The translations under genes were made by a program, and so were the position numbers. The notes under the pieces are model-generated. The model saw nothing but the letters and a program-made list of their open reading frames with translations. It made no database searches and was not told the origin of the DNA. Of a stretch of DNA of 64,000 nt, positions 1 through 64,000 are shown one piece after another. The DNA lies in the NCBI GenBank assembly GCA_963760125.1, contig CAVXBV010000001.1, positions 19,659 through 83,658 on the forward strand, read 5' to 3'. Numbering within the stretch: the first letter of the stretch is position 1; each line of letters begins with the position of its first letter. This DNA comes from an uncultured Actinomycetota bacterium. GTDB lineage: Bacteria; Actinomycetota; Actinomycetes; Mycobacteriales; SCTD01.

Positions 1-793
1 CAACTGGCGCGTGGTGCTGACCAGCAGGTCGCGGTCGCCCTCGTCGAGCACCTCCATGACGTCGAGCTCGGCGTGCGTGAGGGTCGAGGCATTGGGGCGG
101 AAGACCTGCAGGCGGGACTGCCAGGCTCCCCCGTCCAACGCGGGCAGGACATGGGTCGGGTGGGCGCAGTTGACGCCGTACCAGTCGGGCGGGGCCGTGC
201 GGTCGACCTGCTCGATCGCCTCGCGCAAGGTGGAGCCGTCCGGCAGGCGGCCGTCGGTCTCCACGGTGAAGGAGATGCCGACCGGGAGGCCTGCCGCACG
301 AGCGGCCTGCACGACCCCGATGGCCTCGGCCGGTTCGGTGAGGGTCATCGCGTGCACCAGGTCGACTCCCGACGCAGCGAAGGACTGGACCTGCGCGCTG
401 TGGTAGTCCGCGGCCTCGTCAGCCCGGCTCCCGGACGCGACGTAGCCGTCACCTCGCGGTCCGACCACGCCGAAGATGCGGGATCGTTCGGGTCCCCGCG
501 CCGCGACCTGACGCACGAGGGCCACGGCGTCCTGGTTGGCACGGTCGAGTCTCTCGCGGTCGTAGCCGAGTGTGGCGCCCCAGTCGGGGTTGGCGCGCCA
601 GGTCGGGGTCTCCACGGTGAGGCCCGCGCCGAGGGCCCCCGCCAGCTCGGCGAAGTCGCGGTAGTAGGCCGTCAGGACCGCCCGCCCCGACGCGTCCTCG
701 AGCAGCGGGAAAGCCGCGAATTCCGGCAGCGCGCAACCCCGGTGGAAGAGCAGGTCGGTCTCGAGCCCGGCATCGGTGAGCCAGTCCAGCATG
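1..793 (-). CDS. mmuM: homocysteine S-methyltransferase family protein (3' end lies outside the window)
   Basis: Own translation of the minus strand from ATG (793-791): MLDWLTDAGLETDLLFHRGCALPEFAAFPLL...SFTVETDGRLPDGSTLREAIEQV...GVNCAHPTHVLP. The frame stays open to base 1, which explains its absence from the ORF track. The layout and the GVNC(A)HP Zn-ligand region fit the S-methyltransferase (Pfam S-methyl_trans) family. Confidence 0.7.
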
Positions 794-1066
794 ACGCCTC
801 TCCTCGGGCTACGTGGGTGGGGCCATGGGCCCTCCCGGGCGGCTGCGCGTGCGGTCACTGTGTCCTGGTCCCGACGCGCTGTCCATGGTGTGGTCACCCC
901 GCGCGGCCTCTCCTCCCGGTAGGCCCTCGGGCGCACCGGTGAGACGTCGGCGGGCGCGCATCGCATCGCTGGACACCCGGGGCGCATCGGGTCCACAGTC
1001 GTGGCGCGCCATGACCCCGTGCGGGTCCGCGGCGATGCGGGCTCACTCTCGCGAAGGGATCAGGCG

Positions 1067-1312
1067 ATGCCACGCTTCATGGACTTCCACGACGACCTCA
1101 AGCTGCCGGCTGAGGCGATCCAGCAGATCGGCGAAGGCACGCGCGCCGGGGTCAAGGACGAGTTCGGTGTGCAGCAGATCGAGCTCTTCCACAACCCCGA
1201 CGGGAAGGTCTACTGCCTGCTCGAGGCCCCCGACGAGGACGCCGTGCGCAAGCACCACGCTGCGCTCGACGTCCCCTGCGGTGAGGTGCACCGGGTGGAC
1301 AGCCTGCTCTAG
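1067..1312 (+). CDS. DUF4242 / SCO4226-like small protein
   Basis: Track ORF 1001..1312. The internal ATG at 1067 (MPRFMDFHDDLKLPAEAIQQIGEGTRAG...GKVYCLLEAPDEDAVRKHH) gives the typical ~80-aa DUF4242 length. A purine-rich GAAGGGA lies upstream. Confidence 0.6.
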   Translation: MPRFMDFHDDLKLPAEAIQQIGEGTRAGVKDEFGVQQIELFHNPDGKVYCLLEAPDEDAVRKHHAALDVPCGEVHRVDSLL

Positions 1313-1403
1313 GAGCGGGATGTGGGCTGGTCGGGCTCGGGCAAGGTGAGTTCCGGGACATGCCGTGTCGACGCGGACGGCGCAGGCTCTACCGTCGTAC
1401 GGC

Positions 1404-2057
1404 ATGAGGCTGGTGATCGCGCGCTGCTCGGTCGACTACGTGGGTCGGCTGACCGCCCACCTGCCCGAGGCGGTGCGGCTGCTGATGGTGAAGGCCGACG
1501 GGTCCGTGCTCGTGCACTCCGACACCGGCGGATACAAGCCGCTGATGTGGATGACCCCTCCGTGCTCACTGCTCGTCGTCGGTGACAGGTGGACGGTCAC
1601 CAACAAGGGTGGGGAGCAGCTGCTGATCAGCGTTCTCGAGGTGCTGTCCGACATCGCCCACGAGCTCGGCACCGACCCGGGGCTGGTCAAGGACGGCGTC
1701 GAGAAGCAGCTGCAGGCGCTGCTGGCGGACCAGTGCCACGTGTTGGGGGACGGCTTCACGCTCGTGCAACGCGAGTACTTCACCGACATCGGGCCGGTCG
1801 ACCTGCTGTGCCGCGACGCGACGGGCGCTCACGTGCTGGTGGAGATCAAGCGCGTCGCCGAGATCGACAGCGTCGAGCAGCTGACGCGCTACCTGCAGCG
1901 CGTGTCCACCGTCCTCGGAGACGTGCAGGGCGTCCTGGCCGCGCAGTCCTTCAAACCGCAGGCGAAGGTGCTTGCTGCCGATCGCGGCATCACCTGCGTG
2001 CAGGTCGACTACGAGCTGCTCAAGGGGATGGAGTCCTCGGTGCCCACCCTGTTCTGA
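1404..2057 (+). CDS. nucS: endonuclease NucS (EndoMS), mismatch-specific nuclease
   Basis: [47 protein letters not shown]...VEIKR matches the canonical NucS N-terminus and the C-terminal RecB-like nuclease block. ATG 1404 is chosen over track start 1365. Confidence 0.9.
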
Positions 2058-2073
2058 CCTTGCTCGGCTACCG

Positions 2074-3888
2074 ATGGGTAACCTTGTGGCAACAGCAGAG
2101 CTGAGGAGACAAGTCGTGGCGTTCAGCAGGATCGGTGTGGTCGGGCTCGGCACCATGGGTGCGGGCATTGCGGAGGTGCTCGCCCGGTCGGGCGTCGAGG
2201 TGATCGGCGTCGAGGTCGATGACGCCGGGCTCGAGCGGGCCCAGGGCCACCTGGACAGCTCGACCAGCCGGGCGGTCGCGCGCGGCAAGCTCACCGAGGC
2301 CGAGCAGGGCGAGCTGCTGGCACGGATCACGATGGGCACGGACCTCACGGCGGTGAAGGACTGCGAGCTGGTCATCGAGGCGATCCCCGAGCGCATGGAG
2401 CTGAAGAAGGCGCTGTTCGACGCGCTCGACGCGATGCTGCCTGCCGAGTCGATCCTCGCGACCAACACGTCGGCCCTGTCGGTCACCGAGCTCGCCACCA
2501 CGACCGGCCGTCCCTCCAAGGTCGTCGGCCTGCACTGGTTCAACCCCGCCCCCGTGATGGGGCTGGTCGAGGTGGTTCGCACGGTCGTCACCGACCCCTC
2601 TGTCGTCGAGCAGGTCCAGGGCCTGGTCGAGCAGGTCGGCAAGAAGGGCGCGACCGCCGGCGACCGGGCCGGGTTCATCTGCAACGCGCTGCTGTTCGGC
2701 TACCTCAACAACGCCGTGAAGATGTACGAGTCGCGGTACGCCTCCCGTGAGGACATCGACGCGGCGATGCGCTTCGGCTGCGGTCACCCGATGGGTCCCC
2801 TGGCGCTGCTCGACCTGATCGGCCTCGACTCGGCGTACGAGATCCTGGAGACGATGTACGCGCAGTCCCGCGACCACCGGCACGCGCCGGCGCCGTTGCT
2901 CAAGCAGTACGTCACCGCAGGTCTGCTCGGTCGCAAGACCGGTCGCGGTCTCTACACCTACGCCTCCCCGGACTCCTCCGAGGTCGTCGCCGACGCGGAC
3001 ACCCCCTCTGCCGCAGGCGATGTCGCCGCACGGCCGGTGACGAAGATCGGTGTGATCGGTACGGGCACCATGGCGACCGGCATCATCGAGGTCTGCGCCA
3101 AGGCGGGGTACGACGTCGTCTACCGCGCCCGGGGCGAGGACAAGGTCGCGGCTGTCGGCAAGAAGCTCGAGGGCTCGCTCGACAAGGCCCTGCAGAAGGG
3201 CAAGCTGACCGAGGAGGTCAAGGCCGCCACCCTCGCTCGCGTCTCGGGCACGACCGCGTTGGAGGACCTCGCCGACTGCGACCTGGTCATCGAGGCGGTC
3301 GCGGAGGAGCTGTCCATCAAGAAGGCGATCTTCTCCGCGCTCGACGACGTCATGAAGCCCGGCGCGATCCTGGCCACCACGACCTCCAGCCTGCCGGTCA
3401 TCGAGTGCGCCACGGCGACCTCACGCCCGGCCGACGTCATCGGGATGCACTGGTTCAACCCGGCGACCGTGATGAAGCTGGTGGAGGTCGTCCCGACCGT
3501 CACGACGGCACCTGACGTGATCGCGACGATCCTCGAGGTCTGCGGGCGGGTGAAGAAGCACCCGGTGCTGTGCGGCGACCGCGCCGGCTTCATCGTCAAC
3601 GCGCTGCTCTTCCCGTACCTCAACGACGGGGTCAAGATGCTCGAGGCGCACTACGCCGACATCGACGACATCGACTTCGCCATGACTGCCGGCTGTGGCC
3701 ACCCGATGGGACCGTTCGCGCTCATGGACGTCGTCGGCCTCGACGTGACGTTGGCGATCCAGCAGACCCTGTTCAACGAGTTCCGCGAGCCGGGCGACTC
3801 GCCCGCGCCGATGCTCGAGCACCTGGTGAAGGCCGGCTACCTCGGCCGCAAGACCGGTCGCGGTTTCCGCGACTACGCCCGGAAGTAG
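2074..3888 (+). CDS. 3-hydroxyacyl-CoA (3-hydroxybutyryl-CoA) dehydrogenase, two tandem full-length modules in one polypeptide
   Basis: There are two repeats of the same architecture. Module 1: IGVVGLGTMGAG...ATNTSAL...GLHWFNPAPVM...GDRAGFICNAL...GCGHPMGP. Module 2: IGVIGTGTMATG...ATTTSSL...GMHWFNPATVM...GDRAGFIVNAL...GCGHPMGP. The start is set at ATG 2074 because track start 1972 overlaps the nucS 3' end. Confidence 0.85.
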   Translation: MGNLVATAELRRQVVAFSRIGVVGLGTMGAGIAEVLARSGVEVIGVEVDDAGLERAQGHLDSSTSRAVARGKLTEAEQGELLARITMGTDLTAVKDCELVIEAIPERMELKKALFDALDAMLPAESILATNTSALSVTELATTTGRPSKVVGLHWFNPAPVMGLVEVVRTVVTDPSVVEQVQGLVEQVGKKGATAGDRAGFICNALLFGYLNNAVKMYESRYASREDIDAAMRFGCGHPMGPLALLDLIGLDSAYEILETMYAQSRDHRHAPAPLLKQYVTAGLLGRKTGRGLYTYASPDSSEVVADADTPSAAGDVAARPVTKIGVIGTGTMATGIIEVCAKAGYDVVYRARGEDKVAAVGKKLEGSLDKALQKGKLTEEVKAATLARVSGTTALEDLADCDLVIEAVAEELSIKKAIFSALDDVMKPGAILATTTSSLPVIECATATSRPADVIGMHWFNPATVMKLVEVVPTVTTAPDVIATILEVCGRVKKHPVLCGDRAGFIVNALLFPYLNDGVKMLEAHYADIDDIDFAMTAGCGHPMGPFALMDVVGLDVTLAIQQTLFNEFREPGDSPAPMLEHLVKAGYLGRKTGRGFRDYARK

Positions 3889-3890
3889 TC

Positions 3891-4175
3891 GTGCCGTCAG
3901 GCTCTCGGCGGGGGAAGCGGACCGCCGAGGCCCTGGCTGCGCTGCGTGCCGACGAGGGACCCGTCCTGCGCTCGCCGTCCGGCGAGCGGACCGAGGACGG
4001 GTTCGTCGTGCGCTCGGTCGGCGTCTCCGAGAAGGTCTTTCGCTGCCCGGGCTGCTCTCAGGAGGTCATCGGCGTCCCGCACGTCGTGGCCTGGCCGGAG
4101 CACGACGTCGAGCAGCGGCGGCACTGGCACACGCCCTGCTGGGGGGCGAGGAACCGTCGTCGTCAAACCCGGTGA
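3891..4175 (+). CDS. small conserved Cys/His-rich protein (family often annotated 'ATP/GTP-binding protein' in actinobacteria)
   Basis: GTG 3891 lies 3 nt after the upstream TAG, in the tail of track ORF 3570..4175: VPSGSRRGKRTAEALAAL...FRCPGCSQEVIGVPHVVAWPEHDVEQRRHWHTPCW. The CPGC...PHVVAWPE...RRHWH..CW pattern recalls a conserved ~95-aa actinobacterial protein. Confidence 0.55.
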   Translation: MPSGSRRGKRTAEALAALRADEGPVLRSPSGERTEDGFVVRSVGVSEKVFRCPGCSQEVIGVPHVVAWPEHDVEQRRHWHTPCWGARNRRRQTR

Positions 4176-4289
4176 GGGTGTGACGCAGTCGCGTGATGCA
4201 CCTCTCCGGCTCGTGAGGCGACTGGCGGCGATCGGTCGCCGAACATGGAAGTGCCCGCAACGACACGGGTAGATCCCAGGAGACCCGCC

Positions 4290-4712
4290 GTGTTCACCTT
4301 CCGTCACGACCCCCGCCTCGATGTCCTTCGCCGCTTCGAGGTCTTCGCCGACCTCTCGCGCTCGGAGCTCTCGACCATCGCTTCCCTGATGACCGCTACG
4401 ACTGTTCCCGCGGGCAGCCCGCTGTGCGTCCAAGGCCGTCTCGGCGACCAGGTGTTCGCCGTCGTCGAGGGCGACGTCGCGATTTCGCAGAACGGCACCC
4501 CCGTCGCGATGGTGCAGGCCGGCGCTCTCGTCGGCGAGATGGCTGTCCTGGACAGCACCGTGCGGTCCGCGACGGCCGTCGCTCTGACCGACGCAGCCGT
4601 CCTGGTCATGAGCACCCGCGAGTTCCGTCAGCTGCTGCTCGACCACCCGCGGGTGGCGACGCGCATCCGCTCCCTGGGTGCCAGCCGCCGGCAGGACCTC
4701 TCCGCCGCCTAG
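4290..4712 (+). CDS. cyclic nucleotide-binding domain protein (stand-alone cNMP domain)
   Basis: FADLSRSELSTIASLMTATTVPAGSPLCVQGRLGDQVFAVVEGDVAI...GALVGEMAVLDSTVRSATAVALTDAAVLVMSTREFRQLL is a typical cNMP-binding beta-barrel with the G-E-(L/M)-A...R-(S/T)-A motif. GTG 4290 is preceded by AGGAG at a 7-nt spacing. Confidence 0.65.
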   Translation: MFTFRHDPRLDVLRRFEVFADLSRSELSTIASLMTATTVPAGSPLCVQGRLGDQVFAVVEGDVAISQNGTPVAMVQAGALVGEMAVLDSTVRSATAVALTDAAVLVMSTREFRQLLLDHPRVATRIRSLGASRRQDLSAA

Positions 4713-4738
4713 GCGCGTCCGCCCGGTGACCGGTCGCG

Positions 4739-4822
4739 GCACAACAGCAACGCCGGTCCTGTGGTGACGGTCCACCCGAGCGTGCGCTGACATGCTGAGC
4801 AGCGCCGAGGTTGCCGTTGTGC
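4739..4822 (+). repeat. ~84-nt inverted-arm element, copy A (solo)
   Basis: 5' arm GCACAACAGCAAC (4739-4751) and 3' arm GTTGCCGTTGTGC (4810-4822) are complementary at 12/13 positions. The same arms at the same spacing recur at 46008-46090 and, inverted, at 47214-47297. An extra arm-like GTTCCCGTTGTGC lies at 4836-4848. Confidence 0.6.
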
Positions 4823-4929
4823 TTGAGTCGCAGGGGTTCCCGTTGTGCCGGCGGCGCGTTCCGGTGCCGGGCCGGGGAGGGCCAGCAACCGGCTCGGGGG
4901 CGAAGCGGCCACCAGTAGGGTCGTGGATC

Positions 4930-5643
4930 GTGCCGGACATCCTCGCCAACACCGTGCTCCCAGCCGACCGGCGGCCCGTGACGCTCCAGACGGCGGACGG
5001 ACTGAACCTGATCGGCGAGCTCGCCCTTCCGGACGGCAGGCCTCCGGTGGCCACGGTCATCTGCCTGCACCCGTTGCCCAGCGGCGGCGGGATGATGGAC
5101 AGCCACGTGCTGCGCAAGCTCGCCTGGCGCCTTCCGGCCCTGGCCGACCTCGCGGTCTTGCGGTTCAACACCCGCGGCACCACCAGCGAGGGAGGGACGA
5201 GCGACGGGGAGTTCGGGCACGCGGTCACCGAGCAGTATGACGTCGCGGCGGCCCTCGACCTCTGCGAGGCCTGGGACCTGCCGACGATCTGGCTCGTGGG
5301 GTGGAGCTTCGGTACCGACCTCGCGCTCATGCACGGGCTGGACCCCAGCGTGGTCGGCGCCATTCTCCTGAGCCCGCCGCTGCGGTTCTCCGGCCCCGAG
5401 CACCTGCAGGCCTGGGCGGAGAACGGCAAGCCGCTGTTCGCGCTCGTGCCGGAGCACGACGACTACCTCCAGCCGCCGGAGGCCAAGAAGCGGTTCTCGG
5501 TCGTCCCGCAGGCGGTCGTCCAGGGCGTCGAGGGCGCCAAGCACCTGTGGGTGGGTCGGGCCGAAGAGGTGCTCGACGAGATCGTCCGGATCGTCAACCC
5601 GGCGGCGTACCCGCTGCCGACCAGCTACGAGGAGACCGCATGA
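4930..5643 (+). CDS. alpha/beta hydrolase
   Basis: Track ORF 4792..5643: ...VATVICLHPLPSGGGMMDSHVLRKLA...IWLVGWSFGTDLAL... (a GxSxG-type nucleophile elbow, GWSFG). The first ~45 codons of the track ORF run through repeat element A, so I prefer GTG 4930. The start is uncertain. Confidence 0.65.
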   Translation: MPDILANTVLPADRRPVTLQTADGLNLIGELALPDGRPPVATVICLHPLPSGGGMMDSHVLRKLAWRLPALADLAVLRFNTRGTTSEGGTSDGEFGHAVTEQYDVAAALDLCEAWDLPTIWLVGWSFGTDLALMHGLDPSVVGAILLSPPLRFSGPEHLQAWAENGKPLFALVPEHDDYLQPPEAKKRFSVVPQAVVQGVEGAKHLWVGRAEEVLDEIVRIVNPAAYPLPTSYEETA

Positions 5644-6389
5644 GCTTCGACCTGACCGGCCGTACCGCCCTGGTGACCGGCGCCTCCCGGGGCATCGGGC
5701 GGGCGTTGGCCCTGGGCCTCGCCGCGGCGGGCGCCGACGTCGCTCTGAGCGCGCGCGACGAGGATGCTCTGCAGCACGTGGCCAGGGAGGTCGAGGCGCT
5801 GGGCCGCACCGCCCACGTGCTGCCCGCTGACGTCACGGACGCCGAGGCCTGCAGGAACCTGGTGGCCGACGCCATCAGCGCGCTCGGCCACGTGGACGTG
5901 CTGGTCAACAACGCCGGAGGGTCGAGCTTCTTCGGGCCTCTCCTGGACCTCCGGTTCAGCGGCTGGGAAAAGACGATGCGGCTCAACGTCGACTCGATCG
6001 TGCACCTGTCCCAGGCGATCGGCGCGCACATGGTCGGGCGGGGCAGCGGCAGCGTCATCAACGTCGCCAGTGTCGCGGGGCTGACCGGGACGCCCATGAT
6101 GGCGGCGTACGGCGCGTCGAAGGCCGCGGTCATCAGCCTCACCAAGACCCTGGCGCACGAGTGGGGCGGCAGTGGCGTGCGCGTCAACGCCCTGTGCCCT
6201 GGGTGGACCCAGACCGACCTGAACAAGGACCTGTGGGCCGATGGCGGTGCCGACTGGGTCAAGGACCAGGCCATCAAGCGCTGGGCCACCGTCGAGGAGA
6301 TGGTCGGCCCCACGGTGTTCCTCGCCAGCGACGCCGCGTCGTACGTCACGGGGCAGGCCCTCGTCGTCGACGGCGGCCAGCTGAGCTAA
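5640..6389 (+). CDS. SDR family oxidoreductase
   Basis: MSFDLTGRTALVTGASRGIGRA... contains the TGxxxGxG motif, plus NNAG and the YGASKAA catalytic YxxxK. The ATG at 5640 overlaps the upstream stop (ATGA). Confidence 0.85.
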   Translation: MSFDLTGRTALVTGASRGIGRALALGLAAAGADVALSARDEDALQHVAREVEALGRTAHVLPADVTDAEACRNLVADAISALGHVDVLVNNAGGSSFFGPLLDLRFSGWEKTMRLNVDSIVHLSQAIGAHMVGRGSGSVINVASVAGLTGTPMMAAYGASKAAVISLTKTLAHEWGGSGVRVNALCPGWTQTDLNKDLWADGGADWVKDQAIKRWATVEEMVGPTVFLASDAASYVTGQALVVDGGQLS

Positions 6390-7653
6390 GCCGCGTCCTG
6401 CCGGGGGATGACCACCTCGACGAGGATGAGCTGGATCGCGGCGGCGATGGGGATGGCCAGTAGGGCCCCGACGACGCCCAGCAGGCTCGCCCCGACCAGC
6501 ACCGCAACGATGGTGACCGCGGGGCTCACGTCCACCGAGCGCTTCATGATGCGGGGGTACAGCAGGTAGTTCTCCACCTGCTGGTACACCAGGTAGAACA
6601 CCGCCACGATGATGCCGGTCTTGACGTCCTGTGCGAACGCCACCGACGTGATGATGACGGCGCCGACGGTCGCGCCGATGACGGGGACCAGGTCTGTCAG
6701 GGCTACGACGAGCGCCAGGGCCACCGGTGACGGCATGCCGAGCGACATCAGCAGGATGAAGCTCGTCACCCCGGCGCAGGCAGCGATCCCGAGGGCGCCC
6801 GCGACATAGCCGCCGACGCGGCCCAGGATGTCGTCGGCCAGCAGGCCGACCCGGGCGCGCCGGCTGCGGGGGACGGCGCGGTAGGCCGCCTGCTTCATGC
6901 GAGGGAGCGACGACATGAAGTAGAGCGTCAGCGTCAGCACGGTGATCGCTGAGAACACCGCGTTGAAGACGACCTTGCCCACGCCCAGCACCCCGCCGAA
7001 GGTGTTGGCCGCGAGGGACGGTGAGGCGAGGGCCTTCTCGGCCTGCTTGAGGATGTGGAAGCGCTGGTCCAGGTCGGCCACCACCCGGTTCTGGCGGAGG
7101 TTGGCGACGTACTCCGGGGCGTTGTCGATGAAGTCGGCGGTCTGGCTCACGATCGGCGGCACGATGGCGAACAGGAAGCCCGCGAAGCCGAGCAGCACCA
7201 CCACGAGGACCACGGCCACGGAGCGGGACCGGGTGAGACCCCGTCGCTCGAGCGCCTCGACGGCGGGGTTGAGCCCGACGGCGAGGAAGCCGCTGATCAG
7301 CAAGAGGATGAGCACCGGCCGGATCTTGTCGAGCGTCTGCACGGCGCCCCACGCCGTCAGCAGGCCGAGTCCCCCACCAGCCCGATGCGGTACGGCGAGA
7401 ACGGCTTGGTCGGGGGACCTGGTGTGCCGTAGGGCTTGTCCTCGTCGGCCCCGGCGACGAACCGGCGGACCGCCGTGTCGAGCAGCGGATCGGCCACGTC
7501 GACCTGCTCGATCAGGTGGGACGCCGTGTCCTCGGACCGCTGGGCCGCGTCGCGCGCGGTCTCCGCCTCGTCGCGCGCCTGCTGGGCGTCGTCGCGTGCT
7601 CCCTCGGCGCGGTCCGCCGACGCCGAGGCGTCTTCGTTGTCGGAACTGGGCAC
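6386..7653 (-). pseudogene. AI-2E family transporter (PerM/UPF0118), reading frame broken by an apparent 1-nt indel in a C5/G5 run
   Basis: C-terminal part: track ORF 6386..7342, LILLLISGFLAVGLNPAVEALERRGL...LTDLVPVIGATVGA...ENYLLYPRIM. N-terminal part: ORF 7357..7653 in another frame, ending ...KPFSPYRIGLVGDSAC*. One extra G in GGGGG (plus-strand C5 at 7371-7375) would read ...YRIGLVGGLGLLTAWGAVQTLDKIRPV, which is the expected first TM helix. Confidence 0.6.
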
Positions 7654-7654
7654 C

Positions 7655-8467
7655 TCAGCCCGCCGGTGGCTGGGGGTGCAGCGGCTGCATCAGGTTCGTG
7701 AGGTTCTCGCGCAGGGTCTGCAGCTGGACCGCGATGGTGTCGCGCTGCGCCGCGAGCTCCTCGACGCGGCGCTCCGCGTCCGACAGCATCTCCGCCGCCT
7801 GCCGGCGCGAGTCCTCGTGCAGGATCTTCACGTCCTCCTCGGCGGTCCGCTTCTTGCCTTCGGCCTGTTCCCTCGTCGACGACAGCAGCTGCTCGGCCTC
7901 CTCGCGGGCTGCGGCCAGCATCCGGTCGGACTCGGCCTGTGCCTGCTCGAGCCGGGCCTGGGCCTCCTGGTGGGTGCGCGCCACCTGGGCCTCGGTCTCC
8001 TGCTGGGCGCGCAGCCGCATGGTCTCGGCGTCACGCTGCGCCTCGAGCCGCGTCTGCTCGGCGGCGGCGGCGGCGCCGCTCACAGCGGCCTCCCTGCGGT
8101 CGAGCTCGGCGGCCCGGTCGGTGGTGCTGGCGGAGGCGCGGTCCTGGGCCTGAGCAACGATCTGCTCGGCCTCCTCCTCGGCCAGCCGGAGCATCTCGGT
8201 CATCCGCTCGCTGACGCGGCTCGCCGGGTCGGGCAGGCCCTCCGCCCGGCGCTCTGACTCGGTGAGGCGGCTCTGGAGCGTCAGCAGCTGCGCCTCGAGG
8301 TCGGCCACGCGGGCCCCGTCCTCGGCGTGCAGCCGCTCGGCGTCAGCGAGCACCAGACCAACGCGCTCGACGTAGTCGTCGACCTGCCTCCGGTCGTAGC
8401 CCCGCATGACGACGTCGAAGCCCTCGGAGTCGCTGTCGTCGGCCAGGGGCAGGAGATCGTCGCTCAT
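7655..8467 (-). CDS. DivIVA domain-containing coiled-coil protein
   Basis: The N-terminal motif FDVVMRGYDRRQVDDYVERV is a DivIVA signature. It is followed by a long Ala/Glu/Arg/Gln-rich coiled coil. Confidence 0.8.
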   Translation of the reverse strand: MSDDLLPLADDSDSEGFDVVMRGYDRRQVDDYVERVGLVLADAERLHAEDGARVADLEAQLLTLQSRLTESERRAEGLPDPASRVSERMTEMLRLAEEEAEQIVAQAQDRASASTTDRAAELDRREAAVSGAAAAAEQTRLEAQRDAETMRLRAQQETEAQVARTHQEAQARLEQAQAESDRMLAAAREEAEQLLSSTREQAEGKKRTAEEDVKILHEDSRRQAAEMLSDAERRVEELAAQRDTIAVQLQTLRENLTNLMQPLHPQPPAG

Positions 8468-8501
8468 GACCCCTGTCCTACCAGGAAATCCGCTCGCTCA
8501 C

Positions 8502-9833
8502 TCAGACGTCGCGGAACCGGTTGATCGCGTCGAGGTGCTTGGCCCGGAACTCCGCCGCCTCCGGCCGCACGCCGAGCCCCTCCTCTGGCGCGAGGCACAG
8601 CACACCGACCTTGCCCTGGTGCAGGTTCTTGTGGACGTCGTACGCCGCTTGGCCGGTGTCCGCGAGGGCGTAGCTCTTGGACAGGGTGGGGTGGATCAGG
8701 CCCTTGGCGATCAGCCGGTTGGCCTCCCACGACTCGCGGTGGTTGGCGAAGTGGGAGCCGACGATGCGCTTGAGGTTCATCCAGAAGTAACGGTTGTCGT
8801 AGGAGTGCATGTAGCCCGACGTCGAGGCGCACGTGGTGATCGTGCCGCCCTTCTTGGTCACGTAGACCGACGCGCCGAACGTCTCCCGGCCGGGGTGCTC
8901 GAAGACGATGTCGATGTCCTCGCCGCCGGTGAGCTCGCGGATCTTCTTGCCGAAGCGCTGCCACTCCTTCGGGTCCTGGTTCTCCTCGTCCTTCCAGAAC
9001 GCGTAGCCCTCGGCGCTGCGATCGATGATCAGCTCGGCGCCCATGGAGCGGACGATGTCGGCCTTCTCCGGGCTGCTGACGACGCAGACCGGGATCGCGC
9101 CGCCGTTGAGGGCGTACTGCGTGGCGTAGGACCCCAGGCCGCCGGAGGCGCCCCAGATCAGGACGGTGTCGCCCTGCTTCATCTGGCCGCCGTTGCGGCT
9201 GACCAGCTGGCGGTACGCGGTGGAGTTGACCAGGCCGGGGGCAGCGGCCTCCTCCCAGGTGAGGTGCGCCGGCTTGGGCATGAGTTGGTTGGCCTTGACG
9301 AGCGCGAGCTCGGCCAGGCCGCCGAAGTTGGTCTCGAAGCCCCAGATGCGCTGCTGCGGGTCCATCATCGCGTCGTCGTAGCCCGCCGCGTCCTCCATCT
9401 CGACGCTCAGGCAGTGGGCGACGACCTGGTCGCCGACCTTCCACTTGCTCACGCCGGGCCCGGTCTGGAGCACGACGCCGGCGAGGTCGGACCCGACCAC
9501 GTGGTAGGGCAGGTCGTGGCGCTTGGTGAGGTCGTTGAGCTTCCCGTACTTCTCCAGGAAGCCGAACGTCGAGACCGGCTCGAAGATCGAGGTCCACACG
9601 GTGTTGAAGTTGATGCTCGACGCCATCACCGCGACGATCGCCTCGCCCGGGCCGAGCTCGGGGGTGGCGACCTCGTCGAGGTGCAGGCTCTTGCGCGGGT
9701 CCTTGTCGCGCGAGGCCAGGCCCTCGAACATGCCGACCTCGTCCTTGCGGACGACCATGGCCTGGTAGGACTCGGGGACGGCCAAGCCGGCGGGGGACTC
9801 CCCAGCCAGGACGGCTTCCAGGATCTGCTTCAC
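8502..9833 (-). CDS. ccr: crotonyl-CoA carboxylase/reductase
   Basis: Near-consensus Ccr sequence: VPESYQAMVVRKDEVGMFEGL..RDKDPRKSLHLDEV..PELGPGEAIVAVMASSINFNTVW...QRIWGFETNFGGLAE...LIWGASGGLGSYATQ. Confidence 0.9.
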   Translation of the reverse strand: MKQILEAVLAGESPAGLAVPESYQAMVVRKDEVGMFEGLASRDKDPRKSLHLDEVATPELGPGEAIVAVMASSINFNTVWTSIFEPVSTFGFLEKYGKLNDLTKRHDLPYHVVGSDLAGVVLQTGPGVSKWKVGDQVVAHCLSVEMEDAAGYDDAMMDPQQRIWGFETNFGGLAELALVKANQLMPKPAHLTWEEAAAPGLVNSTAYRQLVSRNGGQMKQGDTVLIWGASGGLGSYATQYALNGGAIPVCVVSSPEKADIVRSMGAELIIDRSAEGYAFWKDEENQDPKEWQRFGKKIRELTGGEDIDIVFEHPGRETFGASVYVTKKGGTITTCASTSGYMHSYDNRYFWMNLKRIVGSHFANHRESWEANRLIAKGLIHPTLSKSYALADTGQAAYDVHKNLHQGKVGVLCLAPEEGLGVRPEAAEFRAKHLDAINRFRDV

Positions 9834-9901
9834 GTGTGGGCACCTCTCGCTCGCGTTGCGGCAGAGGTTACCGACCGGTAGAAGCGGGTGCGTGCAGCGG
9901 G

Positions 9902-12637
9902 TCAGCCCGCGCGCGCGACAGCGAGGTGCGTCCGACGACGCGCCTGAAGGCTCATCGCTGTCCCCGCGCCCGCCAGGCCCAGTGCACCGAGGCCGGCGAC
10001 GAACATCGCCGCGGGGACGTCCCGGGTCGCGACCGTCGGCACGTCCTGGTCCTGCAGGCCGCTGCCCAGCAGGGAGAGGGCCAGCTCGAGCTGCTCCTGC
10101 TCCTGGTCCTGCGTCCCCGCCTGCAGCTGCGGGTTGGTCTGCACCTGCGGGTTGGCCTGCGGCTGCACCGCTGGAGCCGGTGCCGCGAGCGCGGGCGGAG
10201 GGGCGGCCCCCGGAGCAGGCGCGGCCGGCGCGTTCGGACCTGGCGGCGCCGCCGCGGCAGGGGCCGGAGGCACGACCGGCACGGCCAGGCAGGTCACGGC
10301 TGCGGCCGCCGTGCCGAGCGGTTCGTCGCGCCCGCCGCCGGTCAGCGTCAGGGCGAGTGTGGCGTCGTACACGCCGGCGGCGAGCCCGACGCAGGAGAAG
10401 GTCGCGACGACCTGCGCGCGCAGGTCACGCGTGACGTCCACCCCGGGGACGGCGGTGGGGGTGACGCGGCTGAGCACCGGGCCCGCCGGGGTCACGCGCA
10501 CCGCGCGCGGCAGGGCGACCTCGGCCAGCAGCGCCTGCAGGGTGGGCGCGAGATGGGCGGCGTCGGCGCACACGAGGGGCGCGCCGCGGCTGAGGTCGAC
10601 CCGGCCGTCCCCGTCGCAGTCGGTGCCACCGGGGGGCGCCAGGGTGCGCGTCCGGCGCGCGAAGTCCGCGAGGTCGGGGCTCCCGTCACCGTCGGCCGCG
10701 GCGATCCCGACCGCGAGCACCCCCGACTCGAGGTAGTCCGCCGCTGCCGGGCCGAGGTCGATCGACCCGTCGGCGCGGGTGGGCGTCAGTCCGGGGTCGA
10801 CACACGGCACTCCGGTCCGGCACGCGTAGGCCTTGCGGAAGGTGATGTCCGTGGCGTGCACGACGACCTTCAGGGCCGACTGCCGGAAGCCGGCCTGCTG
10901 CTCGGCCGGGACGCTCGTCGTGGGTAACCCCGCGGGGACACCGCACTCCGGGTTGGGCGGCGGGACGACGGCCGCACCCGCTCCCGTCACGGCCTGGTCG
11001 AGAGCGAACAGCTGGGTCTCCAAGCCGGGGGCGACAGCCTCGATCCGCTCGAGCGCAGAGCCGAGGCGGTCGGCGTCGTCCGTCGGACCGACGGCGAGCT
11101 CCCGGCGGTAGGCGGGTGCTTGGCAGGTGGTGCGGTACCACCCGACGCCGGCCCACACGTCGACCCCGGCGCTCCGCAGCTCCGCGACCAGTGCCTGCGC
11201 GTCCGCGCGGATGCGGGGGAGCTCCTCCCTCATCGACTCGGACGCATCGAGCAGGAAGTAGACGTCCAGGGGGATGTTGCGGCGAGGCAGGGTCGCCGTG
11301 TAGGTGACGGGACGGCTCTCATCCGCGCGCAGCGTCAGGGCGGTGCGGAGGGGGGCGACCTGCGGTGGGCCGAGGGGCCGCGGATCGCCGGGATCCGGGA
11401 CGAGGGCGCCGGGGGGCAGCAGCGCCGGCGGGGACGCGACGACCTGCTTGTCGTAGGTCAGCACGGCGCGGGTCGTGACGATCCGGACCTGAGGGGCACC
11501 GGTGTGGTCGAGGCTGACCTGCAGGTCCTGCGTGGCCCGGGTGGGCGTGATGTCGGTCCACGGGGCGGACGAGCCGGGCACGCCGAACAGCACGCGAGCC
11601 GGTCGCCCGTCGACCGGGTGCAGGGAGATCACGGCGGTCTGCCCGTCGTACCCGCTCTCGCTGGACTCGACGGGGCCGGGTGCCGGAGCCGTGACGTGCC
11701 GGGCCCCGTCGTCGGTCAGCACGATCGAGATCGGTCGGCCGCCGGCAGACGTGCGGCTGTAGGCGTGCACCACCGGCGCCGCTCGGGGCGGGCGGACGAC
11801 GGTGAGGGCGCTCACGTCCCACGCGGCCTGCTCGGCATCGGTCGGCGCCGGTCCGACGAACGTGCGCCCTCCGTCCGTCGAGTGCCGCAGTCGGCCGTCC
11901 CGAACGGCCCAGACGCGGTTGCTGCTGCCGGGATCGACAGCCAAGGAGGTGTACGTCGCCTGCTCGGTCAGCGGGGTGCGTCGCGTCCACGTCTGCCCGG
12001 CGTCGGTCGACGCGTAGAGCCCGCCGACCGGTGCGCCCGTGGCGGTCCCGAGCGCCGGTTCCTGCACCGCTCCGGCGTCCACAGCCAGGTACAGGAAGTC
12101 GGCGTTCGCCCTGCTGACCACGAGGTCGTGCCCCGCTCCCGCGGGCGGCAGGCCGCTCTCCCGCGTGACGAACTGACCGCGCTTGGAGGCGCGGGCGTAG
12201 AGCAGGTGCGGCCGCCCGCCGGTCTCCGTCGCCTCCTGCGCGAGGACCCACACGCCCTCGCGGTACTTCGGGTCCTCGGCCACGCGGATCTCGGTGAGGG
12301 TCGTCGTCGCGGCCGTGAACGGGATGACGTCGTCGGGGGTCTCCGGCAGGGAGAAGACCTCCTGCCAGGTGCAGCCCCCGTCGCGGGTGACGCTGAGGCT
12401 GGTGCCGTTGGTGACGAAGCCGCGCTTTGGCGAGAGCGGATCGACGGCGTACGTCGTGACGTCCTGTCCTCGACCACCGGTGCGCTCGACGAAACGGGGC
12501 GCCTTGGCGCTGGTCCAGTCGCCGACGCGGGAGAACGCCCCGGGGCGTGAGCACGAGGGAACGTCTGCCGCAGACGTCGGCAGGCCGGTCAGGAGCAGCA
12601 GGAGACCGCCCGCCACCAGTGCTCGCAGTGCTCTCAC
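9902..12637 (-). CDS. secreted BNR/Asp-box beta-propeller + vWA domain protein with Pro/Ala- and Gln-rich linker and C-terminal membrane anchor
   Basis: Signal peptide: VRALRALVAGGLLLLLTGLPTSAAD. Asp-boxes: TRDGGCTW, STDAGQTW, STDGGRTF. vWA MIDAS: DVYFLLDASESM. Linker: PVVPPAPAAAAPPGPNAPAAPAPGAAPPP...QPQANPQVQTNPQLQ. C-terminal anchor: AAMFVAGLGALGLAGAGTAM followed by QARRR. The GTG start overlaps the upstream stop (GTGA). Confidence 0.75.
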   Translation of the reverse strand: MRALRALVAGGLLLLLTGLPTSAADVPSCSRPGAFSRVGDWTSAKAPRFVERTGGRGQDVTTYAVDPLSPKRGFVTNGTSLSVTRDGGCTWQEVFSLPETPDDVIPFTAATTTLTEIRVAEDPKYREGVWVLAQEATETGGRPHLLYARASKRGQFVTRESGLPPAGAGHDLVVSRANADFLYLAVDAGAVQEPALGTATGAPVGGLYASTDAGQTWTRRTPLTEQATYTSLAVDPGSSNRVWAVRDGRLRHSTDGGRTFVGPAPTDAEQAAWDVSALTVVRPPRAAPVVHAYSRTSAGGRPISIVLTDDGARHVTAPAPGPVESSESGYDGQTAVISLHPVDGRPARVLFGVPGSSAPWTDITPTRATQDLQVSLDHTGAPQVRIVTTRAVLTYDKQVVASPPALLPPGALVPDPGDPRPLGPPQVAPLRTALTLRADESRPVTYTATLPRRNIPLDVYFLLDASESMREELPRIRADAQALVAELRSAGVDVWAGVGWYRTTCQAPAYRRELAVGPTDDADRLGSALERIEAVAPGLETQLFALDQAVTGAGAAVVPPPNPECGVPAGLPTTSVPAEQQAGFRQSALKVVVHATDITFRKAYACRTGVPCVDPGLTPTRADGSIDLGPAAADYLESGVLAVGIAAADGDGSPDLADFARRTRTLAPPGGTDCDGDGRVDLSRGAPLVCADAAHLAPTLQALLAEVALPRAVRVTPAGPVLSRVTPTAVPGVDVTRDLRAQVVATFSCVGLAAGVYDATLALTLTGGGRDEPLGTAAAAVTCLAVPVVPPAPAAAAPPGPNAPAAPAPGAAPPPALAAPAPAVQPQANPQVQTNPQLQAGTQDQEQEQLELALSLLGSGLQDQDVPTVATRDVPAAMFVAGLGALGLAGAGTAMSLQARRRTHLAVARAG

Positions 12638-13929
12638 GAGGTGAGGGTGCGCACAGACCAGACGTTGCGCAGCAGTGCGGTGGTCGTGTCCGGCACGGTG
12701 ACCTTGGTCGATCCCCAGGTCAGGTGCAGGCGCGCATCAGGTCCGAACGCGACGGCCGGAGCGCTGTCCGGCGGACCTTCAGCCGGCGCGGAGACGGGGT
12801 CATGGCTGGCGAAGTCGACCCAGAGCGGACTAGCCCCCGGCGAGGCGATCGCCAACCGCACGTGCCAGCCAGTAGCGCCGGGGGCCAGGTGGTAGGCGGC
12901 GAGACCCAGCCGGCCCTTGACCGAGACGTCGAGCACCCCGCCGCGCCAGGTGCCCTTCTCGCTCGCCAGGTCTTTCGTGACGGTCCCGCGAGAGGTCACG
13001 TGATGGGCCATCAGCTGGGTGCGGCCAGTGGGGCCGCTCGTCACGAGGACCCAGGGGCTGCCGTCGGGGGCGACGGACACCGAGGGGGTGTCGAGCGGGC
13101 TGCCCCCGTTCAGCGGGCGTCGGGTGAAGGTGGCCCCGGCGTCCTTGGAGGTCCAGAGGTCTGCGGTACCGATCTGCGACACGCACGCGGCGAAGACGAG
13201 CCGTGACCCTCGGCGGTGGTCGGCCGCGAGACTGCAGGCCTCAGCGCCGGGAAGCGCCGTCCCCGTACCGCTGAGCGAACCCGCGGCGCCGGACCAGACG
13301 GTCGCCGAGCCGGTCGGCCCGTCGCCGAGGACGTAGAGACGCCCGCTCGTCACCGCGTCGCCCGTCGCGTCCACCCTCAGGCGCGTGCGGGTACCGGCGG
13401 GGACGGCGAGCGGGGTGGGACCGCTGGAGACCAGCGCGTCCTTCTCGGTCGCGGTGACGGTCGTGAGCAGAACCCCTGCGCCGTACGCCTCGAGGACGAA
13501 GGAGTGCCCGGCGTCGTCGGAGCCGACCGCGGTGGACAGTCCACCGGGCGCGGCGGTGTCGACACCGGCGGCGGCCGCCGTGAGGTTCTGGAAGCTCTCG
13601 CCGTCGTCGCCCGAGGACCAGCGCCACGAGGCCAGGCGGGTCTTGGTGGCCGCGCGACCGTCCGGGCTGACGACGCGGGTCAGCCGCTCCTTCAGCGCGG
13701 CGCCGATCACGTTCCCGAAGCGGTCCACAGTGACGCTCGAGTCCTGACCACCCGGTGAGGTCTCGCCCTGCAGGGCTGGGGTGAGCAGCACCTCGAGGTC
13801 CAGCTGCGCGGCGCCGCGACGGGAGTCCTGCCCGTCGTGCGCCGCAGCCGGCACAGCCGCACCCGCCGCAGCGCAGACCAGCGCCGCTGCGGTGAGCAGC
13901 AGCGCCGGTCGGCGTCGGGGGGAGGTCAT
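12634..13929 (-). CDS. secreted BNR/Asp-box (sialidase-fold-like) beta-propeller protein
   Basis: Signal peptide: MTSPRRRPALLLTAAALVCAAAGAAVPAAA. Asp-box-like motifs: SSGDDGESF and TSKDAGATF. No other recognisable domain. Confidence 0.7.
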   Translation of the reverse strand: MTSPRRRPALLLTAAALVCAAAGAAVPAAAHDGQDSRRGAAQLDLEVLLTPALQGETSPGGQDSSVTVDRFGNVIGAALKERLTRVVSPDGRAATKTRLASWRWSSGDDGESFQNLTAAAAGVDTAAPGGLSTAVGSDDAGHSFVLEAYGAGVLLTTVTATEKDALVSSGPTPLAVPAGTRTRLRVDATGDAVTSGRLYVLGDGPTGSATVWSGAAGSLSGTGTALPGAEACSLAADHRRGSRLVFAACVSQIGTADLWTSKDAGATFTRRPLNGGSPLDTPSVSVAPDGSPWVLVTSGPTGRTQLMAHHVTSRGTVTKDLASEKGTWRGGVLDVSVKGRLGLAAYHLAPGATGWHVRLAIASPGASPLWVDFASHDPVSAPAEGPPDSAPAVAFGPDARLHLTWGSTKVTVPDTTTALLRNVWSVRTLTS

Positions 13930-13945
13930 GGGATGTCGCGCAGGG

Positions 13946-15097
13946 CTACTTCGCGGCCTTCAGCGGACCGTTGTACTGCAGGATGTCGATGCCCCGGGTG
14001 TAGTCGATGTTGTAGACGATCTTCGGGGTGATCCAGTACGACGCCGACGTCGAGCCGCCGACCGGAACGAACCAGCCGACCTCGGAGATCTTGCCCTTGC
14101 CGTTGACGGTCAGGAAGCGCGTGCCGTGCTCGTAGGAGCCCACGGCCACCAGGCCGCCGTCCTTCCAGGTCGGGTGCTCGTTGAACCAGTGCGAGGAGCA
14201 GCCGAGGCCGTTGATCGCGGGGTTGCCGTCGGCGTACGCACCGTTCTTGTAGGAGTAGGCGTCGGTCTCGCGCATCGTCTTGGTCTTGCGGTAGTTCGTG
14301 GTGTCGTAGACGTGCCACTTGGCAGAGTCGGCGTCGCACCGCTGCGTGGCGTTCGTCTCGCCCGCGACCAGCGCGAACTTGTCCTTGCCCGCGCGGGGCC
14401 AGATCACCGAGTGGATGAAGTAGTCGCTGTGGTTGCCCACGGCGAGCAGCTTCGGCTTCGTGACGCTCTGCCGGGCGTCCAGGAGCATCATCGGCGTGGT
14501 CGACGTGAGGATGATGCCGGGCGAGACCTCGGTGACGTCGTGGCCGCTCTTGCCCGGCAAGCCCTCGTTCCATTTGCCGAGGACCTTCGGCTGGTCCGGG
14601 CGGCGGAGGTCGACGACGGTACCGGTCGAGCCCCAGGTGTACTTGCAGTCGAAGATGCAGCTGGTGGTGTGGTTGCCGGCGCCCGGGACGGTCGCGATCT
14701 CGATCGGGTTGGCGAGGTCCTGCAGGTCGTAGATGTGCAGGTTGTTGCTGGGCAGCGACTCGCTGAAGATCAGCAGCTTGTGCTTGCTGTCGACCGAGAC
14801 GTCCTCGTTCTCGAACTTGAAGCCGACGGGGTGCGGCGTGCCGATGAGCGTGGGGTTCAGCGGGTCCTTGAGGGAGTAGATCGAGAAGTTCTTCCACGAC
14901 GTGACGAACAGCAGGTCGCCGACCTGGCGCGCGCCGGTTGCCGTGCCGACCTCGAACGGGACGAGCTTGAGGTAGTCCACGTTGTCGCTGGTGAAGCCAC
15001 CGGAGGACGGGCCGGCCGAGGCGGAACCCAGGGTGCCGGGGACGGCTCCGGCGATCAGGGCGGCAGCGGTGGCGAGCAGGGCGAAGCGGCGCTTCAC
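13946..15097 (-). CDS. secreted LVIVD-repeat beta-propeller protein (paralog 2)
   Basis: Start at GTG 15097 (VKRRFALLATAAALIAGAVPGTLGSASA, a signal peptide), preceded by GGAG. LVIVD-like strands: FSIYSLKDPLNP and LHIYDLQDLANP. The C-terminal block GCSSHWF...YEHGTRFLTVNGKGKISEVGWF...IDYTRGIDILQY is shared with 15171..16556. Confidence 0.7.
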   Translation of the reverse strand: MKRRFALLATAAALIAGAVPGTLGSASAGPSSGGFTSDNVDYLKLVPFEVGTATGARQVGDLLFVTSWKNFSIYSLKDPLNPTLIGTPHPVGFKFENEDVSVDSKHKLLIFSESLPSNNLHIYDLQDLANPIEIATVPGAGNHTTSCIFDCKYTWGSTGTVVDLRRPDQPKVLGKWNEGLPGKSGHDVTEVSPGIILTSTTPMMLLDARQSVTKPKLLAVGNHSDYFIHSVIWPRAGKDKFALVAGETNATQRCDADSAKWHVYDTTNYRKTKTMRETDAYSYKNGAYADGNPAINGLGCSSHWFNEHPTWKDGGLVAVGSYEHGTRFLTVNGKGKISEVGWFVPVGGSTSASYWITPKIVYNIDYTRGIDILQYNGPLKAAK

Positions 15098-15170
15098 GAG
15101 GACTCCAGGGGAGAGGGGGGCTTGAGGTGCTTGTCTCAGGTGTTCGGCCCCGCCGGCCGATCTCCTGCCG

Positions 15171-16556
15171 CTAACGAGCGACTGCGTGCAACCGCGCGTG
15201 CTGAGCGGGCGTCGCCTCGACGCCCGCGCGGCAGAACTCCCGCATGGCCTTGGCGAAGGGGTCGACCACCCCGAGCTTGGACATCCAGGAGGCGTCGATC
15301 TGGGCGACGGTCGCCGCAGGCGCCTTCTGGTCGAAGCGCAGGATGTCGATGCCGGAGTGGTAGTCGATTGACCAGACGACGTCGCTGCCATCGGTCGTGG
15401 GCATCCAGAACGCCTCGGAGGTGGCGCCGCGGACGGGCTGGAAGAAGCCGACCTGGTTGATCTTGCCCGTCTTGGCGTTGACCTTGAGGAAGCGCGTCCC
15501 GTGCTCGTACCAGGCAGCGGTGACCAGGATCGACCCGTCCTTGGCCGTCTTCTGGGTGAACCAGTGACCGGAGCAACCCATCGCGTTGACCTGCGGGTTA
15601 CCGTCGGTCATCTTCCCGGAGACAGGACGCAGCACGTCGATCTGCGTCATCTGGACGCCCTTGTCGAACCCGGCCATCGACCAGGTCGAGAACGCCCCGG
15701 CGTTGCCCTTGCAGGTGCCGGTGAAGTTGCTCTCGCCGTTGCCGAGGAGCAGCTCACCCGGGCGCAGCGGGCCACCGAGGGACTCGCCCGCCTTGCGGGG
15801 GACGTACTTCTCCGCACCGACGCGGATGTTGTTGTGCTGGTAGTTGGTGTTCTTGGTGACCGTCCCGGTCGTGATCTTCTTCAGCGTCAGCGGGTTGCCG
15901 CCGACCTGGCGGAACGCCACGATCGGGGACGTGTCGGCGATCCAGAGACCGGTCGAGTCCTCGTGCAGGTTGTGGCCGGAGGCGCCGCCCATGAGCCCGC
16001 CCCAGGACTGCGCCCTCGGGAGCTCGACCGGGTTGGTGCGGTCCCGGACGTCGAAGGTCTGGCCCTCGGAGCCGTAGAGGTAGGTGCAGGGCGTGTTCGC
16101 GCAGACGACCGTGTGGGCGCCGCCCGGGGCGAGCGTGCCCGTGATGCGCGGCAGCGACGGGTCGCTGACGTCGACCACGTGGAGGTAGAGGAACCCCTCG
16201 AACTCGGTGAGGAACGCAGTCTTGCCGTCCTCCGAGACCGCGATGTCCTCGTTCTCCCAGTTGTACATCGGGAGGTGGCCGAGCAGCAGCGGCTTCGTCG
16301 GGTCGGTCGCGTCGTAGATCGACAGGCCTGCGGCGCCGCTCACGAACGCGCGGACCTGGCTGCCGACCTTGCGCACCTCCATGGAGACGCCTGCGCCGTC
16401 CAGCGGCAGGGTGCCCACGTGGGTGACGTTCGAGGAGCGCGGCTCCGCACCGGACGCAGGCAGCACCGGGGGAACCGGCACGGGCGGCGCCGCGACGGCG
16501 ACGCCTCCGAGCACGAGACCGGCGGTAGCGGCCAGGGCGATCAGGGTGCGGCGCAC
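15171..16556 (-). CDS. secreted LVIVD-repeat beta-propeller protein (paralog 1)
   Basis: Signal peptide: MRRTLIALAATAGLVLGGVAVAAPP. LVIVD-like strands: LSIYDATDPTKP and LYLHVVDVSDPSLP. C-terminal block: GCSGHWF...YEHGTRFLKVNAKTGKINQVGFF...IDYHSGIDILRF. Confidence 0.75.
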   Translation of the reverse strand: MRRTLIALAATAGLVLGGVAVAAPPVPVPPVLPASGAEPRSSNVTHVGTLPLDGAGVSMEVRKVGSQVRAFVSGAAGLSIYDATDPTKPLLLGHLPMYNWENEDIAVSEDGKTAFLTEFEGFLYLHVVDVSDPSLPRITGTLAPGGAHTVVCANTPCTYLYGSEGQTFDVRDRTNPVELPRAQSWGGLMGGASGHNLHEDSTGLWIADTSPIVAFRQVGGNPLTLKKITTGTVTKNTNYQHNNIRVGAEKYVPRKAGESLGGPLRPGELLLGNGESNFTGTCKGNAGAFSTWSMAGFDKGVQMTQIDVLRPVSGKMTDGNPQVNAMGCSGHWFTQKTAKDGSILVTAAWYEHGTRFLKVNAKTGKINQVGFFQPVRGATSEAFWMPTTDGSDVVWSIDYHSGIDILRFDQKAPAATVAQIDASWMSKLGVVDPFAKAMREFCRAGVEATPAQHARLHAVAR

Positions 16557-16636
16557 GCGTGCTCCAGGGTCAGGGGGTGGGGGTTGCCGGGTTCAACGAC
16601 TCACTTCGCCGTCGGACGCGGGTTCCCTGCCTCCTG

Positions 16637-17068
16637 CTAGTGCGCGCCCATGCCCTCGGTGCCTGGCTGCACCAGCTCGACGAGGATGCCGCCGGAGCTC
16701 TTCGGGTGGATGAAGTTCACGCGCGAACCCGCCGTGCCGGTCCGTGGCTCGTCGTACAGCAGCCGGAGTCCCTCCCCGCGCAGGTGCTCGCTGGCGGCGT
16801 CGATGTCCTCGACGCGGTACGCCATCTGCTGGATGCCGGGGCCGTTCTTGTCCAGGAACTTCCCGATCGTGGTGTCGGGGTTCAGCGGCGAGAGCAGCTG
16901 GATGTACGAGCCGGACTCGCCGACCTCCATCATCGCCTCGCGGACGCCCTGCTCCTCGTTGACCTCCACGTGCACGCAGCGCATGCCGTAGCTCTTCTCG
17001 TAGAAGGCGATGGCGGTGTCGAGGTCGGCGACGGCGATGCCGACGTGGTCGATGGCTGTGATGCGCAC
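16637..17068 (-). CDS. mce: methylmalonyl-CoA epimerase (VOC family)
   Basis: [29 protein letters not shown]...[33 protein letters not shown]... has the typical epimerase sequence and length (143 aa). Confidence 0.85.
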
Positions 17069-17145
17069 GACAGGCTCCCAGTGTTCTTCGGTCGGGCGGG
17101 CGCACCTATCGTTGCAGGGACTCGCAGACGCAACAGGAGGCCCCC

Positions 17146-18333
17146 ATGACCAGTGTCATCGTCGCCGGTGCTCGTACGCCGATCGGAAAGCTGTCGGGGG
17201 CCCTCAAGGACTTCACGGCCATGGACCTGGGGGGTATCGCCATCGCGGGCGCCCTGGAGCGGGCCGGCGTGAGCGGCGACCAGGTCGACTACGTGATCAT
17301 GGGCCACGTCCTGCAGGCCGGCCAGGGGCAGATCACCGCCCGCCAGGCCGCGGTCAAGGGCGGCATCCCGATGAACGTCCCCGCACTGACCATCAACAAG
17401 GTCTGCCTGTCCGGCCTCGACGCCATCGCGCTCGCCGACCAGCTCATCCGTGCAGGTGAGGTCGAGGTCGTCGTCGCCGGCGGCATGGAGTCGATGACCA
17501 ACGCGCCGTACCTCCTGCCGAAGGGTCGCCAGGGCTACCGCTACGGCAACGCCGAGATCCTCGACGCGACGTTCCACGACGGCCTGTTCGACGCCTTCGA
17601 CAAGGTCGCGATGGGTGAGGCGACCGAGGGAGCGGCCAAGAACTTCACGACCCAGAGCCGCGAGGAGCAGGACGCGTTCGCCGCCCGCAGTCATGAGCTC
17701 GCCGCGAAGGCCATCAAGGACGGGTTGTTCGGCGACGAGATCGTCCCGGTCACCATCCCGCAGCGCAAGGGCGACGCGATCGTCGTGTCCGAGGACGAGG
17801 GCGTGCGCGGTGCGACGACGGCCGAGTCGCTGGCCAAGCTCAAGCCCGCGTTCGTCAAGGACGGCACGCTGACCGCCGGCAACGCCTCGCAGATCTCCGA
17901 CGGGGCCGCGGCCGTCGTCGTGATGAGCAAGGAGAAGGCTGAGTCGCTCGGCCTCACGTGGCTGGCCGAGATCGGTGCCCACGGCATCGTCGCCGGCCCG
18001 GACAACTCCCTCCAGGAGCAGCCGGCCAACGCGATCAAGGCGGCGCTCGCCAAGGCCGGCAAGGACATCGGCGATGTTGATCTCTTCGAGCTGAACGAGG
18101 CCTTCGCCGCCGTCGGCATCGCCTCGACGCGCGCCCTCGGTGTCGACGCCGACAAGGTCAACGTCAACGGTGGCGCCATCGCCCTGGGCCACCCGATCGG
18201 TGCCTCCGGCGCCCGCGTCGTGCTGCACCTGGCGCTCGAGCTCCAGCGCCGCGGTGGCGGTCTGGGTGCCGCGGCGCTCTGCGGTGGCGGTGGCCAGGGC
18301 GACGCGCTGCTCATCACCGTCCCCAAGAGCTAG
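17146..18333 (+). CDS. acetyl-CoA C-acetyltransferase (thiolase II)
   Basis: Thiolase active-site regions are present: [11 protein letters not shown] (Cys nucleophile), [19 protein letters not shown] and [14 protein letters not shown]. Confidence 0.9.
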
Positions 18334-19290
18334 GTGGTCGTACGCCGGGCTCTCGACGTCCCGGACCTCGTCGCGCGCGCCGAGGCCGGTGAGGCGCGGG
18401 CAGTGGCCCGACTCATCACCCTCGTCGAGGACGCCTCCCCGTCCCTGCGCGAGGTGATGGCCCTGCTCGCCCCCCGGGCGGGGCACGCCCGTGTCGTCGG
18501 GCTGACTGGCTCACCGGGGGTCGGGAAGTCCACGTCGACCAGCGCCCTCGTGGCGGCGTACCGGCGTCGAGGTCTGCGCGTCGGTGTGCTCGCCATCGAT
18601 CCCTCCTCGCCGTTCTCCGGTGGGGCGCTGCTCGGCGACCGGGTCCGCATGCAGGAGCACGCCACGGACGAGGGCGTGTTCATCCGCTCGATGGCGACGC
18701 GTGGGCACCTGGGTGGGTTGTCGTGGGCGACGCCCCAGGCGCTGCGCGTCCTGTCGGCCGCGGGGTTCGACGTCGTGCTCATCGAGACGGTGGGCGTCGG
18801 GCAGGCGGAGCTCGAGATCGCCTCGCTCGCCGACACGACCCTGGTCCTGCTGGCCCCCGGGATGGGCGATGGCATCCAGGCCGCCAAGGCCGGGATCCTG
18901 GAAGTGGCTGACGTGTTCGTCGTGAACAAGGCCGACCGCGACGGGGCGGACACGGTGGCGCGCGACCTGCGGTACATGCTCTCGCTCGGTGACCGGCGCA
19001 CCGACGACGGCTGGCGGGTGCCGATCGTCAAGACCGTTGCCTCGCGGGGGGAGGGCGCCGACGAGGTGATCGACGAGATCGGTCGGCACGGCGACTGGCT
19101 CGCCTCCTCCGGCCGGCTCGACGAGCGCCGGGTGCGGCGGGCGGCCGACGAGGTCGAGGCGATCGCACTGACCTCGCTGCGCGTGGATCTCCGTTCCGGC
19201 CCCGACCTGGTTGCCGTCGCGGCTCGGGTGGCGGCTGGGGAGCTCGATCCCTACACGGCCGCCGACGAGCTGGTGGCCGGCCGTGCCTGA
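18334..19290 (+). CDS. meaB: methylmalonyl-CoA mutase-associated GTPase MeaB/ArgK
   Basis: P-loop GLTGSPGVGKST, then IDPSSPFSGGALLGDRVRM, ETVGVGQ and NKAD. The GTG follows directly after the thiolase TAG. Confidence 0.85.
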   Translation: MVVRRALDVPDLVARAEAGEARAVARLITLVEDASPSLREVMALLAPRAGHARVVGLTGSPGVGKSTSTSALVAAYRRRGLRVGVLAIDPSSPFSGGALLGDRVRMQEHATDEGVFIRSMATRGHLGGLSWATPQALRVLSAAGFDVVLIETVGVGQAELEIASLADTTLVLLAPGMGDGIQAAKAGILEVADVFVVNKADRDGADTVARDLRYMLSLGDRRTDDGWRVPIVKTVASRGEGADEVIDEIGRHGDWLASSGRLDERRVRRAADEVEAIALTSLRVDLRSGPDLVAVAARVAAGELDPYTAADELVAGRA

Positions 19291-19720
19291 GACCCTGACC
19301 CGAAGGACCGCACCGGTGAATCCCCAGTCCCTTGACCTGCAGCCGCACCCCGAGGGCGGGTGGTACCGCGAGACCTGGCGTTCGCCCGAGACCGTAGACA
19401 CCTCGGCGGGGTCTCGCTCTGCCGGGACATCGATCCTCTATCTGCTCGAGCCCGGCCAGGCCTCCGCGTGGCACCGGGTCCGGTCCGCCGAGCTGTGGCT
19501 CTGGCAGGGCGGGGGTTCCCTGCTGCTCTCTCTCGGAGGTACGTCGGCCCAGCCGGCCCTCGACCGGACCGTCGAGCTCGGCCCGGAGGGAGTGCTCCAG
19601 CACCTCGTCCAGCCCGGTGAGTGGCAGGCGGCCACTCCGACCGGAGACCAGTCCGCGGTGTGCGGCTGCGTGGTCGTGCCCGGGTTCGACTTCGCCGACT
19701 TCGAGCTGGAGGTCCGGTGA
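19283..19720 (+). CDS. cupin domain protein (DUF985 family)
   Basis: LQPHPEGGWYRETWRS...GTSILYLLEPGQASAWHRVRSAELWLWQGG...VVPGFDFADFEL fits DUF985. GTG 19283 overlaps the meaB 3' end. Confidence 0.65.
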   Translation: MPETLTRRTAPVNPQSLDLQPHPEGGWYRETWRSPETVDTSAGSRSAGTSILYLLEPGQASAWHRVRSAELWLWQGGGSLLLSLGGTSAQPALDRTVELGPEGVLQHLVQPGEWQAATPTGDQSAVCGCVVVPGFDFADFELEVR

Positions 19721-20007
19721 GCAGCGTCGCGCACGGCGAGCGGTCCCTGGCGCTGCGGGCACTTCACCTGGTGGCTCTGGTCGAGACGACCTCCTTCGCC
19801 GTGCTGCTGGTCTGCTCGGTGCTCAAGCGGACGACGTCCTTCGACGCCGTCCCGGTGATGGGCCCGATCCACGGCGCCCTGTTCGTCGCCTTGGTGCTGC
19901 TCGTGCTGCAGACGCGGCCTCAGCTCGGTTGGAGCGGCCTGCGGACCTTGGTGGTCCTGACGATCGGTTCGCCGTTCGCCCACTTCTTCGTCCGCAAGGC
20001 GGTCTGA
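19717..20007 (+). CDS. DUF3817 small membrane protein
   Basis: The GTG overlaps the upstream stop (GTGA). VSSVAHGERSLALRALHLVALVETTSFAVLLVCSVLKR...MGPIHGALFVALVLLVL...GSPFAHFF has the typical DUF3817 three-TM pattern. Confidence 0.6.
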   Translation: MSSVAHGERSLALRALHLVALVETTSFAVLLVCSVLKRTTSFDAVPVMGPIHGALFVALVLLVLQTRPQLGWSGLRTLVVLTIGSPFAHFFVRKAV

Positions 20008-20028
20008 GCCCCGCGACGGGGCCGATCC

Positions 20029-20924
20029 TCACGTGACGGCGGCGGCGAGCTCGCTGAGGATCCTCGGCAGGAGCGAGATCGTGATGCTCAGGTGTCCGTG
20101 CTCGTCGAACAGGTGGCTCGACGCGCCGGGCACCTGTGCTGCCAGCCACTGCCCGTGGCTGAACGGCACCATGAGGTCCTGTGCTCCCTGCCAGATCGAG
20201 ACCGGCACAGCGACCTCAGCCAGGAAGAAGCCCCAGGGCTGGGTGAAGGCCAGGTCGTCGTCCAGCCACCCGTGGTGGCCGATCTCGACCGCCTTCCGGA
20301 AGGTCGCAGCGACGTGCTCCGCGGCGACCCCGCTGAGAGCCGCTCGATCCACGTCGGGTACCAGTCCGCCCAGGGAGTCCGCGACGCCGGCTCCCGTCAC
20401 GGAGCGCATCTCGGCAGCCCACGTCATGACCCCCGGCTCGACGACGGCACGACCCGCGAGCGCCTGGGTGAACTCGACGACGTTCTCCTCGCCCATGCCG
20501 GCGAGGAAGTCCAGCCCCTGCGCGTCGTAGGGCGCGACCCCGGCGACGCTGGCCACGGCGCGACAGCGACCGGGGAGCAGCGCGCCGCAGGCGAGGGCGT
20601 GCGGTCCACCACCGGACACGCCGTAGGTGACGAAGTCCCCTAGCCCCAAGGCATCGAGGACCACTGCCGTGTCTGCCGCAGCATCAGCGACGGTCCGGCC
20701 GGGTGCGGGGGTGCTGGCGCCGTACCCGGGTCGGCCGTAGGTGATCCAACGCAGACCTGCCTCGCGGGCAGCAGCGATGGCTGCGTCGTCGCTGACCGGC
20801 CCGGTGGGCGTGCCCCCGTGATAGACGACCGGGAGGCCCGGGCCCTTACTGTCGACGACCTCGAGCACACGACCGTCGGGAGCAGTGACCATCATGGGCA
20901 GAACCTGCCACATCTGCGCCCTAC

Positions 20925-20928
<4 letters not shown>
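20029..20928 (-). CDS. alpha/beta hydrolase
   Basis: LPVVYHGGTP...FVTYGVSGGGPHALA (GxSxG nucleophile) ...FDEHGHLS. The GTG start overlaps the moaA stop (GTGA). Confidence 0.7.
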
Positions 20929-21914
<986 letters not shown>

Positions 21915-22032
21915 CTGCTCAGGGTAGGCCCGCGCAGAAGATCTTGAGCGATGTGCGCGAGGTCACAGAACTCGGTCCGTTGACAGGGGTGACTGGCCAG
22001 ACCGGCCAGCACCTGACACGGAGGTAACCCCC

Positions 22033-22173
22033 TTGAAGCGTGTTCTCGCTGTCGCCGCCCTGCTCCTCGGTACTGCTGCTGCGGTTGCTGTCCCGGCCTC
22101 CGCCGAGACGGCCTGCCTGACCGTGCACGTGCAGGTCAACGACACCGTGGTGGACCAGGCGCCCTGCGTCTGA
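22033..22173 (+). CDS. small secreted peptide (46-aa precursor, ~22-aa two-Cys mature part)
   Basis: Not in the track because it is under 60 aa. TTG 22033 lies 7-8 nt after GGAGG: LKRVLAVAALLLGTAAAVAVPASA|ETACLTVHVQVNDTVVDQAPCV*. It has a classic Sec signal (KR, hydrophobic core, ASA cleavage motif). An 11-bp perfect hairpin begins 13 nt after the stop. Confidence 0.5.
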   Translation: MKRVLAVAALLLGTAAAVAVPASAETACLTVHVQVNDTVVDQAPCV

Positions 22174-22185
22174 GCCAGCCCGTAC

Positions 22186-22218
22186 GGAGCCGCCGGTGAC
22201 CTCGGTCCCGGCGGCTCC
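22186..22218 (+). terminator. stem-loop downstream of the small secreted-peptide ORF
   Basis: GGAGCCGCCGG-tgacctcggtc-CCGGCGGCTCC is an 11-bp perfect stem, followed by the T-containing GTCGTCTGTC. There is no clean U-tract. Confidence 0.45.
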
Positions 22219-22244
22219 GTCGTCTGTCGGCGATACTTGAGCCC

Positions 22245-23156
22245 ATGCAGCGACGTCCCACTGACCTGAACATCGCCGGCGCCGTGGACCTGTCCCGGCT
22301 GGCCAAGCCCGCCGCAGGGGCTCCCGGCGCGCCGGTGGCCAGCACCAGCCCGTACGTGCTGGACGTGACGCAGGAGGAGTTCGAGGAGAAGGTCCTCCGC
22401 GCCTCGCTGCAGGTGCCGGTCCTCGTCGACTTCTGGGCCGAGTGGTGTGGGCCGTGCAAGCAGCTCAGCCCGATCCTCGAGAGGTTGGCCGACGAGGCCG
22501 CCGGCGCGTGGATCCTGGCCAAGGTCGATGTCGATGCCAACCAGGAGCTGTCGACGCAGCTGCAGATCCAGAGCATCCCCGCGGTGTTCCTCGCGCTGGG
22601 TGGTCGCCTCGTTCCGGGGTTCCAGGGCGCGCTGCCGGAGGCGCAGCTCCGCGACTTCCTGACCCAGGTCATGGCCGCCGCCCAGCAGGCCGGGCTGCCC
22701 GGCCCCGGCGGCGACCCCGAGGAGGCGCCGGCGCTCCCGCCCGTCGACCCGGAGCTGCTCGCGGCCGAGGACGCCCTCGCCGCCGAGGACTACGCCGCGG
22801 CACTGGGGGCGTACGACGCCCTGCTGGCCCGCAAGCCCGGTGACGCCGAGGCGACCCTCGGGAAGGCCTGGGCCTCGCTCCTGCAGCGCGCCGTCCACCT
22901 CGACCCGGCGACGACGCTGGCCGCTGCCGCAGCAGCCCCGGACGACGTCGACGCGCAGACCGCCGCGGCGGACGTGGAGGTCCTGACCGAGCAGATCCAG
23001 CCCGCGATCGACCGCCTCATCGGCTTCGTGCGACGGTCGGCCGGCGAGGACCGCGACCGGGCGCGGGTTCACCTGCTCGAGCTGTTCAGCGTCCTTGACC
23101 CGGAGGACGAGCGGATCGTCACCGGGCGCCGATCCCTGTCGAACGCCCTCTACTGA
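22245..23156 (+). CDS. thioredoxin-domain + TPR-like co-chaperone (YbbN/CnoX-like)
   Basis: [21 protein letters not shown] carries the WCGPC motif. It is followed by a helical Ala/Leu-rich TPR-like C-terminal half. Confidence 0.8.
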
Positions 23157-25357
23157 CCTAAGGCGCGCGGCCCGGGGGAGTGCAGCCAGACGCTCCCGAG
23201 CGGGGGGACCCGCAGGGAGGTGGAGGCCGGCTGGCCGTGCCAGCTCTGCGACCCGGCGGTCACCGCGCCCAGGTTCCCCACGCCGCTGCCGGCGTAGGCC
23301 TCCGCATCGGTGTTGAGGACCTCGGCCCACTCGCCTTCCCAGGGCAGCCCGAGGTGGTAGTCCTCGTGCGGCGTCCCGGCGAAGTTCGTGACGCAGGCGA
23401 GCGCTGACCCGTCGCTGCCGAAGCGCAAGAACGAGAAGACGTTGCCGGTGGCGTCGTTGGCGTCGATCCAGGCGAAGCCGGCCGGGTCGGTGTCGAGCGT
23501 CCACAGCGCAGGGGTGCTGGTGTAGATCGCGTTGAGGTCCTTCACCAGAAGGGCGACACCCCGGTGGTCGGGGAGGTCCATGAGCCACCAGTCGAGGGAG
23601 CGGGACTCGCTCCACTCCGACTCCTGCGCGAACTCCGAACCCATGAACAGCAGCTGCTTGCCCGGGTGAGCCCACATGAAGGCCAGGTAGGCGCGGACCC
23701 CGGCGAGCTGCTGCCAGCGATCACCCGGCATCTTGCGCAGCAGCGAGCCCTTGCCGTGCACGACCTCGTCGTGGCTGATCGGCAGCAGGTAGTTCTCGGA
23801 GTAGGCGTAGACCATCGAGAAGGTCATCTGGTGGTGGTGGTAGCCCCGGTAGACGGGCTCGTGCTCGACGTAGTCGAGCGAGTCGTGCATCCAGCCCATG
23901 TTCCACTTGAAGCCGAAGCCCAGACCGCCCAGGTGCGTGGGCCGGGTGACGCCGGGCCACGAGGTGGACTCCTCGGCGATCGTCATCGCGGACGGGACGC
24001 GCCGGTAGACGACGGAGTTCATCTCCTGCAGGAACGTCACGGCCTCGAGGTTCTCGCGACCGCCGTACTCGTTGGGCAGCCACTCGCCCTCCTCGCGGGA
24101 GTAGTCGAGGTAGAGCATCGAGGCGACCGCGTCGACGCGCAGCCCGTCGATGTGGAACTCCTCGAGCCAGTAGACCGCGTTGGCGACGAGGAAGTTGCGG
24201 ACCTCGTTGCGTCCGAAGTCGAAGACGTAGGTGCCCCAGTCCATCTGCTCGCCGCGACGCGGGTCTGCGTGCTCGTACAACGGCGTGCCGTCGAAGCGGC
24301 CGAGGGAGAACTCGTCCTTGGGGAAGTGGGCGGGGACCCAGTCGACCAGCACACCGATGCCGGCCTGGTGGAGCCGGTCGACGAGGAAGCGGAACTCGTC
24401 GGGGGTGCCGAAGCGCGAGGTCGGCGCGTAGTAGGACGAGACCTGGTAGCCCCAGGAGCCGCCGAACGGATGCTCGCTGACCGGCAGCAGCTCGACGTGG
24501 GTGTAGCCCAACCAGGAGACGTACTCCACCAGCTCGTCGGCCAGCTCGACGTACGACAGCCCCTCGCGCCATGAGCCGAGGTGGACCTCGTAGACGCTCA
24601 TCGGTGCCGCGTGGGCGGGCGTGGCCGCACGACGGGCCAGCCACGCGTCGTCCTGCCAGACGTAGTCCGATGCGGCCACGACCGACGCGGTCAACGGAGG
24701 CACCTCTGCCTGCCGGGCCATCGGGTCCGCCTTGTCGCGCCAGACCGAGTCCGCGCCGAGGACCCGGAGCTTGTAGCGCGTGCCCGGACCGAGGTCAGGG
24801 ACGAACAGCTCCCAGACCCCGCTGGACCCGAGGGAGCGCATCGGGTGGGAGGAGCCGTCCCAGCCGTTGAAGTCGCCGATCACACGGACGCCGCGGGCAT
24901 TGGGGGCCCATACCGCGAACGAGACACCGGTGACGTCGCCGTAGTCGCGGACGTGCGCGCCGAGCACCTGCCAGAGGTACTCGTGTCGGCCTTCGCCGAT
25001 CAGGTGCAGGTCGACCTCGCCGAGGGTCGGGAGGTAGCGGTACGGGTCGTCGGTCGGGTAGCTCGTCCCGCCGTACGTCACGTCCAGTCGGTAGTCGCGG
25101 ACGTCACCGGTCAGCTCGGCCTCCCACACCCCGAAGGAGCGGTGCGTCAGGGGAAAGCGCTCACCGTCGACGACCGCGACGACCTGCTCAGCACCTGGCC
25201 GCAGGGAACGGACGACCACGCCCTTGCCCTGCGGGTGCATGCCCAGCAGCCCGTGGGGATCGTGATGGGCGCCGCCCGCCAGCCGCTCGAGCTCCTCCTC
25301 GGAGGGACCGGACGCCTTCGCGGTCGGCGTGACAGGGGGGGACTTCTGCTTGCTCAT
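23150..25357 (-). CDS. glgB: 1,4-alpha-glucan branching enzyme
   Basis: GH13 branching-enzyme blocks are present: [43 protein letters not shown] and [11 protein letters not shown]. The ATG at 25357 overlaps the pep2 stop (ATGA), so I prefer it to track start 25408. Confidence 0.9.
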
Positions 25358-26687
25358 GCACTGCCTCCCAGCAGACGGGCGATCGATGCCAGCGGCACCG
25401 GCAGCCACGTCGGTCGGTTGCGGGCCTCGTACACCACTTCGTACACGGCCTTGTCCAGCTCGAAGGCCTTCAGCAAGGTGGTCTGGTCTCGGGGGTCGGC
25501 CCCGACGGCGCGGCCGTAGCCGTCGCAGAACGCGGAACGGTTACGGTCGGCCCACTCGTTGGCGCGGTAGGCCAGCTGCGGGCTGCTCTCCTGCACGGCA
25601 AGCAGGTGGTGCGCGGCGTAGTCGAACGACCGCAGCATGCCGGCGACGTCGCGCAGCGGGCTCATCAGCGCTCGGCGTTCCGCCAGCGAGCGGGCCGGCT
25701 CGCCCTCGAAGTCGAGCAGGATCCACCCGTCCTGCGTCCGCAGCACCTGACCGAGGTGCAGATCCCCGTGCACGCGCTGCACGGGCACCGGCGTGGTCAG
25801 GGTCGCGACGTCGGCGTAGGCGGCCCGGATCCCCTCGGCGTGCTCGGTGAGCTCGGGGGCGACGAGCAGCGCGGTGTCGAGGCGCTCGAGCAGCTGGATC
25901 GAGGTCTGCTGCGACTCCTCGGGTCCGGCGACAGCAGAGGCGAGCGCCTCCCGCATGAGCAGGTGCACCTCCCCGGTCGTCTGGCCGAGACGCTCGGACT
26001 CGCTGGCGAAGTCGCCGCCGACCTCGCTGGCGTGGAGGTCCTGCTCCGCCAGCAGGTCGCGGACCGAGGCCGTGGCCATCGCCCAGCCCTCACTGGCTCC
26101 CCGCAAGAAGGGTTGGAGCAGCCCGAGAGTGGTCGTCTCCCCCTCGACGACCGCGTCTATCCAGGCGAGCGGTGGTGCCACGTGGGGACTGCCGGCGTCG
26201 GCGAGCGCCTTGGTGATCTCGATGTCGGGGTTCGCACCGGGCTGCAACCGACGGAAGAGCTTGAGGATGAGCGTCTCGCCGTAGACGATCGACGTGTTGC
26301 TCTGCTCCGCCGTCATCAGACGACCGGGCAGGGACGCGTCCAGGTCCGCTTCCCGGTGGAAGCGCACGTTGCCGACCTCGTCACCGAGGGCCAGGTGGTC
26401 GAGCAGCAGACCGGTGGCGACCGGATCGTGCGTGGCGTCGTACAGCAACCCGCCGGGCAGGGCGCCGATGACGGCGTACTCCAGGCGCTCCTCGACCTCC
26501 GTCGTCTCGCCGAGCAGCAACTGGTAGTCCTCGGTCCCGCCGTCGGCATACTCCACGTGGACGATCGACAGGCGCACCGCCGGACCGGTGCCCTGCAGGA
26601 CGGACGTCGACTGCTCGTCGACGGCGCTGATCTCCCGGCCCTTGCCGCCGAACCACCGCTGCTCCGGCAGCCACGTCGCGAGCGGGC

Positions 26688-26691
<4 letters not shown>
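25354..26691 (-). CDS. pep2: maltokinase (maltose 1-phosphate-forming)
   Basis: [11 protein letters not shown]...[30 protein letters not shown]...[12 protein letters not shown]...LLDFEGEP...[13 protein letters not shown] is a typical Pep2/Mak. The GTG start overlaps the treS stop (GTGA). The N-terminal 148 aa of the track ORF are an off-gene extension. Confidence 0.85.
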
Positions 26692-28366
<1,675 letters not shown>

Positions 28367-28367
<1 letters not shown>

Positions 28368-30334
28368 TAGCCCACCTGTCCTTGGTTCACGGGGTGTGCC
28401 CGGCGCACGGTGAGCAGGTGCGCGGGTTCGTCGAAGGGGTCCAGGCGCACGTAGTTGGCCTGACCCCACGTCCACTCGTTGCCGGTGATCTCGTCCCGGA
28501 CCAGGACCTGGTCGTCCCACTCGACGCCGAGGGCGGGGAGGTCCAGGCGGACCGTGGCTTCGCGGGCGCCGTGCGGGTCCAGGTTCACGACGACGAGCAC
28601 GATGTCATCGCCCGTGCGCTTGCTCCAGGCGAGGACGGCATCGCTGTCGGTCTCGTGGAAGGTCACGTTGGTCAACCAGTGGAGCGCCGGGTGCGCGCGT
28701 CGCCAGCGGTTCAGCATCGTGAGGTACGGCGCCAGTGACGGCTGGCTCCAGTCGCGCGGACGGAGCTGGTACTTCTCCGAGTCGGCGTACTCCTCGCTCC
28801 CGGGTTTGACCGCCACGTGCTCGTACAGCTCGTAGCCGGCGTACACGCCCCAGGACGGGGAGAGCAACGAGGCGAGCACCGCACGCACCTTGAACATCGG
28901 CGGACCGCCGTACTGCAGGGAGCCGTGCAGGATGTCCGGGGTGTTCACGAAGAAGTTCGGACGCATGTATGGCGCCGACTCGACCAGCTCCTCGACGTAC
29001 TCCTGCAGCTCGCCCTTCTCGGTGCGCCAGGTGAAGTACGTGTAGGACTGCGTGAACCCGATGCGCCCGAGCTCGTGCATCATCGCGGGTCGGGTGAACG
29101 CCTCCGCGAGGAACAGCACGTCCGGGTGGTCCTTCTTGACCGTGGCGATCAGCCACTCCCAGAAGTCCAGCGGCTTGGTGTGCGGGTTGTCGACGCGGAA
29201 GATCTTGACGTCGTGCGCGACCCAGTGCAGGACGACGCGGAGCACCTCGGCGTAGAGGCCCTCCTTGTCGTTGTCGAAGTTCATCGGGTAGATGTCTTGG
29301 TACTTCTTCGGCGGGTTCTCGGCGTAGGCGATCGTGCCGTCGGCGCGCGTCGTGAACCACTCGGGGTGCTCCTTGGCCCACGGGTGGTCCGGGGCGCACT
29401 GCAGGGCGAGGTCGAGAGCGACCTCCATGCCCAGCTCACGGGTCCGCGCGACGAACGCGTCGAAGTCCTCGATCGTGCCGAGGTCAGGGTGCACCGCGTC
29501 GTGCCCACCCTCGTCGGAGCCGATGGCCCACGGTGACCCGGGGTCGTTGGGGGAGATGTCCTCGGGCTTGCCGCCGGGGAACTCCGGGCTGTTCGGACCC
29601 TTGCGGTTGACCTTGCCGATCGGGTGGATCGGCGGCAGGTAGACGACGTCGAAGCCCATCTCGGCCACGGCCGGCAGGCGCTCCATCGCCGTGCGGAAGG
29701 TCCCGGAGGTCGTCCCCACCGCGCCCTCGCTGCGGGGGAAGAACTCGTACCAGGCGCCGTAGAGGGCCCTCGGCCGGTCGACCCAGATCTCGCGCCGGGG
29801 GGAGGCGGTGACCAGGTCGCGCAGGGGATGGGCGGTCAGCACGGCGACCACGTCGGGAGCCATCGCTGCCGCGAGGCGCTCCTGCGGATCCCGTGTCGGG
29901 TCGCGCAGGACAGCGGCCTGGCTGAGGACCAGGTCACGAGAGGCCTTGGGCACGCCGGCAGCAGCGCGTTCGTGCAGCAGCGCGCCCTCCTCGAGCATGA
30001 CCTCGACGTCCACGCCGGCGTCCACCTTGATCGGCGCGTCGTGCCACCAGGTGCCCAGCGGGTCGCTCCACCCCTCGACGACGAAGGACCACAGGCCCTC
30101 GCTGTCGGGCGTGAAGAACGCGTCCCAGGTGTCGTCGGGGCCGGGTTCCATCCGCAGGAACGGCGCGCGTCCACCGCCCGGTCGCTTGACCACGACGTTG
30201 GCAGCGACGGCGTCGTGCCCCTCGCGAAACACTGTTGCCTTGACGTTGATCTCTTCCCCGCTCACGGCGCCGGCGGGATGACTCCCACACGACACACTCG
30301 GGCTGACGTTCGTGATCACGATGCGTCCCACCAC
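28367..30334 (-). CDS. glgE: alpha-1,4-glucan:maltose-1-phosphate maltosyltransferase
   Basis: [24 protein letters not shown]...YEFFPRSEG...[18 protein letters not shown]...[10 protein letters not shown]...FLAEAFTRP. The GlgE domain order and motifs are present. Confidence 0.9.
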
Positions 30335-30417
30335 GAGTCGACCGTACCCATGTCCCCACGGGCCAAGCCCCTGAGCCGGGGTTTGAGGCCGGACCCCGGG
30401 TGGCTAAGGTCAGCGGG

Positions 30418-32964
30418 GTGAAAGCCCTCCGCAGGTTCACCGTCCGCCTTGCCCTCCCGGCTGCCCTCGCACCGCTCGCCGACCTGGTGATGAACCTGAG
30501 GTGGTCGTGGCACACGGCCAGCCTCGACCTGTTCGCCAGCATCGACGAGGCCGCGTGGCAGGCCGTCGGGGGTGACCCGGTCCGACTGCTCGGGGAGGTC
30601 AGTCCTGAGCGCTTGGCCGAGCTGTCGACCGATGAGGTGTTCCTCGCCCGGATGTCGTCGGTGCACGCCGATCTGCAGGAGTACCTCACCGAGTCGAAGT
30701 GGTACCAGTCGCTCGAGGGCGCCCCCGCGTCGATCGCCTACTTCTCGCCGGAGTTCGGCATCACCGAGGTGCTGCCGCAGTACTCCGGTGGGCTCGGCAT
30801 CCTGGCCGGCGACCACCTCAAGGCAGCCTCCGACCTCGGCGTCCCGATCCTCGGGGTGGGGCTGCTCTACCGCGCCGGCTACTTCAAGCAGTCGCTCAAC
30901 GCCGAGGGCTGGCAGCAGGAGCGCTACCCCCCACTGGACCCGCACGGCCTTCCCCTGACCCTGCTGCGCGCGGCCGACGGTGCGCCGGTCGAGGTCAGCG
31001 TCCCGTTGTCGGAGGGCCGAACCCTGCACGCGCAGGTCTGGAAGGCGCAGGTCGGTCGCGTGCCGCTCCTGCTGCTCGACAGTGATGTCGAGGCCAACGG
31101 TCCTGACGAGCGGCTCATCACCGACCGGCTGTACGGCGGGGGGACCGACAACCGGCTGGCTCAGGAGCTCCTGCTCGGCATCGGCGGGGTGCGGGCGATC
31201 CGGGCCTGGACCGCGCTGTCCGGTGAACCTGCGCCCGAGGTGTTCCACACCAACGAGGGGCACGCCGGGTTCCTCGGCATCGAGCGGATCCGCGAGCTCG
31301 TCGCCGGAGGGCTCAGCTACGACGAGGCCCTGGAGGCCGTCCGCTCCGGCACCGTGTTCACGACGCACACCCCGGTGCCGGCCGGCATCGACCGCTTTCC
31401 CAAGGACCTGCTGTCGGGCGTCTTCGAAGGCGGTGCGCTGTCGGGCGTGCCCCTGGAGCGGGTTCTCGAGCTCGGCGCCGAGGACGACCCGTCAGTCTTC
31501 AACATGGCCCACATGGGGCTGCGGTTGGCCCAGCGACGCAACGGTGTCGCCAAGCTGCACGGCATCGTCAGCCGGGACATGTTCTCCGGCCTGTGGCCGG
31601 GCTTCGACACGGCCGAGGTCCCCATCAGCAGCGTGACCAACGGGGTACATGCCCCGACGTGGGTCGCCCGTGAGGTGTTCGAGCTGGCCGAGCGGGAGAT
31701 CGGCACGAACCTGACGACCGAGGCCCAGGGCTGGGAGGACATCGCCAAGGTCGCGGACACCTCCATCTGGGCGACCCGCCGGGCCCTGCGCGAGCGGCTC
31801 GTCATCGAGGTCCGCCGCCGCCTGCACGAGTCCTGGCTGCAGCGCGGGGCCACGGACGCCGAGCTCGGCTGGACCGCGAAGGCCTTCGACCCCGACGTGC
31901 TGACCATCGGGTTCGCGCGGCGCGTGCCGTCGTACAAGCGGCTCACGCTGATGATGCGGGACCCCGAGCGCCTGACCGCCATGCTGCTCCACCCGGAGCG
32001 TCCGGTGCAGCTGGTCATCGCCGGGAAGTCCCACCCGGCCGACGACGGCGGCAAGGAGCTCATCCAGCAGATCGTGCGCTTCGCCGACCACAAGGACGTC
32101 CGGCACCGCATCGTCTTCCTGCCCGACTACGACATCGGCATGGCGCGCTACCTCTACGGGGGCTGCGACGTCTGGCTGAACAACCCCTTGCGGCCCCTCG
32201 AGGCCTGCGGCACCAGCGGGATGAAGAGCGCGCTCAACGGCGGACTCAACCTGTCGATCCTCGACGGCTGGTGGGATGAGATGTACGACGGCGAGAACGG
32301 CTGGGCGATCCCCACCGCCGACGGCGTGACCGATCCCGAGCGGCGCGACGACCTCGAGGCGTCCGCGTTCTACGACCTCGTCGAGAACCAGGTCCGCACG
32401 CGGTTCTACGACGTCGACGACAACGGTGTGCCGCAGCGCTGGGTGGACATGGTTCGGCACACCCTGCAGTCGCTCGGCCCCAAGGTGCTCGCGAGTCGGA
32501 TGGTCCGCGACTACGTCCATCACCTCTACGCACCCGCCGCCGCCGCGTCACGGGGCCTCGCGGCGCATGACTTCGCGCCGGCAAAGGAGCTCGCCGACTG
32601 GCGCCGCAAGGTGACCGACGGGTGGTCGCAGGTGCGCGTGCTGCACGTCGAGGCGGGCGGTGTCGACGACGCCCCAGCGGTCGGGTCCTCGCTCACCCTG
32701 CGTGCCACGGTCGACCTCGGTGACCTGCAGCCCCGCGACGTCGTGGTGCAGGCGGTCTACGGGCGGGTGGACGAGCACGACGACCTGCACCGGCCGGTGC
32801 ACGTGCCGCTGAACGAGGCGGACGCAGGGGAGGACGGACTGCCCCGCTACGAGGGGACTGTGCCGCTGGACCGGGCGGGCGCCTACGGGTACACCGTCCG
32901 CGTGCTGCCGCACCACGACCTGCTGCCCGGCGACACCGAGCTCGGCCTGCTCGCCCAGGCCTGA
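30418..32964 (+). CDS. glgP: alpha-glucan (glycogen/maltodextrin) phosphorylase, GT35
   Basis: VKALRRFTVRLALPAALAPL..L..NLRWSWH...YFSPEFGI...LPQYSGGLGILAGDHLK...EACGTSGMKSALNG (PLP lysine region). GTG 30418 is preferred over 30400 by N-terminal similarity to family members. Confidence 0.85.
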   Translation: MKALRRFTVRLALPAALAPLADLVMNLRWSWHTASLDLFASIDEAAWQAVGGDPVRLLGEVSPERLAELSTDEVFLARMSSVHADLQEYLTESKWYQSLEGAPASIAYFSPEFGITEVLPQYSGGLGILAGDHLKAASDLGVPILGVGLLYRAGYFKQSLNAEGWQQERYPPLDPHGLPLTLLRAADGAPVEVSVPLSEGRTLHAQVWKAQVGRVPLLLLDSDVEANGPDERLITDRLYGGGTDNRLAQELLLGIGGVRAIRAWTALSGEPAPEVFHTNEGHAGFLGIERIRELVAGGLSYDEALEAVRSGTVFTTHTPVPAGIDRFPKDLLSGVFEGGALSGVPLERVLELGAEDDPSVFNMAHMGLRLAQRRNGVAKLHGIVSRDMFSGLWPGFDTAEVPISSVTNGVHAPTWVAREVFELAEREIGTNLTTEAQGWEDIAKVADTSIWATRRALRERLVIEVRRRLHESWLQRGATDAELGWTAKAFDPDVLTIGFARRVPSYKRLTLMMRDPERLTAMLLHPERPVQLVIAGKSHPADDGGKELIQQIVRFADHKDVRHRIVFLPDYDIGMARYLYGGCDVWLNNPLRPLEACGTSGMKSALNGGLNLSILDGWWDEMYDGENGWAIPTADGVTDPERRDDLEASAFYDLVENQVRTRFYDVDDNGVPQRWVDMVRHTLQSLGPKVLASRMVRDYVHHLYAPAAAASRGLAAHDFAPAKELADWRRKVTDGWSQVRVLHVEAGGVDDAPAVGSSLTLRATVDLGDLQPRDVVVQAVYGRVDEHDDLHRPVHVPLNEADAGEDGLPRYEGTVPLDRAGAYGYTVRVLPHHDLLPGDTELGLLAQA

Positions 32965-32973
32965 CCGCGCGGC

Positions 32974-33447
32974 GTGCTCTCCGCGCTCTTCCTCGTCGTC
33001 GCCGACGCGGAGCCGTTGCTGGACGCGGTTCGTGGCCTCCCGGGGGTCTCGTTGCTCGAGCCGGCGCACATCAGCCTGGGCTACCCCTGGGTGGAGGACG
33101 CGGTCGAACGGGTGGAGGAGGTCCGGGCGGCCGCGGCGTCGGTCGCGTCCGGTGCCGTCGACCTGCTCGGGCCGGAGCTGTTCGTCCAGGACGTCCGGCG
33201 TCGGACGGTGGTGCACGCCACCCTGTCCGACGACACCGTGCCCCGGGCGCTCGCGCAGGCGCTGGACGCGCCGCTGCGCACGCCTCATCTGTCGATCGCG
33301 CGGGTCCGGCACCACGCAGACGCTGAGCAGATCGCCGCGGTCGTGGCGCCGTACCTGCCGCTCCGGGTGCGGCTCACCGAGCTCGAGCTGACCGTCCGCG
33401 AGCACGCCGGATGGGTGACGTTGCTGCGGGCGTCCCTGGGTTCCTAG
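32974..33447 (+). CDS. 2H phosphoesterase superfamily protein (LigT / 2'-5' RNA ligase-like)
   Basis: Two H-x-(S/T)-x motifs occur at the expected spacing: PAHISLGYP and TPHLSIARV. 157 aa. Confidence 0.6.
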   Translation: MLSALFLVVADAEPLLDAVRGLPGVSLLEPAHISLGYPWVEDAVERVEEVRAAAASVASGAVDLLGPELFVQDVRRRTVVHATLSDDTVPRALAQALDAPLRTPHLSIARVRHHADAEQIAAVVAPYLPLRVRLTELELTVREHAGWVTLLRASLGS

Positions 33448-33555
33448 CCACTTGTGACGATCTTGCGTAAAAGGGGAACCTCGATCCGTGGCTGACGGTT
33501 GACTGAGCACCAGGCTCGCTTCCGCGCGGACCGCTGATCGGAGAAGGAGCGCACG

Positions 33556-34623
33556 ATGCTCGCTGCGCTCCAGGCCACGATGGCCTTCGAAGAGGCGGCT
33601 GTCGCGGTCCTGCGTCACCTGCATGAGCACGTGCCCATGGCCTTCTGGTCCGTGACGCGCGTGGAGAACGGTCGGCAGACCTACCTCTACCTCGAGGACA
33701 ACGGCTACGGGCTGCGTCAGGGCGACGCGCACCCCTGGGAGGCGAGCTTCTGCATCCACATGGCCGCCGGGTCGACGCCCGCCGTCGCGACCGACGCGCG
33801 CGCGGTGCCGCTGTACGCAGGCGCTGAGGTCGCTCGGCTGGTCTCGATCGGGAGCTATGGCGGTGCGCGCATCGACGAGCCGGACGGGTCGCTGTTCGGC
33901 GCGATCTGCGGGATCGACCCGCAGACCCAGGACGGTGACTCGGCCCTGGCCAAGGCGGAACCCGTCCTCGCCCTCCTGGGCCGGCTGCTGACGCTCGTGC
34001 TCGCCGCCGAGCGAGGGCGGCAGGACGCCGTGCTGGCGGTGGCGACCGCAGAGGAGCAGGCCGATCGGGATGCGCTCACGCACCTGCCGAACCGCCGCGC
34101 CTGGGACCGGGCGCTCGTCGAGGAGCAGGCCCAGGTGCAGCGGTACGGCGACCCGACGGTCATCGTCGTGATCGACCTGGACGGGCTCAAGGACGTGAAC
34201 GACACCCTGGGCCATGCCGTCGGGGACGACCACCTGCGCCGCGCCGCCACCGCCCTCCGGTCGGCCGTCCGGACGCAGGACGTCGTCGCTCGGCTGGGAG
34301 GGGACGAGTTCGGCGTGGTGCTGCGGCGCTGCGAGGAGGCAAGCGCACCGGCGCGCGTTCACGAGCTGTCCGCGGCCCTCGAGAGCCGCGGGGTCGCCGC
34401 TTCCCTGGGGTGGGCACCGCTGACCATCGCCCACGGGGCGGACGCGGCGGTCGAGCAGGCCGACGCGGCGATGTACGACGCCAAGCGCCTGCGGCAGCTC
34501 GAGCCGCAACCACCTGCTCCGCGCCGCCCGGCTCGGGTGGTCGACCTGGACCAGCCGTCCCCCGAACCGCAGAGCGTCAGGCCGGGCGGTCGGCCCGCAG
34601 GAGCACCACCGAGCGACCGGTGA
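33556..34623 (+). CDS. GAF-like sensor + GGDEF diguanylate cyclase
   Basis: ALTHLPNRRAW...VIVVIDLDGLKDVNDTLGHAVGDDHLR...RTQDVVARLGGDEFGVVL has an intact GGDEF motif and an RxxD I-site 5 residues upstream. The N-terminal ~150 aa are GAF-like. An AGGAG-type RBS (GGAGAAGGAG) lies upstream. Confidence 0.8.
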   Translation: MLAALQATMAFEEAAVAVLRHLHEHVPMAFWSVTRVENGRQTYLYLEDNGYGLRQGDAHPWEASFCIHMAAGSTPAVATDARAVPLYAGAEVARLVSIGSYGGARIDEPDGSLFGAICGIDPQTQDGDSALAKAEPVLALLGRLLTLVLAAERGRQDAVLAVATAEEQADRDALTHLPNRRAWDRALVEEQAQVQRYGDPTVIVVIDLDGLKDVNDTLGHAVGDDHLRRAATALRSAVRTQDVVARLGGDEFGVVLRRCEEASAPARVHELSAALESRGVAASLGWAPLTIAHGADAAVEQADAAMYDAKRLRQLEPQPPAPRRPARVVDLDQPSPEPQSVRPGGRPAGAPPSDR

Positions 34624-36670
34624 CGGCCAGGACGACCCCCGGCTCCGCCGTCCCGGTGGCCAGCACCACGTCGTAGGACGTGGCCCACGGCGCACCGGGC
34701 AGGGTCACGCCGGCCTCCTCGGCGCCGAGGTTGAGGACCAGCAGGAAGCTGTCGTCCTCGACCCGCTGACCCCGCGGCCCTCGGGTCTTGATCCCCCGTC
34801 CGTCGAGGTACATCGCGATCACGTGCTGCGCCGGGTCGAACCACTCTGTGTCGGTGAGCTCGGCGCCGTCGGCGCCGAACCACGCGATGTCCTTGACCCC
34901 GTTGGACCCCAGCGACCGACCGCTGAAGAAGGCCTTCTGCCGGAAGACCGGGTGGGCGTGTCTCAGGGCCAGCAGCTGCGACACCAGGTTGGAGAGCTCG
35001 GTGCCCTCGGGGGTCGGCGTCCAGTCCACCCACGAGACCTCGTTGTCCTGGCAGTAGGGGTTGTTGTTCCCGCCCTGTGTGCGGAACAGCTCGTCGCCCA
35101 TCGTCAGCATCGGCACCCCGGTCGACAGCAGCAGCGTCGTCAGCAGGTTCTTCACCTGCCGAAGCCGCAGGGCCTGCACCTCGACGTCGGTGGTCTCGCC
35201 TTCGACCCCGCAGTTCCACGACCGGTTGTGCGACTCCCCGTCACGGCCCTGCTCGCCGTTGGCGTCGTTGTGCTTGGTCTCGTAGGTCGTGAGGTCCCGC
35301 ATCGTGAAGCCGTCGTGCGCGGTCACGAAGTTGATGGAGGCGTAGGGGCGGCGGCCGTCGTCCTGGTACAGGTCGCTCGATCCGGACAGCCGGTAGGCCA
35401 GCTCGCGGACCCCCTGCTGCTCGCCGCGCCAGACGTCACGGACGGTGTCGCGGTACTTGCCGTTCCACTCGGTCCAGAGCGGCGGGAACTCCCCGACCTG
35501 GTAGCCGCCCTCACCGAGGTCCCAGGGCTCGGCGATGAGCTTCACCTGGCTCACCACCGGGTCCTGCTGGATCACGTCGAAGAACGCCGACAGCTTGTCG
35601 ACGTCGTGCATCGACCGGGCCAGCGCCGAGGCGAGGTCGAAGCGGAACCCGTCGACGTGCATCTCTGTCACCCAGTACCGCAGGGAGTCCATGAGCAGCT
35701 GCAGCACGTGCGGGTTGCGGGCGTCGAGGGTGTTCCCGCAGCCGGTGTAGTCGCGGTAGCTCGCGGGATCCGTCTCCTCGAGGCGGTAGTAGTGCGCGTT
35801 GTCGATCCCGCGGAACGACAGGGTGGGACCGGTCTCGTCACCCTCGGCGGTGTGGTTGTAGACGACGTCGAGCAGTACCTCGATGCCGGCGGCGTGGAGT
35901 GCCCGGACCATCGCCTTGAACTCGCGCACCTGCTCCCCGCGGGAGCCGCTGGCGCTGAAGCCGGCGTGCGGCGCGAAGTAGCCCAGCGAGTTGTACCCCC
36001 AGTAGTTCGTCAGGTCCCGCCGCAGCAGGTGCGGTTCGGAGACGAAGTGGTGCACGGGCATGAGCTCGACGGCGGTGATCCCGAGCCGCTGCAGGTGGGC
36101 GATCGCGGCGGGGTGCGCCAGCCCGGCGTAGGTGCCGCGCAGCTCCTGCGGGATGTCGGGGTGCAGCGCGGTGAAGCCCTTGACGTGGAGCTCGTAGATG
36201 ACGGTGTCGGACCACGCGTGGTGCGGTCGGTGGTGGTCGTCGCCCCAGGGGAAGGCGTCATGCACGACCACCGACTTCGGGACGTACGGCGCGCTGTCGC
36301 GGTGGTCTTGGTGGCCGTCCCCCTCGCCGAACACGGCGTCGTGCAAGGCGAAGTCGCCGTCGATGGCCCGGGCGTAGGGATCGACCAGCAGCTTGCTCGG
36401 GTTGAAGCGCAGCCCCCGCTCAGGGGCGTACGGGCCGTCGACCCGGAAGCCGTACCGCTGGCCCGGACCGACCTGCGGCAGGTAGCCGTGCCAGACGTGG
36501 TGGGTCGACTCCTCGAGGGGGATGCGCCTCTCACGTCCGGCCTCATCGAACAGGCACACGTCCACGGCTTCAGCGCCCTGGCTGAACAGCGCCAGGTTGG
36601 TGCCCTCGCCGTCCCACGTGGCGCCCAGCGGCGTGGGTGCCCCTGGCCAGGGTCGCTGCGTCATGCGCAC
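34577..36670 (-). CDS. glgX: glycogen debranching enzyme
   Basis: PLGATWDGEGTNLALFS...YELHVKGFT...YWGYNSLGYFAP...VYNHTAEG...GFRFDLASAL...LIAEPWD...NFVTAHDGFT shows GH13_11 GlgX motifs. Confidence 0.9.
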   Translation of the reverse strand: MRMTQRPWPGAPTPLGATWDGEGTNLALFSQGAEAVDVCLFDEAGRERRIPLEESTHHVWHGYLPQVGPGQRYGFRVDGPYAPERGLRFNPSKLLVDPYARAIDGDFALHDAVFGEGDGHQDHRDSAPYVPKSVVVHDAFPWGDDHHRPHHAWSDTVIYELHVKGFTALHPDIPQELRGTYAGLAHPAAIAHLQRLGITAVELMPVHHFVSEPHLLRRDLTNYWGYNSLGYFAPHAGFSASGSRGEQVREFKAMVRALHAAGIEVLLDVVYNHTAEGDETGPTLSFRGIDNAHYYRLEETDPASYRDYTGCGNTLDARNPHVLQLLMDSLRYWVTEMHVDGFRFDLASALARSMHDVDKLSAFFDVIQQDPVVSQVKLIAEPWDLGEGGYQVGEFPPLWTEWNGKYRDTVRDVWRGEQQGVRELAYRLSGSSDLYQDDGRRPYASINFVTAHDGFTMRDLTTYETKHNDANGEQGRDGESHNRSWNCGVEGETTDVEVQALRLRQVKNLLTTLLLSTGVPMLTMGDELFRTQGGNNNPYCQDNEVSWVDWTPTPEGTELSNLVSQLLALRHAHPVFRQKAFFSGRSLGSNGVKDIAWFGADGAELTDTEWFDPAQHVIAMYLDGRGIKTRGPRGQRVEDDSFLLVLNLGAEEAGVTLPGAPWATSYDVVLATGTAEPGVVLAVTGRSVVLLRADRPA

Positions 36671-36674
36671 GAAC

Positions 36675-37586
36675 CTACGACGCGGGCGTGGCCTTGCCCC
36701 GCGGTCGGGTCGAGGAGCGGCGCTCCCGCGGCAGCAGGTCGGCGAGCGACGAGCCCTCCGGCAGGACGAGCGACTGACCGCGCTTGCTGCGCTCCAGCAT
36801 CGCGTGCACGACGAGGGCGTTGCGGATCAGCGAGGAGAACTCCTCCGGTTGAGCGAGCAGCCAGCCGTGCCGTCCGGTGACCGTCTCGCTCGGCAGGCTG
36901 CCGGCCACGTCGGCCAGCGAACCCGGGAGGATGAGCTTGTCGTCGTCGCCCCAGATGAACAGGACCGGCAGGCCGGACACCACCAGGCTCGCCGCCTCAT
37001 CGGCGAGGTTGGCGGTCACGGCCAGGCGTGCGGTGAGCAGGGACGTGACCGGGCGACGGACCAGGTTGGGGACCAGCGCGCGCAGCATCGAGGGCGCCGA
37101 CCGGGCGACGGCGCGGGGCGAGAGCTCGGTGACCGTCCCGACGGCCCAGCGCAACCACGAGGCGTCCACCAGACCGACGCGTCGTCCGGGGGCACCGCCG
37201 ACCGAGTTGATGAGCGTCAGGGACCGCACGCGGTCGGGCCGATCGGTCGCGAGCTGGATCGCCACCCCGCCGCCGAAGGAGTGCCCGACGACGAACGCCG
37301 GTTCGAGCCCCAGGACGTCGAGCAGCCGACCGACCCGTCGGGCGTACGACGGAAGGTCGATCTCCGACAGCGGCGGGCTCTCGCTCCCGGCGAAACCAGG
37401 GAGGGCGGGAGCGATGACGCGCACCCCCGCCGCCGTGAGGCGCAAGATGCCGTTCGCGTAGGTCTGCGGTCCCAGCCCCCAACCGTGCAGGAACAGCAGG
37501 GGGTCGCCGGTGCCTGCCTCCATCACCCGCACGGCCTCGCCGTCGACCGACACCGTCCGCCAGGTCGGTCGCGCGCGAGGGCTCAC
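36675..37586 (-). CDS. alpha/beta hydrolase
   Basis: The GTG start overlaps the upstream stop (GTGA). LLFLHGWGLGPQTY...FVVGHSFGGGVAIQLA (GHSFG nucleophile) ...IWGDDDKLI...GRHGWLL. The N-terminal 180 aa of the track ORF are an extension through the upstream gene. Confidence 0.7.
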   Translation of the reverse strand: MSPRARPTWRTVSVDGEAVRVMEAGTGDPLLFLHGWGLGPQTYANGILRLTAAGVRVIAPALPGFAGSESPPLSEIDLPSYARRVGRLLDVLGLEPAFVVGHSFGGGVAIQLATDRPDRVRSLTLINSVGGAPGRRVGLVDASWLRWAVGTVTELSPRAVARSAPSMLRALVPNLVRRPVTSLLTARLAVTANLADEAASLVVSGLPVLFIWGDDDKLILPGSLADVAGSLPSETVTGRHGWLLAQPEEFSSLIRNALVVHAMLERSKRGQSLVLPEGSSLADLLPRERRSSTRPRGKATPAS

Positions 37587-38272
37587 GGGGTGGCCTCGTG
37601 ACCGGGGAGGCCGGCGTGACGGCGGACGTGCTCGTCGACGAGGGCCTCGTGCGTCAGGTCGGCCGTCGACAGTGGCCCATGGCGCAGCACCAGGTGCCCG
37701 AGGCACTTCTCGTGGTCGGCGAGCAGGTCGGCCCACGAGTCGATCAGCGCCGCGGCGGCGACCAGCGCCTCGAGGCGGACGCGCAGGGGCAGCAGCAGCA
37801 AGGACCGCTCCAGCTCCGAGACGACGGCTTCGCCGAGGACCTCGAGCTCCGAGATCGGGTCGAGGTCGAACAGCCCCTCCGGTTCGTCGTCGAGCGGGCT
37901 CAGCTCGGACAGGTCGATCTCGTCGAGCCCGATCTGGCCGGGGCTCTGGTCGGGTTCGACGTCCCAGACGGAGTCGTCGTCCTCCTCCTCGTCCCACGTG
38001 CCCTCGACGTCCTCGAGGGACAGGCCCGACTCGGCGGCCCACCGCGCTTCCTCCTCGAGGTCGATCTCCGCAGGCAAGGCGGCGAAGAAGGCGTCCTGCC
38101 AGCGGTCGACCAGGGTGCGCACGGCGTCGCACCGCTCGAGGGCTCCCCCCAGGTCGCCGCTCGTCGGGACAAGCAGCGCTGCAGCGAGGGTCGCTGCCGC
38201 CTCCGCCGGGAGGTCCTCCAGCGGATCAGCCGAGCTGACGGTGTGGACCACACCGCGCGAGTCACGAAACAC
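37583..38272 (-). CDS. highly acidic hypothetical protein
   Basis: This 229-aa ORF has a central Asp/Glu-rich segment (EDVEGTWDEEEDDDSVWDVEPDQSPGQIGLDEIDLSELSPLDDEPEGLFDLDPISELE). It is coding-like in third-position GC and coupled to the downstream hydrolase. I recognise no family. Confidence 0.5.
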   Translation of the reverse strand: MFRDSRGVVHTVSSADPLEDLPAEAAATLAAALLVPTSGDLGGALERCDAVRTLVDRWQDAFFAALPAEIDLEEEARWAAESGLSLEDVEGTWDEEEDDDSVWDVEPDQSPGQIGLDEIDLSELSPLDDEPEGLFDLDPISELEVLGEAVVSELERSLLLLPLRVRLEALVAAAALIDSWADLLADHEKCLGHLVLRHGPLSTADLTHEALVDEHVRRHAGLPGHEATP

Positions 38273-38320
38273 GGGACGAGCGTAGGGTCCCGGCGACGGA
38301 TCAACGGGAGGACGGGACAG

Positions 38321-39100
38321 ATGGGCGAGTTCGTGCGGCTCGAGGTCGAGGGCGGGATCGGGACGATTCGCCTCGACCGGCCGAAGATGAACGCCATCAA
38401 CAGCCAGATCCAGGTCGAGCTGCGCGAGGCCGCGCTGGAAGCCGGCACCCGCGAGGACGTGCGCGCCGTCGTCCTGTACGGCGGGGAGCGGGTGTTCGCT
38501 GCGGGCGCGGACATCAAGGAGATGGAGACCATCACCTACGCCCAGATGCTGTCGTACGGCACGTCGCTCCAGGACTGCTTCAAGGTCGTGGCCAAGCTCC
38601 CGAAGCCCGTCGTCGCTGCCGTCACCGGCTTCGCCCTCGGTGGCGGCTTCGAGCTCGCCCTGACGGCGGATTTCCGCGTCCTGGGCGAGAGCGCGCAGGT
38701 GGGGGTCCCCGAGATCCTGCTGGGGGTCATCCCCGGCGCCGGCGGGACCCAGCGGCTGAGCCGCCTGGTCGGCCCGGCCAAGGCCAAGGACCTCGTGTTC
38801 AGCGGCCGCTTCGTCAAGGCCGAGGAGGCGCTGGCCCTCGGCATCGCCGACAAGGTGGTGCCCGACGCCGACGTCTACACCGCGGCGCGGGAGATGTGCG
38901 CGCGCTGGGTCAACGGTCCCGCGGTGGCGCTGCGCGCGGCCAAGCAGGCCGTCGACGAGGGCCTCGAGCTCGACCTCGATGCCGGCCTCCGGCTCGAGAC
39001 CTCCTTGTTCGCCGGCCTGTTCGCCACCGACGACCAGAAGGCCGGCATGCGCAGCTTCGTCGACAACGGACCGGGCAAGGCCACCTTCACCGGTTCCTGA
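38321..39100 (+). CDS. enoyl-CoA hydratase/isomerase (crotonase family)
   Basis: MGEFVRLEVEGGIGTIRLDRPKMNAIN...VFAAGADIKEM...VTGFALGGGFELALTADFRV...PEILLGVIPGAGGTQRL. ATG 38321 is preceded by GGGAGGA. Confidence 0.85.
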   Translation: MGEFVRLEVEGGIGTIRLDRPKMNAINSQIQVELREAALEAGTREDVRAVVLYGGERVFAAGADIKEMETITYAQMLSYGTSLQDCFKVVAKLPKPVVAAVTGFALGGGFELALTADFRVLGESAQVGVPEILLGVIPGAGGTQRLSRLVGPAKAKDLVFSGRFVKAEEALALGIADKVVPDADVYTAAREMCARWVNGPAVALRAAKQAVDEGLELDLDAGLRLETSLFAGLFATDDQKAGMRSFVDNGPGKATFTGS

Positions 39101-39301
39101 GCCCAGTGGCGCAGGTCACCCGCCGCGAGGTTGCCGGGTTGCTACCGGCGGGTAACAATCAGGGGGACGAGGGCGGTGACGGGCGCGGACGTGCGCGCCG
39201 ATAGCGTGTCACCCATCCTCGACAGCAGGATCTCGCGCGGTCCACCGCGCGGCGCAAGCCGACATGCGGTCCACAACTTCGGCAAGGAGCATGAGCCACC
39301 C

Positions 39302-40081
39302 GTGAACATCGTCGTACTGGTGAAGCAGGTGCCCGACACCTGGGCCGAGCGCAAGCTCAACGAGTCGGACAAGACGTTGGACCGCGCGTCGGTCGACGTC
39401 GTCATGAACGAGATCGACGAGTACGCCGTCGAGGAGGCGCTCCGCCTCAAGGAGGCCCAGGGCGGCGAGGTCACGATCCTCACCATGGGCCCGGACCGGG
39501 CTGTCGAGACCATCCGCAAGGCGCTGTCGATGGGCGCCGACAAGGCCGTCCACCTCAGCGACGACGCCCTCAAGGGCAGTGACGCCGTACAGACGTCCGC
39601 GGCCATCGCGAAGGTCCTCGAGGGCCTGGAGTTCGACCTGGTCATCGCCGGGTCCGAGGCCACCGACTCGCGCATGGCCATCATGGGTGCGCTGCTGTCC
39701 GAGCGCCTCGGCCTGCCGCAGCTGACCGGAGCCCGCAAGCTCACGATCGAGGGCACCACCGCCACGATCGAGCGGCAGACCGACAACGGGTACGCCGTGG
39801 TCACCGCCGCGCTCCCCGCCATCGTCTCGGTCGTCGAGAAGATCAACGAGCCCCGCTACCCGTCCTTCAAGGGCATCATGGCTGCGAAGAGCAAGCCGCT
39901 CGACACCAAGACCCTGGCCGACACCGGCCTCGACGCCGGCACCGTGGGGCTCGCCTCCGCGCCGTCGCAGGTCGTGTCGTTCTCGAACAAGCCGCCGCGC
40001 CAGGCGGGTCAGATCGTCAAGGACGAAGGTGACGGCGGCGCCAAGGTCGCCGAGTTCCTCGCGTCGCAGAAGTTCGTCTGA
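39302..40081 (+). CDS. etfB: electron transfer flavoprotein beta subunit
   Basis: VNIVVLVKQVPDTWAERKL...NEIDEYAVEEALRLKE...ILTMGP..A.ETIRKALSMGADKAVH...PSFKGIMAAKSKP. GTG 39302 lies downstream of AAGGAG. Confidence 0.85.
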   Translation: MNIVVLVKQVPDTWAERKLNESDKTLDRASVDVVMNEIDEYAVEEALRLKEAQGGEVTILTMGPDRAVETIRKALSMGADKAVHLSDDALKGSDAVQTSAAIAKVLEGLEFDLVIAGSEATDSRMAIMGALLSERLGLPQLTGARKLTIEGTTATIERQTDNGYAVVTAALPAIVSVVEKINEPRYPSFKGIMAAKSKPLDTKTLADTGLDAGTVGLASAPSQVVSFSNKPPRQAGQIVKDEGDGGAKVAEFLASQKFV

Positions 40082-40095
40082 GAGGCAAGGAAAAC

Positions 40096-41049
40096 ATGTC
40101 TGAGGTCCTCGTTCTCATCGAGCACGTCGAGGGAACCCCCAAGAAGGTCAGCTTCGAGCTGCTCGCGCTCGCCAAGACGCTCGGCAGCCCGTCGGCTGTC
40201 GTGCTCGGCGCCAACGCGGCCAAGGCCGTCGACGCGCTGAAGGCGTTCGGCGCCGACAAGCTCTACATCGACGAGTCGTCCGACCACGACGACTTCCTCG
40301 CCGGCCCGAAGGCGGCGCTGCTCGCGCAGCTCGTCGGCTCCGCGAGCCCGGTCGCCGTCCTCGTCCCGGCCACGGCCGAGGGCAAGGAGGTCGCGGCGCG
40401 CCTCGCCGTCAAGACCGGTGGCGGCCTGCTCACCGACGCGGTCGGTGTCACGACCGAGCTCGTCGCGGAGCAGCCGATCTTCGGTGGCTCGGTCGTCGTG
40501 TCGTCCAAGATCGCGACCGGTACGCCGATCATCGCCGTCCGGGCGAACTCCACCGCCCCCGTCGAGGGAGCGGGTGCCGGAACCGTCGAGAACGTCACGG
40601 TCACCGCGTCCGACGCCGACAAGGCCGCTCGGGTGACCGAGCGCGTGGTCGAGGCCAAGGGCGGTCGCCCCGACCTCGGGGAGGCGAGCATCGTCGTCTC
40701 GGGTGGTCGCGGTGTCGGCTCGCCGGAGAACTTCTCCATCATCGAGGCGCTCGCGGACTCCCTCGGCGCGGCTGTCGGCGCCTCGCGCGCCGCCACCGAC
40801 GCCGGCTGGTACCCGCACCAGAACCAGGTAGGACAGACCGGCCGCACCGTGTCACCGCAGCTCTACATCGCGGCCGGCATCTCCGGAGCCATCCAGCACC
40901 GCGCCGGCATGCAGACCTCGAAGACGATCGTGGCCATCAACAAGGACCCCGAGGCGCCGATCTTCGAGCTCGCCGACTTCGGCCTCGTGGGCGACCTCAA
41001 CACGGTCGTCCCGGCGTTGACCGAGGAGATCACCAAGCGCAAGGGCTAG
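40096..41049 (+). CDS. etfA: electron transfer flavoprotein alpha subunit
   Basis: [10 protein letters not shown]...[62 protein letters not shown] is the FAD-binding signature. Confidence 0.9.
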
Positions 41050-41062
41050 ACCCCCGAACGTC

Positions 41063-41099
41063 CGAGAGGCCCGTACCGCTCGCCGGTACGGGCCTCTCG
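41063..41099. terminator. bidirectional hairpin between convergent etfA and SDR genes
   Basis: CGAGAGGCCCGTACCG-ctcgc-CGGTACGGGCCTCTCG is a 16-bp perfect stem in the 71-nt convergent intergenic gap. Confidence 0.6.
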
Positions 41100-41120
41100 C
41101 GTGTCATCGGAGGAGCGCTC

Positions 41121-42023
41121 CTAGAGGTCGTAGGTGACGCCGGTCAGCTCCTCGCTGACCTCCCACAGGCGCGCGGCATCCTCGAGGCTCTTGGCCAGCC
41201 GCGTCGTCGTCGCCTTCTTCGGGTGGCCGCGCAGGTCGAGCAGGTGGGGGCCGTAGTAGTCGCCGCCCTGCACGTCGGGCATCGTGGCGGCGTACAGCTG
41301 CGGCCAGGCGCCCTGCTTGTCGCTCTGCGCCAGGACCCGGTTGCCGACCTTCATGAGCCCCTCGAAAAACGCCTGACCCTGGCCCTGCTGCAGGTGGGTG
41401 GACGCATACCCGGGGTGGGCCGCGGCGGCTAGCAGGGTGCCGTGCGCACGTCGATCGAGCTCCGCCGTGAAGAGCAGGTTCGCCAGCTTGGACTGGCCGT
41501 AGCGCCGCCAGCGGTGGTAGCTGCGGTCGGCCGGGAGGTCGGTGAAGTCCATGCGCCCGATCACGTGGGCGCCGCTCGCCACCGTGATGACGCGCGGTGC
41601 GCTCCCCTGGCGCAGCAGGGGGAGCAGTCGGCCGGTCAGGGCGAAGTGGCCGAAGTGGTTGGTGCCCAGCTGCAGCTCGAAGCCGTCCACTGTGCGTCCC
41701 TGCGGGACGGCCATGATGCCCGCGTTGTTGACCAGCAGGTCAAGCTGCGTCACCCGCTCGCCGACCTCCTTGACCGCCTGCTCCACGCTCGCCAGCGAGG
41801 CGAGGTCCATGGCCACGAGCTCGACGTTCGCGCCGGTCGCCTCCGCGCGGACCCGGCGGAGAGCGTCCTGCGCCTTGGTCGGGTTGCGGCACGCCATGAG
41901 GACGCGTGCTCCCGCACGGGCGAGCTCGACCGTCGTCCAGAAGCCGAGGCCGGAGTTCGCTCCCGTCACGAGAGCCGTACGGCCGGTCTGGTCGGGCAGG
42001 TCGGTGGGGGTCCAGCGCGTCAT
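41121..42023 (-). CDS. SDR family oxidoreductase (retinol-dehydrogenase/WWOX-like subgroup)
   Basis: GRTALVTGANSGLGFWT...LLVNNAGIM...YGQSKLANLLF (YxxxK). Confidence 0.8.
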   Translation of the reverse strand: MTRWTPTDLPDQTGRTALVTGANSGLGFWTTVELARAGARVLMACRNPTKAQDALRRVRAEATGANVELVAMDLASLASVEQAVKEVGERVTQLDLLVNNAGIMAVPQGRTVDGFELQLGTNHFGHFALTGRLLPLLRQGSAPRVITVASGAHVIGRMDFTDLPADRSYHRWRRYGQSKLANLLFTAELDRRAHGTLLAAAAHPGYASTHLQQGQGQAFFEGLMKVGNRVLAQSDKQGAWPQLYAATMPDVQGGDYYGPHLLDLRGHPKKATTTRLAKSLEDAARLWEVSEELTGVTYDL

Positions 42024-42061
42024 GCCGCCAGCCTGCCACGTCGCCTCCCTAGACTCCGGGC

Positions 42062-43459
42062 ATGCCTTCGTGGGATCGCAAGAACGACAAGCAGCAGGCC
42101 CAGGCGCAGGGACGTGCCCTCAAGGTCCAGGTCGTCGACGCCGTAGGACCCTTCTCGCCGTACTGGCGCGACCGGCTCAAGGCGCTCGGTACCTCTGCCG
42201 GCACCCTCACGACGGTGGAGGCCCTCGCGGCTCTCCCGGCCGTGGGTGAGCGCGACCTGTGCCCCGACGGCGACCCAGCGCGGGCGGCGGGACTCGTGCT
42301 GCAGGCCGGCGAGTCCGGCTGGGCGCTGCACACCGAGGGGCCGCGACTGCGTCGCGCGCTGAGCAGCCGGCTGGTCCGGTCCGGCTCGTACCGCGCCCTC
42401 GTCGAGGCGGACACCCGACCCACCTCCTTCGTGTACGCCGGCCTGGGGCTCCGGTTCCCGCTGGCCAGCACGCGCAGCGACCTCGACGTCGTGGCCCGCG
42501 CGGGCGCGCGGTTGTGGCAGGTCCTGGGGCTGACCCGCTCAGCCGTCCTCGTGTCCGGCCTGCCGTCGGGGCGCACCGCCTCGTCCCAGGCGCTCGAGCT
42601 CGCGGCCCTCGGCGCCGGCTCTCCGGCGCTGGCGGTCTCCGACGACGTCCACGCGTTGACGGACGCCCTCGCGCTGCTTCCCGCGACGGTGCTGGCGCTG
42701 CCGGTCCATCGGGCCGCTGACCTGCTCGACGACCTCGACGAGGCCGGCGCCGCCCTCGGCGCCGTCACGACCCTGCTGCTGGTCGGTGCACCGTCGGCGG
42801 AGGAGCGCGCCGACGTCGCTGCGGCACTCACCCGTTCCGGTCTGACGGCCAAGGCGCTGGCGGTGCACGTGCCCGACGGGCACCGGCTCATGTGGGGCGA
42901 GTGCGCGGAGGGCGGGCCTGGCCTGCACACCTACCCCGACCTCGAGCTCGTCCAGTTGGTCGATCCGGAGACGGGGGAGGCTGGCCGGTCGTCCGGCCCG
43001 CAGGAGGTCGTGCTGACCCAGCTCGGGCTGCGGGGCAGCGCCCTGCTCCGCTGGCGCACCGCCGATCTCGCCGACGAGGTCGCGACCCGCGCCTGCCCCG
43101 GGTGCGGCCGCACCGTCCCGCGCGTGGTCGGGCTGCAGCGCCGGGCGCTCGTTCCCGAGCTCGAACTGCGCGCCGGACGCCGCGCTGTCGACCTGCGCGG
43201 CGTCTCGGGGGCCCTACTGGGGCGCTCGGACGTCGTGGACTGGCGGGTCGTGGTGGTGCCGAGCGCGCGCGGCGCGCACACCGACGTGGTCGTCCACGTC
43301 GTTCCCGGCGAGGGCGAGGAACCGGCCGACGTCGCGGTCGCCGTCGCCCGGGACGTCCGTGCCGCGACGGGGTTCTTGCCGTCGCAGGTCGTGGTCGCCG
43401 AGGCCGGAGACCTGCCCGCGGGCGAGGCCCTGAGCGGTCGGTTGTTGGCGAGCGCCTAG
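42062..43459 (+). CDS. PaaK / coenzyme F390 synthetase-like adenylate-forming-fold protein with a divergent nucleotide motif
   Basis: PaaK-like N-terminus (PFSPYWRDRLKALG...VEALAALPAVGERDL) and C-terminal blocks (LHTYPDLELVQLVDPETGE...VVLTQLGLRGSALLRWRTADLADEV..ACPGCGRTVPRVVG). I cannot find the canonical SSGTTGKP loop where it is expected (TRPTSFVYAGLG). Confidence 0.6.
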   Translation: MPSWDRKNDKQQAQAQGRALKVQVVDAVGPFSPYWRDRLKALGTSAGTLTTVEALAALPAVGERDLCPDGDPARAAGLVLQAGESGWALHTEGPRLRRALSSRLVRSGSYRALVEADTRPTSFVYAGLGLRFPLASTRSDLDVVARAGARLWQVLGLTRSAVLVSGLPSGRTASSQALELAALGAGSPALAVSDDVHALTDALALLPATVLALPVHRAADLLDDLDEAGAALGAVTTLLLVGAPSAEERADVAAALTRSGLTAKALAVHVPDGHRLMWGECAEGGPGLHTYPDLELVQLVDPETGEAGRSSGPQEVVLTQLGLRGSALLRWRTADLADEVATRACPGCGRTVPRVVGLQRRALVPELELRAGRRAVDLRGVSGALLGRSDVVDWRVVVVPSARGAHTDVVVHVVPGEGEEPADVAVAVARDVRAATGFLPSQVVVAEAGDLPAGEALSGRLLASA

Positions 43460-43555
43460 GTCGCTGCGCTGGGCGGTGACGCGCCCCGTACTCGTTGCAC
43501 GCTCTCCCCCGCAGGCGGACGCACCCTCCGCGCCGGCCGCGGCTACGCTCGACCC

Positions 43556-44710
43556 GTGGCCTATCTCGACCATGCGGCCTCGACGCCCATGCTCCCCGAG
43601 GCGGTCGCGGCTGTCGCCGAGCAGATGGCGAAGGTCGGCAACGCCAGCTCCCTGCACACCTCCGGTCGACGGTCCCGTCGTACGGTCGAGGAGTCGCGCG
43701 AGGCGGTGGCCGCAGCGCTCGGGGCGCGACCGTCCGAGGTGCTGTTCACCGCCGGCGGGACCGAGAGCGACAACCTCGCCGTCAAGGGCCTGTTCTGGGC
43801 GCGCCGTGCCGCGGACCCCCGCCGCACCCGGGTGCTCGCCTCCGGCGTCGAGCACCACGCCGTGCTCGACGCCGTGCTCTGGCTGATGACCCACGAGGGC
43901 GCGGAGATCACCTGGCTCGAGGTCGACGCGCTCGGCCGCGTCGACCCGGCCCAGCTGGCCGCGGAGCTCGACGACCGCGTCGCCCTCGTGACCGTGATGT
44001 GGGCCAACAACGAGGTCGGCACCGTTCAGGACGTCGCAGCCCTGGCGGCCGTCGCTCACGACGCCGGGGTGCCCTTTCACAGCGATGCGGTGCAGGCCGT
44101 CGGCGTCCTGCCGGTGGACGTCGCGGCCAGTGGCGTCGCCGCGCTGACGCTGTCCGGTCACAAGCTCGGCGGCCCGTTGGGCGTCGGGGCGCTGGTCCTG
44201 GGCCGCGACGTGGCCTGCACACCGCTGCTGCACGGGGGAGGGCAGGAGCGCGACGTCCGGTCCGGCACCCTCGACACCCCGGCCATCGCCGGCCTCGCGG
44301 TGGCGACGACCCTGGCGGTCCAGCGGCAACGGGAGACCGCGGCCCGGCTCTCGGGGCTCCGGGACGACCTGGTCACGCGGGTGCTCGAGGCCGTGCCGGA
44401 CGCGGTGTTCAACGGCGATCCGATCCGCCGCCTGCCCGGCAACGCTCACTTCTCCTTCCCTGGCTGCGAGGGCGACTCGCTGCTGCTCCTGCTCGACGCC
44501 AAAGGGGTCGAGGTGTCGACCGGCTCCGCCTGCTCCAGCGGGGTGGCGCGGCCCTCCCACGTGCTGGTCGCCATGGGTCAGGGCGAGGAGCAGGCCCGTT
44601 CCTCCTTGCGCTTCTCCCTGGGGCACACGTCCACGGCCGAGGACGTGGCGGCGGTGCTCGAGGTGCTGCCGGCCGTGGTGGAGCGCGCCCGCCGCGTCCC
44701 CGTGCGGTGA
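43556..44710 (+). CDS. iscS: cysteine desulfurase (class V aminotransferase, IscS/NifS-like)
   Basis: [11 protein letters not shown]...[10 protein letters not shown]...HSDAVQAVG...[15 protein letters not shown] (PLP Lys) ...GSACSSG (catalytic Cys). Confidence 0.85.
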
Positions 44711-45765
44711 GGCTGCTCGCGGCGCTCTCCGGCGGCGTCGACTCCGCGGTCGCTGCTGCCCTGGCGGTCGAGGCGGGTCATGACGTGACCGCCGTCCACC
44801 TCGCCCTGTCCGAGGCGCCCGCCGAGCTGCGCACCGGATCGCGCGGCTGCTGCTCGCGTGAGGACGCGCGGGACGCCGCCCGCGTGGCCGACGTGCTGGG
44901 GATCCCCTTCTACGTCTGGGATCTCGCCGAGCGGTTCCGCGAGGACGTGATCGACGACTTCGTCGCGGAGTACGCCGCCGGCCGGACCCCCAACCCCTGC
45001 TTGCGCTGCAACGAGAAGGTGAAGTTCACCGCCGTGCTGGACCGCGCCCTCGCGCTCGGCTTCGACGCGGTGGTCACCGGTCACCACGCCCGGCTGCGCG
45101 GTGGCGTGCTCTCCCGGTCCGTGGACGATGCCAAGGACCAGAGCTACGTGCTCGGGGTGCTGACCGCGGCGCAGCTCGGCGCCACCGTGCTGCCGCTCGG
45201 GGACCTGACCAAGGACGAGGTCCGCGCCGCCGCCCGCTCCCGGGGGCTCGCGGTCGCCGACAAGGCCGATTCCCATGACATCTGCTTCATCGCCGACGGA
45301 GACACCACGGGCTTCCTGCGCGACCGCCTGGGGTCCCAGCCGGGTCCTGTCGTCGACGCCCTCACCGGCGACGTGCTCGGTCACCACGACGGCGCGTACG
45401 GCTACACCGTGGGCCAACGCCGGGGGCTCGCCCTGACCGTGCCGGCGCTCGACGGGCGACCCCGGTACGTCCTGTCGATCGAGCCGGTCAGCCGCACGGT
45501 GACCGTCGGTCCGGCGGAGGCGCTCGAGGTGTCGGTCGTGCGGACGGGTGCGCCGGTGTGGTCCTCGCCCCGGCAGCTACCGCTGGACTGCGAGGTGCAG
45601 CTGCGCGCCCACGGGATGGTCCACGGCTGCACGGTCACCGGCGACGAGGGCGGGTGGTCGCTGTCGTTGACCACGCCCGCCCGCGGTCTGGCTCCGGGGC
45701 AGGCGGCGGTGCTGTACGACGCTGACACGGTGCTCGGCTCCGCCACAGTCGTCGCCACCTCCTGA
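44707..45765 (+). CDS. mnmA: tRNA 2-thiouridine(34) synthase
   Basis: The GTG overlaps the iscS stop (GTGA). [17 protein letters not shown] (PP-loop) ...[16 protein letters not shown]...KDQSYVL...KADSHDICF. Confidence 0.9.
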
Positions 45766-45800
45766 TCCCGCACCCCGCCCGGCGGTCCTTGCTGGCCGCA

Positions 45801-45982
45801 CCGTCCGGGCCTGCGCGTCCGGCCTGCGCCGTCGGGACTGCGCGTTCGGCCTACGCCGTCGGGTCCACCGGTCGGCCTGCGCCGTCGGGACTGCGCGTCC
45901 GGCCGCGTCGTCGGACTGCGCGTCCGGCCTGCGTCACTGGGTCCACCGGTCGTGGGCCGCCCGGCGTCCGCGAACTGCGCGG
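45801..45982. repeat. degenerate 13-14-nt-period tandem array (left flank of the DUF559 cassette)
   Basis: About 13 consecutive units of the type CTGCGCGTCCGGC / CTGCGCCGTCGGGA / TCCACCGGTCGGC. There are also larger repeated blocks (45838-45876 vs 45916-45957; 45824-45850 vs 45877-45903). Non-coding by context. Confidence 0.7.
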
Positions 45983-46007
45983 ATGGACCGCCCGGGAGCG
46001 GTGCCGA

Positions 46008-46090
46008 GCACAACAGCAACCCCGGTCGCCCAGGAGCCACGGTGCTGAGCGTAGAGCTGCCAGGTCAGGTCACCGTGGTTGCACTTGTGC
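46008..46090 (+). repeat. ~84-nt inverted-arm element, copy B
   Basis: 5' arm GCACAACAGCAAC (46008-46020), followed by CCCGGTC. 3' arm GTTGCACTTGTGC (46078-46090), 11/13 complementary. Total length 83 nt. Confidence 0.6.
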
Positions 46091-46148
46091 TTCTGTGTGG
46101 ACGCCGGCTCCTCGACGTCATCGTCGGGGGCCAGCGAGCGAATCGAGA

Positions 46149-47123
46149 TCAGGCGGCGCAGGCCAGGCTCAGGCAGTCCCGGATCACGGCGAGTACGTAC
46201 TTCTTGCTGTCACGCACGTCCTTCCAGCTGAAGCGGACCACCCGCCAGCCCAGGCGTTGAAGGGCGTTGTCGCGGTGGCGGTCCTTCGTGCGCCGGTCCT
46301 CAGGGTCGTGCCACCGGTGGCCGTCACACTCGACGACCAGTCCGTGCTCGACGAAGCAGAAGTCCACCCGACCCACCCATCGTCCCTGGCGATCGGTCAC
46401 GACGTACTGGCTGGTCGGCCGCATCCCGTTGCGGTGCAGGAGATAGCGGAGAGCCGACTCGAGCACAGAACCGGAGTGCGCGTCGATCAGCTGCACCAGG
46501 CGACGCAGCCTGCCTCGCCCCACGCTGTCGCGGCGGTCGTTGGCTGCGCGGACGAGGTCCTCCTCGCTGATCAACCCCCGCCGCAGAGCGCTGTCCGCGG
46601 CGACGACCGCCTCCAGCATCGGGCGGCTCAGGCAGCAGTCGACCACCGTGGCCAGCGGTGGGGTCACGGGCAGGGGCTCGAGCTCCAGCACGCTGACGTC
46701 CAGACGGGTGGTCTGTTCGCTGCAGCGTACGGAGACCCCGGGTAGGCGCACCCGTGTGCGCGAGCGTGGGACGCGGCACTCGACGGCAGTCGGTTCGACA
46801 AGCAGGTCCATCGCCCAGAGCACGGCCGCGGTGCGCCGGTCAGCCACGGCCCCGGGCCCTGCGGCGAGCAAGGCGGCGCGGACCTGCGCGACGTACGGGC
46901 CGTCGGGTCTGCCGTCCCGAAGCAGGTGTCGGCCACGTGGTGGCAGCGGACGCAGCGCGTAGACACCCCGGCGCACACGGTGCACCAGCCGCTCGCGTAA
47001 CGCCCGCTCCAGCAGCCCTCTGGTCACGCCCTCGGACGCCAGGTGGGCGCGGGTGGTCACGAGCTGCCGGGAAGCAGGGCAGGCGCGGTCGAGGTCGTCG
47101 TCGAGTGAACGGGCACGAGCCAT
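46149..47123 (-). CDS. AbiEi-like wHTH N-terminal domain + DUF559 (Vsr/restriction-endonuclease-like fold) protein
   Basis: C-terminus: VDFCFVEHGLVVECDGHRWHDPEDRRTKDRHRDNALQRLGWRVVRFSWKDV, the DUF559 signature. N-terminus: QLVTTRAHLASEGVTRGLLERALRERLVHRVRRGVYAL, an AbiEi_4-type wHTH. 324 aa, ATG at 47123. Confidence 0.75.
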   Translation of the reverse strand: MARARSLDDDLDRACPASRQLVTTRAHLASEGVTRGLLERALRERLVHRVRRGVYALRPLPPRGRHLLRDGRPDGPYVAQVRAALLAAGPGAVADRRTAAVLWAMDLLVEPTAVECRVPRSRTRVRLPGVSVRCSEQTTRLDVSVLELEPLPVTPPLATVVDCCLSRPMLEAVVAADSALRRGLISEEDLVRAANDRRDSVGRGRLRRLVQLIDAHSGSVLESALRYLLHRNGMRPTSQYVVTDRQGRWVGRVDFCFVEHGLVVECDGHRWHDPEDRRTKDRHRDNALQRLGWRVVRFSWKDVRDSKKYVLAVIRDCLSLACAA

Positions 47124-47213
47124 GCGCTCCAGCCTGTCCGTCCGTCACCGCCCTTGGCGTGCTCGGCGGTGATCTGTGGATGACGACGTGCCGGTGCCCA
47201 CCAGCCCTTCGCG

Positions 47214-47297
47214 GCATAAAGGCAACGCGGGGGCGCACTCGGAGGTGGACGCGAGCCTGATTGCCCGGGCGTGCGCGGAGCGGCGTTGCTGTTGTGC
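47214..47297 (-). repeat. ~84-nt inverted-arm element, copy C (inverted relative to copy B)
   Basis: Plus-strand GTTGCTGTTGTGC (47285-47297) is the exact reverse complement of the copy A/B 5' arm. The partner arm is GCATAAAGGCAAC (47214-47226), 10/13. Read on the minus strand it begins GGCACAACAGCAACGCCGC, which matches copy A GGCACAACAGCAACGCCGG at 18/19. Confidence 0.6.
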
Positions 47298-47306
47298 CTC
47301 TCCAGT

Positions 47307-47440
47307 GGCGCAGAAACGTCGGTGGCGTAGGAACGTCGGTGGCGCAGGAACGTCGGGTGGCGCAGGAAGGTCGGTGCACGAACGTCGGGTGGCGCAGGAA
47401 GGTCGGCCAAGAAGGTCGGGTGGCGCAGGAAGGGCCCGTG
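47307..47440. repeat. 17-18-nt tandem array (right flank of the DUF559 cassette)
   Basis: The unit GGCGCAGGAACGTCGG(G)T repeats about 7 times with variants (GGCGCAGAAACGTCGGT, GGCGTAGGAACGTCGGT, GGCGCAGGAAGGTCGGT and others). It starts 10 nt beyond the outer arm of copy C. Confidence 0.7.
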
Positions 47441-47561
47441 GGGCTGGGGAGCTCCAGGTGCCCACGGGGACCCCAGTCGGCCGGGGCGCGATGGCGAGCG
47501 ACCGTCGTGGTGCACCCGCAACAGCGGCACGAGGCAGCGGACCGACTTGTAGGCTCAACGC

Positions 47562-47926
47562 ATGGCTCCCTCTGACGACGTGCAGCTCACCGACCTCGAG
47601 GTCATCGCGCAGTTCAGCCTGGCGGTACGAGGGGCAACGGCGAGCCGCGGCGACGTGATCGCTGCTCTGGAAGCCGATCTGGCCTTCCTAGCCGGTGGCG
47701 GGACCAGCAGGGGCAGGGCCAAGCCTGCGAGCAACGCCGGCCCCTCGGCCACGCAGGCCCCCGATGAGGCGACCAGCGCCCCCGGCAAGGCGACCAGCGC
47801 CCCCGGCAAGGCGACGAGCGCCCCCGGCAAGGCGACGAGCGCCCCCGGCAAGGCGGCGAGGCGAACCGTCGCGCCGGCCAAGGCGTCGGCCAAGAAGGCT
47901 GCGACGAAGGCTGCGCGCACCCGCAC

Positions 47927-47930
<4 letters not shown>
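47562..47930 (+). CDS. hypothetical protein with (ATSAPGK)x4 repeat and Lys/Ala-rich histone-H1-like tail
   Basis: 122-aa ORF: MAPSDDVQLTDLEVIAQFSLAVRG...EATSAPGKATSAPGKATSAPGKATSAPGKAARRTVAPAKASAKKAATKAARTRT. Third-position GC is high. TAGGCT (47550-47555) lies 6 nt upstream of the ATG, compatible with a leaderless mRNA. The stop overlaps the next start (GTGA). Confidence 0.55.
47769..47852 (+). repeat. four tandem 21-nt repeats inside a CDS
   Basis: GCGAC(C/G)AGCGCCCCCGGCAAG x4 (units at 47769, 47790, 47811 and 47832), in frame, encoding ATSAPGK x4. Confidence 0.9.
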
Positions 47931-50997
<3,067 letters not shown>

Positions 50998-50998
50998 G

Positions 50999-51637
50999 TC
51001 ACGCCGTCACGGTCGCCGTGATGCCGGCCAGGTGCGCCAGGCGCAGCACCTCCGACGCGCGGAACCTCGGACCGCCGGCGCGACCGACGAGGATCACCCG
51101 CGTCGGCCGACCGACTGGTGCGGCGACGAGCTCGGTGCCGAGGGCGTCCCAGCGCTCAGGGACCCACTCCTCATCGGAGTCCATGCGGCGGGCCGAGGCC
51201 AGCGGCAACCAGGGAAGGCCGACCCCCGCGAGGTCGGGTGCGCCGGGGCTGGCCGCCAGGACCTCACCGTCGTCGAGGACCAGCGCCCAGCCGGCGCGGA
51301 AGACACCCGGGGCGAGGTCCACCAGCAGCTGGACGGCGTCCGACGGGGCAGCGGCGAGCTCTTCCACCAGCTCGAGGTCGCGGTGCAGGTCGTCCGCGCC
51401 GAGGTAGGGCCGCAACGACTCCACGATGACCCCGGGGACGGACTGCGCGGACGTGATGAGCACGTCGGCCAGCCCTCCGACCGGCAGCTGGACCAGCAGG
51501 TCGTCGACCGCGCCGTCCGGCCCGCGTTCGACGACGTCGAGGCTCACGATGTCTGCGCCGACCTCACCGAGTGCCGTGGCGACGGCTCCGAGCATGCCCG
51601 GACGGTCGGGGAGCACGACGCGCAGCAGGTAGGACAT
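50999..51637 (-). CDS. ACT domain-containing protein (Rv3013-like)
   Basis: MSYLLRVVLPDRPGMLGAVATALGEVGADIVSLDVVERG is an ACT fold signature. 212 aa from ATG 51637. It sits between ligA and gatC, as I recall for mycobacteria. Confidence 0.65.
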   Translation of the reverse strand: MSYLLRVVLPDRPGMLGAVATALGEVGADIVSLDVVERGPDGAVDDLLVQLPVGGLADVLITSAQSVPGVIVESLRPYLGADDLHRDLELVEELAAAPSDAVQLLVDLAPGVFRAGWALVLDDGEVLAASPGAPDLAGVGLPWLPLASARRMDSDEEWVPERWDALGTELVAAPVGRPTRVILVGRAGGPRFRASEVLRLAHLAGITATVTA

Positions 51638-51736
51638 GGCCCCATCATGGCCGCTGTTCATGGCGCCTGTGTTTCCGCGCGGTGACGTCCACGGCCGGTT
51701 CCCTAGACTCCGGGGCGACCCCCTGGAGGCCCACGC

Positions 51737-52039
51737 ATGCCGGAGATCACCCGCGAGCAGGTCGCGCACCTCGCGCGCCTGTCCCGCCTGGCCCTCGACG
51801 ACGGAGAGCTCGACCGGCTCGCCGGCGAGCTCGACGTGATCCTCGGGGCCGTCGCGCAGATCGCTGAGGTCACCGATGCAGCCGACGTGCCCCCCACCTC
51901 GCACGCGGTCCCTCTGCTGAACGTCACCCGCCCCGACGTGGTGATGCCCTCTCTCGCCCCGGAGCAGGCCCTGTCCGGCGCGCCGTCGGCGGAGGACGGT
52001 CGCTTCCGGGTCCCGCAGATCCTGAGCGACGAGGCATGA
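51737..52039 (+). CDS. gatC: Asp-tRNA(Asn)/Glu-tRNA(Gln) amidotransferase subunit C
   Basis: [39 protein letters not shown]...; 100 aa. Its stop overlaps the gatA start. Confidence 0.9.
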
Positions 52040-53499
52040 CCGACCTCACCCGGCTGACTGCCGTCGAGACCCGAGAGGCCATCGCGTCGCGCCAGGCCTC
52101 TGCGGTCGAGGTCACGCAGGCCCACCTCGACCGGATCGCCAAGGTCGACGGCCAGGTCCACGCCTTCCTGCACGTCGACACCGAGGGCGCGCTGGCCCAG
52201 GCCGCGCGCGTCGACGCCGGGGAGGTCACCGGCCCGCTCGCCGGGGTACCCCTGGCGTTGAAGGACGTCCTCTGCACCGAGGGCGTCCCCACCACCGTCG
52301 GCTCCAGGATCCTCGAGGGCTGGCGCCCGCCGTACGACGCGACCGTGACCGCCCGGCTCAAGGCCGCGGGTGTCGTGATCCTCGGCAAGACCAACATGGA
52401 CGAGTTCGCCATGGGGTCGTCGACCGAGCACTCCGCCTACGGGCCGACGCACAACCCATGGGACCTGACCCGCATCCCCGGCGGCAGCGGCGGCGGGTCG
52501 TCGGCAGCCGTGGCGTCCTACCAGGCGCCGCTGGCCATCGGCACCGACACCGGCGGCTCGATCCGGCAGCCCGCGGCGGTCACCGGCACGGTCGGGGTGA
52601 AGCCGACGTACGGCGGGGTGAGCCGCTACGGCCTGGTCGCCTTCTCGAGCAGCTTGGACCAGGCCGGCCCGTGCGCCCGCACCGTGCTGGACGCGGCGCT
52701 GCTGCACGAGGTCATTGCCGGCCACGACCCGCGCGACTCCACCTCCATCGACGCACCGGTCCCGCCCGTGGTCGAGGCGGCCCGCCGCGCAGACGTCAAG
52801 GGCCTGCGCATCGGCGTGGTCAAGGAGCTGGGCGGGGAGGGCTACGAGGACGGTGTCAGCGCCCGCTTCGAGGAGGCGGTCGAGACGCTGCGCTCGCTGG
52901 GCGCGACCGTTACGGAGGTCAGCTGCCCGCACTTCGGCTACGCCCTGCCGGCCTACTACCTGATCGCGCCGTCCGAGGCGTCGTCGAACCTGGCGCGCTT
53001 CGACGCCGTCCGCTACGGACTGCGGGTCGGCGACGACGGGGTGCGCTCGCTCGAGGAGGTCACCGCGATGACCCGCGGCGCCGGGTTCGGCGCGGAGGTC
53101 AAGCGCCGGATCATCCTGGGCACCTACGCCCTGTCGTCCGGGTACTACGACGCCTACTACGGCCAGGCGCAGAAGGTCCGGACGCTCATCAGCCGCGACT
53201 TCCAGGCCGCCTGGGAGTCCGTCGACGTGCTGGTCGCGCCGACCTGCCCCACCGTCGCCTTCCCGCTCGGCGCAAAGCTCGAGGACCCGCTGGCGATGTA
53301 CAAGCAGGACATCTGCTCGATCCCCGCCAACCTGTACGGCGGTCCGGCGGCCTCCTTCCCGGTGGGTCTGTCCGAGGGCCTGCCGGTCGGCTTCCAGGTC
53401 ATGGCGCCCACCCTGCGCGACGACCTGCTCTACCTCGTCGGCGGCGCGCTCGAGCAGGCACTTCCCGTCGCCGCCCCTCCGCTGGACTGGGACGTCTGA
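52036..53499 (+). CDS. gatA: Asp-tRNA(Asn)/Glu-tRNA(Gln) amidotransferase subunit A
   Basis: Amidase signature [15 protein letters not shown]...[12 protein letters not shown]...[12 protein letters not shown]. Confidence 0.9.
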
Positions 53500-53912
53500 T
53501 GCAGATCGCCTTCGACTGCGCCGACCCGGCGACCCTCGCCGCGTTCTGGGCGCAGGCGCTCCCCGGCTACGCCCTGCAGGCGCCCCCCGAGGGGTTCGCG
53601 ACCTGGGACGCTTTCCTCGAAGCCCAGGGCGTACCACCGGAGCGCCGCAACGACGCGTCGGCTGTCGTCGGCGACGGGCCCCGCCTGTTCTTCCAGAAGG
53701 TGCCGGAGCCCAAGACCGCCAAGAACCGCGTGCACCTCGACCTGCACGCCGGTGGTGGACCCTCGGTGCCGCTTGCCGAGCAGCAGGCGAGGGTGGCCGC
53801 GGAAGTGCGTCGCCTCGTGGGCCTCGGGGCCGTCCACGTCGCCGACCACGAGGGGCTCGGCGTCTGCTGGGCTGTCCTGACCGACCCTGAGGGAAACGAG
53901 TTCTGCGCATGA
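53499..53912 (+). CDS. VOC / glyoxalase-like domain protein
   Basis: [23 protein letters not shown]...[23 protein letters not shown]...[10 protein letters not shown] is a typical glyoxalase-like (PF18029-type) pattern. Its ATG shares a base with the gatA TGA (TGATG), and its stop overlaps the gatB ATG (ATGA). Confidence 0.7.
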
Positions 53913-55402
53913 CGGTCCCCTATGCCGAGGCCCTGCACGAGTTCGAGCCGGTCATCGGCCTCGAGACGCACGTCGAGCTCGGCACGGCCAGCAAGATGTT
54001 CTGCGGCTGCGCGACGGAGTTCGGCGCTGCCCCCAACACGCACACCTGCCCGGTCTGTCTCGGTCTTCCTGGCGCGCTGCCGGTGGTGAACGAGACCGCG
54101 ATCGAGTCGACCATCCGCATCGGCCTGGCCCTGCACTGCGAGATCGCGACCTGGTGCCGCTTCGCGCGCAAGAACTACTTCTACCCGGACATGCCGAAGA
54201 ACTTCCAGACGTCGCAGTACGACGAGCCGCTGTGCTTCGACGGCTACCTCGACGTCGTGGTGGCGGGCGAAACGGTACGGATCCCGATCGAGCGGGTGCA
54301 CCTCGAGGAGGACACCGGCAAGTCCCTGCATGTGGGTGGCGCGACCGGCCGCATCCACGGCGCGTCGCACTCCCTGGTCGACTACAACCGCGCTGGGATC
54401 CCCCTCGTGGAGATCGTGACCAAGCCGGTGACCGGCACGAAGGCGATGCCGGCCGAGATCGCCAAGGCCTACGTCACCGAGCTGCGCGACGTCCTGCGCG
54501 GGCTCGGCGTGAGCGACGTGAAGATGGAGCAGGGCTCGATGCGCTGTGACGTCAACGTGTCGCTCAACAAGCCGGGGGAGGAGTGGGGCACCCGGTCGGA
54601 GACCAAGAACGTCAACTCGCTGCGGTCGGTGGAGCGGGCCGTGCGCTCGGAGGTCGAGCGGCAGGCCGCGCGCCTGCGCGCCGGTGAGCGGATCGTGCAG
54701 GAGACGCGCCACTTCCACGAGGACACCGGGACGTCGACGTCCGGCCGGTCCAAGGAGGAGGCGACCGACTACCGGTACTTCCCCGAGCCCGACCTCGTCC
54801 CGATCGCCCCCGACGTGGCGTGGGTCGCGCGCCTGAAGGCCGCGCTCCCCGAGGCCCCTTCCGTCGTACGACGCAGGCTGGTCGAGGAGCTCGGGCTGTC
54901 GGAGGGCGACAGCGAGGCCATGGTGAACGCCGGCGTCCTCGACGTCGTGCTGGGGACCGTCTCCGCCGGTGCGCCTGCGGCAGAGGCCCGCAACTGGTGG
55001 CTCGGGCACCTCGCCCAGACCGCCAACACCACGGGAATCGACGCCTCCGACCTGGCCATCACCCCGGAGCAGGTCGCGGCCGTCATCGCGCTCGTGGCCT
55101 CGGGCGACCTCACTGCCGGGCTCGCCCGTCAGGTCGTCGACGGGGTGCTCGCGGGCGAGGGGTCGCCGGCGGAGGTCATCGCGGCGCGCGGCCTGGCCGT
55201 CGTGAAGGACGACGACGCGCTCGGCGCAGCGGTCGATGCCGCGATCGCCGCCGACCCCTCTGCGGTCGAGAAGATCCGGGGCGGCAAGGTGCAGGCGATC
55301 GGCGCGCTCGTCGGCGGGGTCATGAAGGCCACCCGCGGTCAGGCCGACGCGGCTCGGGTGCGCGAGCTCATCCTCGAGCGGCTCGGGGTCACCGAGGGCT
55401 AG
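53909..55402 (+). CDS. gatB: Asp-tRNA(Asn)/Glu-tRNA(Gln) amidotransferase subunit B
   Basis: [22 protein letters not shown]...[17 protein letters not shown]...[17 protein letters not shown]...RCDVN.S...GTRSE.KN.NS. Confidence 0.9.
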
Positions 55403-56376
55403 CGGATGCTGAGCGCGGCGTCCTCGGCCAGGGCGCGGGCGTGCGCCTTCCGGGCCAGCAGCGTGGCGTTCAGCTCGGCTCCGGCGAGCAGCGAGAAGCA
55501 CAGCAGGTAGAGCCAGGTCATGAGGATCAGTCCGCCACCGAGCGCGCCGAGGATGGGCGAGCGAGGCACGACGAGCTGCAGGTAGGTGCTGAAGCCGAGC
55601 GACGCCGCGCCCCACAGGAACGACGTGAGCAGCGCCCCGGGGAGCCCTGCGCGCCAACGCGCGGGACGGTTGGGGCAGATGTAGTACAGCGTCGTGGCCC
55701 AGGCGACGAGCGCGACGATGGCCACGGGGAAGCGCACGTAGGACCAGACGAAGCTGTACTCCTCGGAGAAGCCGACCTGCATGACCACCTCGTCCGCCCG
55801 GCCGAACAGCGGCCCCACGACGAACGCGGTGACGAGCACAGCACCCGCAAGCACCGAGCCCAGGCCCAGCAGCAGTCCGATGAAGCGGCGGTGCCACCAC
55901 CCGCGCGGGTCCCGGACGTCGTAGGTGAGGGTCACGGTGTTGAGGACGCTGGCGAAGGACTGGGCGACCGAGGCCAGGGCGGCGACCAGGCCCAGTGTCA
56001 GGACCTTGCCGCTCGTGTCGAACAAACCGCTGACGGTGTCGTCCACACCGCCTGCTGACGAGGTCAGGACCTCTTGCAGGAACCGGGTGATCGCGTCCTT
56101 GACCCGCTGCGTGTTCTCCAGGCCGATCACGCCCTGGGCCTGCCCCAGGACGGCGGCGAACACGAGCAGCGTCGGGAAGACGGTCAGCACGCCCATGAAC
56201 GCGTTCTCCCCGGCCAGGCCGAGGATGCGGTCGCGGTCGCTCTTGCGCCAGACGTCGGTGAACAGCCGCCAGGTCCTGGGTACCAGGCCGGTCGGCAGGG
56301 GGCGCGCAGCGTCCTCAGCGGTCGCCGCGGCGCGGGCAGCAGGGCTGCGGCGCTCAGCAGCGGAAGAGGCCGTCAC
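55399..56376 (-). CDS. YihY/virulence factor BrkB family membrane protein
   Basis: [31 protein letters not shown]...multiple TM segments...[28 protein letters not shown] is the family signature. The start is set at GTG 56376; the track ORF extends further upstream. Confidence 0.7.
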
Positions 56377-56411
56377 CTCACCATTCTCGCTGATCGACGT
56401 CCTGACGCACG

Positions 56412-57296
56412 TCAGGGCGTGTCCTGCGCCTCGGCGGAGCATCGGCGTGCGAGGTCGTCCAGGGCCGCCTTGAGCGCTGCGGGGCGTTCGAGCGGCAGGA
56501 AGTGCGTGCCCGGCAGGACGCTCACCTGCGCGTGGGGCATCGAGCGACCCAGGGCGACCATGTCGTCCATCGAGGTGAGCACGTCGCTCTTGCCGGCGAC
56601 GAGCGTGACGGGGACCGTGACGAACGACAGGTCCATGGGCAGGTGCTCCGAGGCTGCCACCGCCAGCCGGGTGTACCAGGACCAGTCGTGCTGCAGGAAG
56701 CGCGCCAGCATCGGCACGAGGACTTCCGGCCGTGCGGCCGGGGTCATCGCGCCGGTATGGGTCAGCACCCACGCGAGGCGCTGGTCGACCGGCAGCCGCC
56801 GGGTCAGCGCGGTGACGGCCGGGCCGACGACGCGGCCGCTACGGGCGACGCCGACGGCGAGCGGGTGGCGCAGCCGGCGCGGCACGTGCCACGGGCCGCC
56901 CATGGTGGCGAAGGTGCCACCGGGCACACCGGCGACCGCGAGGACGCCCTGCACCCGCTCTGGGTGGCGCCGAGCGAGCTCGAAGGCCATGTTGACGCCC
57001 ATCGACCAGGAGGCGACGACCGCCGAGGTGACCTGATGGGCGTCCATGAGGGCCACGAGGTCATCGACGTGGTCCTCGATCCGCACGCGCGCCGGGTCCT
57101 GGGGGCGCTCCGACCCGAAGGTCCCGCGCTGGTACCAGCTGAGTGCGGCGTAGCCGCAGTCCGGCTCGAGCAGGAACGGCCAGGCCTCGGGTGTCGTGCC
57201 CAGCCCGTTGGCGAGCACCAGGGGCACGCCCGCCTGGTCGTTGGACCATCCGACCAGGCGCGTTCCATCCGCGCTGGTGAAGGGCCGCTCGCTCAC
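56412..57296 (-). CDS. alpha/beta hydrolase
   Basis: VPLVLANGLGT...VVASWSMGVNMAFELA (nucleophile elbow, SWSMG) ...VAGKSDVLT...LPGTHFLPLERP. Confidence 0.7.
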   Translation of the reverse strand: MSERPFTSADGTRLVGWSNDQAGVPLVLANGLGTTPEAWPFLLEPDCGYAALSWYQRGTFGSERPQDPARVRIEDHVDDLVALMDAHQVTSAVVASWSMGVNMAFELARRHPERVQGVLAVAGVPGGTFATMGGPWHVPRRLRHPLAVGVARSGRVVGPAVTALTRRLPVDQRLAWVLTHTGAMTPAARPEVLVPMLARFLQHDWSWYTRLAVAASEHLPMDLSFVTVPVTLVAGKSDVLTSMDDMVALGRSMPHAQVSVLPGTHFLPLERPAALKAALDDLARRCSAEAQDTP

Positions 57297-57664
57297 GGCG
57301 CGCCGACAGCCACCAGCGCGCGTACGTCACGACGGGACAGGGCGGTGAGGCGAAGGGCCTGACCACTCGTCGTCCGGAGCCGGACCGGGCCGCGCCGGGG
57401 GAGGTCGATCGCGTCCACGTCGGTCCAGGCCACCCGACGGACGCCCAGCCCGTTACAGACCTCGATCCCCCTGGCATTGGCTCGCACCCGGGCACGCAGC
57501 ACCCAGGTCAGGACCGCGAAGGGCACAAGGAGCACCGGCGCGAACCAGGGGCTCGACAGGCCGAGGGGGAGCGCGCCCAGAAGCATCACGATGACTACGG
57601 CGACCGTCGTGCGCTCAGGCCGGAAGGCCACTGTCGTCGGGGGCGGGGAGCCGGGATCGTCCAC
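57293..57664 (-). CDS. bacterial PH-domain membrane protein (low-molecular-weight antigen CFP-6-like)
   Basis: From GTG 57664: two N-terminal TM segments ([33 protein letters not shown]) followed by [46 protein letters not shown]. Its position beside ilvD/ilvB resembles Rv3004, from memory. The stop overlaps the downstream hydrolase start. Confidence 0.55.
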
Positions 57665-57761
57665 GGGACAAAGCCTCTCACCTAGAGTGCTGGCACCGCC
57701 TGTGACCCCGCCGGACCCGGCTGGACCCGACGCCGACCCTCGCTCCCAGGACGTGCCGCCC

Positions 57762-59444
57762 ATGAACAAGCCCCGCTCCCACGACGTCACCGACGGCGAC
57801 CGCCGCGCCCCCGCGCGGGCCATGCTCCGCGCCGTCGGGCTGACCGATGACGACATCAGCAAGCCGCAGGTCGGCATCGCGTCGTCGTGGAACGAGATCA
57901 CCCCGTGCAACCTGTCGCTGGCGCGGCTGGCCGAAGCGGCCAAGCAGGGGGTCAACGACAACGGCGGCTTCGCGATGCAGTTCGGGACCATCTCGGTCTC
58001 CGACGGGATCTCCATGGGACACGAGGGCATGCGGGCCTCGCTCGTCTCCCGCGAGATCATCGCTGACTCGGTGGAGGCCGTGGTCTTCGCCGAGCGCCTC
58101 GACGGCACGGTCACCCTGGCCGGTTGCGACAAGTCGCTGCCCGGCATGCTCATGGCTGCGGCGCGCCTCGACCTGGCCAGCGTCTTCGTCTACGCCGGCT
58201 CGACGCTCCCCGGCAAGCTCCGGGGCCCGGACGGCGTCGAGGAGGACCTGACGATCATCAGCGTCTTCGAGGCCGTCGGCGCCTGCGCGCGCGGCCTCAT
58301 CACGCGCGACGAGCTGCACGCCATCGAGAAGGCCGCCTGCCCCGGGATGGGCGCGTGCGGCGGGATGTACACCGCCAACACCATGGCCGCTGTGGCGGAG
58401 GCCATCGGGATGGCGCTGCCCGGCTCCGCCGCTCCGCCCGCCGTCGACCGGCGCCGCGACGAGATCGCGGCGCGCTCCGGCGCCGCGGTCGTCCGGCTGA
58501 TCGAGCAGGGCATCACCGCCCGCAAGGTGATGACCAAGCCGGCCTTCGAGAACGCCATCACGGTCGTGATGGCTCTCGGCGGCTCCACCAACGCCGTGCT
58601 CCACCTGCTCGCGATGGCGCACGAGGCGCAGGTCGACCTGTCCTACGACGACTTCAACCGGATCGGCGACCGGGTCCCGCACCTCGCGGACGTGAAGCCC
58701 TTCGGGAAGTACGTCATGACCGACATCGACCGCATCGGTGGTGTGCCGGTCGTGATGAAGGCGCTGCTCGACGCTGACCTGCTGAACGGCGACGCGCTCA
58801 CCTGCACCGGTCGGACCATGGCCGAGAACCTCGAGGAGATGGACATCGCCCCGCTCGACGGCGATGTCCTGCGGCAGCTGTCCAACCCCATCCATGCGAC
58901 CGGAGGCATCACGATCCTGCGCGGCTCGTTGGCGCCGGACGGCGCGGTCGTGAAGAGCGCCGGGTTCGACGGCGACGTCTTCGAGGGACCGGCCCGGGTG
59001 TTCGACGGCGAGCAGGGCGTCATGGACGCGATCGAGCAGGGCACCCTCGACAAGGGGTGCGTGGTCGTCATCCGCTACGAGGGCCCCAAGGGCGGCCCGG
59101 GTATGCGCGAGATGCTCATGGTGACCGGGGCCATCAAGGGCGCCGGGCTCGGCAAGGACGTGCTCCTGCTCACCGACGGCCGCTTCTCCGGCGGCACCAC
59201 CGGGCTCTGTGTCGGTCACATCGCGCCCGAGGCCACGGACGGCGGACCGATCGCGCTGGTCGCCGAGGGCGACACCATCCGTCTCGACCTCGGAGCGCGC
59301 ACCCTCGACGTCCTCGTCGACGCGGCCGAGCTCGAGCGCCGTCGCTCCGGCTGGACGCCGCTCGCCTCCCGTTACCCGACCGGCGTCCTGGGCAAGTACG
59401 CCAAGCTGGTCGGCTCTGCCGCACAGGGCGCCATCACCGGCTGA
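57762..59444 (+). CDS. ilvD: dihydroxy-acid dehydratase
   Basis: [26 protein letters not shown]...[14 protein letters not shown]...AGCDKSLPG...[16 protein letters not shown]...[12 protein letters not shown] 57762 is preferred to the long track ORF start 57477. Confidence 0.9.
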
Positions 59445-59510
59445 TCCCATCATGTGAGATAGGTGTCCCAGAAATTTGACACCGGTGAACGTGGCGGGCA
59501 GGCTGTCGGT

Positions 59511-59549
59511 ATGCGCCTGCTCGTCATCGTTCGACAGCGCGACTGCTGA
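59511..59549 (+). promoter_or_regulatory. ilvB leader peptide ORF (branched-chain amino acid attenuation)
   Basis: ATG CGC CTG CTC GTC ATC GTT CGA CAG CGC GAC TGC TGA encodes MRLLVIVRQRDC, with five consecutive Leu/Val/Ile codons. Its 3' end and stop sit in an 11-bp perfect hairpin (59536-59546 / 59557-59567). A terminator follows immediately. TTGACA at 59476-59481 is a possible -35. Confidence 0.6.
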
Positions 59550-59568
59550 TCTCCTCGCAGTCGCGCTG

Positions 59569-59607
59569 ACCCCCTCCGTGCCCACGGCACAGGGGGTCTT
59601 TTTGTGT
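59569..59607 (+). terminator. intrinsic terminator / attenuator upstream of ilvB
   Basis: ACCCCCT-cc-GTGCC-cac-GGCAC-AGGGGGT followed by CTTTTTGTGT, about 48 nt before the ilvB ATG. Confidence 0.65.
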
Positions 59608-59654
59608 CCCGACTACCGTCAGAACCACCGATCTCCCCGAAAGGCCCCCTGGTC

Positions 59655-61414
<1,760 letters not shown>

Positions 61415-61418
<4 letters not shown>

Positions 61419-61939
61419 GCACCCGTCACACCCTGTCCGTGCTCGTCGAGGACAAGCCCGGTGTCCTTGCCCGCGTCGCGGCGCTGTTCAGCCGACGGGG
61501 CTTCAACATCGAGTCGCTCGCGGTCGGGCCGACCGAGCACCCGACGGTCTCCCGCATGACGATCGTCGTGACCGTCGACGACCTGCCGCTCGAGCAGGTG
61601 ACCAAGCAGCTCAACAAGCTCGTCAACGTGCTGAAGATCGTGGAGCTCGACCCTGAGTCCTCGGTCCAGCGCGAGCTGCTGCTGGTCAAGGTGAAGGCCG
61701 ATCTCACCAACCGGTCGCACGTGCTGGAGACCGTCCAGCTGTTCCGCGCCAAGGTGGTCGACGTCGCCACCGACGCCGTCACCATCGAGGCGACCGGCAC
61801 CGTCGACAAGCTCGCGGCCCTCATCAAGGTGCTCGAGCCGTTCGGCATCCGCGAGCTCGTGCAGTCCGGCCTGGTCGCCGTCGGTCGTGGGTCACGTTCG
61901 ATGACCGGCGCCGAGAACCGCCTCCGTTCCGCTTCCTAG
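61415..61939 (+). CDS. ilvN: acetolactate synthase small (regulatory) subunit
   Basis: The ATG overlaps the ilvB stop (ATGA). [41 protein letters not shown] is the ACT domain. Confidence 0.9.
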
Positions 61940-62971
<1,032 letters not shown>

Positions 62972-62991
62972 TCCGTCGCACCCACGTCAGA

Positions 62992-63019
62992 GGCCCCCGT
63001 TCCGTCAGGAGCGGGGGCC
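62992..63019. terminator. hairpin between convergent ilvC and the secreted-repeat gene
   Basis: GGCCCCCG-ttccgtcaggag-CGGGGGCC is an 8-bp GC stem with no clear U-tract. Confidence 0.45.
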
Positions 63020-63043
63020 GCTGGCGTCATCGCCTGCTGAGGA

Positions 63044-64000
63044 TCAGGCCGGCCCGAACCAGCCGGCGACGTCCAGGATGACGTTCGTCGTGCCCTGGTT
63101 GTTCCGCACCTTCAGGCGACCGGCCGAGAGCCCCACGGTCACGTGCGACGCGGCCGTCTGCCGGCGCTGCAGGTTGAGGTTCGACGCGAAGGGCACCGCA
63201 GCGCCGGACGGGTAGGCCGTGAGGTAGGTGCCGGTGGAGGGAAGTACGCCGGTCAGGTTCGCCACGACGGACGTGGCGTTCAGCGGCACCCCGGCCACGG
63301 CCGCCGGCCGCAGGTTGATCTCGCGCGACACCCCTTGGCCCAACGGGCTCGTCTCCCGGGTGTCGATCACCCGGGTCGGGCGGGTCGGCCGGAACTGGCC
63401 GCCGGACGTCGTCGGGTCGTACCAGCCGGCGAGGTCGGCGATGACGTTCGTCGACCCGGCGAAGTTACGGAAGCGGACGCGGCTGCCCGGGCCGAGCTTC
63501 ACGATGACCTGATTGGCCGTCGTCACCCTGCGCAGCAGGTTGATGCTGGACGTGCCGACGCTGCTCCCCGTCGGGTAGACCGACAGGTAGGTGTTCGTCG
63601 AGGGCGCCACCCCCGCGACGGCAAGGGTCACGGCGGTGGCGGTCGAGGGAACCGACCCGCTGAGGTCCAGGTCCACGACGCCGCCGGCACCCAGGGGGGC
63701 CCGCGGGACACCCAGCCCCGAACGGGTGTCCATGACCCGCTGCGGCGACGAGGTGGAGGTGAAGCCACCGTCGGCATCGGTCGAGTCAGGTGCGTAGTAG
63801 CCGGCCAGGTCCGCCACGAGGCGTGCAGCGCCGCCCGTGGAGTACAGCCGTACCCGCCCGCCGAGGCCGATCGGGACCGTCGCCAGGTTGGCGCGGGTGT
63901 CTCCGCGGTTCGTGTTCACGTTGGAGACCAGGGGGATCGCGGCCGTCGAGCGGCGGCCTCGGGGATACGCCCGGAGCACGTTGCTCGAGGTCGGCTTGTC
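63044..64000 (-). CDS. secreted/cell-surface protein built from ~100-aa tandem modules (5' end outside window)
   Basis: The frame is open to base 64000. There are three complete modules plus one partial. Each has RV(M/I)DTR...LG, then a ...YL(S/T)(V/A)YP(T/S)G... block, and ends (A/L)D(L/V)AG(W/Y)(Y/F) (LVADLAGYYAP, VIADLAGWYDP, VILDVAGWFGPA). Confidence 0.6.
   Translation of the reverse strand, partial: DKPTSSNVLRAYPRGRRSTAAIPLVSNVNTNRGDTRANLATVPIGLGGRVRLYSTGGAARLVADLAGYYAPDSTDADGGFTSTSSPQRVMDTRSGLGVPRAPLGAGGVVDLDLSGSVPSTATAVTLAVAGVAPSTNTYLSVYPTGSSVGTSSINLLRRVTTANQVIVKLGPGSRVRFRNFAGSTNVIADLAGWYDPTTSGGQFRPTRPTRVIDTRETSPLGQGVSREINLRPAAVAGVPLNATSVVANLTGVLPSTGTYLTAYPSGAAVPFASNLNLQRRQTAASHVTVGLSAGRLKVRNNQGTTNVILDVAGWFGPA

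What the first reader, a model, noticed from the sequence alone, without database searches (positions are those of the whole stretch)
45766..47561. Symmetric, repeat-bounded cassette carrying a lone wHTH+DUF559 endonuclease-fold gene between mnmA and the ligA block
This 1.8-kb gap between two housekeeping blocks contains only one protein gene but has a strikingly symmetric architecture:
- a tandem array (45801-45982);
- an 84-nt element in + orientation (46008-46090);
- the AbiEi-like wHTH + DUF559 gene on the minus strand (46149-47123);
- the same 84-nt element inverted (47214-47297);
- a second, different tandem array (47307-47440).

The outer ends of the two elements are exact 13-nt inverted repeats (GCACAACAGCAAC at 46008; GTTGCTGTTGTGC at 47285-47297). 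They delimit a 1,290-bp unit.

DUF559 proteins have a Vsr/restriction-endonuclease-like fold and are often multi-copy in actinobacterial genomes, yet no mobility mechanism or function is established for them.

I infer two possible readings:
- The unit is a mobile or formerly mobile cassette whose nuclease-fold protein acts on its own terminal arms.
- The arms are operators for the wHTH domain.

Two points count against recent transposition. I see no target-site duplication next to the arms (left flank ...GGTGCCGA, right flank CTCTCCAG...). There is also no transposase or integrase.
Basis: partly seen in the sequence, partly recalled or inferred. Interest (0 to 1): 0.7.

Follow-up and report, generated by a model that had tools for sequence, protein, structure and literature searches.

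The report
Nuclease gene flanked by cognate repeats
A lone gene for a repressor-like DNA-binding protein fused to a nuclease sits between two housekeeping operons and, here and in every relative examined, is bracketed by inverted-repeat pairs that differ from locus to locus but match on both sides of each gene, so the protein probably recognises its own flanks and this is not a recently mobile cassette.

Summary
The arrays, the gene and the exact 13-nt inverted repeat are real. The "same 84-nt element, inverted" is not. Units B (46008-46090) and C (47214-47297) share only their ends. Each unit is a pair of inverted arms (GCACAAnnGCAAC ... GTTGCnnTTGTGC) around a spacer of about 57 bp that is neither conserved nor structured. 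A third unit lies at 4739-4822.

The protein is a complete AbiEi-type module (wHTH plus C-terminal domain) fused to a Vsr/DUF559 nuclease whose catalytic residues are conserved.

Orthologues down to 54% identity occupy the same mnmA/ligA gap, so this is not a recent insertion. All 11 family loci examined have an inverted-repeat pair upstream, and all 10 with downstream sequence have a second pair at the stop codon. The two pairs share an arm motif that differs between loci.

Characterised AbiEi monomers bind 23-bp inverted repeats in their own promoters. The best reading is therefore that the arms are the protein's cognate binding sites, autoregulating and insulating the gene. The downstream pair, the third site, the arm-like arrays and the intact nuclease go beyond known AbiEi biology. 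This is a new variant of a known kind. Binding is untested.

The parts
45794..45952 (.). Tandem array 1 (period 27/78, sub-period 13), between the mnmA stop codon (45765) and unit B
   Evidence: TRF. Absent from the relatives L004 and L005. Not covered by the Logan contigs. No significant similarity to the arm PWM.
46008..46090 (.). Unit B, the downstream inverted-repeat pair. Arms are 46008-46020 (GCACAACAGCAAC) and 46078-46090 (GTTGCACTTGTGC), with a 57-bp spacer. It lies 59-141 bp beyond the stop codon.
   Evidence: The orthologous unit is at L004 3034-3129. The spacer is not structured (z -0.6 and 0.45).
46149..47123 (-). Gene for a 324-aa fusion protein: AbiEi-type wHTH (about residues 7-62), AbiEi C-terminal domain (about 63-215) and Vsr/DUF559 nuclease (about 216-318)
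   Evidence: Pfam; PADLOC AbiEi; AlphaFold2 model with pLDDT 93.9; Foldseek matches 6y8q, 1zel, 3r3p and 3hrl; PDB sequence matches 3hrl and 3r3p. Invariant residues include E222, D254, E265, D267, H272 and D281.
47174..47180 (-). Conserved TCCACAG motif 57 nt upstream of the start codon; candidate promoter or leader element
   Evidence: TCCACAR lies between the upstream unit and the start codon in all 11 loci. It is at -57 or -56 in six of them.
47214..47297 (.). Unit C, the upstream inverted-repeat pair. Arms are 47214-47226 (GCATAAAGGCAAC) and 47285-47297 (GTTGCTGTTGTGC), with a 58-bp spacer. It lies 91-174 bp upstream of the start codon.
   Evidence: The arms are invariant in the three-way alignment with L004 and L005, while the rest of the intergenic DNA does not align.
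47305..47433 (.). Tandem array 2 (period 17/32). Its units resemble the inner 14 nt of an arm (CAGGAACGTCGGTG against CAGCAACGCCGGTG).
   Evidence: TRF. Sub-PWM ranks are 8, 25, 28, 89 and 176 of 128,000 positions (post hoc, and the units are not independent). One 17-nt unit is missing in a contig of run X1.
4739..4848 (.). Unit A, a third inverted-repeat pair. Arms are 4739-4751 and 4810-4822, with an extra half-site at 4836-4848. It lies between a cNMP-binding-domain gene (4245-4712) and an alpha/beta-hydrolase gene (4930-5643).
   Evidence: It is conserved at the orthologous position in the genome of L004 (L015 1739-1821) with a diverged spacer.

Best explanation
The locus is a vertically inherited one-gene module. 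Its product fuses a complete AbiEi-type DNA-binding repressor/antitoxin (wHTH plus C-terminal domain) to a Vsr/DUF559-type nuclease.

The '84-nt elements' are not copies of one element. Each is a pair of inverted arms around a free spacer of about 57 bp. The arm core is 13 bp, with weaker conservation out to about 21 bp here; relatives have arms of 22-28 bp.

These arms are most likely the cognate sites of the protein's own wHTH, with one monomer per arm as in AbiEi. One pair sits 91-174 bp upstream of the start codon and one 59-141 bp beyond the stop. Occupancy of the four sites would repress the gene and shield it from transcription entering from the neighbouring operons. It would also hold the nuclease on defined DNA. 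The same protein probably also binds unit A upstream of a hydrolase operon. The tandem arrays are lineage-specific, unstable amplifications next to the sites.

Shown here: the domain composition, the conserved synteny, the arm motifs that differ between loci but match on both sides of each gene, the unconstrained spacers and the conservation of unit A.

Inferred: binding, repression or insulation, and nuclease activity.
For: Protein:
- It is a full AbiEi module fused to a nuclease. PADLOC AbiEi covers residues 23-201 (E 5e-13).
- Foldseek matches AbiEi 6y8q (E 9e-6, TM 0.62 on the target), Rv2827c 1zel, I-Bth0305I 3r3p (TM 0.80) and 3hrl (TM 0.78).
- AbiEi and Rv2827c bind 23-bp inverted repeats within about 130 bp upstream of their own genes and autorepress (PMC3985639, PMC7319586).

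Architecture across the family:
- All 11 loci have an upstream inverted-repeat pair at roughly -190 to -55. All 10 loci with downstream sequence have a second pair at or overlapping the stop codon.
- When the arm is defined from the upstream region alone, it recurs on both strands downstream beyond all 400 shuffles in 9 of 10 loci.
- The arm motif differs between loci: GGCACAACAGCAAC, ATGCCAAGTGG, GATGCACGAGAG, ACCTGCCAGCTGGGAC and others.

Constraint:
- Between the window and L004, housekeeping genes are about 84% identical at the nucleotide level. The intergenic DNA does not align except for the arms and the TCCACAG motif.
- Spacers are neither conserved nor more structured than shuffles (z about 0). 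Arm mismatches show no strand bias. This fits half-sites rather than a hairpin.
- The predicted recognition helix (residues 33-46) is the most variable structured segment, at 0.29 mean pairwise identity against 0.56 for the nuclease domain. It is nearly identical among proteins that share arms.
- Unit A is conserved at its orthologous site.
Against: - No binding data exist.
- The arms are 45-67 bp apart, against 3-13 bp in the characterised AbiEi operators.
- The downstream pair usually lies between convergent gene ends, where there is no promoter to repress. A classical operator role does not explain it.
- The invariant catalytic residues of the nuclease have no role in a pure repressor model.
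- The match between recognition helix and arms is confounded by phylogeny. Among the four rpsA/coaE orthologues no simple helix-to-arm code is visible.
- The upstream inverted repeats taken alone are only marginally better than shuffled sequence (13-15 of 16 against a shuffle maximum of 13-14).
Confidence: 0.55

Rival explanations
1. Selfish nuclease-and-repeat system, analogous to REPIN-RAYT or to a hairpin-ended IS. The flanking units are substrates of the encoded nuclease. Nicking or cleavage at the arms would drive local duplication, gene conversion between the two flanks and occasional spread of solo units or of the whole cassette.
For: - The gene is single-copy in the window, vertically inherited, and bracketed by lineage-specific inverted-repeat doublets, with an extra unit elsewhere.
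- In L010 the two units are direct 96-nt repeats at 79% identity.
- Duplication debris lies next to the units. L013 has six arm-like 19-mers every 31 bp and a threefold 87-nt repeat. Unit A and L010 carry extra half-sites. Array 2 varies in copy number within the population.
- Family members occupy several different housekeeping gaps, each with its own arms: mnmA/ligA, rpsA/coaE, next to murB, and a mshA/gpm1-like gap.
- The catalytic residues are conserved, and the fold is shared with a homing endonuclease.
Against: - There is no HUH, DDE or recombinase domain, and no target-site duplication.
- All three units of the window that could be checked are at the same positions in a relative at about 84% nucleotide identity.
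- No extra arm copies occur in the 3-10-kb flanks of the other loci that were scanned.
- No excision joints were seen (low depth).
- All five mnmA/ligA gaps seen are occupied.
- The spacers are unstructured, so a hairpin substrate is not indicated.
Confidence: 0.2
2. The units are structural cis elements independent of the encoded protein, such as bidirectional terminators, insulators or a REP-like family bound by a host factor. On this view they merely tend to flank a gene wedged between operons.
For: - The whole units fold somewhat better than shuffles (z -1.1 to -2.4).
- On the sense strand, a terminator-like hairpin at 46035-46020 uses the arm as its T-rich tail.
- Unit A is not next to a DUF559 gene.
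Against: - The spacers are not structured once the arms are removed.
- Sequence, not just pairing, is conserved in the arms between genomes.
- In most other lineages the arms are not T-rich.
- Each of the 11 loci has its own motif, shared by its two flanks, which a general host factor would not explain.
- There is no Rfam match.
- In L014, L017 and L018 the downstream unit is kept even where it overlaps coding sequence.
Confidence: 0.12
3. Chance symmetry in GC-rich intergenic DNA.
For: - Inverted 12-mers with up to one mismatch and a 30-90-bp spacer occur about 40 times in the window.
- A best-14-mer comparison of the upstream and downstream flanks does not exceed shuffles.
Against: - The exact 13-mer occurs three times. 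Matches with up to 2 mismatches number 7 against 0.77 expected.
- The arms are conserved in three further genomic sites of a relative.
- Nine of 10 loci pass an unbiased upstream-to-downstream motif test at 0 of 400 shuffles.
Confidence: 0.01

Closest known systems
AbiEi antitoxin/autorepressor of type IV AbiE toxin-antitoxin systems (S. agalactiae AbiEi, PDB 6y8q; M. tuberculosis Rv2827c, PDB 1zel)
   Same: - Two-domain wHTH plus CTD module.
- Monomers recognise inverted repeats of about 23 bp lying within about 130-190 bp upstream of their own gene. The arms here and in relatives are 13-28 bp.
- Each protein has its own non-cross-reacting repeats (PMC7319586).
   Different: - No AbiEii/DUF1814 nucleotidyltransferase gene is present at any of the 11 loci.
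- A Vsr/DUF559 nuclease is fused to the C-terminus instead.
- The arms are separated by 45-67 bp, not 3 or 13 bp.
- A second pair lies beyond the stop codon.
- A further pair lies at another locus.
- Some lineages have arm-like tandem arrays.
Vsr / DUF559 nucleases, including the EDxHD homing endonuclease I-Bth0305I (PDB 3r3p) and NGO0050 (PDB 3hrl)
   Same: The C-terminal domain has the same fold (TM 0.78-0.80) and the conserved D...ExDG..H pattern.
   Different: - It is not inside an intron or intein.
- It carries an AbiEi module for targeting.
- No link to a cytosine methyltransferase was examined.
- Its activity is unknown.
REPIN-RAYT systems (my own knowledge: Nunvar 2010; Bertels & Rainey 2011; Ton-Hoang 2012)
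   Same: A single-copy, vertically inherited gene is flanked by lineage-specific inverted-repeat doublets about 80-110 bp long, with further copies elsewhere in intergenic DNA.
   Different: - The enzyme is a wHTH-guided PD-(D/E)xK-like nuclease, not an HUH Y1 transposase.
- Only three units were seen in 64 kb, and all are positionally conserved in a relative.
- The spacers are not structured.
Integron attC sites and IS200/IS605 subterminal palindromes
   Same: Imperfect inverted repeats of 60-140 bp, conserved only at their ends, flank a gene.
   Different: - No IntI, TnpA or TnpB is present.
- The ends match RYYYAAC/GTTRRRY at only 6 of 7 positions.
- The position is syntenic across genera.
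- The arm motif is specific to each gene rather than to each genome.

Membership tests
AbiE type IV toxin-antitoxin system | Two-domain AbiEi (COG5340) protein: N-terminal wHTH plus C-terminal domain | tested here: met
   PADLOC AbiEi HMM positions 19-180 of 184 match residues 23-201 (E 5e-13). Foldseek matches 6y8q (E 9e-6) and 1zel.
AbiE type IV toxin-antitoxin system | Adjacent AbiEii (DUF1814) nucleotidyltransferase toxin gene in the same operon | tested here: not met
   The neighbours are mnmA and a small ORF followed by a Meth_synt_2-like gene and ligA. No DUF1814 gene is called at any of the 11 loci.
AbiE type IV toxin-antitoxin system | Inverted repeats of about 23 bp overlapping the promoter and bound by AbiEi, giving negative autoregulation | tested here: inconclusive
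   Inverted arms of 13-28 bp are present upstream in 11 of 11 loci. They are spaced 45-67 bp apart and duplicated downstream. The promoter is not mapped (one search found none). Binding cannot be tested with these tools.
DUF559 / Vsr-like PD-(D/E)xK nucleases | Profile match above the curated threshold, and the Vsr-like fold | tested here: met
   Pfam DUF559 scores 40.0 bits (cut-off 20.6) and MTES_1575 42.1 bits (cut-off 38.2). Foldseek TM is 0.80 to 3r3p and 0.78 to 3hrl.
DUF559 / Vsr-like PD-(D/E)xK nucleases | Conserved catalytic acidic and histidine residues | tested here: met
   D254, E265, D267, H272 and D281 are invariant in 44 sequences. They align with the conserved D / ExDG / H positions of 3hrl. 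Catalysis itself was not tested.
Vsr mismatch-repair endonuclease proper | Membership of the Vsr equivalog and partnership with a Dcm-type methyltransferase | tested here: not met
   NCBIfam TIGR00632 scores 21.4 bits against a cut-off of 97.85. No methyltransferase is adjacent. The wider genome was not examined.
REPIN-RAYT | RAYT gene, an HUH Y1 transposase related to IS200/IS605 TnpA | tested here: not met
   Pfam, PADLOC, NCBIfam and Foldseek give only AbiEi and Vsr/DUF559 matches.
REPIN-RAYT | A population of tens to hundreds of dispersed repeat doublets in the genome | tested here: inconclusive
   Three units occur in 64 kb. No extra copies occur in the flanks of L007, L010, L011, L013 and L014. 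The whole genome is not available. Pattern scans of the GTDB representative genomes and of JGI metagenomes found no related copy.
   There are no flanking direct repeats and no recombinase domain. The same gap is occupied in five genomes down to 54% identity. No skipping joints were seen in four runs at low depth. Empty sites could not be surveyed.
Known RNA families (Rfam 15) | Covariance-model match | tested here: not met
   No relevant hit at E <= 1 over 40000-52000.

The most novel reading that the evidence does not exclude
AbiEi-DUF559 genes and their flanking repeat pairs may form a previously unrecognised class of persistent selfish or domesticated elements in Actinobacteria, functionally analogous to REPIN-RAYT. 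A wHTH-guided Vsr-like nuclease would nick its own cognate inverted-repeat units. That would produce concerted evolution of the two flanks, arm-derived tandem arrays and occasional solo units such as unit A. Because the gene sits beside essential genes, the module would be very hard to lose.
Probability: 0.17. Interest if true: 0.85.

Novelty: new variant of a known kind. Interest (0 to 1): 0.6.

Why it matters
This protein architecture is very common and uncharacterised. The query finds 16,496 clusters at 50% identity with E <= 1e-3 and 3,972 with E <= 1e-10. Databases label these proteins loosely as 'very-short-patch-repair endonuclease' or 'AbiEi antitoxin domain protein'.

The comparative pattern found here gives each family member a predicted cognate DNA site next to its own gene. 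That turns 'function unknown' into a direct experiment: test binding and cleavage on the gene's own flanks. It also supplies many natural protein-site pairs for working out the specificity of AbiEi-type wHTH domains.

The pattern also suggests that an AbiEi antitoxin/repressor module has been re-used to control or target a fused nuclease, with no nucleotidyltransferase toxin. And it shows a gene held for long periods between essential operons with binding sites on both sides, an arrangement not described for AbiE systems in the literature I could search.

Tried and rejected
- Rfam scan at E-value threshold over 40000-52000: nothing relevant.
- Pattern scan of the GTDB representative genomes: only unrelated AT-rich palindromes in an Abditibacterium MAG and a chance hit. 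The source species is not in that collection.
- Pattern scan of JGI metagenome contigs: one unrelated long palindrome.
- tblastn against plasmids: only distant hits to the DUF559 domain.
- RNA runs: none available. The DNA runs are shallow soil metagenomes kept only as contigs.
- Conserved hairpin or RNA structure: rejected. Spacer z-scores are about 0 and arm mismatches show no wobble or strand bias.
- 'Both units are direct repeats' as a general rule: demonstrable only in L010; orientation is undetermined elsewhere.
- A best-14-mer comparison of the upstream and downstream flanks: uninformative in 70% GC DNA. I replaced it with a test in which the motif is defined from the upstream side only.
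- Full-length arm PWM: does not score the arrays. Only the inner 14 nt resemble array 2, and array 1 not at all.
- A simple code linking recognition helix to arm sequence: not visible among the rpsA/coaE orthologues.
- Sigma-70-type promoter scan: nothing found. Readings of the arms or of the TCCACAG motif as ECF-type promoter elements were considered by eye and left unresolved.
- Literature searches for the 13-mer, DUF559, MTES_1575/AbiEi_4 and COG5340: no description of this architecture.
Full report
**What is in the sequence.** The window is 71% GC actinobacterial DNA from a soil metagenome. The closest named relatives are Frankiales and Mycobacteriales MAGs.

Between the mnmA stop codon (45765) and a small ORF that leads into a Meth_synt_2-like gene and ligA (from 47562) there is one gene. 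It lies on the minus strand at 46149-47123 and encodes 324 aa.

TRF confirms two non-coding tandem arrays, at 45794-45952 (period 27/78) and 47305-47433 (period 17/32). They are the only sizeable non-coding arrays in the 64 kb.

The exact 13-mer GCACAACAGCAAC at 46008 and its complement at 47285-47297 are real and non-random. Matches with up to 2 mismatches number 7 against 0.77 expected.

The two '84-nt elements' are not copies of one sequence.
- They align only at their ends.
- Their interiors show no similarity in either orientation (z -0.3 and +0.5).
- Each unit is bounded by inverted copies of the 13-mer: B has 46008-46020 and 46078-46090; C has 47214-47226 and 47285-47297.
- A third unit with the same ends and the same 84-nt length lies at 4739-4822, with an extra half-site at 4836-4848. 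It sits between a cNMP-binding-domain gene and an alpha/beta-hydrolase gene.

Each unit is therefore a pair of inverted arms around a spacer of about 57 bp. Fourteen half-sites from the window and close relatives give the consensus (C)GGCACAACnGCAAC, followed by a weaker snsGGTG. The arm may thus extend to about 21 bp.

**The protein.** Pfam gives MTES_1575 and DUF559 for residues 250-316. PADLOC's AbiEi model covers residues 23-201 (E 5e-13).

An AlphaFold2 model built from 44 homologues is confident (pLDDT 93.9, pTM 0.90). Foldseek matches its first ~210 residues to the AbiEi antitoxin (6y8q) and to Rv2827c (1zel). It matches the C-terminal domain to the I-Bth0305I homing-endonuclease catalytic domain (3r3p, TM 0.80) and to NGO0050 (3hrl, TM 0.78). 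The PDB sequence search agrees.

D254, E265, D267, H272 and D281 are invariant across 44 family members, so the nuclease looks catalytically intact. The protein is a complete AbiEi (wHTH plus CTD) fused to a Vsr/DUF559 nuclease. No AbiEii/DUF1814 gene is nearby.

**Comparative evidence at this locus.** Proteins at 77% (L004), 75% (L005), 55% (L012) and 54% (L007) identity lie in the same gap next to mnmA, with ligA on the other side where the contig reaches it.

Between the window and L004 the flanking housekeeping genes are about 84% identical at the nucleotide level, and the gene itself about 75%. The intergenic DNA does not align by BLAST. Yet L004 has both units with the same arms: 1818-1901 upstream and 3034-3129 downstream. 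L005 has the upstream one with a decayed second arm.

In the three-way alignment of the upstream regions, the only invariant blocks are the two arms and a TCCACAGAT motif. Neither L004 nor L005 has the arrays.

Unit A is also conserved in the L004 genome. L015 1739-1821 reads GCACAACTGCAAC...GTTGCTGTTGTGC, is 83 nt long, lies in the same intergenic position, and has a diverged spacer.

These are old, positionally stable, constrained sites. They are not recent insertions.

**Comparative evidence across the family.** The more distant orthologues in the same gap also have a unit on each side, but with a different arm. L007 has GCATGCCAAGTGG...CCACTTGGCATGC upstream and CCATGCCGAGTGG...TCACTTGGCATGC downstream. 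L012 has the same type.

Paralogues at other loci behave likewise:
- L010, next to murB, has arms GATGCACGAGAG.
- L011, in a gap whose neighbours resemble the mshA/gpm1 region, has arms ACCTGCCAGCTGGGAC.
- Four members of a second orthologous group lie in the rpsA/coaE gap (L013, L014, L017, L018), each with its own arms of 18-28 nt.

In total, 11 of 11 loci have an upstream pair at roughly -190 to -55. All 10 loci with downstream sequence have a second pair at the stop codon. In L013, L014, L017 and L018 this second pair is kept even though it overlaps coding sequence.

A naive best-14-mer comparison of the flanks is not informative in this GC-rich DNA. I therefore defined the arm from the upstream region alone and asked whether it recurs on both strands downstream. 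Nine of 10 loci exceed all 400 dinucleotide shuffles.

All 11 loci also carry TCCACAR between the upstream pair and the start codon. It is exactly 57 or 56 nt upstream in six of them.

**Half-sites or hairpin?** The whole units fold slightly better than shuffles, but that comes from the arms.
- The spacers alone have z-scores around 0 on both strands.
- The spacers are not conserved between orthologous units.
- Spacer length varies from 45 to 67 bp between loci.
- Arm mismatches show no preference for G-U-compatible changes on either strand.
- Rfam has no match.

This favours two protein-recognised half-sites over a conserved RNA or DNA hairpin, although a cruciform is not excluded.

**How it most likely works.** Characterised AbiEi is monomeric. 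One monomer binds each of two 23-bp inverted repeats (23-3-23) over its own promoter and represses it. Rv2827c binds two such pairs, with 13-bp gaps, within -1 to -131. Neither protein binds the other's repeats (PMC3985639, PMC7319586).

By homology, and because the arm motifs differ between loci but match within each locus, the arms here are most likely the cognate sites of the encoded protein. In line with this, the predicted recognition helix (residues 33-46) is the most variable structured segment. Its mean pairwise identity is 0.29, against 0.56 for the nuclease domain. It is nearly identical among proteins that share arms. That link is confounded by phylogeny, and no simple code emerges among the rpsA/coaE orthologues.

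I infer that occupancy of the upstream pair autoregulates the gene. The downstream pair usually lies between convergent gene ends, where there is no promoter. It would act as a loop anchor or roadblock that insulates a potentially harmful nuclease gene wedged between essential operons. Unit A, 82-191 bp upstream of a hydrolase/SDR operon, would be an additional target.

Binding, repression and catalysis are all inferences.

**What this model leaves open.** It explains neither the intact nuclease nor the duplication debris around the sites:
- L013 has six arm-like 19-mers (2-3 mismatches) every 31 bp just upstream of its unit, and a threefold 87-nt repeat downstream.
- L010's two units are direct 96-nt repeats at 79% identity.
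- Unit A and L010 carry extra half-sites.
- The window's array 2 resembles the inner 14 nt of an arm at 12 of 14 positions. This is suggestive only.
- Array 2 varies by one 17-nt unit in the sampled population.

These features, together with the family's habit of sitting in different housekeeping gaps with gene-specific arms, keep alive a selfish reading. In that reading the nuclease acts on its own flanks, as in REPIN-RAYT. I rate it at about 0.2.

Against it:
- There is no transposase-type domain.
- There is no target-site duplication.
- All checkable units are positionally conserved.
- The 3-10-kb flanks of the other loci scanned hold no extra copies.
- No excision joints were seen (shallow data).

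**Comparison with what is known, and verdict.** The module works most like an AbiEi autorepressor with its inverted-repeat operators. It fails the membership test for an AbiE toxin-antitoxin system, because there is no AbiEii. It differs from that system in the fused nuclease, the wide spacer, the downstream pair, the extra site and the arrays.

It is not a Vsr proper (21 bits against a cut-off of 98). It is not a RAYT, an IS200/IS605 element, an integron cassette or a known RNA.

Literature searches found no description of AbiEi-DUF559 fusions or of their flanking repeats. The architecture is nevertheless abundant, with 3,972 clusters at 50% identity at E <= 1e-10.

I classify the finding as a new variant of a known kind, of moderate-to-high interest. 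It converts a large orphan family into a directly testable protein-site system. Its actual function remains unproven.

Noticed in passing
window 47174-47180 (minus strand); L004, L005, L007, L010, L011, L012, L013, L014, L017, L018 upstream regions: A TCCACAR motif lies between the upstream repeat pair and the start codon in all 11 family loci, whatever the arm sequence. It is exactly 57 or 56 nt upstream of the start in six of them. It may be a promoter or leader element, or a site for the conserved part of the protein.
   Followed up: partly
L013 10001-10987, L014 10001-11008, L017 3001-3984, L018 142-1200: A second orthologous group of the same protein family sits in the rpsA/coaE gap in four unrelated assemblies. 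L011 lies between YbjN-like plus glycosyltransferase genes and a His_Phos_1 gene, and L010 next to murB. The family repeatedly occupies gaps between housekeeping genes.
   Followed up: partly
L012 597-610: A window-type half-site (GCACAACGGCAAG, 12 of 13 identical to an arm of unit A) sits 15 bp upstream of L012's own, different (ATGCCAAGTGG-type) unit. It has no partner arm. It could be a relic of an older arm type or a site for a paralogue.
   Followed up: no
L014 10957-11045; L017 3936-4030; L018 1139-1241; L013 10940-11214: In the rpsA/coaE group the downstream repeat pair overlaps the 3' end of the gene. In L014 it also overlaps the start of coaE. The pair is thus kept even where intergenic space is lacking.
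   Followed up: partly
window 47315 (array 2), runs X1 and X2: A contig of run X1 lacks one 17-nt unit of array 2. Run X2 has A>G at 47216, inside an arm. Array 1 is not assembled in any of the four runs. This indicates population-level instability of the arrays.
   Followed up: partly
window 46020-46035 (minus strand): On the sense strand of the gene, a terminator-like GC hairpin is followed by the arm sequence TTGCTGTTGT acting as a T-rich tail. In this lineage the distal arm of unit B could double as an intrinsic terminator.
   Followed up: no
window 47757-47860: A coding tandem repeat of 21 nt (4.5 copies, 97% matches) encodes APGKATS repeats in the small ORF 47562-47930 that precedes the Meth_synt_2-like gene and ligA. 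This ORF varies greatly in length among relatives (63-158 aa).
   Followed up: no
L001 4644-4724 and L003 6641-6718 (Abditibacterium MAG chromosome): Two near-identical AT-rich long palindromes (...GCACAAAAGCAACAAAA...TTTTGTTGCTTTTGTGC...) matched the degenerate search pattern by chance. They look like an unrelated REP-like repeat family of that genome.
   Followed up: no
L006 about 2640-2930: The only JGI metagenome hit is a low-GC contig with a long, near-perfect inverted duplication centred on the match. It is unrelated to this locus and may be an assembly artefact.
   Followed up: no
L011 7055-7272: A 15-nt tandem array (GCGCGGGGGACGGGC) directly follows the downstream unit and is interrupted by a scaffold gap of Ns. 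This is another case of an array abutting a unit, but its units do not resemble the arm.
   Followed up: no
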